Notes under the pieces: generated by a model
Told to the model about the DNA's origin: nothing
What the model saw: the letters and a program-made list of their open reading frames with translations, nothing else
The model's database searches: none
Part shown: in pieces, positions 1 to 64,000 of the stretch
How positions within the stretch are numbered: position 1 is the stretch's first letter
How the letters are laid out: the number at the start of each line of letters is the position of its first letter
Position numbers and translations under genes: made by a program
DNA from: Lama glama
Lineage: Eukaryota
Length of the DNA stretch: 64,000 bases
Direction: 5' to 3'
NCBI GenBank assembly: GCA_028534125.1
Contig: CM052837.1
Location: 17,918,001 to 17,982,000 of the forward strand

Positions 1-2547
1 AAAGCTCTTTTTAATGTTTGAAGAATAAATGTGTACAGAAAAGAAAAATATTTGTACATCTAAGTTAATTGAGCATGGAAATGTAATTTAGAAAAAAAAA
101 TTTAAGTCCCAGCTAACTTGGTAGTTATCTTACTATTTGAAAGATGGAACTGGGCACATATGCCTTTGTATTGGGCAAGCATTTTTACTTACTAGAATAT
201 AATTAAAATAGCAAAAGTTGACAGCGTTTTAAAATTTAATACTTTTCAATCTGTAAGAGTAACAGCTGTGTATATTTGGGGGAGGATGGACCTAGATAAA
301 TACAGCATCTTTGGGATGGAAGGGCTTTTGGAGGAGAGAGTTGTATGAACAAAAAATCTGTTGTCTGCACTAGTCTGTGATATTCCCCATCAATCTAAAA
401 ACATGGATATTCAGCTTCTTTATAGTTAACACAATTAATAGATTCATGACTTATATAACAGTATACTGTCTTCATTATATGTGTGATGTACACATATTTT
501 TGAGGAGTAATTTTTTTAAGGTGGTATTAATGGATTTATATAGCTCTATCTTCATACTTACTTTATCTCCCTAGTGTCAAATAAAGTGTGAATTTTTAAG
601 ATTGACAGGACAGTCTGTGGCCTAGAATTAGAATAAGCATAACTTGCTTATACTTGTGCTATGTTAACGTCATGCTTCAACAGACTGAATGCACATAATT
701 ACCTTTTATGTCTTTTTCTCCCTTTTCATCAACTAACAGTTGTTAACTCTTGCTTGGTAGTGTCCTAACATGGTGAAAGATAGTGAAAACAGGACCAACA
801 ATTTGGAACAGAAACATTGTGAAAGATTTTAATGCATCTAGGGAAGGGTGAAGGAGTTCTAGAAAATGGAGACAGAATGACCATGACTTAGAGGAGAACC
901 TCCTAATTGGGATATAGAACTGTTCATGAGAATGGATGCTAGTGAGTATCAGAGTTTAGGGACTGTGAACCATGAAGGTCAGTTTGAGGGAAAAAAATAG
1001 CAACATAGAATGGGAATTCTTGTTGAAATGTGTACCTGGTAGGAAAGTGCAGAATAGGTTGAATCCCAGAGAAGGTCCAGTTAGACAAATGAGGGACTAA
1101 TCTAAGGCTCTTGACAGTAGAGAGAGGGCTGAAGATGAGTATGAACAGGTAGAAGTGAAAAGGTCATGTTGGCTCATTGAAAGTGGGGAGATGTGAAAGA
1201 GAAGGTAATTTAAGTCCAGCAAAGCTTGAAGGTTGTGTCATTTTTGACACATTGTGATTTCGTGTTGCCTACTTTAGGCATTCAGAGTATGGTAGAGAAA
1301 TAGACAAAGCCTTTATTCCCCCAAAGATGGATATCCGTCAAGCAGAATAAACAAGGGCCAAGGGAATAGCCTGAGCGAAGTCACTAAAGTGAAAGTTCTT
1401 GTATGTGGGAAGTAGAAACAGGGTCAGCAAAGCTAATGCATAATGAGGACAGGACAGGTAGGGGATGAGATAGAGAGATATGCTTGGGCTACATCAGCAG
1501 TTCTCAAACTCTTGGTTTCAGGATCTCTTTGCACTTTAAAAATTGCTAAGACCCCCAAATAACATTTTTTTTTATGGGAGATAATGCGCGTGCGCGCGAG
1601 CACACACACGTTGCCATCAGAATTTAAAATAAGATTTTTAAAACATTAATTCCCATTATGTCTTAATATAAATAACATTTTTATGAAAAAAAATTTTTTG
1701 AGAGTAAAGTCAATGTTTTTTATCACATAAAAAAGTGATTTATGTCAGTTTGTGATACAATGTTATTGTGGCAATATCTGAATGGGATGTACATAAACTT
1801 TCTGAAAGATGTATGCAAGAATATTCATGAAAATAGTGTTCAAAATGGTTAAAATTAGAAACAACTCAACATCAACCATAAATGGATAAATAAATTGTGG
1901 TATATCATACAAGAGAATATTATTCAGCAGTAAAAATGCACACTATACAAAGAAAATATATGAGTCTCAAAATCACAATGTTGAGCAAATCAGGTAAAAA
2001 TAGTACATATTGTATGAGACCACTTATATTATGTGCAAAAAGTGTAGAAGAGGTACATGGTTTCAAAGGCAGAATGAGTAATGCCTGGGGGTGGGGGCGG
2101 TAGTGATGGTGGGAAGAAGTATGAGTCCCCCTGGGTCCTGCTATTCTATTTCTTGATCTGAATGCTGATTAAATTGATAGGGTTATTTTGTTAAAATTAA
2201 TCTATTTCTGCACATAATAGTTTACAGTCTTTTCTGTGTGTATTTTGGATTTCAATAAAAGTGTACTCTAAAAAGTGCAATGGCAGAAAATCTAAGCTTG
2301 GAGACCTGTTATCTGTAAGGAAATGAATAGACAAATTTATCAGATTTGTGATGTCAAATAATTTCTTCTTCCTTGTACCCAAAAAGTTATTATGTATGAT
2401 CTGAATTGTCAGAGTGTATGTTTCACTTAAAGTGAAGTTTTTGTTAGCAAAAACAAACATCTGAATCATGACTTTCATGTTTTACGTTATCTCTTTAACC
2501 CAGACATGTTATGTTACCAAATACAGAATTAGGAAAGCTTTGTGGTG

Positions 2548-3862
2548 TTTTTTGTTTTTTGTTTTTAACATTTTTTTATTGAGTTATACTCATTTTACAA
2601 TGTTGTGTCAAATTCCACTGTAGAGCACAATTTTTCTGTTATACATGAACATACATATATTCATGGTCACATTTTTTTTCGCTGTGAGCTACCACAGGAT
2701 CTTGTATATATTTCCCTGTACTATACAGTATAATCTTGTTTATCTATTCTACATTTGGAAATCCCAGTCTGTCCCTTCCCACCCTCTGCCCCCTTGGCAA
2801 CCACAAGTTTGTATTCTGTGTCTATGAATCTGTTTCTGTTTTGTATTTATGTTTTGTTTTTGTTTTGTTTTTTTAGATTCCACATATGAGCGATCTCATA
2901 TGGTATTTTTCTTTCTCTTTCTGGCTTCACTTAGAATGACAGTATCCAGGTTGCTACAAATGNNNNNNNNNNNNNNNNNNNNNNNNNNNNNNNNNNNNNN
3001 NNNNNNNNNNNNNNNNNNNNNNNNNNNNNNNNNNNNNNNNNNNNNNNNNNNNNNNNNNNNNNNNNNNNNNNNNNNNNNNNNNNNNNNNNNNNNNNNNNNN
3101 NNNNNNTGCAGGTGTCATTTTGAAGTAGGGTTCCTTCTGGATATATGCTCAGGAGCGGGATTCCTGGGTCATATGGTAAGTCTATTCCTAGTCTTTTGAG
3201 GAATCTCCATGCTGTTTTCCACAGTGGCTGCACCAAACTGCATTCCCACCAGCAGTGAAGGAGGGTTCCCTTTTCTCCACAGCCCCTCCAGCATTTGTCA
3301 TTTGTGGACTTTTAAATGATGGCCACTCTGACTGATGTGAGGTGATACCTCATTGTAGTTTTGATTTGCATTTCTCTGATAATTAGTGATATTGAGCATT
3401 TTTTCATGTGCCTATTGATCATTTGTATTTCTTCCTTGGAGAATTGCTTGTTTAGGTCTTTTGCCCATTTTTGGATTGGGTTGTTTGTTTTTTTCTTATT
3501 AAGTTGTATGAGCTGCTTATATATTCTGGAGATCAAGNNNNNNNNNNNNNNNNNNNNNNNNNNNNNNNNNNNNNNNNNNNNNNNNNNNNNNNNNNNNNNN
3601 NNNNNNNNNNNNNNNNNNNNNNNNNNNNNNNNNNNNNNNNNNNNNNNNNNNNNNNNNNNNNNNNNNNNNNNTATTGCTTGGGTAGATTGCCCTAGGAGAA
3701 CATTTTTGAGATGTATGTCAGATAATGCTTTGCCTATATTTTCTTCTAGGAGGTTTGTTGTGTCTTTTCTTATGTTTAAGTCTTGGATCCATTTTAGTTT
3801 ATTTTTGTGTATGGTGTAAGGGAGTATTCTAGCTTCATTGATTTCCATGCTGCTGTCCAGTT
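2548..3862 (-). mobile_element. Young 5'-truncated LINE-1 (ORF2 C-terminus + 3'UTR), with two gaps
   Basis: Minus-strand ORFs carry L1 ORF2 motifs ([59 protein letters not shown]); T-rich tail at ~2548. Confidence 0.92.
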
Positions 3863-5964
3863 TGAAAATATTTTTAAAGTAATAGAAGAGTGGCTCTGTT
3901 AGCAGTTTTGAAAATCTCTCTAATGACTGGAGTGGACGATAACTGGATTCTCATGTCTGCTCTGCATTGAGTCTCTTATGGTATCACTTACCATGTAGTC
4001 ACCGGTAAAAGCCACTGTACACTCATAAAGGAGTACGATTAAAGAAGGCAGATAACCTATTTTTTTTTTAATTAAAATTGCTTTGACCCTCCAGAACCCT
4101 GAAGGGTTCCCAGACCACAGTGAGAAAACATTTGAGTAGATCACTGCATTTAAGCCAAGGTGAAGAGTTTGTATTTTATTGTAAGAGCACTGGGCAGCCA
4201 TTAGAGGAATTTAAATAGCTCTGTGACAAGATCTGAAAAAACAGCACTTTGGCTGTTACATGGAGAATGGATTGGAAGGGACAAAAGCAGAAGCAGAAAT
4301 AATACTTAGGCAGTCATAGTAGTACAGGTGACAGTTGGCAGTGGCTTCAGCTAAAGTATAACTGTGGAGATGGGAAAAGTAATATATTTTGATACGTTTT
4401 AGAGTTGAGCTGTCGGGATTTACTGCTGTATTCTAGAAGGATCTGTGTCCCAAAGAAATTGTAGCACAGATGCATCAGTAAGTGGAACCAGAGACACCAC
4501 AGGGTTTGAATTTTAGGAAAGCCATTAACTAGCTGTGTGAGAAAATTATCATTTCTCCCTGTCTACAGAAAAAAAAAAAAAACATGTAGGAAGGATTTTA
4601 TTTGACCAAGAAATTTGGAGTTAGCTTATTCTCTGACAGTCTCAACCCTCTGAGTTACCGGACTTTGTCTGCATGTGTTTGGCCAGAACAGTAATTGTTG
4701 CACAGTGTTGAGGTTGAGGTTTCGATTGTGATAGGGGTACCCTCCATGGCAAGGCAACATGCTAATCAAATATAATTTTAAGTCATTCTGTTCATGTGAG
4801 AAATACTAACTTGATGGAGACTTGAAACAGATGGTGTACAGTTGGAATAGATAACTATATTATTCCAAATAAACATTTGTTGGAGCTGGGAAGCAGCAAT
4901 CCATATTTTACTTTTCCCTATTTACATTATGAAGTCAGCTGTGTTGCTGCTGCTTTTAACTTACATTAAGGTTATCAACAGGGTTTTGATATTGGCAGGC
5001 AATTACAATGTATCTTTAAATATCAAAATCATTAGCATTTGAAAAGACCCTTTAGTTACTTTCGACATAAAATGATGTAATAATTGTTAATACATTCCTG
5101 ATGGATAGCTGTCTAACAATATCTTACTGTAGAATAGTGTGACAGAGCACTTTAATTGTTACTTTATTGGCCTTTCAAACACCTCCCTTCCTTCCATGTT
5201 ACAGATGAGGAAAGCAGGGCTCTGGAGTGACTTGTCCAAGGTACCACAGCTGATAAATTAGCAGAACAATCAGGATTCAAAGTCACATCTTGTTTCATGC
5301 CAGTCTTCTTTATTCTGTAATAGCCTGCCTTTGACTCTTCAAGGACTTAAATCTCCAGCTGGTTTGGAATTTAATCCTTTTGTCAGACAGTCCTTTTCTT
5401 ACCTTTTGCTGCGAACTATCTTTTTCATATTTATTATATATTCTGTTTCAGCTAAGATACAGTCTTAAATTGGGAGAAGGAAAATTATATATTAACTTTT
5501 TTATCTGGCCTAAAGCACTTTAGCCTTTGTGCCTGACTTTTTCCAATTTAAGTTCTAGAGTGAAATCTGTGCGTAGTCTCTTAAATGCTTCTGTATCCTT
5601 TGCTACAAATAATATTTGTTCTAACCTTCTTTATAATTGTGTTCTTGTTTGTTGATGCTTTGACAAAAGCCAAAGTTTTAAAATAATTGGTTTTAAAGAT
5701 ATTTTCTTAATCATAGGTCTAATCCCTATAATAACCTAAACAGCTAGAATGTATTCCTATATGAATATTTGTATATCTAATTTTGAAAATCACATTGCCT
5801 ATAGCTTGGCAGATATGCTCTTTACTTGACTTCTGTTTTTTCCCCATTTCCCTGGCTGCTCATTTTCTTTCTTTTTTTTCTTAATTTTCTTTTCAGTTTT
5901 ATTGAGATATAATTGACATACAGCTCTGTTTAAGGTGTACCGCATAATAACTTGACATAGTGCT

Positions 5965-6545
5965 GCTCATTTTCAGTCTCCTTTTTTAGTTTCTTCTCAT
6001 CTTCCACGATCCCTCAAAATTGGAGTACCTAAGGATCAGTCCTTGAACCTCTACTCTATGCTCACTTCCTCTGATATATCGAGCTTTAAATAGCATCTAC
6101 AGTGGGGAGGGTACAGTTCAGTGGTAGAGTGTGTGCCTAGTATGCACAAGGGCCTGGGTTCAATCCCCAGTACTGCCATCAAACAAACAAACAGACCTAA
6201 TTACCTCTCCCCCCAAAAAAACAAAAAAATTTTTAATAAAAAAATAGCGTCTATATATCATCATTTGACAACATTTAGTCACGAGCTCAGACTTTCCCAC
6301 CACAGGCCTCATCTCCAGACTTTTATATCCAGCTGCCTGTTGAGCATCCCCATTTGAATATCTCCTGGGCATTTCAAACTTAGTCCTGGTCTCAAACTAC
6401 ACCTCCTGTCACATTTTCCCTTTTCCGGGTAAATAGCATCTCTGTCCTTCCACTTGCTCAGGCTGAAAAACTCCAAATTGTTCCTTGATCTCTGTCTTGT
6501 TTTATGTATTGCTCTATCCTTAGCAGTAGGATACCTTATTGGCAT
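5965..6545 (+). mobile_element. L2 fragment interrupted by the SINE
   Basis: ggatcagtccttgaacctctact...ccagacttttatatccagctgcctgttgagcatcccca..gggcatttcaaactta. Confidence 0.6.
6102..6241 (+). mobile_element. tRNA-derived SINE (camelid Vic-1-like)
   Basis: ggggagggtacagttcagtggtagag...gggttcaatcccc A/B boxes, A-rich tail, TSD aaatagc(a/g)tcta(c/t)a at 6088-6101 and 6242-6255. Confidence 0.9.
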
Positions 6546-6651
6546 TCAGTTATTTTCAAGTGAGTGAATGAGAGATTACTAAAATTCAATTCAGGAAAAC
6601 CTGCTCAACCTCCTTAACTTAATTGCTTCCTTCATCTCTCCCTACATCCAC

Positions 6652-7033
6652 TATTACAGGGCTGATTTGTGTCCCCTGAAAATTCATATGTTAAAGTCCT
6701 CTAACCACTCAACACCCCAGAATGTGACTGAATTCTGAGATAGGGTCTTTAAGGAGGTAATTAAGTTAAAATGAGGTCATTAGGGTTGGTCCTAATCCAG
6801 TATGACTGGTCTTCTTATAAGAGAACCCAGACCCAGATATCTTCAGAGGGAGGACTGTGTGAACACATGGGGAGAAGACAACTACTTACAAGCCAAAGAA
6901 AGACGTTTCAGAAGAAACCAACCCTGACAACACCTCTCAGACTTCTAGCTTCCAGAATTGTGAGAATTTTAATTTCTGTTATTTAACCTACATAATCTGT
7001 GATACTTTCTTCCAGCAGCCAAACTAACATAAC
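6652..7033 (+). mobile_element. MaLR LTR (MLT1B-like)
   Basis: gtgtcccc..aaattcatatgtt...gatagggtctttaaggaggtaattaagttaaaatgaggtcattaggg...cttccagaattgtgaga. Confidence 0.85.
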
Positions 7034-7113
7034 AACAACAACAACAAAAACAGTTCCATAAAAAGCAACTGTACCCTTTTTCATATTCCATTCTAGGAAA
7101 GTAACACCTTTCT

Positions 7114-7229
7114 CCCCAGCTCCTCCCCACAGAGGCACTGGGAATTGACCCCAGGACCTGGTGCACACCAAGCTTGCACTATACCACTAAGCTATTCACT
7201 CTCCCCCCTCACCCCCCTCCCGACCCCAG
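7114..7229 (-). mobile_element. tRNA-derived SINE
   Basis: Reverse A/B boxes; perfect 14-bp TSD agtaacacctttct at 7100-7113 and 7230-7243. Confidence 0.85.
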
Positions 7230-8199
7230 AGTAACACCTTTCTTACCATGTTCTTTTTTCTGTCCTCCTTTGTTGTCCTGTTTGTGTTTTTCCTGTGAAT
7301 GGTATTGTTCTGAAAGAGCTTTGCTAGATAGAAGATGGACATGGGTGACTCAGCCTGGCTGTCCAGAACTGGGAACTGAAAAGAAAAGAGAAATGCAAAG
7401 AGAATGTTATGTGAAACAATATGGATAAGTTGCAGAATGTGGGAAATGGTGAACTTGTAAACATGTTGTAAATCTATTACTATATCACTAATCCAAAGAA
7501 ACTGATTAACAGCTTGAAGAAGATCTGAATAAACTACTAATGTGAGAACATACATTTAGTGTATAATAGTCACTAACTATACCCTCCCACCCAAGAAGGA
7601 AGGGTTTATTATTTGCAGCACGTAATACTGAACACTGGGGATCTTCCCTGAAGCAACATCTCCAGTCACTAGCTATTCTTAATCAGTACTGAAAATGAAG
7701 TGAAAGTTAATAGAATAAAAATCAGCAGGCATAATTTAATTTAGTTTTATTTTCAAACATCACATCTTTTTTTTTCCCAACTTCTCATAGCCATAATTTC
7801 CTCATGTTTATACTGGTAACTCCCAATTCTAGACCAGACTATTCAACTCTAAACTTTTTAATTTATCACTTAAGAACCTCCAATTGGCTATCTCAGAGTC
7901 ATCATGAAAGCAGTATGGCCAATACTGAACTCATCATTTCTCCCCTCTGACATATTCATCCTCCCTCTGGTGGCCTCTACCTTGGCCAATAATTCCAGTT
8001 GTTCCCTAACTTATTTACTGTATCTAATCAATCAACAAATCCTATTTATTCTAACTCTAAATATTTTTGAAATCTACCCCCTTTTTCAATTCCCATTGCC
8101 ACTCCTCTCCCAGTCCACAATCATCTCCTACTATAACAGCCTTGTAAGTAGTTTCTTCCTGCATTATGACCATTTTCCCCATTTCTTAAGAAGTATTTC

Positions 8200-10110
8200 A
8201 AGTTGACAAAATAAGAAAAAAGCACAGTATAACAAACACTTATGTGCTTTGTCACTCTTAGCTTTGTCAAATTTTAATGTTTTGTCTTAAAATTTACTTC
8301 AGATCTTTTGAAGAAGTGAAACATTAGAACTACAATTTAACTGTGCCTGATCCGTTCCTTTTCTTCCCTTTGCAGTAATTATCCTGAATTTGATGTTTAT
8401 TATTCTCTTGCTTTGAAAAAATATTTTACTACATATACATGTGTAAATATATCATATGTAAATAAATTCTTTATCATATGTAAATTTTTTAATGGTTTTA
8501 GACTTTATGAAAGTATTGTACTACCCATATTTTTCCTGCAACATACCCTTTTTACCCAATATTGCTATATTGTTTTGGGATTTATCCTTTTGATACATAT
8601 AGCTCTAGTTTCATTAAATTATTTTAATAGTATTGACTGTTTCACTTAAGAATATGCCACAGTTTAGTTGTGTGTTCTCTGTTGCTGTACATTTAACCTG
8701 TTTCTCTTACACATAAATTGTAGTAATTGCTCTTCAAGTTACACCAAAAGTCTTGCTGGCATGTAATAAGAATTGCTTTGAATTTATCATTAAAATAAAG
8801 AGAAAATAGTTAGTGGTAGTGAGTCTTCCCATCCATCAGCATGATAAGTCTTTCCAATTATGTTAGTCTCTTTTTGTGACTTTCAGTCTACTTATATGCT
8901 TTATAAAGGTTTTATGTATCTTGTGTTAGATTTATTCCTAGGTGGTTTAATTTTTGTTGTATAGTCATATCCTTTTGAAATTATTGTTTATTTTCTGGTG
9001 TATAGGAATGCAATTAATTTTTAAAATGTAGGACTTTTATCTAGTAACCTTGCTGAACCTGCATGTTAATTCTAATAATGGGTGGTAGAGTCTCTTGATA
9101 CTATATAGAAAGTCATCCAGTGTGTACAAAATGATAGTTTTTTTCTTTCCAATCCTTCTATCCATTAGGGTTGATTAACTATCATGCTGCTATGGCTTGT
9201 CTCTTGAGTAAAAGTTGAATACAAGCGTTAATACTGGACATCTTTATCTTTCAGAGTGGAAGGGCATTGCTTATAATATTTCACCAATAAGTATATGGGT
9301 ATTTAGAGGCGACCCTTTATCAAGTTAAGGGATTGATCTTCTATTTCTAGTTTTATTCATATTCATGAGTGGAAGTTGGGTTTTATCAAATGCTTTTCTG
9401 TAATTATAGAGGTAATTTTAAGGTCTTTTAAAAAAATCTGTTAATATGGCGAATTACTGGATTTTCTAACACTAAGTTATACTTACATTCTTGGATAAAC
9501 TTTACATGATTGTGATTTTAAAAAAATACATTATTGGATTTGGTTTGCTAATTTTCTCAGCCTTATTGTGGTATAATTTATGTATAGTAAAGGTCACCCA
9601 TTTAATGTATACAATTTGAGTTTTAGCAATGTATATATAGTGTGTTAGTGCCATTATTACAATCAAGATATGAAATACTTCCATCACCATAAAAAGATTT
9701 ATCATGCCACCTAATGTCCTCCTTTGTATTCAGTTTCTTCCCATCAGTCCCAGGCACCGATCTGCTTTTTGTCACTAATTTTGTCTTGTCTAAAATTTCA
9801 TATAAATAGGATAATACAGTATGTAGTTTTGTTGTGTGTCTGGCATTTTTCACTTGGTCTAGTACTTCTGGTAATCATCCATGGTGTTGGATGCATTATA
9901 TATCAGTAGTGTGTTCCTTCTTGTAGATGTGTTACAATTTGTGCTTCTTTGATGGCTAGTATGTCATGCATCTTTTTATGTCTTTATTGGCAGTTTGTAT
10001 ATCTTCTTTTGGGAATTGTCTCTTTAAATCTGTTTTGCACATTCTTTAAATTGTGTTGTTTGTTACTATCAAGTTTTTAGAGTTATTTATATGTTTTGGG
10101 TATCTCTATA
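8200..10110 (-). mobile_element. Degenerate L1M fragments
   Basis: T-rich strand with L1 3'-end phrases (tttatcaaatgcttttctg, ttccatcacc, tcatccatggtgttggatgcat); boundaries approximate. Confidence 0.6.
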
Positions 10111-10547
10111 TCTGGTGTCAGATTGCACTGGTAGAAGATAGAGAAAAGAGGAATGACTAAGGAGGAAATTAGCATAATCATGAAACAAATGATCCTTCAC
10201 AGGTATGCTGGTCATCTTTGAAGTTCTTAAGTTTCTCTGATTTTTGGAAGAACATCAGATAAATAGCCTCATTTTTGCAACTCCTCAGCTCTGACTTCAT
10301 GTTGTTAGTGTTCTGTGTTTAAATAATGTGCTCTTTATGTAATTTTTTTGTTTTTAAAATAATTTTTCTATGTTATTTTCCTTGGAGATCAATAAGTAAA
10401 GGTCTCTTTATATCTAATCTTAAGAAAATAAAAATGCTACTCAGATGAACCACTTAAGTGGATGCTATAAAAAAGATTTTATAGGCATAGAAATAAAAAA
10501 GTAAGAATTAGACATCTGAATGTTTCCAGTTTTTAAATCAACCATAG

Positions 10548-10741
10548 CAGATATTGGTGAACTATGGCACCCATTGCTTGTCTGCAAATAAAGTTTTGTT
10601 GGAACACAGCCCATTCCTTTTTGTATTGTCTAATGTGCCACCACAGCAGAGTTGAATAGTTGTGACAGAGACCATATGGTCCAAAATGCCAAAATACTTA
10701 CTATCTTGCCCTTTGTAGAAAAAGTTTGCTGCTGATCCTTG
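10548..10741 (+). mobile_element. MER58A-like hAT-Charlie MITE
   Basis: aaataaagttttgttggaacacagc...gcagagttgaatagttgtgacagagaccatatgg...ccctttgtagaaaaagtttgc. Confidence 0.85.
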
Positions 10742-11769
10742 AGCTGTAGAAATGTGTTAGATAAATTAATTTTCCAGTGTATTTCTGAATGTGGAATGGA
10801 AAAATTTGTTTTTTCAATCCCTGTTGTTAGTATATGGTAAAGCATTCATGTTGTTTTGAGTTCTGTCTTCAGGGTCCCTTGTGAAATATTTTCTTGCAGT
10901 TTCTTTACTTGAGTTCTTATGCCTCAGTTTTTGTTGAATAATAACTTATCTGTCATTACAAACTTATTGCTGGCTATTTCTGCATATGAAGCCTGCATGT
11001 TATTAGAAAGTTGCATGAGTTGCCAGGTTTGTGGCAGAGCTACAAGGATGGGAAATGCTCATGCTTAAGCATATGCTATGCCCATCATCCGTTTAGCCAG
11101 CCTTATAAGGCTATAAGTGCAACAGTAATTTTGATGTTCTTTCCTCTATCTTTAGCAGATTAAAATAGTTAGTTTTGGAAATGCTTCTCATCTTGCAGTT
11201 ACACATTTAGAACATTTACCTATGCTTGGCAATGGTTAAAGAGAAACTGGTCAAGAAAACCTTTTTCCTGATTTTTTTCTTGGTTCTCATCCCAACTTTA
11301 GGGGCACTGTTCAAACTATATCCTTCATGCTTTTGTCCTTATGTGCTGCCTGGAAAGCCCATGTAGCCTTCCCAGTAAACTACTTAATGGTTTATAAAGA
11401 CTTCCCTGGCTTTCATAAGTAAGTAATGCTTCTATTTTACTTTCTTAGTATTTTGTACACATTTAAATCTATCTGTCTTTCCCATAACTCAGAACCCTGT
11501 CTTCTTTTACCTCTTTCCCAAAGCCTGGCAAATACAGGGCAATCAGTAGCATGGGATCTAGAGAGCCTCAAAATTCAGCTACAAATGATTGGAAACAATG
11601 CAATTATTTATCAATAGAGGATTGTTTAAATAAAACTGTGGTACACCCCCATGATGGAATATCATGCATCTATCAAAAAAAAACGGTTGTGGAATTAAAA
11701 ATTTCAGGATATACTGTGAAATTATAAAATGAAACAAAAAACCAAGGAGCAGTACAGTTTGTATGTGGT

Positions 11770-12200
11770 ATAGATCAGTTACCTATTGGTCTACTGCTAT
11801 ATAACAAACCATGTTAAAACTTAGTGGCCTAAAACAATAAGCTTTTTATTTATTTATTTTTGCTTATGAGTCTGTGAGTCAGGAAATTCTCCTGCTCTTA
11901 GTTGTGCTCACTCATTCATATGTCTGCAATCAGCTAACTGCAGATCAGACTCATGAGGTTAGGCTTTCACATGTTTGGGGATCAGCTGGCCTTGTATGCT
12001 GATACAGCTTGTTTCTGCTCCATGTGGCCTCATCCTCCAGGAAACTAGTCTGGATTTGCTTTCATGGCAGGTTAAAGGTTCCAAGACAGGTGTAGAACTG
12101 GTACTCTGTCATTTCTATCACATTATATTGTCCAAAGCAAATCAGAGGGCCTGGCCAGATTCAGGGGATAGGGAGATAGACCTATTTCCTGATGCATTGC
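11770..12200 (-). mobile_element. Old MaLR LTR (MLT1-type)
   Basis: ctgctatataacaaacca..aaaacttagtggcctaaaacaataa...ccagattcagggg. Confidence 0.6.
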
Positions 12201-12732
12201 AAAAGGCAGGGCTACAGAGATGCCATTATTGGGGATACTCAGTTCAATGTAACTATGCTGCCTCTGTATAAATGGGGGTGGGGTAATATATTTGCTCATT
12301 TGTTCCCAGAGGAAAAATGGATAGATACACAAGAAACAGATTAAAATGGTTGCCTCTGAGATGGGGTATGTAGGGACAAGAGCAAGGAGTATTTCTTTTT
12401 ATAGCATTGATTTTTGAATGATATAAATGTATGTTTATAAATATACAGAAGAGAACTATCTACCTTTGCTTCTGTCCCACAAAATAATTCTTTAGACTGT
12501 CACAATTGTTTCTTAGTTTGATTTGTTTTAAAGAAACAGATGGTAATGGCTTCCTTGGTCAACTTGTTTGGAATGATCAGTATTCCTGTACTATGCATCT
12601 GACAGATTTATATATTCAGCTAATTTTCCTCAGGGAGGATAATCAGGAGTGCTTGACCTTCTACCTTCTTCTACCTAGAGCTCAGCATAGATAAACATCT
12701 CAGTGGCCAAATAAAATTATTAATTCTGGTAG

Positions 12733-12846
12733 TTTTTTTTTTAATATTGAATGCTTCCTGAATTTGCATGTCATCCTTACACAGAGTCTATGCTAATCTT
12801 CTCTGTATCATTCCAATTTTAGTATATGTGCTGCTGAAATGAGCAC
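12733..12846 (-). pseudogene. U6 snRNA processed pseudogene with poly(A)
   Basis: Reverse complement GTGCTCATTTCAGCAGCACATATACTAAAATTGGAATGATACAGAGAAGATTAGCAT...CAATATT + A10 is full-length U6 with decayed CpGs; TSD at 12725-12738 / 12847-12860. Confidence 0.95.
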
Positions 12847-15800
12847 TCTAGTAGATTTTTAATCTGATTGAAGTAAATGTGTAAGAGTGTCTGCTGTGTT
12901 TACCAGCTATTATTACATAGGTTATGGTTCCCCTCACAGTAACCCTGTATTACAAGTGTTACCCCCAGGGACAGATGAAGAAAACCATAGTCACACAACA
13001 AATAAGTGATAGAGCATCCTTCACATCAAGTTCTCCTTCTTTCACCTAAACATTCTTCCCCCTTAGAGCCCTGAGAGTTTCCCTTCTTTCCAGTTGCTTG
13101 TGGGTAGCCCTTCCCCTCACATAACTGCATTTTTCTTCTCATATTTATACTTCTTCTATTTATTGTTCCTTTGTCAACCTCAAAGTAATTTTTTAAAAAC
13201 TGTAAAGAAAAAGCAGTTTATAATTTGTAAATACCCTCATTTGTGAGCAATTTATTATGCAGGATTCTTCTCAGGTAGCGCTTGTCTGGGATGTTTATGT
13301 TTGTCTTTAGTATTACTTCTTTTAGTGCTACAGAATAATTCTACTCTTTAGTTTCATGTTTGATTCTTCAAATTTCTATGTGGGAAAAAATAGCACTCCT
13401 CTCACATGGAGAACTTTTTATTATTTTGTTCTCTTTTTTTGGTTTTCTATTTGCATGACATCCTTAGCAAATTATATACAATGAAGAGGTAAAATCATTA
13501 TCCTGACATGGTTTTCCATGTTTCCTCCTCTTCTTTAGCTCAAGTTGTTTGGCTTTATCTTTATGTAGTCAGGCTTTGAAGCATCAGCGATTTTGAAAAT
13601 GCATATGGCCATATTTCCCTATTTTCCAAATATTTAAAATAACGAAAGCACAGACTCATAGAGTAAATTATCAGTTACTTTGTACCTTAGAGTCTATATT
13701 TTGAATCAAGTTGAACCTTTTGGATAAAACTTAGAGTTATTTTAATTTTCTAGGACTGTATTCATCTCTTTGATGGTTGGAGCTGTAGTGTTTATGGGCA
13801 CAAGTCACACTTAAGAAAAAGAAATTTCTTCTCCTTGAACTTTATCTAAGGTTCTCTGGAATTGAAAAGAGCTTAAAATATGGTTCTTTCAAGGGATTCA
13901 ACTAAATGTTTTATAAAACATCAGTTTTATAAAAATTCAGAAATGAAGTCACTGTAAATATGATGACATTAAGGCATGCATTGGCCACCAAGCAGGGTTA
14001 AAATGCTTGTTATGGAGTGTACTTCTTATCCACCATCTGAGCAGCTGCTGAATTTGTCAGGTTATAAAGCAGGCTAGAGCTTTCACACCATGATGTGCAT
14101 TCCTGCCACTCAGCTTCCAATAAATATACCACCTTATATTGTACTTGATATTTTTGCAGCTCTTAATTCTTGGATCATTCTGTGCAATGTCTCTGAAGTC
14201 ACATGGATTGTTGATAGTATACCCATTTTCCATGAGGAGCAAATGCTAATATTAACTTGGACATAGGCATGAGGCTAGTTATGAAATCAGGACTTGACAC
14301 TAGTCTTCATAGTTTTCTAATCATCATTGTTGTTTCTTGAGTACCTTCTTTAAGGTATTAGGTATTATCTATAATCCTCACATCTTTCCTACCAGGTAGG
14401 TCTTACTATCTCTCATTTTACATATGTTGAAAATGAGGCCCAGAAAGGTGAAGTGATTTGGTAAAAGTCACGTGGGTTGTTAGTAATAGAATGAGGATTC
14501 ACACCAAACCTCTCAGTCTCTGTATGCATGCTTTTCCTACTAGACAGTGTTGTTGCTTGAAACATGAGGAATAACACTAGTGTTGCAGGTTTGTGAGTAG
14601 TGATGTGAATAAGAGATGAGTAGTTTTTATCTGTAAACAGTGCTCTGGAGCCTGGATTTTGCCCAATATCCAAGCTTTCAGTTGGAATGTAATTCAGTGT
14701 TCATTCTGCAGTTGGGCTGCTCTGAGTTTTTCACTCTGCCAAGTGCTGAGTGTTAAAACACGTCTCACTGTTAAGCCCTCCTCAGGCCTTTGGCGCCCTT
14801 GCTGTAAAGGCAGGTGGTCTGAAGAAAGGCTCCCTCCAGGTTGTTGCACACTGTATACAACACATAACAGTGTGAGACAACTGTCAGTTCCTTCCTTCCT
14901 TTCTCCCCTCACCCTGCAGAAAGCTGGGCCCCAGATGGAAGAGCTGGAAACAAGTCAACTGTTCTTTGAAGGGCATTGAGAAAGCACTGTCAAGAAAAAA
15001 AAGGCAAACGCAATAGCTAATTAGTCCACTAATCAGACAGGGCGACCATCAATTTTACAAAGAAAATGTCCTGGACCAGAGAGATGGGAAGGGCTAGCAG
15101 AGTGTTGCCCCCATGACTCTCAGAGAGCTGCATGTTTTTGTCAGGGGATTTGTAACTTGGGGGCACTGCTTCCTTGACTGACTTTCTGTATTCATTATAT
15201 CTCTTCCCCAAATGTGACCACTGCAAACTGAATGAAGCATACAAATAGTATTTGGGGATATTTTCCTCATTAGAAGGTGCCCTTGAATGTGCAAAGATGT
15301 GCCTTGTTGCCAGCGTCAGGAATGCTTTTATATGTATTCTGTTTATCGCTGTGATCTTAGTGAAAGAAAACTTTGCTTTAACATTCTCATTTGAACCTTT
15401 GGGCTCCATGTCTTGTACTTTAAATCGAAATCAGCAGCTATTGGAGAATAAATACATGGTACTTAAGTGAAAAGTTTGGAATATAGACGAATATAGCTCA
15501 ATTTAAAGGTGATTATGGTAGCCCTGGCCCTATGATTAACCAAGAAGGTAATAAGTTCCCTTTATTGGGAAAAAATAACTTTTTGAAGATATTGGAATAT
15601 TATTCTTCATTTTCATGTCTTACCCATATTAGCTCAGACCTAATTTTAATGTCATTAAATTTAATCTATCTATTCTCTCTGGAATTTGTTGCTATCTAGT
15701 GTTAAAAAACTGCTTGTTATGAATTGTCCCCATAGATGAAGGATGAAGTACCCTGTGCTTTAGTTTAGAATAAGCTCTCATTTCTTTCTGTTTTTGGTTT

Positions 15801-16179
15801 TTTTTTTTTTAACAAGATAAAATTTAATGAAAATTGGTCAGTGTACTTTTCCTCTTTTTGGACACTATACATCATAAATGACGTTCCTGCTATCAGAGAT
15901 ACTGACTTCACTTCTTTTTTATTACTTAGAATTATTGATTTATATACACATTTGTTATTTCATCATTTATAGTAATTTATATACAGCTGATTTTCCATGC
16001 CGTGCACTTGATGCTCAGTAATCTGGACAGTACCACATTAGCCTTCTCCCTACTCCCCCACTACTTTAATTAATTTATAGGAAGTAAAGAAAGAATGCAG
16101 TTGAGGTAAGCTGGATTTATAACCTAATTTCTTCCTTTCTCAACCACTGTCCTCACTATTAACTCCTGAACATGCTGCC

Positions 16180-16665
16180 TTGTTAGTTTCCTAGGATTGC
16201 CTTAACAAAGTGCCCTAGACTGGGTGGCTTCAGACAATACTATTCTCTCACAGTTCAAGGTATCATCAGGGTTAATTACTTCTTGGGGCCTCAGTGGAGC
16301 AATCTGTTCTATACCTGTCTCCTAGTTTTAGGTGGTTGCTGACAATCCTTGATATTCCTTGGCTTATAGATGGCACCACTCCAGTCTTTGCCTCTGTTGT
16401 CACATGGTGTTCACTGTGTGAGGCTATGTATGTCTTCACGTAGTCTTCCTCTGGGTATATGTCTCTGTGTCTTTTCTCCTCTTCTTATAAGAATATCTTT
16501 TATATTAGATTTAGAAACCACCTAGATAATCCAGGATGATCTCATCCTCTCAAGTTCTTTAACTTAATTACATCTTCAAGGACCCATTTTCCAAATAAAG
16601 AAATATTCACAGTTTAAGGTATTAAGAGGTAAACATATTTTGGGGGCTACCATTTAGCCTATTAT
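16180..16665 (-). mobile_element. MaLR LTR (MLT1-type), ~120 bp upstream of exon 2
   Basis: ttagtttcctaggattgccttaacaaagtgcc..ctgggtggctt...ttaacttaattacatct...tttccaaataa. Confidence 0.8.
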
Positions 16666-16786
16666 ACTAAGTAAGCATCTTTTTAACTTCTCAATCCTCT
16701 AGGAAAATATATTGGTATTTCAAATTGTTGTCACTTTTTATTATCTTATAGAAAATTCTGATTCCCATTCCTTCCATTCTGTACAG

Positions 16787-16930
16787 TTGGTCCTGAGAAA
16801 AGGGTTCCAGCAATGCCTGGGTCGCCTGTGGAAGTGAAGATACAGTCAAGATCCTCACCTCCCACCATGCCACCTCTCCCACCAATAAATCCTGGAGGAC
16901 CCAGGCCAGTGTCATTCACTCCTACAGCAT
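16787..16930 (+). CDS. CBFA2T2: CBFA2T2 coding exon 2 (first exon in window; internal ATG at 16813)
   Basis: gtacAG|ttggt...gcat|GTaagt; encodes GPEKRVPAMPGSPVEVKIQSRSSPPTMPPLPPINPGGPRPVSFTPTA, matching MTGR1; 144 nt. Confidence 0.96.
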
Positions 16931-18480
16931 GTAAGTCCTCTTAATTACTTGGGCTTGTGGTTCAGAGTGACTTTGGATCTAAGTGAATGCCATTAAGCCT
17001 TCTACATATATTACTCAACATTTTCAAAATAGCTATTAAGATAGATATTTATATACATACACACACATATCTAGTTCTTTCCTTTTATAAGTTGCTTTTT
17101 CCCTCTGAGAGTAGTACTTAGCTAATTTAGATATTTGGAAATTTAGTCTAAATATTTTGTTTTCATATGCTTTGGCTTGCAAGCAGCTATTTTAATTTCT
17201 TTGGCTCCAAAATAATTTTAAATTATTATATTGATTTATAGGAGTCAAAAAGTAAGTTTCATAAAATTATTGAACTACTACTGAATTTGAAAAAATCTTT
17301 AAAAGTTTGAAAAAAAGTTTTTAAAAGTTTTTAAAACTTTGCCAGCTAAGTTTTTAAAATTTTTGTTTGTGGCAGAGTTCATAAAAGCTTAATCTATGGT
17401 ATACACAGATGTGTAAGTGTTTATCAAGAAATAGACAGTCTTTCAAGGCAGTGCAAATATAGAAAGAAATAAGTATAATTTGGTAAGTGAAATAATGGGA
17501 GCATGTACATAGGCAGCACAGAGAAAAGTTATTAAATCTACTAGGAGAAGCAGAGTCTGTCAAAGAATGCTTCTTAGTACAGGTGATACGTTTTTAGACC
17601 CAGTTTTACTTAAATTTTTAAGCCTGAGTATGATTAAGCAAAAATCTATTAACACTTAGGCACTAGGTAATTTTATTTCATTGTTCAGCGAAGAAAGGGA
17701 TTTTTACTTAATACCTATAAGAACATAGCCCTAGAGTTGTGTTCCAAATTAAAACTACAAGAAATGAGTGTTTAGAACAATGGGAAAATAGGGAAACTGT
17801 AATTAATCACATATATTATAATTTGAGGAGAAATACAGGATGGAAGTGTCCCATATAATACCTTGAAAATGCTTTATTGAATGACCAAGAATTTGGCACT
17901 GTCAAGGCAGGGAGAAACTGATTTTGATGGACATGAATATTCTGAATGATCGAAGAGATACGTATCTCATAGCAGGAATAGATTCTTAAACCTATAGCCT
18001 AAAAAGCATTTCTCACATTAATAGAACTCTCTGCTTTCAGATTATCTTGTTCACATGCTATATTCTAATTAACACTTAGCTTCTTTGGTAACTTGAGGTT
18101 GAGAAGGAGCTGTTACATAAAAGATGGGCATGGAAATACTTACTCTCCCAGACTTATCTCATGGAGTACTCATTGCAGGAAGTCTTAAAACTACTTGCCC
18201 CTGCCCTTGGCATCTGTAGAGTTAGTTGTCCCTTCTCTGTGTTCTTTTAGCACTCATACTCTTCTTTTTTTTTTAACACTTCTGTGTTATTATGTTATAC
18301 CATTTTTTACCTGTCAGTCTGTCTCACTATGTAGCAGTCTTGTTGAGAATTGAAACAGTGTCATATACTCCTTTAACATGTGCTTTACAAAATTTAAATG
18401 AATAAATGAAGTAGAGTGCAGACAAGAAAAAATTAACAAAGATCCTTGTGTTTTGCACTTAAACCGAGTCTTTCTTTCAG

Positions 18481-18722
18481 TAAGCAATGGCATCAACCAT
18501 TCTCCTCCTACCTTGAACGGTGCCCCATCACCACCACAGAGATTCAGCAATGGTCCTGCCTCTTCCACATCATCTGCACTAACAAATCAACAATTGCCAG
18601 CCACTTGCGGTGCTCGGCAGCTCAGCAAGTTGAAACGCTTCCTCACCACTCTGCAGCAGTTTGGCAATGACATCTCACCTGAGATTGGGGAGAAGGTGCG
18701 GACTCTTGTTCTAGCACTGGTG
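18481..18722 (+). CDS. CBFA2T2: CBFA2T2 exon 3 (start of NHR1/TAFH)
   Basis: tttcAG|taagc...gtg|GTaagt; [13 protein letters not shown]...[37 protein letters not shown]; 242 nt. Confidence 0.97.
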
Positions 18723-19435
18723 GTAAGTACAGTATCACTATTGAAAGCTGCTTGAGTATGTGGCTCAGAACTGAAGCCAGCAAAGAAGTTGTACATACTC
18801 CTTCTCATTCCCAAACTTGTAGAAATGTGGCAAATTCTACAGTGTAGATTAGTTTAATTTGCATACTACTGTAGAATCATGGATTTCACTTGTGAATAAT
18901 GTTTATCAAAGAAACAAAATCTATAATGTTTACCTTATTGATTCTCATGGTATTGATTTAATTCCAGTAAGCATCCTTGTCTTAAAACTGAGTTTCAAAA
19001 AGCCCACAGAGGTGCAAGTAAGTTAATGCAAGGTTTTGTTACTTAATATATTCAGTGCCTGGTGCATTGTTTCCAAACCAGAGAGAAAAGAGAAATGGTT
19101 TAATTTTCGAAATAATAATTTATAAAATTACAAGTTTTGTCATCTGAATAAATAGTATCAAAGGGATTACATTCTTTAGCTTCTCATGCAAATATAATTT
19201 CTTTAGGATTTTCAAGGTACACATAATTTTTCTTTCTATATTAATTGTGGTAAACCCATAGTATGAGAGTGATTTTCTGACATTGACACCTGGGTAGGGT
19301 TTGACTCTCAGTATATGGGAGCTATCAGTTTTTAATGTTTGTAAATTGAATTCCTGAAACATTACCTAAACTAAAAGCATACTGTGCTCCTAGCGTATGT
19401 GATAAAGATGAATCACAGCACTAAACTTTCACCTT

Positions 19436-19854
19436 GCAGTTCTCAAAGTATAATGAGGGACCCTGGGGTTCCTCAAGGCCCTTTCAGGAAGTCCAGGAGG
19501 TCAGAATTCTTTCCATAATAATACTAAGATGTTACTTGCCTTTTCAGTCTTATTTTCTCGTGAGTATACAGTGGAATTTTCTAGAGGCTACATAACATAG
19601 GATGTTGCAATGCAGAAGCAGATAGGAGAACCCAGCTGCTTTTTATTTAGCTAGATATCAAAGAGATTTGCAAAACTGTACAAACACTGCCATTCTCCTT
19701 ACTATATTTTAGGGGAAAATATAGTTATTTTGAAATTGACTAGTAATAAATATTTTTTAAATTCTCAGCTTTAATTTCTGAGCTAGTGATTATCACCAGA
19801 TGTAACCTACATAAATTAGAAGGATCCTGAGACTAAAAAGTTTACTAACTGCTG
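19436..19854 (+). mobile_element. Charlie1b-like hAT element
   Basis: cagttctcaaagt...gcagaagcagataggagaacccagctg...aaagagatttgcaaaa...tcctgagactaaaaagttt..ctgctg; related fragments on - at ~1495-1790 and ~3880-4145. Confidence 0.7.
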
Positions 19855-20059
19855 TTTTAAAAGATTACTTAGTATTGTGTGGAAGAAGCCACTTTCATAC
19901 AAGACAAGATGCAATAAGTGACTTCATCATTTAAGATTCTGTCCCTGTTGTTTTATATAGCTATAGGTGGTTTATTTTAATTGCTCTGTAATATTTTATT
20001 ATAAGAATATACCACAATTTATACTTTTTGATGGTCATTTGAGTTGTTTACATTTTGAG

Positions 20060-20530
20060 GCAGAATCAGGGAACCCCAACACCACTGCCATTTTTTGAGA
20101 TTGCTACAATTCTCAGGACTTGGCACTATAGTTGTGCTTACAGCTAAGATTTAATAGAGAGGTGTAATAAAGATACACAGCTAGATCAGAAAGGAGAGAG
20201 ACAAAGTTAGGATCTGGAAGAATCCACGTGTAGGCTTCCTTATGCTCTTTCCCCTCTATGAATGATCACGCAGAGTGCACTCTTTCCCCCGCAGTGAAAA
20301 TATAGCAACATATGTGTGATGTTTCTGCCCAGGGAACCATGTTGGAGACTCAGTGCCCAAGATTTTTACTGGGGTCTGGTCACATAAACACTCTTTGCCT
20401 AGTACCTCCTGAAATTCCCAACTCCTAGAAGGAAAATCAGTGTTTAGCATAAATGAGTTTGCAAAAACAGCACCTTCATCTGTTAGGGAAAGTTTTTCGT
20501 TTTTATTTTGGGAAGGGGTGGGGAACTGTT
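20060..20530. mobile_element. LTR fragment (MER21-like)
   Basis: ctcaggacttggca..tatagttgtgcttacagctaagattt...gagactcagtgcccaagatttttactggggtctggtcacata. Confidence 0.55.
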
Positions 20531-21643
20531 TACTGGTCAAATTTTAGACTACTGTGGAAAACTTTTACTGGATCTAGACTAATAAAATTGGCTTTAAATA
20601 TCACAATGAGTTGGAACATAATTGGAAACAAAGTAGACATCAGAATGTTATGCCAGTTCCAGCAGCAAATTACTTTAAGTAGAATCTGCTTCATCTCAAG
20701 AGTTAAAAAAAAAAAAAGTGGCAGAAACACATTTCAAAAAAAAGTCTTTTTCTAGCTGTGAAAGTATATATAGATGTTAGCCAGTTGTCCCTTTTAAATG
20801 GCTATGCTTATGTTAACATTTCTTTTTTTTTTTCCCCCAAATTTTTAAAATTGTNNNNNNNNNNNNNNNNNNNNNNNNNNNNNNNNNNNNNNNNNNNNNN
20901 NNNNNNNNNNNNNNNNNNNNNNNNNNNNNNNNNNNNNNNNNNNNNNNNNNNNNNNNNNNNNNNNNNNNNNNNNNNNNNNNNNNNNNNNNNNNNNNNNNNN
21001 NNNNNNNNNNNNNNNNNNNNNNNNNNCCCTGTTGCTACCTTTCCCCAGCTTCTGTCAACCACCGTTCTACTTGAATACTCTAGGTACTTCATGTTAGTGG
21101 AATCACACAGCATGTGTCTTTTTGTGTCTGATTTATTTCACTTAGCACAAGGTCCTCAAGGCTCATCCATGTCGTAGCATGTGTCACAATTTTCTACCTT
21201 TTTTTCCCCTCCCTCGAACACTTCTGCCATTTTAAGGATGAATACTATTTCATTTACACACACACACACACACCATTTTGCTTATCTATTCATCTGTTAA
21301 TGGACTCTTGGTGCATTTACCTTTCCAGTTAGGGAAAGTTTAAATCAGTGCAGAAAATTGTCAGTTGACTTTTTAGACACCAGTCAACGGCCCAACCATG
21401 TATGCAGGCTTTTCTAGACTAGCTGTGAATGCTTCTCTATACTGGGGCCATTGCAAATAATGTTGCTCTGAGCACTTTTATACACAGTACATGTGTGCAA
21501 GCATTGCACTGAACAGTGGAATTGTGATTTCATTGGTGTGTGTATGTGTGTCTGTGTGTATATTTAGTACATGGGCAAATGGTTTTCCCAAGTGTTATAC
21601 CAATGTATACTCCCACATACTGGGATTTTCATTAAGATCAGCA

Positions 21644-21958
21644 TCTTAGTCTTTTCAGACTCATATAACAGAATACCAACAGGGTGGCTTATAAATAACA
21701 AATATTAAGCTCTCACAGTTCTGAAGGCTGATAAGTCCAGGATCAAGATGCCAGCAGATTCAGTGTCTGTTGAGAACTCACTTCCTGGTTCATAGATGGC
21801 CATCTCAGCGTGTCCTCACAGGGCAGAAGAGGCAAGGAAGCTCTCTGCTCTCATGACCTAGTACCTCCCAAAGGCCTTACTTCCAAATATCAATATATTG
21901 GAAATGAGGTTTTTACATATGAATTTTGAGGAGTAACAAAAACATACAGTCTATAGCA
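21644..21958 (-). mobile_element. MaLR LTR (MLT1A-like)
   Basis: ggtggcttataaataaca...aagtccaggatcaagatgccagcagattcagtgtctg...cagtctatagca. Confidence 0.8.
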
Positions 21959-22724
21959 ATTGATATTGAAACTATAAATATATTTGGAGACAGTGCAGGA
22001 AAAAAATGAAGATTTAGCAAACCAATTATAGCAGAAACTTCCTTAATCTGATGACAGTTGTATTTATAAATGCAAAATCTATAGCAAGCCTCATGCTTAA
22101 TAGTGAAATTTCAAAAGCTTACCCTCTATATCAGGAACCAGATAAGGATGTCTTTTCAGTTTGATCCTGAACATTATAGCCTAGTAAATGAAATACAAGG
22201 ATCGGAGAAGGATCAGTAAAACTGCCATTATTCATAGATAAAATGATTGTCTTATGTGTATTAGGTTTGATCTTAGCACTCTGTTCTCTTTCTCTTCTTT
22301 CCGCCTTCCTTCCCTTCCTTCCTCTTCCTCCCTTCCTCCCTCCTTTCATCTTGTTGATTGTTTAGATTGTTTTATTTTCCTATTTATGATAACCTTATTT
22401 GGTCTTATATTTATGAAAGGAATAGTTAAAACAGTCATTCCATGTGGAAGAGGCTTCATTAGCAAAGAAAAGACCACACAGTTAGGTAGCTGGAGTTTAG
22501 TTCACCTGTGTGCATTTCGTGTTTTTGGTGTATAAGAGGTAAAGTATCTCTCCTTGAAATTTCATACTATGAAAATAATAAAAAGTGTACACCAAGACTA
22601 TCAGTTCAACATTATTTATAATGCCAAAAAAAAAAAAAACTGAATCAGCTAAATGTCCTTTAAAGCTTGAGTAAATGACAGTACATTGGTTTAATGGAAT
22701 ATGATATAGTCATTAAATATCAAG

Positions 22725-24545
22725 TCTGATTCAGAGGTGTAACAGCAAGGTACACGTCTTCCTTTTCTTCCTGAAAAATACAGGAAAAAACAATGGATGT
22801 TATATATAAAACAAAAATAAGAAGACTCAAAAATGGAGAGAAAAGGGCAGGTTGATTAGTGACCTTGAGACACAAGGAAGTACATAGCAGTGAGCTCCCT
22901 TGGTTTTGTGCTTTCATCATATATCCTGTACTGTGATCTAGAGAAATTAGTAACCTGGAAATACTAATAAGCACCCCCCCCCAAAAAGGCGTCTTTTTAG
23001 CTGAAGGACTAGGAAAGGAGCAATCAAGCAAAACAGAAAACTTTTAGACACAGACCACCCTATTGCAACCAAATACCTCAGAAAAAAAATGAAATAATGG
23101 GCACCCTTCCTCCTCCCATCAGAGGCTTAGTGGGAAGCCTGAGCTCTCACCCCTCCCCAGCAGTAATGAACCCCTCCTTCCCTCTTTATATCAGCAGATA
23201 TAGGGGAGCCTAGTATCATACCCTATCTGAGAATCAAAGTTCTTCTCTTCCCAATGGCACCATGTGGAGAATGCCTCAGTAACAGAAGACATAGATAAGA
23301 TCTGGAGTCTTAACACAGAACCCAAAATGTCCAGGATACGATGGAACATCACTTATCATACCAAGAACTGACCATGTTGAGTGGAATGAGAAAAGGTAAC
23401 TAACAGACATCACTGAACTGACCCAGATGTTTGAATTATGTGACAGGGGTTTTGAAGGAGCCATCATAAAACTGCTTCAGTGAGCAGTTATCAGCACAGA
23501 TGAAGAAATATAGTAATGAAGTTAAAAACTCAGTGACAGAATCAGCAATAGACTGGAGAGGACAGAGGACAGAGGACGGATCAGTGAACTTGAAGGCAGA
23601 ATGATAGAAAAAACTACCCAATCTTAACAACATAGAGAAAATGAGAGAAAAACATGAACGGAACATCAGGGATTTGAAAGATTATAGCAGAAGACCGAAG
23701 TCACAGTAGAAGAGTATGGGGCTAAAATGATGGCTGAAAATTTCCAGAATTTGGCAAAAGACCCAAACCTACAGATTCATAAAAGCTGAGCAGACCTCAA
23801 ATAAGACCCACTCCCTCACAAAAGGACAAAAAATATTGAAAGCAGCAAAAGAAACATCTTACTCCTAAGGGGTTAATTCTGGTGACAGTAGATTTCTCAT
23901 CAGTATCCATGGAGGCCAGAAGGAAGTGGCATATTTTTCAAGTGCGGGGAGAAAAGACTGTCAACCCAGAATTTTATATCTATCAAAAATACCCTTCTGG
24001 AATAAAGGGTATAGAAGGATCAAAATATTCTCAGATGAAATAAAACTAAGAGAATTTATCTCCAGCAGACATACTCTGAAAGAATGTCTAAAGGGAGTTC
24101 TTGAAACAGAAAGGAATGACAAAAGAAAGAACCATGAAATAATAAGATAGATGGAAGAAAAATAGAAAGAGTAAAAATATAGATAAATACAATAGACTTT
24201 GCTTCTTGAGTTTTCTAAATTATATTTGGTCGTTGAAGCAAAAATTATAACATTGTAATGGTTGTCAGTATATATTTAAGACAATTATAAACTGGGAAAG
24301 ATAAAGGCAGATAAGGTTTCTACACTTCTGTATCTTGATTGCAATTATGATTACATGGATGTACACATGCCATAAAATAGGCATAGAACTATACACACAT
24401 TTTACCAATGTAGGTTTCCTAGTTTTGATATTGCACTATAGTTATACAAAATGTAAACATTGGGGGAACCTTGGTGCAGGATACAGAGGAACCTATCTGT
24501 GCTATTTTTGCAACTTCCTATGATTATCTCAAAATTTTAAAAAAT
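22725..24545 (+). mobile_element. Ancient L1 (or HAL1)-type fragment with ORF1 remnant
   Basis: ORF 23926 CQPRILYLSKIPFWNKG..IKIFSDEIKLREFISSRHTLKECLKGVL matches the L1 ORF1 C-terminal domain; A-rich strand. Confidence 0.7.
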
Positions 24546-26540
24546 AAACTTTGAGTTTGGTGGCCTGTCTATACACATTGTCTTCTAAAACCACTATAGG
24601 TGTTGCCCCTGGGATCCAGGGAACAGATTCCTTTAATATTTTGCATTCTCACATTCTCTTTTCCTCAGAAGCATCTTTCTCAAGGCTGCACTTTGAGTTC
24701 TTCAGATGACACTTCTGTTAAGCCTTCCTTTTCCCCCTAAGTCTGATTCAAACATGTCTTCTCTGCATGCCAGTGGTGTCCAGCACACATGTACTGCGAT
24801 CATACTGTAATGAGTAGCTTACTTGTCAGTTTTCCCACTAGACTGTGAGTTCTTAGGAAACAAACAACTATACTCTTTTTTATTAAATAATTGAACAAGA
24901 GGGAAGGATAACAGAACAGTGGTTTATCTTCCCTCTTAGAGAGAGGATTGCCGTGCATCTGTAGTATATATAGCCCTGAGTTGGTTTCTCTGGCTTAAAT
25001 CATTATTTCTCTGTGCCACACAGGTCATCTTTTCTCTTCTTTGTCCATCCAGAAGAAATTAGTCATTCATAGTCTTCTTATAGATCTAATCTATTTGTAT
25101 TTACTGTTTGAGGCCTAAGTGCATTCATTGTAATAGGGAAGGAATATCATTCTCTTATACTTAATTTTTATTCCTGATTGTCCGTAGATTTGGTTGCACT
25201 GTATACATGTCATGTATTTAAAACAAGCACTCAAGGTTTAAAAGAATTTTCTTTGTTATGAAATGAAGTAAACTGTTCAAAAATTTTCATTTAACACGGT
25301 TAAATTTGATAAACCCTTTTTTCCTAAAGGGAAATATTTTAGTTTTTACTGAATGTTAATATGAAATATTTGGAACAACCCAACATTATTTCACATCCAG
25401 AAGTAACTGCTATTGTAACTGTCCTTCCAGACACTTAAAATACTATATAAATATGTGTTATTTTCATGAATGGATTATTGAAAAATACACTGCTGTTTCT
25501 GATTTTTCACTTAGTATATTACAGACACCTTTCCTCACTAATGCATACAAATCTGTCCCCCCTTCCCTTAAGTGTTCTGATGTATGATGTATTAAAATTT
25601 TTAATGCAGTTTCCTGTTGGACTTACATGTTTTCAAACATTTCTTCTGTTAAGAAGCAATATTGTGCTGATGAATAATTTGTGTGGTACATGTTACATCT
25701 TTGAACACTTGATGATTTTATTAAAAAAATTCTAGAACTGGCCATTCTTTCAGGTAAGCAGGAATTCAGATTTATGCTCAGTTTTGTTTTTAACTTATTA
25801 TTATACTATGTTTTAGGGAATTGAAATAAAAATATTTTGTGAACTTTGACGAAAATACTTGTATTGGTATTCTCCTTAGTAGAGGAGTGGAGAAACCTAG
25901 TTTAAAGGAAGACTTGAAAAAATACAGAGGAAGTGCTAATACTTTTCCTGGTAATACCAAAATCTTACCAGTAGAAGTCTTCCCATTTGGAGGTGCTTGA
26001 TTTGCAAACAAACCATTTGAGGGTAGAAGAGACCTTTTTTTTTTTTTTTCACTTCCAACTTAGATGTGAGGAACTGATTCTAGGAGGTAGGCAGTAGAAG
26101 AAATGAACTTCTGAAGAAATGAGGCTCTGAGTTGTTGAGTCTTTCAGTTAATATCCTGTACTGATTTGGGATCTCTTCAACTGGAAACATTGCAAGCTTG
26201 GTTACCTCTACTGGAGCTGACTTGTGATGGACCCTCTCATTACAGGGAATCTGAGTGCCTCTCTTCATGAGAGGAAAGCAGTGCCGCATTCTGCAGCCCA
26301 GACTGCTGAGCGTGGAGGGGAATTTATTAGATTTGGGGTAATAGAGAAGAAAATCAAGGAGGCTGAATTTCTTTCATAAAGGAAACAATTTGGTTAACCT
26401 TTGAGAGGGATCTGAGTTCACAGTAGCACTCTTGGAATTATCCTTTTCCTTTTAATTTCAAAGGGTTCAGCACTATCAGATTTATGTTAGGAGGATAGTG
26501 TCCAGTTTAAGAAGTTGAATGATGTTATTTATCTTTTCAG

Positions 26541-26630
26541 AATTCAACAGTAACGATTGAAGAATTTCACTGCAAGCTCCAAGAGGCTACAAACTTTCCT
26601 CTTCGTCCTTTTGTTATTCCATTCCTCAAG
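26541..26630 (+). CDS. CBFA2T2: CBFA2T2 exon 4 (NHR1/TAFH)
   Basis: tttcAG|aattca...aag|GTaata; [30 protein letters not shown]; 90 nt. Confidence 0.97.
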
Positions 26631-27112
26631 GTAATATTTATGAGATAACTACTAAATGTAATTTATTTTCAACATTTCTCCAAGATCTGTTACTGACCCT
26701 TGTTCTGTGATCTAAATCAGGGCAGCTCGCCACATTTCCATATCTTTATTTTATTTGAAATACGAGTGCAGTTTGTGGATAAGCCTTATGCTTGATGAGA
26801 TGACAATTGCAAAAGCCTTGAGTTGTGGTCTGTATGCAGAGACTGCTGGTGACACACAGAAGGAGCAGTAAGGAGGGAACAGAGTAGGGTGGAGGTGTGT
26901 GCATGTCATGGAAGTTGGACTTTAGCAGAGGAAGTAACTGGACATAATCTTTTGATTGTGGCCAGGGAGTAAAGAATCTGTAATGTAATTTTGTGCTTGT
27001 CCAAAGATAACAAGTTTTTTTTTTTGCATTGCTATTGGTTATCCATAACTTGCAGAGTTGTAATAGCTCAAAGCTAATGAAAGACTAGAGTCAGACACAG
27101 TATATTCTAGCC

Positions 27113-27405
27113 CAGGCATAGTTTGGAAACCTATGACCCAAATCCAGCCTACCACATAGTTTTGCAAAGGCCCTGGAGAGAAGAATCATTTTTACAGATG
27201 AACACCTGTGATTGATTTAGTAATAAGGAACACTAACTTTGAATCCCAGTTAAGCTAAATGTTATCCTCAATCCACTCCGGACAGATGAATTCCATTCTT
27301 TTACTAGTAGTAGACTTGTTTAAAAAAAAAAACTTTCTCTCTTTTATTATGAGTATCACATAATATCTGCAACTTCGTCTCTTGATTTACAAGCCTAAAA
27401 TATCT
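27113..27405 (+). mobile_element. MER58-family hAT element
   Basis: ctatgacccaaatccagcct...agaatcatttttacagatgaaca...aagcctaaaatat. Confidence 0.6.
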
Positions 27406-29231
27406 GATCAAATAAATATGCCCCTTTTACCTTCTTTTACTTGACTTTTCATTTCCTAAGAAAATGGAATAGCATCAAAAAATGGGTCATTCTTCTCAGG
27501 AAAAGGGTTTTTTTTTTTTACCCTGTGATGATCATACTAAAATAGGAGCTAAAATTACTTGTGAACAGTATGTAAGTTTGACTTGAATTTGTGTTAATTT
27601 ATACTTCAGTAACAGGCCTGAGAGAAAAGGCCTTGTCTTCGTTGGTACGTGTTCAGAAATAGCTCACATGGATTGTGCAAATAAAGCTTGTGTGGTGTTC
27701 AAAACAAAAGATGGTCATCTTATTGAAGTACTGATTCTGGTTTTTAAAAACTTTTAAAGTTAGAATATTGCAGACATGCAGGAAAGTGCATAGATCTTGG
27801 GTGTTTGGCCTGTGTTGTGGCACTGTTCTGATGGCATTCATCCTCGGCCTTTCAGAGCAGTCTGAGATAACCTTTTCCAGCCTTGAAACAACTGTGTGTT
27901 CTATCTTGGTCTCTTTTCTGTATGTCAGATCCAATAGATAATTATTTCCCCCAGGATTCCAGATTAAAGAGAGAGTTGGGAAATTTCTGTTAATAAGAAA
28001 TGATTAGCATTTTAAAAATTCACCAAAGGGCGTACGTATGTCACAAATGTATAGATCTGACATGCTATTTTTTTTAATTTAAGTTTTTACAGTTGCTGCA
28101 AGATTGAGGTTATAGAACAGACTTTAAAAGTGTTTTATATCATCAAATTCCCTATTCTTAACTCTTGTNNNNNNNNNNNNNNNNNNNNNNNNNNNNNNNN
28201 NNNNNNNNNNNNNNNNNNNNNNNNNNNNNNNNNNNNNNNNNNNNNNNNNNNNNNNNNNNNNNNNNNNNNNNNNNNNNNNNNNNNNNNNNNNNNNNNNNNN
28301 TGACTACTTGCATGTATTAAACTCTCCTTTCACTTGCTCATCTGTTTCCCTTGGGATGAGGACTTACTAATGGACTCAGTCTAAATTATTTTTAAATTTG
28401 GGGGAATATTCTTTTTTTTAATAAAATTAATATGAAGAAGGTATGTTTTAAATAATGAAGGACTTATAGTTAAGTTTAAAGGTGTTAAGGTTTTTTGTAT
28501 TATTTGTCCTATTAAAGATTTTCTGAGTTTGAAGAGAAGGAAAAATAATCAGTACGTAATTATCTTTTTACAAAATAAGGAAATGTTCTCAACTAGAGTA
28601 CCACGATAAGAAATACATTCTGTCCATGGTTTCTCAGTGTATCCTCAAATCGTCGTCTAGTCTTAGGCTTGATGTCTTAATTTCCATCACTCCCACTGCT
28701 TTTTTAAAAATCCCATGTTCCAACCAACCCAGAATAATCACTGTTTCCAGAATTCCATGGCAACTCTCGTAGAGCACATGAAGGCAAGGTTGAGTAGTGC
28801 TATCAGAAATGTGTTAGGATTCAGAAGAGAGAAACCAGGACTTACAATGATAAAGGAAAGAGTGAAGTCCTCCTACTCCCGTGTAGGCAGTACTAATTTT
28901 CTTTGACCAAAGTCTTCAAAAATGGCTAAGTTTTTAGATTATTATGCACAACAAACCTTTATTGAGCTGTACTAGGCCACAGAGGTGAATAAAAAAGTCT
29001 CTTCCTTAAGAGGATTTACATCTTGTGGTGGCAAGAGACAAGTTAACAGTAACTGAAGTTCAGTATAATAGATCTCACTGTATTCAGAGATGCGTATGAA
29101 AATTAGATTGACAAAGAGAGAAGGACTTTCGTGTCATCTTGTTTGTGAAAGCCTTTTGAGGTGCTGAGCCTGGTTGTGTTGGGCCCAGCAGTGGGGCAGC
29201 TGCCTTCCAGCCCCTACCTTTTCTTTTCAAG

Positions 29232-29413
29232 GCCAACCTGCCTCTTCTGCAGCGAGAACTGCTGCACTGCGCTCGGGCCGCCAAGCAAACCCCATCCCAG
29301 TACCTGGCTCAGCACGAACACCTTCTGCTCAACACAAGTATTGCATCCCCTGCTGACTCTTCTGAGCTGCTCATGGAGGTGCATGGAAATGGAAAGAGGC
29401 CCAGTCCGGAGAG
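29232..29413 (+). CDS. CBFA2T2: CBFA2T2 exon 5
   Basis: ttcaAG|gccaac...gagag|GTgagc; [34 protein letters not shown]...NGKRPSPE; 182 nt. Confidence 0.97.
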
Positions 29414-30314
29414 GTGAGCAGAGAAGAGCTTTATTGTCCTTGCTTTGCTGGAACTGTTCTGAGCTTTCCCCTTTGCTTGTGAAAGAAAGAGAACTTGATT
29501 ACTGTGGTTATATTGAAGTATGGATTCAGAATTTCTAAGATTAGTTTTGCATTGTCCCATCAGGCAGCAGAATGCTTCTCAACTCTTCAGATGACTAAAT
29601 ACCCCTGCTGATAAATTCTGCTCTAGAACATTCTATGGGTCCACTGCTCCAGAACCATAAGAAATACAATCTGCTCAAGGCACTTTTTTTCCTAATATGT
29701 GAAGTCTTTAAAAGTGTAACAGTTAATGAATCAGCTTTACTTTGAAGATTGAAATTAATTTATTCTGGAAATTTATCTACAAGTGTCTACTACTATTTAC
29801 TATGGTTTGTCAAGGAAACAACATTTTAACAACAGCGGAAAATTTCTTACAGTTGAAGCGAATGTAAAAAATCCTACCAATTCACAAGTGTGTTAATTAT
29901 GTAAGCCTTTTTCTTCCATGTGGAGAATTGTTTGTTTCCAGTCACTGACCTCCACAGTAGCAGATTTGACCTTGAAACACTCCTAAATGTATTTGAACCC
30001 ATAATCCTCCATATTCCTATCACATAAGAAAATGCTGTCATCTCCTTAGTTTCTCCTTTGCTTCATGAGGTTGAGATGTTTCTGCTTGGTTATGGATGAA
30101 TTTGACCTCTCTTTTCATGCTAGGATAAATCAGCAATTTCTGTTATCTGCCTGGCCCCTGAAGACATTTAGTTCAGGCCTCATGTTATACCTTTTCTTAT
30201 CTTCCTTTTTGTGAAAGTGCATCGCACAAGACTTAGCACAAAGTAGGTGCTCAGGAAATGTTTACATGAGCACTTGTTGATGGGCTCAGATATGTACTTC
30301 CAATTCTTCTACAG

Positions 30315-30568
30315 GAGGGAAGAGAGCAACTTTGAAAGAGATACAATTCCTCCTGAGCCTCCTGCCAAGAGAGTGTGTACCATTAGCCCAGCTCCCCGGC
30401 ACAGTCCTGCCCTCAATGTGCCCCTCATGAATCCTGGGGGCCAATTCCATCCTACTCCTCCGCCTCTTCAGCACTACACCTTAGAAGATATTGCAACTTC
30501 TCACCTGTATCGTGAACCCAACAAGATGCTAGAACATCGAGAAGTTCGTGATAGACACCACAATCTTA
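30315..30568 (+). CDS. CBFA2T2: CBFA2T2 exon 6
   Basis: ctacAG|gagg...ctta|GTaagt; REESNFERDTIPPEPPAKRVCTISPAPRHSP...DRHHNL; 254 nt. Confidence 0.97.
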
Positions 30569-31966
30569 GTAAGTGGCATAAGCAGCATGGTACTGACAAA
30601 TTCAGATTGAATCCATGCATTTCTTTTCCACTCAGCGATAAAACAAAGTAGTGTCAGCATTGCTTTTTCCCACTGATAAAATAAAACAATATTAAGAATA
30701 TTAGAGTTCTAAGTGTTCTTGTTTGAAATTGATCTCGCTTCATACCTTATTGCTATTATCATTATATGATCAAAAGTGGTAAAGCAAATTTTAGGAAATA
30801 CACAATGAAGTATTTAAGAATAAAGGGATATCACTTATTCTGATATGGTTCAGAAATATAGTAGAGAATTAAAAGGAAATGAGACAAAAAATATTCACAT
30901 TTAGGAAGTTTGGGTAAAGAGTAAATGAGAATTCTTTGTACTATTCCTGAAACGTTTCTATAAATCTGAGTTTACTACAGAATAAAAAGTTTTTAAAATT
31001 AAGCAAGAGAGATGTAAAACATGGTCTTGGAGGTGAAAGTGAGATGTTTAGGTCAGGGGTGAGGCATACCTAAATTTAAATCTTGGCTCTGCACCCTAAC
31101 TAGCTATGTGATCTTGCACAAGTAAGGCTCTCTGTGCCCCCAGTTATTCATTTCTGAAATGGAGAGAACACCACCTCCTGTGCTTTGGTCATTGTCACAT
31201 TTGGAATGCCTGGCACATGCGTCCTCAGCCACCATTGAATTTAGAAAGAAACAAAAAGGCCCCTAACAAACTTCACCCAAGATGAGTTTTGAACAGAGCT
31301 CTGTCATGTACTCATAAAAGTTTACTGCAGAAGGTTCTTTGGAGTTTGGGTGCTGAGATGTGTCAGAGCAGAGAACCAAAGGCCTGCTAGTTTCCAGGGT
31401 TGCCCCTACATTTCTATTATTAGATTCCCTATGGAGTAAAAAATTACAAAACATCTCACTAGCATCTTTCAGCAGCTTGGACCACATAATGGCCCTGGCT
31501 TTATGCAGTGGTAGCTGTATGGTGAGGGCCATGACAGCAACAGTATTCTCAGCTGCCAACATTTACTGAGTTTGAAGTACTTCAGTACTTAGACTGTGGT
31601 GTACGTACATTATCTCATTTAATCCTCACATGGAGCTGTTACCCCTCTTTACACATGAGAGACAGAACTGTGGCCAGAATCACATAGCTAGAAAGTGGCA
31701 GAGATGAGATTGTGACCCCAATTGTCTAATGCCTGGAAGTTGGGTACATTCCTAGTATGCTGTGATGTCTCCCTTAGCAGCTGTTTTGTATGGCTCACTT
31801 TTCTTTGTCTCTCTTTTTATGTTAAAAACTAGACTTGCTATTGACTTCTTCTATTCTTACACACTTTTTTTGCTGATTTGGATCTGTCCTTTTCTGAGAG
31901 AGAAGTATGCTAAAAACTAGCTATAACTGCATTTTGGCCAGATTTTCTTGTATTTCTAACAATTTT

Positions 31967-32083
31967 CTTTTCTTTTTCTTTCTTTCTTTTTTTTTTTTTA
32001 AAAGAAAGGTACTGGGGGTTGAACCTGGGACCTCGTGCATGCTAAGCATGTGCTCTCTCACTGAGCTACACCCTGCCCCCCTC
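31967..32083 (-). mobile_element. tRNA-derived SINE
   Basis: Poly-T followed by ggtactgggggttgaacc...ctgagctaca; TSD aacaatttt at 31958 and 32084. Confidence 0.88.
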
Positions 32084-33167
32084 AACAATTTTAGAAAGTT
32101 TTTTCATCTTGAAATGTTGTGCTTGAAAGACCTTTAATTGCCTACTTTGGTGGTTTATTTTACAGTCAACCATTTGACTTCCCGGCTCTTTCTAGATTAC
32201 TTAATTTTCCCCAGTCCTCTTTTGATAACATATGCCCTAATACAGTGGTTCTTACCAAATCATTTCCCACCCTACCACTTTTCAACAAATAAATAATAAC
32301 ATTCTCCCCCATCTTTACTCTCCTAAAATGAAATATATGGGTACTATAGCCTACCTTAGTCCCATAATTTTAGGATAAATATTCTAATGTATAATATATA
32401 AGAAAATATTTTATAATATATTAGTGCTCAGGCATGACTACACAAGAAGATAATGGTGAAATAAGTAGATTCCTGCACAAATATAGTCACTATGAATACA
32501 ATACCTGAATGAATTCAGACTGATAACAGATGTGTTACATTAATGATGTGTTACTATGGATAGTGTTGCCATATGTGACATAATTTTTCAAAATAGTGGA
32601 TAATTCAGCATACCCTTGATTCATACAGTCATTGTATTTATGCAAATTCCAATAATGTATATCAAAACTGTGCACAAACAATATTTTGGTAATACTGAGT
32701 TGTTTCCATGTCTCGGACAGTACCTGCTCTATTTGCAGTGGTTAAGCATTTGCATTGTGCCACAGCCTTGCCAACCTTTTGTGTGATTTACAATTAAGTT
32801 TTTTCCAATATATAGATGCGAAATGCTATCTTAGTGAAGATTTCACTTATACTGTATTATAACTGTTTAGAAGTTTGAGTATTCATATGTTTGTGGATCA
32901 TATATACTTTTTTGTCTGTGACTTAACCTGTTTATTTCTCTTACCTGTTTTTCTTTTGGGTTGTGTGTCTGTCATAATTGATTTGTAGGAGTTTTTGATA
33001 TATTTTGAGTAGTGATTTCTTGTTGATGTATGTCATTTTGTGGTTTTATGTCATTTTGAATCATTGCCTTAGTAATGTGTGCATAGCTGGTATGAATGTG
33101 TGTTTACTTGGTAGAATTCTGTTTACTGTATTCCCTCTGTCTTCAAATTTAATCTAATTTCGAATAG

Positions 33168-33253
33168 GTCTAAATGGAGGCTATCAGGATGAGTTGGTGG
33201 ACCACCGTTTGACAGAAAGGGAATGGGCTGATGAATGGAAACATCTTGATCAT
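33168..33253 (+). CDS. CBFA2T2: CBFA2T2 exon 7 (NHR2 start)
   Basis: gaatAG|gtcta...cat|GTaaga; [28 protein letters not shown]; 86 nt. Confidence 0.97.
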
Positions 33254-34449
33254 GTAAGAATCTTATAGTGTATAATTTTCCTAACTATTGATGACTTATA
33301 GTTCTTAGTATTACTGATTGTAAGAATCTGTATGCTTGAAGTGAACTTTAACCAGAGCTACACGTCTTTGCAATAAAAGCTGACTTATCTACTACTCCCA
33401 CAGCTAGGGAGCTAACAGTAAATCCCAAATCTTTGTGGTGGGATGATCACTTAAAGTCATAACCAAGTGAAGCCATGTAGTACAATAATTAAAAATACAG
33501 GTTTATGAATTTTAGGTCCCAGCTTTGCCACTTACTACCTCTGTGCAATGGGCAAGTTGCTTTATCATTTTTGGTCTTAATTTTTATATCTTAAAAAATG
33601 CAATTTTTAGATATAAGGCAGTATAAAGTATTTAAGGTTATTTTATTCTGAAGTTGTTTAAAATTCATGATTTTGACCGCTGCAGATTCTTTAAGTGAGT
33701 TAATTTGTGTTTTGAGGTAAAATACAATTTATATTTTTTTAAAGACATAAATGTAGGTTTCTGTATTAACCATATTTTGTGACTACTACTATTAACAGTT
33801 TGATTTATTTAGAAATTAAATGTTTTAAGCTATTTTTACCTTTTCAAAAAAATGCTATATTATTTGAATTCACAGGAGGGCTGTAATGCTTATCACACTG
33901 CCTAGTATATAGGAAGTGTTAAATAGATGGAGCTTCTCCAAATGCCAGTGAGAATTAGTACACTGGTATAGAATGTAAACCCAAGTTCTCTGCCCCATTG
34001 GAAGAGAGAATCTCCCCTCTCACTAAAAAGGGAAGAGAAGATAGAGTACCTGCTTGAAATATGCATACAATAACTTTTCATTTCTGAGTAATGTTGTTCT
34101 GAACATAATTTCTCTGTTTGCATTCTTTTATAAATCTTCAGCTTTATCAGATTTTTAGGCAGAGATATAATGTGGTTTCACATAATCTTTAAAGAGCTAT
34201 ATTATAATGAGGCTGGCTGCCTCAGCCATGAAGAATCCAAAGGGTATTATTTTGAGACTTAAAAAATTATGTGTATATATTTAAAGAGAAGCAATGTGAA
34301 AGGCTTTCAAGTATGAACTTAGTATTGCTAAATCTGTCAGATTCATAAACCTTTATTGTTTATATTTTGTTTACCTGTCCTTGATTTTCAATGTTGATTG
34401 TGTGAATATACTCATCCCATGTCTCTGCCTGACTTCCTACCTGGTCCAG

Positions 34450-34645
34450 GCCCTGAACTGCATTATGGAAATGGTAGAGAAAACAAGGCGCTCCATGGCA
34501 GTCCTGCGGCGCTGTCAGGAATCAGATCGTGAAGAACTCAACTACTGGAAACGAAGATATAATGAAAACACAGAGATGAGGAAAACAGGGAGCGAGTTGG
34601 TGTCCAGGCAGCACAGTCCTGGAAGCGCAGATTCTCTCAGCAATG
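34450..34645 (+). CDS. CBFA2T2: CBFA2T2 exon 8 (NHR2)
   Basis: gtccAG|gccctg...aatg|GTaagg; [37 protein letters not shown]...SLSN; 196 nt. Confidence 0.97.
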
Positions 34646-36032
34646 GTAAGGGGGAAGTCTCAAGATGTCAAGGGAGGCTTTTTCTATTTTACTTCAAAAG
34701 AAGATGGTGCTAGATTGTGGAGTTAGAAAGACCCAGAGAATTATGAAGACTAAATGATGAAACATGTCAAGAACATTGTATCTGACATGTTCAAGAAAGT
34801 GTCTTCCTTATGTAGAATGAGAGCGTTTGTCTTTCTGTTTTTCAACTCTGTAATCAGAGAGTGTTTGGTTGTTAAATTCAGCCTGACTGAATGTACCGGG
34901 TACTCTCATGTACACTGCATTCATTCCTCACAGTAGCCCTGCAGATGTTTACCTCAGCTTCTCTCCTCTTTTTCCCCACTCCCCATCCAGAAAAAATATC
35001 ATTTATTAAACTCTGCCTGCAGCCTTCTACAAAAAGTTATACCTGTACCTGGGTTTTCCCACCCCAAAGCAGCAGAGAGATGAACAACTGTTCTCTCAAG
35101 CCAGGATACATCCAGAACACCACAGCTAATCCTCCAAAAATGTTCCATGACATTCACCTAGTAACTGAAAAGGTGCCCCATCCAAAGGCACAGCTGAATG
35201 AGGGGCCACCTGTGATCAGACTCTTTCCCCACCCACCCAGTTTAAGCTCCCAGTTTTCACCATGGAGAATGAATCTCTTCTTACGACAGACCTAGTATGT
35301 TCCACAGAAGACAGCCATTAGTCTCAAAAAGACCACCCAAAAATTTGAGGCCAAGACATTGGTAACCAAGGGGTCCCACTCCCGCACCCCACCCAGGGAA
35401 GTGACTCTTGAGGCAGCCATAGATTAACAACATTGTGTGGGATGCCTAGCACAGCAGGACATTAGGGACTACTTATAGTTGTAGTTTGATTCCTTTCATA
35501 AGAACCTTAAGGCTAATTCACAGGTATCCCTCACCTTCACAAATACTCGCTCTTACGACTCACAGAAACTTACCCAAGTTCACCACCCAAATCACACACC
35601 TTCCATCAAAGCTTTGCTAGCATGCTGGTGAGGTGGTGTGGAGTGCAGAGCAAGCTGTGGCTATGAGTTGGCTCTTCTCCAACCAGGACTACAGGTCTTG
35701 CTGGTGTTGTTTAAATGTTGCTTTGCATTGAGGGTTTAGCTAGGATGACTAGCCTATTATCCTGTCATAAGTATTACCAGCACCTCTCTCACTCTCAAAA
35801 ATGAGGACAGTTGGGATGGTAAATTATATCATCACTCTAGGTGTGCCTCTTCATGGATCCCAGTTTCCTTCTCTGAGGTTTCTTAGGGCACTCAGTCTGT
35901 CTGACTCAGGTATCTTTTAGTATCTTTATTTATGCATATTATACATATTTAGTATTTTTATGTCACTGTTTCTTTTATAATATGTTTGTTACATGCAGTG
36001 TAGAAGGAAATCATAATTAATATCCTGAACAA

Positions 36033-36269
36033 GCGTGCTACTCAAAACTGTGGACCAAAACCACTCCAAAAACTACTTGTTACTGGTCTGTGATGATATG
36101 AGGAACTTGCACCAGGATGAATTGGGCACCGTTTGCATTGCTGTGGGAAGAATCTGCTACACTAAGCAGTGTATTTAGAGACATAATTGTTTTGCATGCA
36201 TTCTACATAAGCTCCTTATCGCTTCATGGGCTAGTAAGAGTTTGCAGACCAGCGCTTTGAGTAGTGCTG
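36033..36269. mobile_element. hAT MITE (MER119-like)
   Basis: Imperfect terminal inverted repeats gtgctactcaaa (36035) and tttgagtagtgc (36256). Confidence 0.55.
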
Positions 36270-36703
36270 TCCTATACTGGGCAGTGTTTTGGGGCATAGC
36301 ACACAAACATACTCACCAGTGACTTTTAAATGGATAATTAGTGTTTTAAATGTTTGAGATTATGTAGAAACCCCTGGTGGATTGTTATTTAAATATTTAG
36401 TATTTATGTATTTTGGTGATTTGGCAAGAAATTGAATAGACTTTGGATGACATTATTACTTTTCCCATTTAAAATAATGGGATATAGATTCCCTCTATCT
36501 GAAAATGTGTGATTCACAATATTTTCAGGAACCAATTTTGTTCAGGGATGCCTAAGAGGGATGTATTTTGGTATTTTAAATGAGGATGCATAAATAAGTG
36601 TGACAATCATAAGGAAAAACAAGAAGATGATTATCATTAGAATCCAGGGGAATGGTTTCTCTGGAGGTGTGGCATGGAGGATGTAGATGAAGTAGAGTGC
36701 AGA

Positions 36704-37203
36704 NNNNNNNNNNNNNNNNNNNNNNNNNNNNNNNNNNNNNNNNNNNNNNNNNNNNNNNNNNNNNNNNNNNNNNNNNNNNNNNNNNNNNNNNNNNNNNNNN
36801 NNNNNNNNNNNNNNNNNNNNNNNNNNNNNNNNNNNNNNNNNNNNNNNNNNNNNNNNNNNNNNNNNNNNNNNNNNNNNNNNNNNNNNNNNNNNNNNNNNNN
36901 NNNNNNNNNNNNNNNNNNNNNNNNNNNNNNNNNNNNNNNNNNNNNNNNNNNNNNNNNNNNNNNNNNNNNNNNNNNNNNNNNNNNNNNNNNNNNNNNNNNN
37001 NNNNNNNNNNNNNNNNNNNNNNNNNNNNNNNNNNNNNNNNNNNNNNNNNNNNNNNNNNNNNNNNNNNNNNNNNNNNNNNNNNNNNNNNNNNNNNNNNNNN
37101 NNNNNNNNNNNNNNNNNNNNNNNNNNNNNNNNNNNNNNNNNNNNNNNNNNNNNNNNNNNNNNNNNNNNNNNNNNNNNNNNNNNNNNNNNNNNNNNNNNNN
37201 NNN
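36704..37203. other. Assembly gap (500 N); other gaps at 2963-3106, 3538-3671, 20855-21026, 28169-28300
   Basis: Runs of N, mostly in or next to L1 sequence. Confidence 1.
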
Positions 37204-37549
37204 GGTAGCTCCGCTGCTCTGTGCGGCTGCGCGCTCTGTGCCGGCGCTCCGCCCTGGTCGCGCTCCGCCTTGGTCGCGCTCCGCCCTGGTCGCGCTCCGC
37301 GGGTGGGCTCGGGGAAGACCGAGGGGCAGCCTCGTCCCTGCTCCGAGCCAAGACCCAGCTGCTTGTTTGTCTCCGTGGAGCAAGTTCTCAGATTTTTGGC
37401 GTCTTTATCTTTTGAAGAGGGCGATGATCTGTTGGAGTTCCGCAGGTGCTCTGGTTGACTGAGTGGGTCTGTAGATGTGGGCCTTGGTGTATTTGTGGGA
37501 GAGGGTGACTTACTAGCGTCCTTCTACTCCGCCATCTTGCCCGGAAGTC
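37204..37549 (-). mobile_element. 5' end/5'UTR of a young LINE-1 (continues into gap)
   Basis: Reverse complement begins gacttccgggcaagatggcggagtagaaggacg, a typical L1 5' start with YY1 motif; CpG-rich; 16-bp tandem repeats. Confidence 0.75.
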
Positions 37550-38031
37550 AAAAGTTCATTCTTTATGGCTGAGTAATACCCGTGTGTGTGCGCGTGCGCA
37601 CCACATCTTTATCCATTCATCTATTAACAGACATTTAGGTTGCTTCCCTATCTTGGCAACTGTGTTGTAATGAGGATTGTATTATAATAATGCTGCTGTT
37701 AACAATGGAGTACAAAAAAAAACAATGGAGTACGTGTATCTTTTTGAATTAATGTATTCATTTTCTTTGGATATTATACCCAGATGTGGAACTTCTGGAT
37801 CATGGTAGTTCAAGTTTTAGTCTTTTGAGGAGCCTCCATACTGTTTTCCACAGTGGCTGCACCAATTTACATTCCCACCAAGGGAATGTACAAGGGTTCC
37901 CTTTTCTCTAATCCTCACTGACCTTTGTTATTTGTGGTCTTTTTGATGAGAAATATTCTCACAGGTGTGAAGTGATATCTCATTGTGGTTTTGATTCACA
38001 TTTCTCTGATGATTAGCAATGCTGAGCATCT
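37550..38031 (-). mobile_element. Older L1 3' fragment
   Basis: ctttatggctgagtaata...ccatactgttttccacagtggctgcaccaatttacattcccacca, homologous to the L1 at 3190-3400. Confidence 0.85.
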
Positions 38032-38218
38032 AAAAATTAAGTATACTATTTTATAATCTGATTTTATCCCTTGTCAGAATTTTTTTTTGCACTTAATGAA
38101 TGTATATGGTTGAATCTTTCTAAATGGTGAATTAAATATGTGATAAATTTTTCTTAAAAATAAAACATGCTAATTATAGACAGCTTCTGACCCTATGCTA
38201 TTTCTCTCTCTTCTGTAG

Positions 38219-38287
38219 ATTCTCAGCGAGAATTCAACAGTCGGCCAGGAACGGGATATGTACCTGTGGAGTTTTGGAAAAAAACTG
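38219..38287 (+). CDS. CBFA2T2: CBFA2T2 exon 9
   Basis: ctgtAG|attct...actg|GTatgt; DSQREFNSRPGTGYVPVEFWKKT; 69 nt. Confidence 0.96.
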
Positions 38288-40624
38288 GTATGTGTCTGTC
38301 TGCTTATAGGTCACATGTGCTCACTGATTTATGTGAGCATAGAGCACATATTTGGGGGAGAGGTGGTTTTTTCTTAATTTCCTCCTTAAAGAGCTCTAGC
38401 TCCTGCCTCTCCCCCTCCAGCTTGTCCCAACTTCTGGCCTGCCAGTCATGTTACTTTGCAGATCAAGAATTTGGAATGACTCCCTATAATCTAGTCCTTT
38501 TCATCCCCTTCCTAATGGGAGGCATTAAGTAACTGGCTCTTCCTTCCTTGTTTATATACCCTGTTTCTGGGCATATAGCTTAATTCATTTCTGCCTTCTT
38601 CTGTGTGTTCTCACACTACCACATGTGGTTCATTCTGCTCTTGGGTCCCTCTGCTCTTCCCTTCACCTTCGCTGTCTCTGCCTTCATCAGGACTCTGCTT
38701 AGTAGGTCTCATCTTCTACAAGAATAAGGGAGGGTAGGAACTGCCTGTCATGGTAAGATAAGGGATTAAACTAACCTCATATCCCCAACATTACCCTTAT
38801 CCAAATACTAACCTTCTTTTCCTTCTTGCCTCCCTTTCTCAGTGAAATTTTTGTAGTCCAATACAGTTTTTGGTTTTCTTATTCCTAAGATAAAATTTTC
38901 TTCTACAAAAAAGTTAAGACCTGTCATTCATAAAGAGTCTTTCAAGAGCATCAAGACCATAATATAAACAAATGGACAAAAGATATGAACAAATTATGAG
39001 AAATACAAATAACCATACTGCAGAATGTTTATTCTCACTGAGTCAATGAAATCCTGACCAATTAGCCCCCAGAGTCTTTAACACATAATTATTGACACAA
39101 TTTTACAGCACTCTGTTAATGACACTAATTCATCAGATTTATATTAAATGTTACCAACAGTGAATGCGTGGAAATTCTTGAAATCATTTCTCACTTGCAT
39201 GCTTTTGAATTTTTCCTTTTAAAAGAAAATGATCCAGATTTAGGAACACAAATTATAAAGAAGCAACAATATGTAAAAAGACACTGTTTTAGTGTCTTCT
39301 TGGGGCAAGGGAGAGGCAACCTGGGAAGTGCTCAGATATCCATGAATGGTGGTGATATGAATTTAGCATGACACCACAGCAGAATATTATCTTACCATTA
39401 AAAATAATTTGGAAAACTACATAGAGCTTGGAAAAATCTTTACAATTGGAAATGGGGTAATATATATTATATTACCAAGAAGTAGAGTAGAACTGTGAGA
39501 AATACAGTAATTGTAAAAGTGGAGTGAAAAATTACCATGCGCAAGGTCTCTTTGATAACTACTGATTTTCTGCTTGAGAGGTAGCCTTTGGTTGACTATG
39601 ATTAAGAGCCAGATTTCGGTGTGGGCCAGCTAAATTTGAGTCCTTGCTCTGCTGCATTGCCGTCTGTGACCTTAGATGACATTCAGCAACGTAGTTTTCC
39701 AAATTGTGATTTTTATTGATTCATCCTTAACCTGAAAGGATAAAATGTACTTTGGAGCATTTTTACGTTGGCTCAATTAGAGACACTCAACACCTGCTTG
39801 GTGACTAAAAAGAAGTCTATGAAGGGTAGCGGTGGTGGGCCACAGTAGACCTGTGTGGACACCAAGAGTAAGGGAAGCCTGGAGTTCAGTGTCCAGTCAG
39901 CTTGGCATCATCTTTGGCCTTTGGGGTGAGGCTGGAATGATAGAATGGAAAGTTCTAGGTTTGCAGCCTAGAACACTGTATTTAGACCTCCTTTGAGCCT
40001 AGGCTGTGTGCAAGAGCCAAGCAATAAGGGAGTTTCTTTGAGCTTCTGGGTTGTCCTGTCTTGTGGACTCAGGAGGGGAGGTCATTCACACTGGGACTTA
40101 GGACTGAGGCTCAAATGCATAGCATGTGTCATTTGGAGTGTATATCCTGTGGACACCAAGCAGGATGGTGGTGATGGGAGGAACTGATCAGGAACTAAGT
40201 GGGGTAATGATGACTGGACAGGGCACTGGAATCCTAGGGCTCCTATCAGCCTGCCCACATTTGTATCTTCAGCCCATGTTTTTCTACTGAGTTCAGTCCT
40301 ACCTACCTAACTGCCTCCTGGTCATTTGTACCATGTCTCATGGCACCTAAGCAACCTTTGTATTTGATCACAGTTATGGACTACATCTTAGTCACCAAGG
40401 CCTCCTCAGCCCCTAGCACAGTGCCTACCTCCATCTACATACCCAGCAGGTGGCTGCATGAATGAAAAGTGAGGATAAGAATGAAAGTGAATGCTTATAT
40501 CAGAAGTTCATCCCTGTGTATTTTTAGAAAAGTCATCTTGTTTCACCTCTGTCCCTTTGAAATGATGCGGAGTGGGAGGGAAAAAATTTCTCGGCCAGTT
40601 GATTTTACTGTCACTTTCTTCTAG

Positions 40625-40815
40625 AAGAAGCTGTGAATAAGGTGAAAATTCAGGCCATGTCAGAAGTACAGAAAGCTGTTGCTGAGGCAGAGCAAAAAGC
40701 CTTTGAAGTGATTGCAACAGAGAGAGCTCGGATGGAGCAGACCATAGCGGACGTTAAACGGCAGGCCGCAGAGGATGCCTTCCTCGTCATAAACGAGCAG
40801 GAAGAGTCGACAGAG
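40625..40815 (+). CDS. CBFA2T2: CBFA2T2 exon 10 (NHR3)
   Basis: ttctAG|aagaag...gag|GTcaga; [27 protein letters not shown]...INEQEESTE; 191 nt. Confidence 0.97.
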
Positions 40816-41079
40816 GTCAGAGCACTGTTAGCCTGGGGGCTGGGGCTGGGGCTGGGGCAGCTGGAGTGACCAAGCCCAGTGCTTTCTTAAGTGCTAGGCA
40901 AGAAGACCCAACAGTCTGCTCTCGAACTAGATGATTGTAATTTTTTTTCAGTACCATAGAGGTTTGTTTCTCAATTATTATGTTATATTCTTATGTATAT
41001 ATTAACTCATTATATTGGTTTAAGTTTTGAAAACTCACCCTAAAGACAGTTTGTGGATTGGCAGGATAATGATGACCAT

Positions 41080-41255
41080 TGCCTGAGTGGGCTTACTGTA
41101 TGCCAGATACAGAGCTAGGTGTGTGTATTGTCTTCGTGATCCTCACAGTGACCCTATGAGGTAGGTATTATTGGATTCCAGCGTTACAAATGAGGAAACT
41201 GTGGCTCAGGGAATTTTAACTGACACAATCCCACATCACTGAAGCCAGAGTGCAG
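41080..41255 (-). mobile_element. MIR
   Basis: cctatgaggtaggtattatt...ttacaaatgaggaaactgtggctcagg; further MIR pieces at ~5200, 14385-14540, 31040-31760, 56095-56520, 59460-59750. Confidence 0.75.
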
Positions 41256-44200
41256 GAAAAAAGAGATGCAGGGTCCTCCAGCATCTGATCTGTTTATAAA
41301 CAGGATAGTTCTTTTAGGGGCTGAAGTGACTGCCTGGGCAGTCCTGCCAGACTGACTAGGGCCCTGGACTTGGTGATGCTTCTGTACAGGACACTCTTGT
41401 ACCATGATAAGGACAAAAATGAATGAACTGAAAAGAAAAGGCCATGACAAAAACATTACAGTCCTTTTGAATGTAATGAAATTTTTCCTTTAACTTTCAT
41501 TTTGGTTATTTTTCAGCTTTAAGACAAACTTTAAGCCTGGAAACAAGCCTGTTTCTATAAGTAGGTAGATCCCATCTACTGTTTGGGATATTCTTTTGAA
41601 GTTATAAAGAACTAAGGGTTTTTTGTTGTTGTTGGTTTTTTAAATGACAGAAATTTTGTTTTCTCATCCTCTTTAAATGATGTCTTTCAATACAGTAGTG
41701 TTAAGCATAGTAATGTGAAGATGAAAATGCGTAAATATCATATAATTTTTCCACATCACAGAGGATGTAGAAAAATTCCTTACTGTAGCACTCCCACACT
41801 GAATTGTGAGAAAATAGTTCCTTTAACTCTCCCCTTTCCTTCTCTCCTCCTATTTTTTGTGTTATGTGTATTTATTTATCTGTAGCCATCCTTATCAATA
41901 CCTACATTTGTCCATATTCACCTACCTTTTGTCTATGTTTATCTTTATGCCTTTCTCCAAAGAAAGAATGTAACATTTTGACTAAGAGCATGAGTTCTGG
42001 ATCTGGACTGGTTTAAATCCCAGCTCTCCATTTATTGCACTGTGCTTGAAAGGAGCTGGAATTTTAAACAGTGCACAATGTGGCCTGCAAGTGAGGCACA
42101 CACCAGCATCCATTCCGGCAAACTTTCCTTCCACAACAGGGGAGGGATAGCAGGGCCTAAGCTCTGGGTAAGTTTGTTTTGAACCAAGAGGGCTAGTTTC
42201 CCTCCATTTCATCCAGAAAGTTCTGTTTGACATCTAGAGGTATCCCTAGAGTTTTTCATTCATCCTGTGAGAGGTGGTTTGTATAGCAGAAGGAGCCCAG
42301 GAGTGGAGGTTGGAGATCCTGAGTGCTAGTGCCAGCTGCCCCTCATGCTGGCACCCTTCGTGAGTCAGTCTCCTGTCTCTGTACAGTGGGTGTGTAGCAG
42401 CCTCTGTCCTGCTGGCATCTCACTTTTTAGGACCATGTGGTTAGATAACAGTTGTAGAAGCTCAGTGTGCTGTGAAGACAGAAAAGATATTGTTACATTA
42501 ACAACATACCTCTGTAAGCTGTGGCAGCTCCTGCTCTTGCAGAACAGCCATCTCCTCTGAGGCCAGACCAGAGCGTCTCTCCTGGAATGCCTCAGGCGGA
42601 GAGATGAAGTGAGAGGTCTCAGCTCTGCCACAGGGCACCTTCTCTCCCCAGCCTGGACTTCTTGGCAAATGTAATGGGCTCACAGTTGATTTTAAGATGG
42701 TAATCAATTCTCCTTAGGGCCAGGTTTACAGTAAGGTCAGGGGGGTCTGCGATAGTTCCCAGGGAATGTAAAGTGTCCTTGTCATCCTGGTTTCTCTGAC
42801 CCTAACCACATTGTTCCTGCATTTCTATGATCTTGCCTCTGTGGGAGGCTGTTTATCTTGTTTTATTGTATCTCATTAATCATGAAATAAGTATTTCAAA
42901 TGTAACCGTAGCCAGGGTGAAAATACCCGTGGTTTAATACTCTGCCTTGGTTTGAGATGTTCTTGCAGACTTAGAGGGAGGAGAGGTTCTCCCGTTCAGC
43001 TGCCTATGTTTCCACACCAGCCCCATGAAGGCAACTGAGTTCTTATCCACAAGCAATAATGTTCTGCCAAAGCATTGTTTGAAGTCAGCCTATCAGACTC
43101 CAGAGTATGAAATTCTCTGGAATGCAGTTTACTTGAGGATCTATAAAGATCCTAAGAATTACTTCAGCCTGCTATTTTGGTCCTCCAGAGTTGGCAGGGT
43201 TGGGGCAGTCCCTAGAGTGTATTTCCTGAGAAACCTGTTGTGTTAGAAGGGAATCTGCAGGCCTTTCTAATGCTCTTTGAAACTAACTTGTACACTGGGT
43301 ATGGGAGAGGCAGGAGGTCCCAGTTCCGGACTTTGCATAGCCGCATGATCATTTTATAACCTCAGGCAAGCCCCTGCCTGCTGGTCCTCTGTCCCATCCA
43401 TACAGTGCAAGAGTGGGTTAGGTGACCCCAGGGTCCTTTTCAGAGCTTGTTGTCTGTTGTTTTACACTTGAGCAGGTATCCTGATTTCACTGGGGAACGG
43501 GGTCTTTCTTCCCTGAGGGTCAGGCCAGACCTCGTGACTGGCTTCTGTCATTCTGCAGAACTTGTGGGGGAAGGGATGGCTGGCTGATTAGGTCCTTCCT
43601 GACACCTAAGAAGAAAGCCTTGTTTTCCTGATAGCTTCACCTCACCACTGCTGTAAGTGGGTCGTGGAGACCTCAGGCAGAACACTCAGGCGTCACTAGT
43701 GAAGTCCTCGCAGGAGCCTACAGGGAGGAGAGTGCCACGAGGAGGAGCTGGCAGCTTTCCTCTGGGAGAGGCCCTGGGTTCTGAGGTGTTGCAGGGGGCT
43801 CCTGTTAGCAAGCCGGAAGTATTCTCATGGTCCCCAGCCCACCTCCAGGGAGACCCATCGCTGAAAGGAGAATGAGCATTGAGGAAGTAGCTCAGCTTCC
43901 CACACTCCTGTTCACCCACCCCGGTTCCCTGGCAGGTAACTTTTTTAAAGATGAAGTGTTGTCAGTGAACACAATCAAGATAATTTCTCCACTGGGAAGG
44001 GCAAGAAAGACAACATCTGAACACCTGCGTGTCTTGGAACAGATAGCTATGATGAGGCAACTCTGGGACAGAATTTGGTTTGGTCACTGAGGATTAAAAT
44101 AGGAGTCACAACATGAGTTTGGTTCCTTCTGCAGGAAGTGGGACTTACGCTTGCCCTGCAGTGATGCTGTGCCCACGTCTTCACAAACCCCTCATCTCGC

Positions 44201-44385
44201 CGTCCCGTCAGCCTGGGTAGTTTTCCTGTTGTACAGATGAGGGAAACTCAGAAAGTGGATAGCAGTAGAGGCAGGAAAAACATGGGTCTGTGTAGCTCCA
44301 AAGCCCACACTCTCCCCTCACTGACAAGTGGTGACAGGCCTGCCCCTCAAGATCCAAGCACCTGACCATTGCTTGTGTCTTGCAG

Positions 44386-44685
44386 AATTGCTGGAACTGT
44401 GGCCGCAAAGCCAGCGAGACCTGCAGTGGCTGCAATATTGCACGATACTGCGGCTCCTTCTGCCAGCATAAGGACTGGGAGCGGCACCACCGACTCTGTG
44501 GCCAGAACCTGCATGGCCAGAGCCCCCACGGCCAGAGCCGGCCCCTGCTTCCAGGAGGGAGGGGCTCCTCAGCCCGGTCTGCCGACTGCAGCGTACCAAG
44601 CCCAGCCCTGGACAAGACCTCGGCAACCACCTCGCGCTCCTCAACACCTGCCTCTGTGACAGCCATCGACACAAACGGACTCTGA
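44386..44685 (+). CDS. CBFA2T2: CBFA2T2 last coding exon (MYND/NHR4 zinc finger) with TGA stop
   Basis: ttgcAG|aattgc; [38 protein letters not shown]...AIDTNGL*; exon lengths from ATG 16813 sum to 1728 nt = 575 aa + stop. Confidence 0.98.
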
Positions 44686-47600
44686 GTCCCAGCCTCACTT
44701 CCCCTGATGACCTCACAGCACAACAGAACACTGCATGGAGGCTGGCTGTTTAAACCAGTGCAAGTAGCTGTTGGGTCATCACCAAGGAGTGAAGTAGAGG
44801 CAGGAAGACTTCAAGCCCAGCAAACACTGCTCCCCAGCCTCTCTGTGTGCTTGCCCCAGCTTCCCGTCTGTGTCCTCGGGGGAATTCATGTGCACACAGA
44901 CAGCTGGCTGGAGCTGCCTCCTCCGTGGCTTTCTGGTTTGTTCCTCTCCCAACTGAAGCTGGCATGGCCAGCCACTTTTGAGTATAGACCACCAGCTCCC
45001 CTCCCTGCCTCATGAGGCAACAGACTGGAATGTGCCCAGCCAGGCTGGAGGCAGCTCGCCTCATGCACTGTCTCCTACTCCCCGTCCTCCGATGGTGGAG
45101 GCCTCCCTCTCACAGAGAGTGGCTCCTCTTGCCCCTGAACAGCTCCTTGAGTCCCATTTCCACCCTCAGCAGGTGCCACTGATTGGTCCCAAGGGGACTT
45201 GGGCAGGCAGAACGCAGCACTCAGGACTCCTTCCTCAACCCTGCTGTTCAGACTTAGGATTCTCAGAAACCACAGGAAAGAAGTCAACATTTCAGTAAAA
45301 GCACCCATAATAAAAAGTAAAACTTCTACCAAGCATCACAGATCATTTTGGATAAGATTTCCCAACCTGGCTGGCTATTTTAATTTGGGACCCATTTTTT
45401 TTCTCTCTTACTTTATTTTGCTTATGCAGAAAATAGTTTTCGGCGCATGGATTGGTCTGAGGGAGAATGCGACTCAGTTGTGGATAGTCTGTTCTCTCTG
45501 AGCATGTTGGCCAAACTAGTATCGTCAAATTATTGAATGGATCATCTTTTGGAAATGCAGAACCTTTTGTCACCGCTTGGCTCTTTGCACAGTCGTCTTT
45601 TTCTGTGTCCTATATTTCAGACCACACATGTCCAGATCACTGTGTGGATCTTCTTTCCGTGGTCTCTGGCACCTCTGAAGCCACAGTTGACCATAGGGTG
45701 TGGTGCGGTGTGGCTGCGACTTGCCTCAACAGTCAATGCCTGGTCACTTCTGAACAGCCTTCCTGGACCTGAAAGAATTCTTCAGACTTGTCATTATATG
45801 TCCTCTGTCAGTTTATTATTGGGCATACAGTCTCAGTTTCCCTTCTCCTGTTTTATTGATACCTACCTTCTCTGAGCTAAGAAAAGTTCTGTGAAACGTG
45901 ACAACCACTGGAGAGCCTGACCAAGTTTTCTTCCTGTCATCAGGGAGTTTCCAGCTGCTTACTTGGCTCTCCATGAAGATGGACATCACCTATACACCGT
46001 TCAAAATATGCAGTACATATTCTTCCCTGCTAGTCCGGTTTTGTTGGGAGCCCAGGGTCCCTGACTCTCCCCATCTCTATCTCCAAGCCTCCAACACCCT
46101 TTTGCTCCAAGGAATTGGTTGGTATAAGTTGGTTGGCCCTGCTCCTTCAGGGCCTTGAGAGCTCAGCTTTAGATGGCCATTTAATATGCATTGACCAGAG
46201 TGAATTGAAAGTTGTCAGTAAGGTATCAGCTTAGGTAGCATTGTCCTTAAATATAGGTGTATCTTACTTTAAGAACTTTAAGTTCCTAATTTACCTTACC
46301 CAAGGATTTTCTCTCTTAAAAGAGACAAGACACTTTAAAATACCTGGATTTCCATTGCATAAAGTAAGGCATCCCCAAGAGAAAGGATAACAGAACAGTT
46401 AATTTATAGTGAAACTCCTTCAGCTGCAGCAGTTGGGGTGTCCTAACAGGAATGAAATCAGGACCCCAGGCAGGAGTTGCCTACATTTCCCCGACGTGTG
46501 GGATGTGCCGTGAGAGGTCACAGAGCCTATAAATCTGTTGCAGCAAGAGGGTGTCTCGTGGTGTCCACTGGGTCTGTCCTCAGCTCCCTTTTTCACTGGC
46601 AAGTTGGAGGAACACCTAGGCATGTTCTCTAGGTCTTCAGTGGCCACAGGACTAGCCAGAGTGGCTCAGGTTTTTTTCTGGTTGGAATAAAAAGCTAAAA
46701 CCAACCAAATGCTATTCATCAAGGCTCAATATCAACTTCTGCCGTTAAGGTTTAGGTTTAGTGTGCAAGTCCTAGCTGGCTGTTGTGGGCTGTGGTTCCA
46801 GTAACAGCTTGATTTTTAGAATTTCTGTAATGCTATTCTAAACTGCTTTGCTCATCAGTTACCCAGAAGCCAAGCTGAAAGTCTAGGCAGTGTTCCACAC
46901 TGTAGTTCATTTCTCTAAACTTCTGCTGTATTAACTTGGTCAGTTTCACACATAGGTTGCCAGGGCATCTGTCCAAGACTTCCTGTTTAAATCTACAGAA
47001 TCCCTTTCTCCAGCTCCCTCTTTTCTAAAATTCACCAGCTCTCTGATTGGGGGAAGGGACACTGTTGTGGGGTGGGGAGGCTGAAGGGGCAGGGGTGAGT
47101 CTAGGTTCTCCACTTGGTTTCCCGAGTCTGCTGATACTACTGCAGCTACCAGGTTGAGGGTGCAAATACAGGCTTCCCCCTCTCATCTGGTTAAATTTAG
47201 ATAATATAATCAGACTGCTTAGAGGACCAACCTTTATAGTCTGAGGGGACAAAAAGGACCTAGTGCTGGTACTAAAGGTATTGTCAGGGCAGTTACAGGC
47301 TCTTTGGTGTTATCCTAGAAACCAAAAGCAAATGTGACCTGTGCCTGTCCACCTGTCAGAGCCCATCTGGAGGGTGAGGCCAGTGTTCAGCACCACCTGC
47401 TGAGGAACACAGACGAGTGATGGGCCATCATTGTCCTCTGCCCAGTGAGGAATGGTTGCAGGAATCAGAGAAGACCAGAAGTGGCCCACATGGGAGCTGT
47501 CTTTAAATGTTCTGAGGGAAGCTTGAGGGCTGGATCCTTGTGTCTTCAGTTGTCCTTTGGGGCCCCACTGCCTGCACCAAGCCTGACTCCACCCAACAGT

Positions 47601-49145
47601 GAAAATACTCAGGTTAATTCCACCTTCTCGGGAGTAGGCAGCCCTCCTCATGAGCTGTGAGCACTCCATTTGGGAGTGTCCTTGCAGCTCCCAGGATGGA
47701 ACTCGAGCAGATCTGCTCAGACACAGTCATGTGACCCTGGGCTCACAGAGTGAGTGGATCTTCTCTTGAACAGTACTGAGTCGTGTATGCCTCTCAACGG
47801 ATCTAAGTCTAACTTGGGGAGACAGGACACATCTCCCCAGGATGGGTCCATGCCTGGCATTGGCTGCAGTGTGGATGACCTTTGCACATCTGGGCCAGTT
47901 GGTCCACTAGGAGCTCCTCACTTCTTGGTGTCAGCGTGAGCATCTTCACCTTCTAGACAGAAAATCTACATTTTGCTTTGTACAGCCTTGTCCCAAAGTT
48001 GAATTGATCCCCAGTGCTGTCACCTACTTGCAAAGCATTGACCTTGTCCTGGGTAGTCCCGGACGATATCTCAGCAAGTGGGTTTGAAGGTTCAGCAGCA
48101 CAGTTGGAATTGTATGATCATGAGTTCTTCAGGATGAAAGCATCAGTGATGACCAGGTAGCCATTTGTCCTGGAAACTGCAGATGGCATTATTGATTGAA
48201 TAAATCATTTAAAATAGAACTCATCTTGGAGGCTTTCTCCAGGCTCCTGGGTCAGTAGACCAAGCCAACTTTCTTAGATTTTTCTTTTTTAATCTATTTA
48301 CAGAGAACTGGGTCGTGGCATGTTTGAACCAAATGTAAGAAAAGCCAAGGGACCTGGACTGTTCCAGCATAGGCCAGGCTGCCAGCTGTTCGGGAGGAGT
48401 CCTGCCCGAGGTGGGGCGGGGTACCAGGTGAGCTACTGAATGAGGCCCTTCCAACTTTTGAGTGTCTGTAGTTCTTGTGAAACCAAAACGTTGACTACCT
48501 GCCTCTTTGCCCACGTGTATTGATGTGCTCAATTCCAAAGATGATGGTGCAGGCGACCTTTTCCATCATGAGCCAGGAGAAGGGTAGGAGGCCTGAGGGG
48601 GGACCTTGCATCCCCACTTGGCCCCCACAGCCCCAGAGATGGAGCTTCCCCTGCTACCCCATCTGGTCAGGCCCGCAACTGCCCAGTGTACACTCATTGA
48701 TGCTTATACCAAATAGGGCATATGCAGCTGGTGGCCAGCAGGGACAGTTGGCAGAGAGAAGCGGCAGCGAGCATTAGGTGAATGGTTGAAAGTGCTGTTT
48801 GGCTGTGAGGCCTTCCGTCTACTTTCACAGCTTTCCAAGTTCCTGATGAGGCTACAAAAGCTCCGTCCGTTTAAAAAAAAAAAAGTCAATAATGTAAATA
48901 AATCAAAACGAAGCCTCCAAGTGTGGTTTTTGGTTTTTGAAGGGGAATGATGAATGTGAAACCACCCACAGGATGCAGTAGAGTCAGTTTTTCTGTGCTT
49001 TGTCATTTTACTCTGATAGGAACTTTTGTTACTTAACTCTGCATAACTTATTTAATGTACTGTATAAAGGAACCAAAACTGTTAAATATGTATTTAGTTT
49101 GTTCTACTTAAAGTAGTCAATAAAAAGGCTATATTCCTTTTCTGA
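44686..49145 (+). other. CBFA2T2: CBFA2T2 long 3'UTR (end approximate)
   Basis: Largely repeat-free sequence after the stop, ending in an AU-rich block and AATAAA at 49119. Confidence 0.75.
49119..49124 (+). terminator. CBFA2T2 distal polyadenylation signal
   Basis: AATAAA preceded by TGTA motifs and U-rich sequence; other AATAAA at 45309, 46686, 48199 and 48897. Confidence 0.7.
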
Positions 49146-50419
49146 CTCAAGCTGGAATGAGACTGGGAGGGAAGGTCGTACACAGGCTTGTGTAACACGT
49201 CCTGCCAACAGGCTTCTGCGTCCCCTTGCCTTGTTCCTCGATCTTCGGCGAGAGGGGGCTCCCGTGGTTCTTGCTATGACGTAAGAGCATCCAGGGGAGT
49301 GAAAGCAGGAGGTACTGCTAAGGAGGTGGTTTCCAGTTGCTGGACCTCTGGGAAGCCAGCCTCCAGGGAGGGGCCTGCGGTCAAGTGCCATCAACAGCTT
49401 AAGGACACTCCCAACTCCTTGTTAGCTCTTCACCATTAAGAGATCTTTCAATAAGGAAAATACAACTACAGAAACTTTGAAAAATAGGGTAGTGGATCTG
49501 TAGGTACTTTCTTCTAATAAGTATTTCCTTAAACATTTTTAACATACCTAGACTTGGGAATATTCATTCATGTCCTTTATATACTAAGGTTAAATCGTAA
49601 GTTCACTGTTGCCTTCACATTTATTTGCTTAGTGGTTGTGTGATTTAATTGAAGCCATAATTTTCTTAACTCTTCACCTCCTGTTGGGCCGTTTGGATTG
49701 CTTTCAAGTTTTCCCTAACATTCTGAAGGTGAGCATCTTCCTTAGCTGATTTATCTCTTTGTGATAATTTTCCAGAGTGGGATTTCGAGAACTGAACATT
49801 TTTTGGGTCCTTGAAGACTGTGTTCAGACTGATTTCCCTGAAAGCTCACCAGCGTGTGCCTCCAGCAGGACCCAAGTGATACTTTACATGGCTCTGAGGT
49901 GGTCTGACCACCTGTGACTCAACAGGTTGGTGCAGGCACACTTGGGTGCACCTGTATATGTGAAATCTTGGGATGCCAAGCCAGTTTCCTAACCAATGAC
50001 CTGAGGCCTCACTTCCCAAGGCCCTGGCCCCAGCCTCACTCTTATTACCTGAATACCCATCTCTGGCCTTGGCCCTAGAACTGCTTCCAAGCAGCCTTGC
50101 CCGAGAAGCTTGTTGGCACCATCAGCTTCACAGACTGCCAAAATGCAAACGGAGGGATTGGTTACTAGACCTCAGGTACGGAGAAGAACAGCTGCGGCCT
50201 TGGCCCTAGAAGGCAGGGTGGGGGCTTAGCCGTATGGCCTTTCATGCAGATGGTGCCGAGTGCCACTATTTATCAACAGCTGTGCAACACTGCAGTCCAC
50301 GCAGAGCAACTACAGGATCTCAAGACTGTTAGTCTAGCACAAGAGCTTATTTGGTAGGCGAGTTAGCAATCTGCCTTAGCTCTGGAAAAAAGATCCCAGG
50401 GACTTAAGTGATGATACAG

Positions 50420-51410
50420 TAAAATACTATGTTACATTTGCTATATAAATAAACTGAAAATTTTGCCGTTATCATAAAACACCTGGATGCTGGAAAAATT
50501 CTAATGAATGGACTTTTAACTGCATTGCTGAGATCACATGAGAAAGTAGGAAACCCCAAGGGCCAGAAAGAAAGCTGTAACCACAGGGGTAGTAGTTCAG
50601 TATAATAGAGGAAAACTGCTGCTTGGAGGCGAAAGAAGTTCCAAGAAGTCAGAGTCTGAGGGATTAACTGCCTCTAGGGAGAATATGACACAAGGCTTTG
50701 AGCCTGTACAAAATGGATAAACAAAACCAGGACCTCTCCATGGAGCCAGGTCACTGGTTTTGGCCTCACTGAAAAGGCAAGCAGGGAAGGTCTACCCGTC
50801 TGCAAAGGGAACTGAGCAGAGAACTCTCTGGCCCTGCTGGAAGAAAGAAACACTGACCAGAGACTCTACTCTTATATCTGCTCTCTCCTGGGGCTAAGGT
50901 TCAGAGTCCCATTATTCCAGAGGTCAAAGAATCCCTTAGGCTGAGGAATTAAGATGACTCTAGGCTTGTATCTCCTGGTGTCTGGCAGAAGCAAAAATGC
51001 AAATTCTCTAGAGAAGGATATTAAAGTATCAAAAACATCAATCACAATATTACATATCAACCAAGTATAAATTGTCCAAGAAAGTTACGAAAGTTTATGT
51101 CCAAGGAAATGAGCCACTATAAGCAAGTCAACAGGAACAATAAAAAAAATGATTTAGATCCCTGGGACCTCAGGTAGTGTTACCAAATACAGAATATAAA
51201 ATAACCAGGAAACCTCTAAAGGTGGTGCTGGGAAGAAAAAGAGCACAGAGTAGGAGACTAAAAATAACTAGGCAGATATGGAAATAGAATTCTGAAAATT
51301 ACAAATTGATATAAATCTATTGAACAGCAGATTAGATGAATCAAAATGAGTGAAGCATTACTGTATGAGTCGTCAGAGACACAAGCAGATGAAAAATAGG
51401 AAAGAGTTGT
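50420..51410 (+). mobile_element. Degenerate L1 5'/ORF1-like fragment
   Basis: A-rich intergenic segment with ggcagaagcaaaaatgcaaattctct and ttgaacagcagattagat phrases; approximate. Confidence 0.45.
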
Positions 51411-53162
51411 TCCTTTAGGAAGGCAGGTTGCAAGGAATGAGCCCTTTCAAGTTTTACCAAGGGTGCAGTCAAGAAACCTTACTCCTGTTCCTCAGTATAA
51501 AAAGAAATGGCCTGAAATGATACAATCTTAGAATGAGCAAACATGCATTGATCTAAACTCCTCCTGCCCATCTGTGCTTGTTTCTGATGCTACAATTTCA
51601 TAGTGGTGAGTTGAAGTGTATCCCCTCCTCTGCATCCTCCCTCCCAATAGCATCAGAGAACCAGCAACCACCCACCACGTCCCAGGGCAGCTTCATTGCC
51701 TGGTGCTGGGCGCCCTCTTGTGGACAGAGCCAAATCTGCTACCTCTGCCGCCTTAATCTACAAACCAGATTCCTATCCAGGGTGCACATCTCAGCAACTC
51801 TTGCTTTCCCCTTTGCACCAACCTTTTCCAAGGCTGCCTATCTGCCCCATGAATTCAATTAATTTTCTCTGGGTGCCTCCTAGGGAGTTCCGGAAATGAT
51901 CAAGACTCAGTACCCCCACCACCTACCTTCCAAGGGCTGAGCTCTGAAAAGCCCACACCAGATCCACCCTCCACCTCGTGCTGTGCTCCTATGGCTTTTC
52001 CTTGCTTCCCCATCCGACATCCTGCAGCCCCACAACTTGGGTCGCTCCCTCCTCTGTTATAGCTGCCACTGTCCTCCAGCCATGGGATGTTTTCTGTTAC
52101 CAGAGAATGCCCAAGATCTCCCTCAGCAATCTTGACACTTGACACAAGACCGGCTTTTGGTGCTGGGGGGTAATCCAGCTGTCTAACTCAGCAAGGCACT
52201 TGTTTGCTGAGCTTCTGAGTCTTTGTCTGTAAATTGGGGATGCTAGTGGTGCCTACACCAGTGGGTTGGGAGGTGTGATGTGATCCCATGAGAGTTGCCC
52301 CTCACACGGGGCCTAGCACCCAGGAAGCCCTGTAAAAGAGGTTGCCATCACAACCTGCTTCTCTCTCTCTGCCAAAACGTGATGTCCTTGAGGATTCACC
52401 TTTGTCCCAGCATCCTGCCTGGAGCCTCGTGTCTTACTGAAGTATTTGCTTTAAGAGTAACTTCTTGAAGGCCCATCAGAGGCTGTGTTAAGGGGACTTC
52501 TGTGTTTCTCAGAGCTGGAGGGCAATGGCAGCCACCGAGGCTGTTGCTGTCTCTCCAGCACCTGGCCTAGCACTGGGCCAGTCCCCAGGATAGGTTTTGA
52601 TGTGTGCAGGTGAGTCACCAGCACAGGTGGGAGGAAGGTGAGGGGGCAGGTGCAGGGAGTGGTGAAAGGGTGGGGGTGAGGGTAGCAGTTGGCAGAAGGA
52701 GCCAAGAATACTCTGCCTGTCCTTGACCGAGGTGCTGTCACCAGCCCCAGACATTTTACCATCCCCAGCACCTGCCACAGCAGGTGCCTAGTGGTTGCTG
52801 AAACAAGCTGAAGAAACACCAAGAGCAGGGCACTGAGGGCAAGGACTGGGAAAGGCAACTCAGAGCTGATGGCTTTGACCTCCTACTTAAAGGCTAAGGA
52901 GGCATTTCTGTAGTGGATGGCGCCAGGGGTGGGAGGGAACAAAAGCCAAGGAGGGGGCGGTGACTGAGGTTGCACATAGCCCAGCCCAGCTGAAAAGTGT
53001 TTTAGGGAGAGGAGGCTGCACATAATGGAAGTGGGGGGTTGATTGCTAAGGGCCTTGAATGCCAAGTCAAGAAATCAAACTTGGTCTTGATGCTAAAGGC
53101 AGTGGGGTGCCTCATACTGAAGGATCTTAGCCAGGGAGGTGTGGTCACCATGGCAATGTTTT

Positions 53163-53284
53163 GTTCTGGGGGGCAGTAATTAAGTTTATTTAATTTTCAG
53201 TGGAGGTACTGGGGATTGAACCAAGGATCTTGTGCATGCCAAGCATGTGCTCTACCACTAAGCTATACCCTCCCCACCCTCCCG
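53163..53284 (-). mobile_element. tRNA-derived SINE (Vic-1-like)
   Basis: Same family as 6102; perfect 15-bp TSD ccatggcaatgtttt at 53148-53162 and 53285-53299. Confidence 0.9.
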
Positions 53285-55066
53285 CCATGGCAATGTTTTC
53301 AAACCCTTTATGTCTATTCCTTTATGAGGAATGGACTGGTAGTGTGTGGTGTGGGGAAGGGAAGCCCAGTGAAGAGGCTGCCACAGTCTTTCAGGCCAGA
53401 GATGATGGTGGCCAAGACCTGGGGGCCCAAGGGGATGGCAAGATGGAGATGAAGGCAAGCTTGCGAGAGTTAAGTAGACACAATGTAAAGGCCTAGAGAC
53501 CTCTGTGACCCCACAGCTCCAGCTCAAGAACTTTGTCCTCCCTGTAGCTATAACTTCAGCCTCCGGTCCGCAGTCCAGCTCACACACCCGCCCACAACAC
53601 TTCCCGTGGCAACTCCCAGCTCCCTATTATCTGCAGGACATCATTCGACTCCTCTCTGGCCTGGTCTCCCTGCTCACCTCTAATCCCTTAGACTCCGCAG
53701 TTCTTCCTTCTACTCCCTTTGCAACATTCTCCCTGCTTGTCTGCCCCTCACGTCTGTCTAGAGACCCCTACTCATCTTTCACAGCTCAAACCCAGCATCA
53801 CCATGTCCAAGAGGCCTTCCCCAATCCTGTAGGACTGACACTCTCCCCTCCACCTGCAGGACCCTCCCCAGCACATCCCTTCAGCAAAGGAGGTTTGCTA
53901 TTGTTACTCTTTTGTGGAGGAAAACAGAACAGAAGGAATTCCAACAGGACAAAGCTGGATTATTGCCTCCTGGATGGGATTCTTCTCTAACAAGGACAGA
54001 CACTGAAACTTCCTCATGCTACCCAGAGCTGAATGTCTCAGGTGCTGGCAGCACTTCTGAGGAACTGCCAGGAGTCTGGGAAGTGGGTGGCAGAGGCAGC
54101 CTGGTGTAGCTCTGGCCAAGGAGCCTCCAGGGACTCCTGTGCTGGTTCTTTGGCTTGGGCGGCCAGGCCAGCAGGAGCAGCTCTTTCTGTCCCTGCAAGT
54201 CTGAACTCCTGCAGGGGTGACTGGGGAGAGACCTCAGGGAAGACCTGCCTGGAGTCCCAAACTAGGATGTGCACCCTGAGCTGGCACCATCTGAGCTGCC
54301 TCCTTGGCCATGCCCCAGCACCTAGCAAGGACCTGGCACCACCAGGGCAGTCAGGCACATGGGTGAAATGTCAGCCCACTAGCCAGCCACCCCTTGAAAC
54401 CCCCCACAGCTTTTTCAGGATGAAAGGCCTCCCAAGGCCCTGTCACCTCCCCGTTTGGCCCCAGCCGCACTGGGCTTCATTCATTTCAATGAGGCAAGCT
54501 CTCCCCAGACTCAGAGCCCAAACCTGTGTCTCTCCTGCCTAAATATCCTGACCCCAGCACCCTCCAGACCAGGTCAGAGGCCATACCGTGCTCTTTTCAT
54601 ATGTAGCCACCTCTCTCCAATCCCCAAGTCCCAAGATGGCTAGAAGGAAGGTCCCCAGTAGCTGGTAAGACCCACTAAGGGGTGGTGACAAGTCCAGCCT
54701 GGAAAGGGGTGAGGCAGGCGAGGGGGGTTCTGCCTGGGGACAAGTCGTCTCTCAGGAACCCAGCCCTGCTCTCTGGGACTTTGTGAGGGCTCAGTAGCGA
54801 GCCCCCAACTCCACACCACATCCTGTTGGCAAAAAGGGGTAAACCTAGAACCCGCAGGATTTGGGGGTCAGGCGGGGGTGGTTAAGGCAGAGCCCAAATG
54901 CACTTACCTTTCCCAGGGAAGACTCCAGAGCCAGAGATTTACAAGGTGAGAGGGCCCCCAAATTGAGACAAGCTAAGTCAGCTGTAATTAAGTTCTCACT
55001 ATCTGTAGGCTTGGGGGCCCTTCTTGCTGAGAGAGAGAGGACACGACACAGGAGGTGACCACTGCC

Positions 55067-55072
55067 TTTATT
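55067..55072 (-). terminator. NECAB3 polyadenylation signal
   Basis: TTTATT on + (AATAAA on -) ~750 nt past the stop, followed on - by GT/CT-rich sequence (gtgtcgtgtcctctctct). Confidence 0.8.
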
Positions 55073-55817
55073 GCCTCTGTGCTGGGGTCCTGGGCTGGGG
55101 TTCAGAGGTATCTAGGGGCATCAGGTGACTTGGCCCAAATTATTGCTACTTAGCAAGGTCACCTTGGGGCTTCCCATAGTGCCCTGAGTATGGGTGGGCA
55201 GGAGCATGCAAATGATATGCAAATGACATGCAAACCAACCCAGGATCCTCCAGAGGTTGCTGGTGCAGCTGCAGGTGCTGGAAGGGTCAGGAGCCTGCCA
55301 GCCCAGGAGGATGATGGGGAATCCTAGGTCCTTACCCCACACTGCAGACTGATCCAGCCCAGCCTCAGGGGTCGAGGTGGGGTCGGGATGGACAGTCCCT
55401 GAGCATCAGCCCTGGTTCTGCTGCTGGTTGGGGAAGAGCAGAAGCCTGGCCCCGAGACAGCAGGAAGAAAGCAGGCACCCACTAGGTAGCCAGGCGGCCC
55501 AAGGCCCACTCAGAGAGGGGACTTGCCCTGGGTCACGCAGCAAGGCAGGGGCAGAGGGGACCAGAATCCAGGCCTCCTGAGCCAGGCAGAGGCCAGAGTA
55601 CCTCAGAGACCAAAGCTACAAACAATAAAATACACTGATAAAGGAAGAAATAGAAGCAAGAGCCCTGTCTCTGATCCCGGGGCTGAGATTCTCCACCAGC
55701 TGGGTCTGGGAGGCCACTGAGAGCTAGGCCCCAGGTATAGGAGGCAGCAGTGTCCTTGGTCTCAAGCTGAGCCGACCAGTCCAGAAGCTCCAGAAGGAGG
55801 GTCCTTGGTTATGCAAG

Positions 55818-55852
55818 TCAGGCTCGATTATTATTCATAATCCACCAGGAGG
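55818..55852 (-). CDS. NECAB3: NECAB3 last coding exon
   Basis: cccAG|CC TCC TGG TGG ATT ATG AAT AAT AAT CGA GCC TGA = ASWWIMNNNRA*. Confidence 0.93.
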
Positions 55853-55947
55853 CTGGGGGTCAGAGGTTGGGAGTCAGAGGCCATCAGGTGCCCACGGCCC
55901 CTCCCCAGGTCCCAGGGCTGTGGAGAGGGTTGGGGGATGCGGCACAC

Positions 55948-56039
55948 CTGGGAAGAACACAGTGGTGAGGGTGTCTGGAGCCCGCAGGTGGTCGATGAGG
56001 ATGCGCTGGAAGGCCTTGCTGCAGGCGGACTGCTGGTGC
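55948..56039 (-). CDS. NECAB3: NECAB3 exon (ABM domain)
   Basis: cccAG|GCAC...CCAG|GTgtgc; [30 protein letters not shown]; 92 nt. Confidence 0.96.
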
Positions 56040-56520
56040 CTGGGAAGGGCCGCGGAGTGGACTGAGGCTGGAGCTAGTCCCCAGAGATCAGGACCATGTG
56101 GTTAAGAGCTCCCAGCTCCCACCCAGTCCTGCTGCCTGGATTCAGATCTCAGTCCTTCCTCATATTGGCTGTAAACCTCAGTTTCCTCCTCTATGAAATG
56201 GGGACAATCGTATCCACTGGGATACTGTGAGGACTATACGAAGTAACACACAAGGTGTGTGGCACAGGGTGTGGCATGGTGGTGACAGTGTGTATTCATT
56301 GAGCACCTACCTTGTACCTGGCACTGTGTTCAGTTCTTTACATGTCATTTCATTTAGTTGATAAGAGATTAGAACTATTATCACTCCCATTTTGAAAGGA
56401 GCCCACTGGGGCTCAGAGGGGGTAGGTAACTCTCCTGAGGTCACACAGTGAATAGGAAAGGATTATTTGAACCCAGGGCCCATACTCAATCAAAGGTAGC
56501 TTTTAGACTACCACTCATAC

Positions 56521-56598
56521 CTTCTCCAAGAGGCCTCATCCTGCCAGAACTCGTACAGGGTGAAGGAGGCATTGTCCAGCATCTTCTGGGCAGACACA
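56521..56598 (-). CDS. NECAB3: NECAB3 exon (ABM domain)
   Basis: gcAG|TGTGTCT...AGAAG|GTatga; [25 protein letters not shown]; 78 nt. Confidence 0.96.
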
Positions 56599-56760
56599 CT
56601 GCAGGGCCAAAGAGATGGCCAGGCCAGGCCTGGGCTGCTACCACTGCTGCCAGGGGTGTCTAACGAGAGCCCTGGCCCAAGACACCCAGCCCCAGCATTT
56701 CTCCCTGCTCACCACCCCCCACCCCACCTTGGCCAGCACACCAGCCAGCTGAGGACTCAC

Positions 56761-56873
56761 TGCAGGCAATGGCTCTGGGCCCCTGTGAAGTCCACGTAGC
56801 AGCACAGGGCATGGTGGAAGTCCTGCAGGGCCGCCTCAGCCACCTGTACCTGCCTTTGGGCCACAAGGATGTG
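56761..56873 (-). CDS. NECAB3: NECAB3 exon (ABM domain start)
   Basis: ccAG|CACATC...CTGCA|GTgagt; [37 protein letters not shown]; 113 nt. Confidence 0.95.
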
Positions 56874-57377
56874 CTGGCAAGAGAGGCAGCCCTGTCAGGC
56901 AGGGTAGGGCAGCGCATGGCAGGAGGGACAGCTGTGGACCCCGCCTTTCTGGGCTTGCACCAGACCCAGCCTACCTTGAGGTCGGGCCCCTGCCCCAATC
57001 CAACCCCAGCATCCCTGACTCCATCCTCTTCTTCTCAAGCCCAAGGTTGCTGCCTTGATCCAGCCATGTCCCGCTCTCCTGCAGAATGGCACCACTTCCT
57101 ACTGCCCCTTTTGGCCTCCATCCCCACTGCCACAGACCCAGCTTTCAGAACTATAGATGAGGGACACTGATGCTCATGGAGGAGCAGATTTCTGCAGGGT
57201 CACACAGCAAGACCAGAACCCAACTGGCCTGGCCTGGGGTATGAGGGCTGGGCCAAGCTCACAGAATGGGGGAGTGTGCAAGACAGAGGCCGGGGGTCAG
57301 CTGGCCCCATTAATCTCCTCACTTCATGACCTCCTCCTGGCCCGACACCCAGCTGCCTGCCCCGCTCCCAGACTCAC

Positions 57378-57431
57378 CGAGTTGGGCCCCTTGGTAAACT
57401 CCTCTTCATGCAAGGGTTCCAGCCGGGGAGC
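57378..57431 (-). CDS. NECAB3: NECAB3 exon
   Basis: cacAG|GCTCCC...TCG|GTgagt; [18 protein letters not shown]; 54 nt. Confidence 0.93.
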
Positions 57432-57535
57432 CTGTGAGGGACACAGAGAGTGGGCCAGGTCCTCAGCGTGTGCCTGGCTTGGGTGGACTCCAGGAAGGTC
57501 CACCGGCACAGGGCACCAGCCACGTGGCTGCTCAC

Positions 57536-57615
57536 CTTGCACTCGAGCTGGTCAATGAGCTCCTGGAGACGGTTGATCTGGAGCCGCCACTGCATCTCGG
57601 CCTCTGAGCTCCGCC
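57536..57615 (-). CDS. NECAB3: NECAB3 exon
   Basis: cccAG|GGCGG...AAG|GTgagc; [26 protein letters not shown]; 80 nt. Confidence 0.95.
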
Positions 57616-57730
57616 CTGGGGGTCAGGCATGGGCCCCCTCAGGCTGGGAGGCCTCTCTGGGAGGAATGAGGGAGAGAGGAGGAGCAGGCACTGGGGGAGG
57701 TCAGGCCCTCCCACCCCGCCGCAGGCACAC

Positions 57731-57849
57731 CTGTGTCAGAGGAGCCAGGAGACCAGGTGGGCGACCTACTGACGCTCCGCAGGGCCTTGCGCCCTGCCCG
57801 CCGGCTGCCACGGGGCCTGCTCTGCACCAACACCCTCTCATCATCTGAC
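57731..57849 (-). CDS. NECAB3: NECAB3 exon
   Basis: ctcAG|GTCA...ACAG|GTgtgc; [39 protein letters not shown]; 119 nt. Confidence 0.94.
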
Positions 57850-58129
57850 CTGAGGGAAGCGGACAGTCGGCCTACTGCTCCCAGACCCACAGGCCAAGGA
57901 CTGGGGCCCCAAAACAGGCCTCGGTGAGGTAAGACAGGCTTCTGGGGACACTGAGGCCCAGCCTCAAAGGCAGACCTCCCCACCCTCTTTAGGCCTCCTG
58001 CCTAAGAACAAGAATTTGGGCTCCAGGATGCTAGAGCTACGGAATGCGGTGAAAGCTGAGGGACTTGACACATGGAGATAATGGACACACATGAACTGGA
58101 CCCACAGGGGCACGGAGCTCCTCACATAC

Positions 58130-58266
58130 CGCGGGCTGTGGGCCTGGGCCTCCAGGGTGTCTGACGCCCCCTCCAGAGAGCTCTGCAGGGCTTGGAGCTG
58201 GCTCACTGTCTCTCGCAGTAGGAAGCGTGTCACAAACTGGTCCACCTTGGAGGCCCGCTCATACTC
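58130..58266 (-). CDS. NECAB3: NECAB3 coding exon (first in window)
   Basis: cAG|GAGTATGAG...CG|GTatgt; [46 protein letters not shown]; 137 nt. Confidence 0.96.
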
Positions 58267-59796
58267 CTGGGGCAGAGGAGGCATGGTCTGCAACTCTCAG
58301 CCCCAAGCATATATTTCTGAGTGGGGAGCTGTCTACCAGAGGGTGCCCCCTGCCCACTAGAGCAACAGTGGCAGCGTAAAGATGGCATGCAGACCTGGCA
58401 TAAGTGGGAGGGCACTGGAACTCAGTGGGCGAGCAGACCTCAGACCCCCTCCTTGTCCAGGCCTGGCCTCTTCCTGGAAGGTATGAGGCCAATTCATAAA
58501 GAACCGTCTGCCATTCTCTGGGCCTCAAGGCCCCTTCACTGTTGGGGCCACCACCTTCAGCCAGTGAGGCCCCAGGCACAGCTGGACTGGGGGTGGGTGG
58601 GAGAGTTGGGGTGTGGTATGACATAATGGACACATGAAGCCGAATGATGGTATTATATGGCTCCATACTCACCAGCTGGCCCCAAATTCACAATCTATGT
58701 ATTCATTCATTTATCCATTCATTCACTCACTCATCCACATAAAAGACATCTACTGAGCACTTCTTACTAAGAGCTGCAAATAAAACACAGTGGGTCATCG
58801 GCCTCACACACTGACCCCAATCTACATCACCATTTCCCCCCAAGCCCTTTCCAAGGTGGGCAGAGGCAGGTAGGCTGACCATGTGCCAGGCCCTGTGCTG
58901 CCCACTTGGGATGCTCCTTCACCTCCTTGCCTGTTTCCTCACCTATAAAACAGGGATGCTAACAGTTATCTCACTGAGCTGTTGAGAGTCTCCAATGAGT
59001 TATTTCCTACATGGGGCTCAGTCCAGTACCTGTCATCGTTTTTACTGTCAAACATAATACAAGAAAACTGCCGACTTGTACATCCAACAGTCAGACTCCC
59101 TGAGAATCTCCTCACCAACTCCTCTCTCTGCCCCCCGACCTACACACATAGCCCAGGATGGGAGTCCTAGGGAGCTGTGGTGCCCCCCTTCACAAGGGGT
59201 CCCAGAGGCACCATCCATCAGGGGCTTCCTCTCCTGCCCATGACCTGCCTCAATTCAGCCATCAGACAGGCAGGGACAAAGGGGAGGCTGGGTCTTCTCA
59301 TTCTTGGACAGGCCAGTGGTTTCTCCAAGCCTCTAGACTTCCTGGCCATTCTCTGAGCTTCCTGAAATCCTTCCAATAAGTTCCTTTTTGGTGTTTAAGA
59401 TTATTGATCAGTTTCTGTTGCTTGCAACCAAAGAACCTGGCTGACACACGCACCCACTCTGTGCCAGGCCCTGTTTCCAAGTAGAATTTCATTTAATCCT
59501 CATAACAGCTTACAGGAACCATAAATGACTCCATTTTTCAGATGAGAAGACTGAGGTCTAGAGGAGTACCTTGGCCAAGGTCCAAAACTAGCTAGTGGCA
59601 GAGCCAGAATTCAAACCAAGGCCACAGAAATTCCTCTCTAGTCACCACTAAGCATTTTACAAGCATAACCTCACTTATTATCATTAGTCCATTTTTACAG
59701 CTGAGAAACCAAGGCCAGAAGTTACAGACAGAGTAAATGGAGCCAAGATTTGCCTGTATGTTCTGGGAGGAGGAGCTCGGAGCCTGGAGCTGGTGA

Positions 59797-60135
<339 letters not shown>

Positions 60136-60757
60136 TAGGGGCATGGAAGGGGTAGGAGAGCCCCTCCTGAGGATGAGGGTCCCAGGAACCCACATGGATG
60201 TTGATGGGGTCCTAAGAGCCCAGAAGGGAGAGCAGGGGATTCCAGGGACCAGGAGGTGGATGAGACTTGGGAGGCCAGGAGGGCATTCTCCCAACCTAGG
60301 ACTGATGGGTGGAGGTCCTGGCATGGGGGATCAGCCCAAGCTGGTGACACTGGAGCTATGGGCACGAGGAGTTCCCTTATGCCCTTTTCCATCCCACAGC
60401 TTCAAAACATGCTACTTTCCCCCCTCTTCAAGTGGGCAGAGGCCCTGGGCTGGGGCAGGGGTGGGTGAGGGTCCCAGCATCAAAGCTGGGGCCAGGGGGG
60501 TAGGCTGGGGATCTCATAAACGGGATCCAAGTGAGGTCTCAGGTCAGCCTGGGGTGGAGGAGGGTTTCCAGAGGGGCAGCAGGGGTCCAGGGCGATGGGG
60601 TAGGATACCTCCCTCCCCCACCTCCCCAGGGCTAGGATGGCAGGAGTCCAGGAGACGCAGAAGGAGTTAGGGCCTAGGAGACAGACCTGGGTGGGTGAGC
60701 GTCCCCGGGAGGAAGGCTGGACGCGCTTTCCCCTCACGCCCCTGCCCCACCCCCTAG

Positions 60758-61153
60758 ACCAAGATCGTGCTGCTCCTCCCCCTGGACAAGCAGCAGCAGC
60801 TAGCTGAGGTGACGGCGGGCCCCGGCGCGCGGTGCGGGCGGCCGGGTGAGGACGCGGCGGACGCCCGGGTGGCCTCCCCGGCGGCGGTGCCCATGCTGCG
60901 AGGAGCGGGCGACGGCGCGGAGCGGCGCGAGGGCGCACGAACGCGCGAGGTGAAGAAGATCCTGGTCCTGCTGCTGCTGCTGGACGCGGGGCTGCAGGAA
61001 GAGGGGCGCCGCGCGGAGGGCGGGGCCAAGGCGGCGCAGGGCTGTCAGCGGCTCTACTCGCGCCTGCTGACCGACAGCGAGGCAGGAGGCGAGGCCGACC
61101 CCGCCGAGGAGCAGCCACGCAAGCGGCGCCGCTGCCCTCGCCCGCGGCCCTGA
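60758..61153 (+). CDS. C20orf144: C20orf144 orthologue exon 2 (total 174 aa)
   Basis: ccctAG|ACCAAGATCGTG; TKIVLLLPLDKQQQLA...AEEQPRKRRRCPRPRP*; in phase with exon 1. Confidence 0.88.
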   Translation, partial: TKIVLLLPLDKQQQLAEVTAGPGARCGRPGEDAADARVASPAAVPMLRGAGDGAERREGARTREVKKILVLLLLLDAGLQEEGRRAEGGAKAAQGCQRLYSRLLTDSEAGGEADPAEEQPRKRRRCPRPRP

Positions 61154-61188
61154 CAAGCTGGCCCGCACCCCGGTCCCCGGACTGGCCC

Positions 61189-61194
61189 AATAAA
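61189..61194 (+). terminator. C20orf144 polyadenylation signal
   Basis: AATAAA 35 nt after the stop in otherwise GC-rich sequence. Confidence 0.85.
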
Positions 61195-63584
61195 GAGCGC
61201 AGAGCAACCACTGCTGGCCCTGTGTGAGGCATCTGGGCGTGAAGCCGGGGTAGGGGAAACTGAGGCCCAGAGCGGGACAGGGAAAGACCAGGCGTCTTGA
61301 GGGCAGAGCAACGGCCATGGCCTGGAGTCGAGGCTGTTTCTGCCTTCTCCTTCCTTGTGACCCAAGAGTCAGTACCCCTGCCCTGGGCTGGGGAGGGGGC
61401 ACCCTGCCACAGTGGAGGGAGGCTGTTCCCTGCCTCCAGGCCCAGGTCAGACCCTGCAGGTCTGCAGGCCCAAGGGAAGTGAGCTTGCGCAAACCCAGAC
61501 TTGGCCACGCGAGGAGGAGAGGTGCATGCTTCCAGCAGAGGCCAGGCAGCTCCAAGAGTTTCCAGCATTCACTGGTCTTTTTGAGGCTGAGGGAGAAGGT
61601 CCCAGGCTTTTGCTTTTTAGCCACCACCTTAGGGAAGAACTGTGAAGGTCCATGATTTGAGCTTTAGAATCACATTCCACCTGTGAGAGCACCCAGGAGG
61701 AGAGGCTGAGGTCCCTGGTTCTCTCACTTCTGCTGCACTCTGCTTGGAAACCCCCAAGGCACCTCAGTTACCTGTCTCCTACCTACCCTGTCCCATCCCT
61801 CTCCCCACATTGCAGCCGCTGATCTAGAGGACATTTCATTCCCCTGCTCATAAGCTCATGCTGGTTCCCAACTGACCACAGGGAAAGGCCCAAGCTTATT
61901 ATTGGGATGTGCAGGCCTAGCCCCACAACCTCAGTCTTCCCCTCTGGGGCTTCTCAGCGACTTCCACCCTCACTCCTGGTCTGGCCATACTGTCACTTGT
62001 GGTCTTCAATTCAGCTTCTATTGAAAATACACTTTTGTCAGTGTCAGCCTCATCAATGTCCTGACCACATTACCTACATCAAGCTTGAGAATCCACTACC
62101 CACATAGCATCTCCTCTGCTGCTTGTGAGAACTGACCCTTTCCTAACAACCACATGGTTACAATCAGGGTAAGCACATTCCTTAGTGTGGGGCACATCTC
62201 CTGGAATAAGTGATTGGCCCTAGCTGGTCCTATCAGTCCCTTCTCTGGGTCCGTAATTCAGGAGCTGTTAAAGGCTGTTTTCTACAGGAATATGCACAGG
62301 CTGAAACCAGCCTTCAGAAGATTATAAACACAATGCAGAGCCAATGGCTTCCCCACAGCCCTGCAGTCAGGCCCTGCTTCCAGTCTGTTCCTAAACCCTG
62401 ATTTCATCCTGCCCTTGGTATCCATAAGACATACAAGATGCTTGTATAAAATCCCTATTTTAGCTTAAGCTCACCTCAGTGGGTCTTCAACTTGCAACCA
62501 GAAATGTCCTAAAGAAAATAAAGAGACTGCGGAGACAACAAGTGGCCGCTTTCCTGTAGGTGAGGATGACCACCTTTTGGAGGAAACAACTGAACCCAGA
62601 GAGGGATCCAGACTTGTTCAGGGTGCACAGTGTGTCAGCTTCAGAACTGAGTCACAAACTCAGGCCCACGTAAGACCATTTGCAGAAGCTGCTGTGAGCT
62701 GCCTGGGTCCCTGAAGGCTAAGCACACAGGTCTTCAGGGTGGCTGTAGATCTGTGATTAAGACCTTTCTCTTCAGCACTGAGAAGGGAGAGCCCACACAT
62801 TTGGCCAGAGCACATCAGGTAATCCGAAATGGTTTGGGGATAGAATCAAACTGGTTGTTCTGAGCAGCTGAGGCCAGACCTCTGGATGTTAAAAATCGCC
62901 ACCCTCGGCCCTGCTCCAGGAGAGAGGATATGTCTGGGGAGTTTTCATCAGAGTGGAGGGCTGAGGAAGCATGGCAGGTGCTGAGGACTGAGGTCACAAT
63001 GAGTCCAATCCAAGTTCTTTTCCTTCTTTCTCTGACCACCCCACCCCAGCCCTACCTCCACAACCAGGAACTACAGTACTTCTGCCAAGCCCAGGTGAGA
63101 AGTGCCAGGAGCCTGCCCGGGGCTCAGGGGCTGGGCTGGGCTCCTGGGTCCCCAAGTGGGGATGTATGTCTGGATGACATTGTCACAAGGCCCCATAATT
63201 CCCAGAGCTGCTTCCGGAGGCTTCTCAATCTCTTAAAGGATTTGGCCCAGACTTATCCTCCATCTGAAGGGGCAGAGACGCACAGCAGAGGCGAGTCCTC
63301 AGAGACATGGTAGGGCCTTGAGTCAGAGGAGGGCAAAGAGGACCAGAAGCGGCCATAGCCCAGCGAGGGCGGGAACTGACACCTGAACCAGAAGCGGGGT
63401 CCTTGGGCCCAGGGAAGGAGTCCAAGAACTGAAAAGAGACATCCACTCGGTCCAAAAAAAGTAGGACCTCAGGACCAGACCGCAGAGACCAACAAACTGA
63501 GAGCAATAGCTATCTAATCCAGAAAGGCAGGGACGTAGGGCCAAGGGGCAGAGCCAAGAGCTGAAAGGCGGGCCTCCATCTAGG

Positions 63585-64000
63585 CCAGCGGAGTTGGGGT
63601 CTCAGGCCACGGGCGCAACTGAGCCTCTGGGAGCAAAACTCTTGGCTGAAGGGCGTGGCCGGCCCGAAGGTGGCGTCGCTGTCCGGGAGCTGTCGGGTCC
63701 GCCGGCCGCCCTCACTGGGTCGCGTCGCCGTAGTAGTGGACCAGGGCTCGGGTTTCACCAAAGCGGGCTTTGCGGGCGAGAAGCAGCCGCGCCTGGTGCT
63801 GAAAAGCTCCAGCCTGGTGCCCAGCCGGGACCCGCCCGTGCTGCCCAAGGCGCCGGGCTGCGAGCTGGCAGGCAGTGTAGCGCGGACGCACCCCATCAAG
63901 CACGGCGTGGTAGTGGACTGGGAGGCCCTGGAGAGGCTGTGGGAGCGCCTGCTGGTGGGCGGCCTGCGGGTGTACCCAGAGCAGTGGCCGGTGCTGGTGA
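63585..64000. other. CpG island over ACTL10 coding region
   Basis: Dense CpG and high GC content. Confidence 0.75.
63715..64000 (+). CDS. ACTL10: ACTL10 actin-like protein, N-terminal part (start codon uncertain; runs off window)
   Basis: LGRVAVVVDQGSGFTKAGFAGEKQPRLV...HPIKHGVVVDWEALERLWERLLVGGLRVYPEQWPVLV, matching actin DNGSGMCKAGFAG and [20 protein letters not shown]...LRVAPEEHPVLL motifs; position inside a NECAB3 intron matches human ACTL10. Confidence 0.85.
   Translation, partial: MGRVAVVVDQGSGFTKAGFAGEKQPRLVLKSSSLVPSRDPPVLPKAPGCELAGSVARTHPIKHGVVVDWEALERLWERLLVGGLRVYPEQWPVLV

Follow-up and report, generated by a model that had tools for sequence, protein, structure and literature searches.

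How can the N-terminal half of an actin-related protein be translated from an exon that holds no AUG? The locus that raises this question lies at the far end of the window, the term used here for the whole 64,000-nucleotide stretch of DNA analysed, where an actin-like reading frame opens after a TGA and continues without interruption through position 64000, the end of the window (145 codons). An earlier note on this DNA had proposed that this frame is the N-terminal lobe of ACTL10 and that it belongs to a full-length protein initiated at a near-cognate codon, with CTG at 63715 as the leading candidate. When the sequence was re-read, every coordinate behind that proposal was found to be correct, including the openness of the frame, the absence of ATG, the candidate codons and the aspartate of the phosphate-1 loop. 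The in-frame near-cognate codons include two GTG codons and one CTG codon, and the features on which the argument turns are as follows.

63562-63564, + strand: TGA, read from the sequence, that caps any upstream extension within the exon
63310-63669, + strand: stretch 5' of the candidate GTG start that is free of ATG in all three frames (0 observed, 2.0 expected; 7% of shuffles without one)
63655-63657, + strand: GTG (ggcGTGg), a further in-frame near-cognate codon in good context
63670-63672, + strand: GTG (aagGTGg), the best-supported candidate start codon, matched by ATG in the related contig L001 and by Met in rabbit
63715-63717, + strand: CTG (tcaCTGg), placed by alignments A1 and A2 at the ancestral start Met of tetrapods; a secondary start candidate
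63739-63753, + strand: phosphate-1 loop, DQGSG, aligned with the DNGSG of solved actins through the relative P0289
63670-64000, + strand: proposed coding sequence, comprising a 15-codon N-terminal extension and the actin N lobe, cut by the end of the window

The part of the gene within the window covers about 95 residues of the actin fold, and the remainder lies outside it, beyond 64000. With numbering from CTG 63715, the phosphate-1 Asp at 63739 is residue 9. The final ATG of the + strand is at 63307, and none occurs in any of the three frames from 63310 to 64000. Dinucleotide-preserving shuffles of 63310-64000 contained 3.4 ATGs on average and were ATG-free in only 1.1% of cases, whereas 41% of shuffles of 63670-64000 were ATG-free, so that the absence is unremarkable within the coding part.

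The identity of the gene was assessed from its protein relatives and its neighbours. Residues 55-145 of the frame align with positions 6-99 of the Pfam Actin family (PF00022; E 4.5e-15). In a phmmer search of 1.8 billion representative proteins the best matches were ACTL10 models, with 71-76% identity and E-values down to 1e-43, and conventional actins ranked after them at ~40% identity. The columns of the phosphate-1 loop are nearly invariant in alignments A1 and A2, and the loop is intact in the window (DQGSGFTK). The phosphate-2 loop of the window's own gene falls beyond 64000; in the relative P0289 it reads EAGAG, against DSGDG in actin, and because relatives carry this sequence it is uncertain whether the ACTL10 product would bind nucleotide. 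Two further features provide the genomic context.

59917-61153, + strand: Bclt (C20orf144-like) gene of two exons, Pfam PF15318 (E 4.7e-23 for 59917-60138 and 6.9e-56 for 60767-61153), giving the synteny context of ACTL10
57964-58293, - strand: NECAB-like exon, read by eye only

A Bclt gene upstream on the same strand and a NECAB-like exon on the opposite strand fit what we take to be the usual neighbourhood of ACTL10, next to C20orf144 and inside NECAB3. Judged by these matches, 63565-64000 is the 5' end of an ACTL10 orthologue from a non-human eutherian mammal. A search of 62500-64000 against Rfam gave no match near threshold. Around the TGA lies a block shared with L001, which is probably a promoter or leader element.

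63558-63580, + strand: block of 23 nt, GAGCTGAAAGGCGGGCCTCCATC, identical in L001

L001, a metagenome contig of 1992 nt, was the sole mammalian relative compared at the DNA level. Its protein is 99.75% identical to P0218 and 87% identical to a humpback whale model, and the contig appears to be of non-human, cetartiodactyl and probably ruminant origin. The other 73 loci recovered from metagenome contigs were distant actins, and a search of genome contigs returned only microbial actin-like matches. Over the 95 codons from 63715 to 63999 the window differs from L001 at 36 sites, distributed 9/4/23 over the three codon positions, which corresponds to a dN/dS of 0.08-0.13 at a dS of 0.42-0.66; for the 15 codons of 63670-63714 the ratio is 0.28-0.50. 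No indel separates the two sequences in 63652-64000, and 5' of ~63652 there are indels of 1 nt and 2 nt. The TGA of the conserved block accordingly precedes the start codon by 108 nt in the window and by 107 nt in L001, where it is out of frame. On this comparison, the reading frame upstream of ~63652 is without conservation.

The same gradient was seen in proteins. Among the 47 other eutherian rows, which as lobe-containing gene models form a selected sample in which an absence of frameshifts is biased, mean pairwise identity was 85.8% for the N lobe, 81.1% for the C-terminal part (the usually annotated 245 aa), 49% for codons -15 to -1 and 24% for codons -30 to -16. The lobe is therefore constrained at least as much as the annotated part, and in these alignments constraint on the coding sequence fades 5' of codon -15. 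At columns conserved to 90% or more, the window itself has five private changes (W38R, G45K, G54S, A58T and G74R). This number is joint third-highest among 48 rows and no outlier, since other rows reach 6-7, and it may point to some relaxation. W38R, G45K and G54S occupy positions with gaps or loose matching against actin, a region presumably equivalent to the D-loop of actin. Coding conservation of the AUG-less segment is thus borne out by the low dN/dS against L001 and the 86% identity across eutherians, and by these measures strong purifying selection acts on the N lobe despite the AUG-less exon that encodes it.

The alignments also suggest where the gene once started. All six non-eutherian rows in A1 and A2 (turtle, alligator, emu, axolotl and two marsupials) have Met in the column of CTG 63715, and their N-terminus, MG[KRS]-[VIT]A-V-ID-NGS, aligns with LGRVAVVVDQGS of the window. 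Met is found in this column in none of the 48 eutherian rows, the window included, which instead have Leu (41), Pro (2), Val (2), Gln (1), Arg (1) or Gly (1), and L001 likewise has CTG at the homologous codon. The loss of the AUG therefore predates the divergence of the sampled eutherian orders. A sequencing error or a species-specific loss of ATG was rejected as an explanation, the AUG-less state being common to the relatives.

The codon at 63670, 15 codons upstream of the CTG and hence referred to as the -15 column, is flanked by A at -3 and G at +4. In L001 the homologous codon reads ATG, likewise set in aagNTGg, and this ATG is the contig's first, with none in the 328 nt before it. The rabbit protein (P0308) has an internal Met in the same column. 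The residues in this column across internal eutherian rows are Val (26), Met (4), Leu (2), Ala (5) and Thr (1), the codons themselves having been read in the window and L001 and the other species being represented by protein rows. Val is present in whale, horse, three bats, mole, colugo, tree shrew, slow loris, guinea pig, chinchilla, naked mole-rat, ground squirrel, jerboa, ferret and cat. The column holds Leu in shrews, Ala in dog, meerkat and hedgehog, and Thr in a pocket mouse. Lys precedes the column in 24 rows and Ala follows it in 28, which implies broad retention of the Kozak A at -3 and G at +4. A residue incompatible with an NTG codon at both the -15 and the CTG column was found in the dog model only.

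The counts for the -15 column comprise internal residues and NCBI or UniRef starts only, because a Logan or ENA protein may be given an initial M where the DNA has GTG. P0218 is a case in point, its opening M being a GTG in L001, and such residues were rejected as evidence of ATG. The GTG at 63655 was likewise rejected as a conserved start; it sits at the 2-nt indel relative to L001 and is absent there. RNA folding revealed no hairpin after GTG 63670 beyond the shuffled expectation (z-score 0.9).

Together, these observations point to GTG 63670 as a better start candidate than CTG 63715, and the earlier proposal is modified to that extent. Its broader part, a full-length protein with a near-cognate start, gains good evolutionary support from the selection on the N lobe and from the ancestral Met at the CTG, but the CTG gives up its place as leading candidate to the GTG. 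The CTG coincides exactly with the ancestral start Met, but the residues found at this column in some eutherians that keep the lobe, and the better standing of GTG 63670, speak against it.

Three other readings of the locus have to be weighed. Were CUG 63715, the mutated ancestral start codon, still the main start, the product would keep the ancestral N-terminus. The start Met of all six non-eutherian rows, the Leu of 41 of the 48 eutherian rows, the CTG of L001 and the G at +4 all favour this reading; yet rabbit (Pro), dog (Gly), slow loris (Arg) and the bat Phyllostomus (Gln) have conserved N lobes but no residue there that a near-cognate codon would encode, so that CTG 63715 cannot be a general eutherian start, and its context has a poor T at -3. 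Moreover, codons -15 to -1, 49% identical among eutherians and free of indels against L001, suggest that translation begins upstream of the CUG, and we regard CUG 63715 as unlikely to be the main start. A second possibility is that the N lobe is silenced in the lineage of the window, which would then produce the 245-aa protein from its AUG alone, or nothing, and would retain the lobe as a recently silenced relic that has yet to decay. ACTL10 is dispensable for fertility in mice (PMC13752377), other lineages carry degenerate copies (Nannospalax P0005 and the truncated P0003 cluster), the window has its five private changes at conserved columns, and in sequence of 70% G+C open frames as long as this one are not rare. 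Even when all 10 amino-acid differences from L001 are assigned to the branch of the window together with half of dS, however, the ratio is still ~0.2. The private changes do not make the window an outlier, three of the five lie where alignment to actin is gapped or loose, and the lobe is conserved across eutherians although the ancestral AUG is missing in all of them. A silent lobe therefore appears very improbable.

The remaining alternative is that an upstream exon supplies the AUG, at 62999 or 62930, and is spliced in phase 0 to give an AUG-started full-length protein; in a variant of this reading the exon is a read-through exon of C20orf144.

62930-63094, + strand: candidate first exon of this rival reading, with ATG 62930, ATG 62999 and the donor CAG|GTGAGA at 63094|63095

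Both ATGs belong to an upstream open reading frame at 62930-63313. The possible acceptors, 63651|63652 and 63669|63670 (AG at 63650-51 and 63668-69), are both in frame, the donor fits the consensus in phase 0, and the conserved AAG preceding GTG 63670 would also suit a splice acceptor. The upstream segment resembles the N-terminal extensions of the slow loris (Nycticebus, P0301; 49% over 49 aa, E 2e-9) and naked mole-rat (Heterocephalus, P0002; 57% over 49 aa, E 7e-7) models, with 14 of 16 residues of the ATG 62999 block identical to loris, and some NCBI models fuse Bclt exons to ACTL10. At both acceptors, however, position -3 is A and a pyrimidine tract is almost lacking, and the NCBI models of loris and naked mole-rat read through the 63094|63095 donor and use other junctions. 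A word search for the upstream-exon peptide among 255-810-aa proteins in 5.8 billion clusters found the loris model alone, and the segment 62930-63094 matched no Pfam family. Many NCBI models of other eutherians (among them Pongo, Microcebus, Dasypus, Tenrec and Lycaon) have unrelated upstream ATGs and N-termini or are of 245 aa. The first ATG of L001 lies in the main exon, and in human the primary extension forms one uninterrupted genomic block, both of which argue against such an exon. As indirect evidence, RNA runs of three studies contained a share of 0.41-0.45 of the sampled words of 63000-64000; this fits unspliced RNA reaching back to ~63535-63570 and roughly fits a spliced form too, for which a share of ~0.40 would be in keeping. 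On balance, we consider a spliced upstream start to be decidedly unlikely.

The explanation that we favour, and consider fairly probable, is that the N lobe of ACTL10 is translated from a near-cognate codon, most likely GUG 63670, with some initiation at CUG 63715. The original start AUG, still used in marsupials, sauropsids and amphibians, would have been changed to CUG (63715 in the window) in the eutherian stem. The N-terminal half of the actin fold appears to be under strong purifying selection and should therefore still be translated. Scanning ribosomes would cross a leader without AUG in any frame and would most likely initiate at GUG 63670, thereby adding ~15 basic residues ahead of the old N-terminus, and CUG 63715 would probably receive some initiation as well. 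Ribosomes that bypass both codons would arrive at the internal Met from which annotation pipelines begin the 245-aa fragment, a product predicted to be without the phosphate-1 loop and subdomain 2. We infer from the sequence both the choice of codon and an unspliced mRNA at 63565-64000. The N lobe would yield peptides such as VAVVVDQGSGFTK, and a product started at the GUG would begin (Met-)Ala-Ser-Leu-Ser.

This explanation can be extended in two directions. It is conceivable, if a little short of probable, that in most eutherians ACTL10 has depended wholly on non-AUG initiation ever since the AUG was lost in the stem, served by two partly redundant codons, the GUG at -15 and the CUG; ACTL10 would then offer a dated natural example of a gene that survived the loss of its start codon. 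More speculatively, the conserved RRVRR ahead of the old N-terminus and the hydrophobic upstream peptide MSPIQVLFLLSL could mark a secretory, convertase-processed acrosomal form.

A non-AUG start of ACTL10 has already been catalogued for human. In Supplementary Data 1A of Fedorova et al. 2022 (Nat Commun 13:7910, PMC9789052), human ACTL10 (ENST00000330271.4) belongs to PhyloSET, a set of 60 genes with protein-coding evolution 5' of the annotated AUG. Its row records a theoretical AUG-less extension spanning 167 codons, for which 112 alignment records yield a PhyloCSF score of 1553.95, together with a GTG start predicted from Ribo-seq (rank 1732) and a proteomics count of 1; the gene is absent from the 30 that were re-annotated (PMC9789052). 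The entry concerns the same gene and agrees in its main traits, namely an annotated AUG inside the actin fold, a long in-frame AUG-less extension and a proposed GTG. It differs in being one table row without discussion (PMC9789052), and in placing the GTG 155 codons before the AUG, whereas the -15 codon is ~138 before the AUG by our alignment; the two are probably different codons. As far as that source was accessible, it is also without the ATG-to-CTG history and does not mention that other lineages have ATG at -15. No paper linking ACTL10 with non-AUG terms was found in a search of main texts, and the supplements of PMC11317171 have no ACTL10 entry. What is added here is the history of the ATG-to-CTG change, the NTG codon at -15 (ATG in L001, Met in rabbit) and the stepwise fall of constraint upstream.

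The matter has practical weight, as public annotation presents ACTL10 in most mammals as a 245-aa fragment or with unrelated N-termini. Annotation as a fragment can mislead the design of antibodies and knockouts and the interpretation of variants, for example in work on the acrosome and fertility (PMC13752377). If the GUG or CUG start is real, ACTL10 would be one of very few genes whose sole product with a full fold comes from a non-AUG codon, and would have a clear evolutionary origin, the AUG being present in marsupials and lost in eutherians.

Besides the human entry, two known systems are the closest for comparison. A known gene that yields its full fold from a near-cognate start resembles ACTL10 in having a good Kozak context, a near-cognate product that is the only one with the complete fold, and a state conserved across mammals. 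In contrast to that gene, ACTL10 lost a former AUG in the eutherian stem, neither of its candidate codons is strictly conserved, an AUG occurs at the upstream codon in L001 and rabbit, and initiation as described here is a prediction. With the testis-enriched proteins ACTL7A, ACTL7B, ACTL9 and ACTRT1-3, ACTL10 shares the actin fold (PF00022). It has been reported in male germ cells and sperm, where it localises to the acrosome (PNAS 2026, PMC13752377), and the testis Arp complex in the subacrosomal layer does not include it, knockout mice being fertile (PMC13752377). ACTL10 thus differs from the testis Arps in its place outside their complex, in its acrosomal localisation and, as seen in the relative P0289, in a degenerate phosphate-2 loop.

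The sequence upstream of the AUG-less 5' part of ACTL10 contains an open reading frame that shares a residue block with the slow loris (Nycticebus) NCBI ACTL10 model, and the surrounding region carries several further features, as follows.

Features upstream of and across the ACTL10 start
57964-58293, minus strand: NECAB3-like ORF, translation read by eye
59917-60138 and 60767-61153, plus strand: two exons of the C20orf144-like gene Bclt, Pfam match to PF15318
62930-63313, plus strand: upstream ORF with the residue block shared with slow loris
63508-64000 (window end), plus strand: second stop-free frame (frame 0), from ORF reading
63510-63899, minus strand: ORF, from ORF reading
63530-63536, plus strand: GGGACGT motif near the 23-nt block, kept in the mammalian metagenome contig L001 on comparison with the window
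63558-63580, plus strand: 23-nt block identical between the window and L001
63694-63705, plus strand: basic motif RVRR, codons -7 to -4 counted from CTG 63715; eutherian consensus SRRVRRPPS

In the upstream ORF, the block LRTEVTMSPIQVLF matches the slow loris model at 14 of 16 residues. This ORF also carries a hydrophobic segment resembling a signal peptide, the conserved ATG 62999 and, at 63094|63095, a donor that fits the consensus. It may represent an exon, a uORF or a promoter element. The RVRR motif, which immediately precedes the old N-terminus of ACTL10, resembles a proprotein-convertase site; a short basic peptide with a targeting role, or simply GC-rich sequence, would fit just as well.

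The GGGACGT motif looks like a CRE half-site; this motif and the 23-nt block, together spanning 63530-63580, may be core promoter elements of a gene expressed after meiosis. The sequence around the start is CpG-rich (37 CpG in the 400 nt of 63600-64000, G+C about 70%). The human ACTL10 promoter has been reported to be a germline DMR methylated on the maternal allele, with expression from the paternal one (PMC9255983). The two additional open frames across the start are expected at 70% G+C and do not point to overlapping genes.

Bclt is encoded on the same strand as ACTL10, about 2.5 kb further upstream. Certain NCBI models, those of Tupaia, Sorex fumeus, Phyllostomus and Peromyscus isoforms, join its exons to ACTL10. 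On the opposite strand, the most distal ORF looks, by eye, like a NECAB3 exon.

Among the related proteins, the ACTL10 copies of Nannospalax galili (P0005) and of the P0003 cluster are degenerate or truncated, with conserved columns changed at many sites and premature ends, which suggests loss of ACTL10 in particular lineages. In P0289 and its relatives the phosphate-2 loop of ACTL10 reads VEAGAGV, as opposed to LDSGDGV in actin, and ATP binding or hydrolysis by ACTL10 may therefore differ from that of actin.
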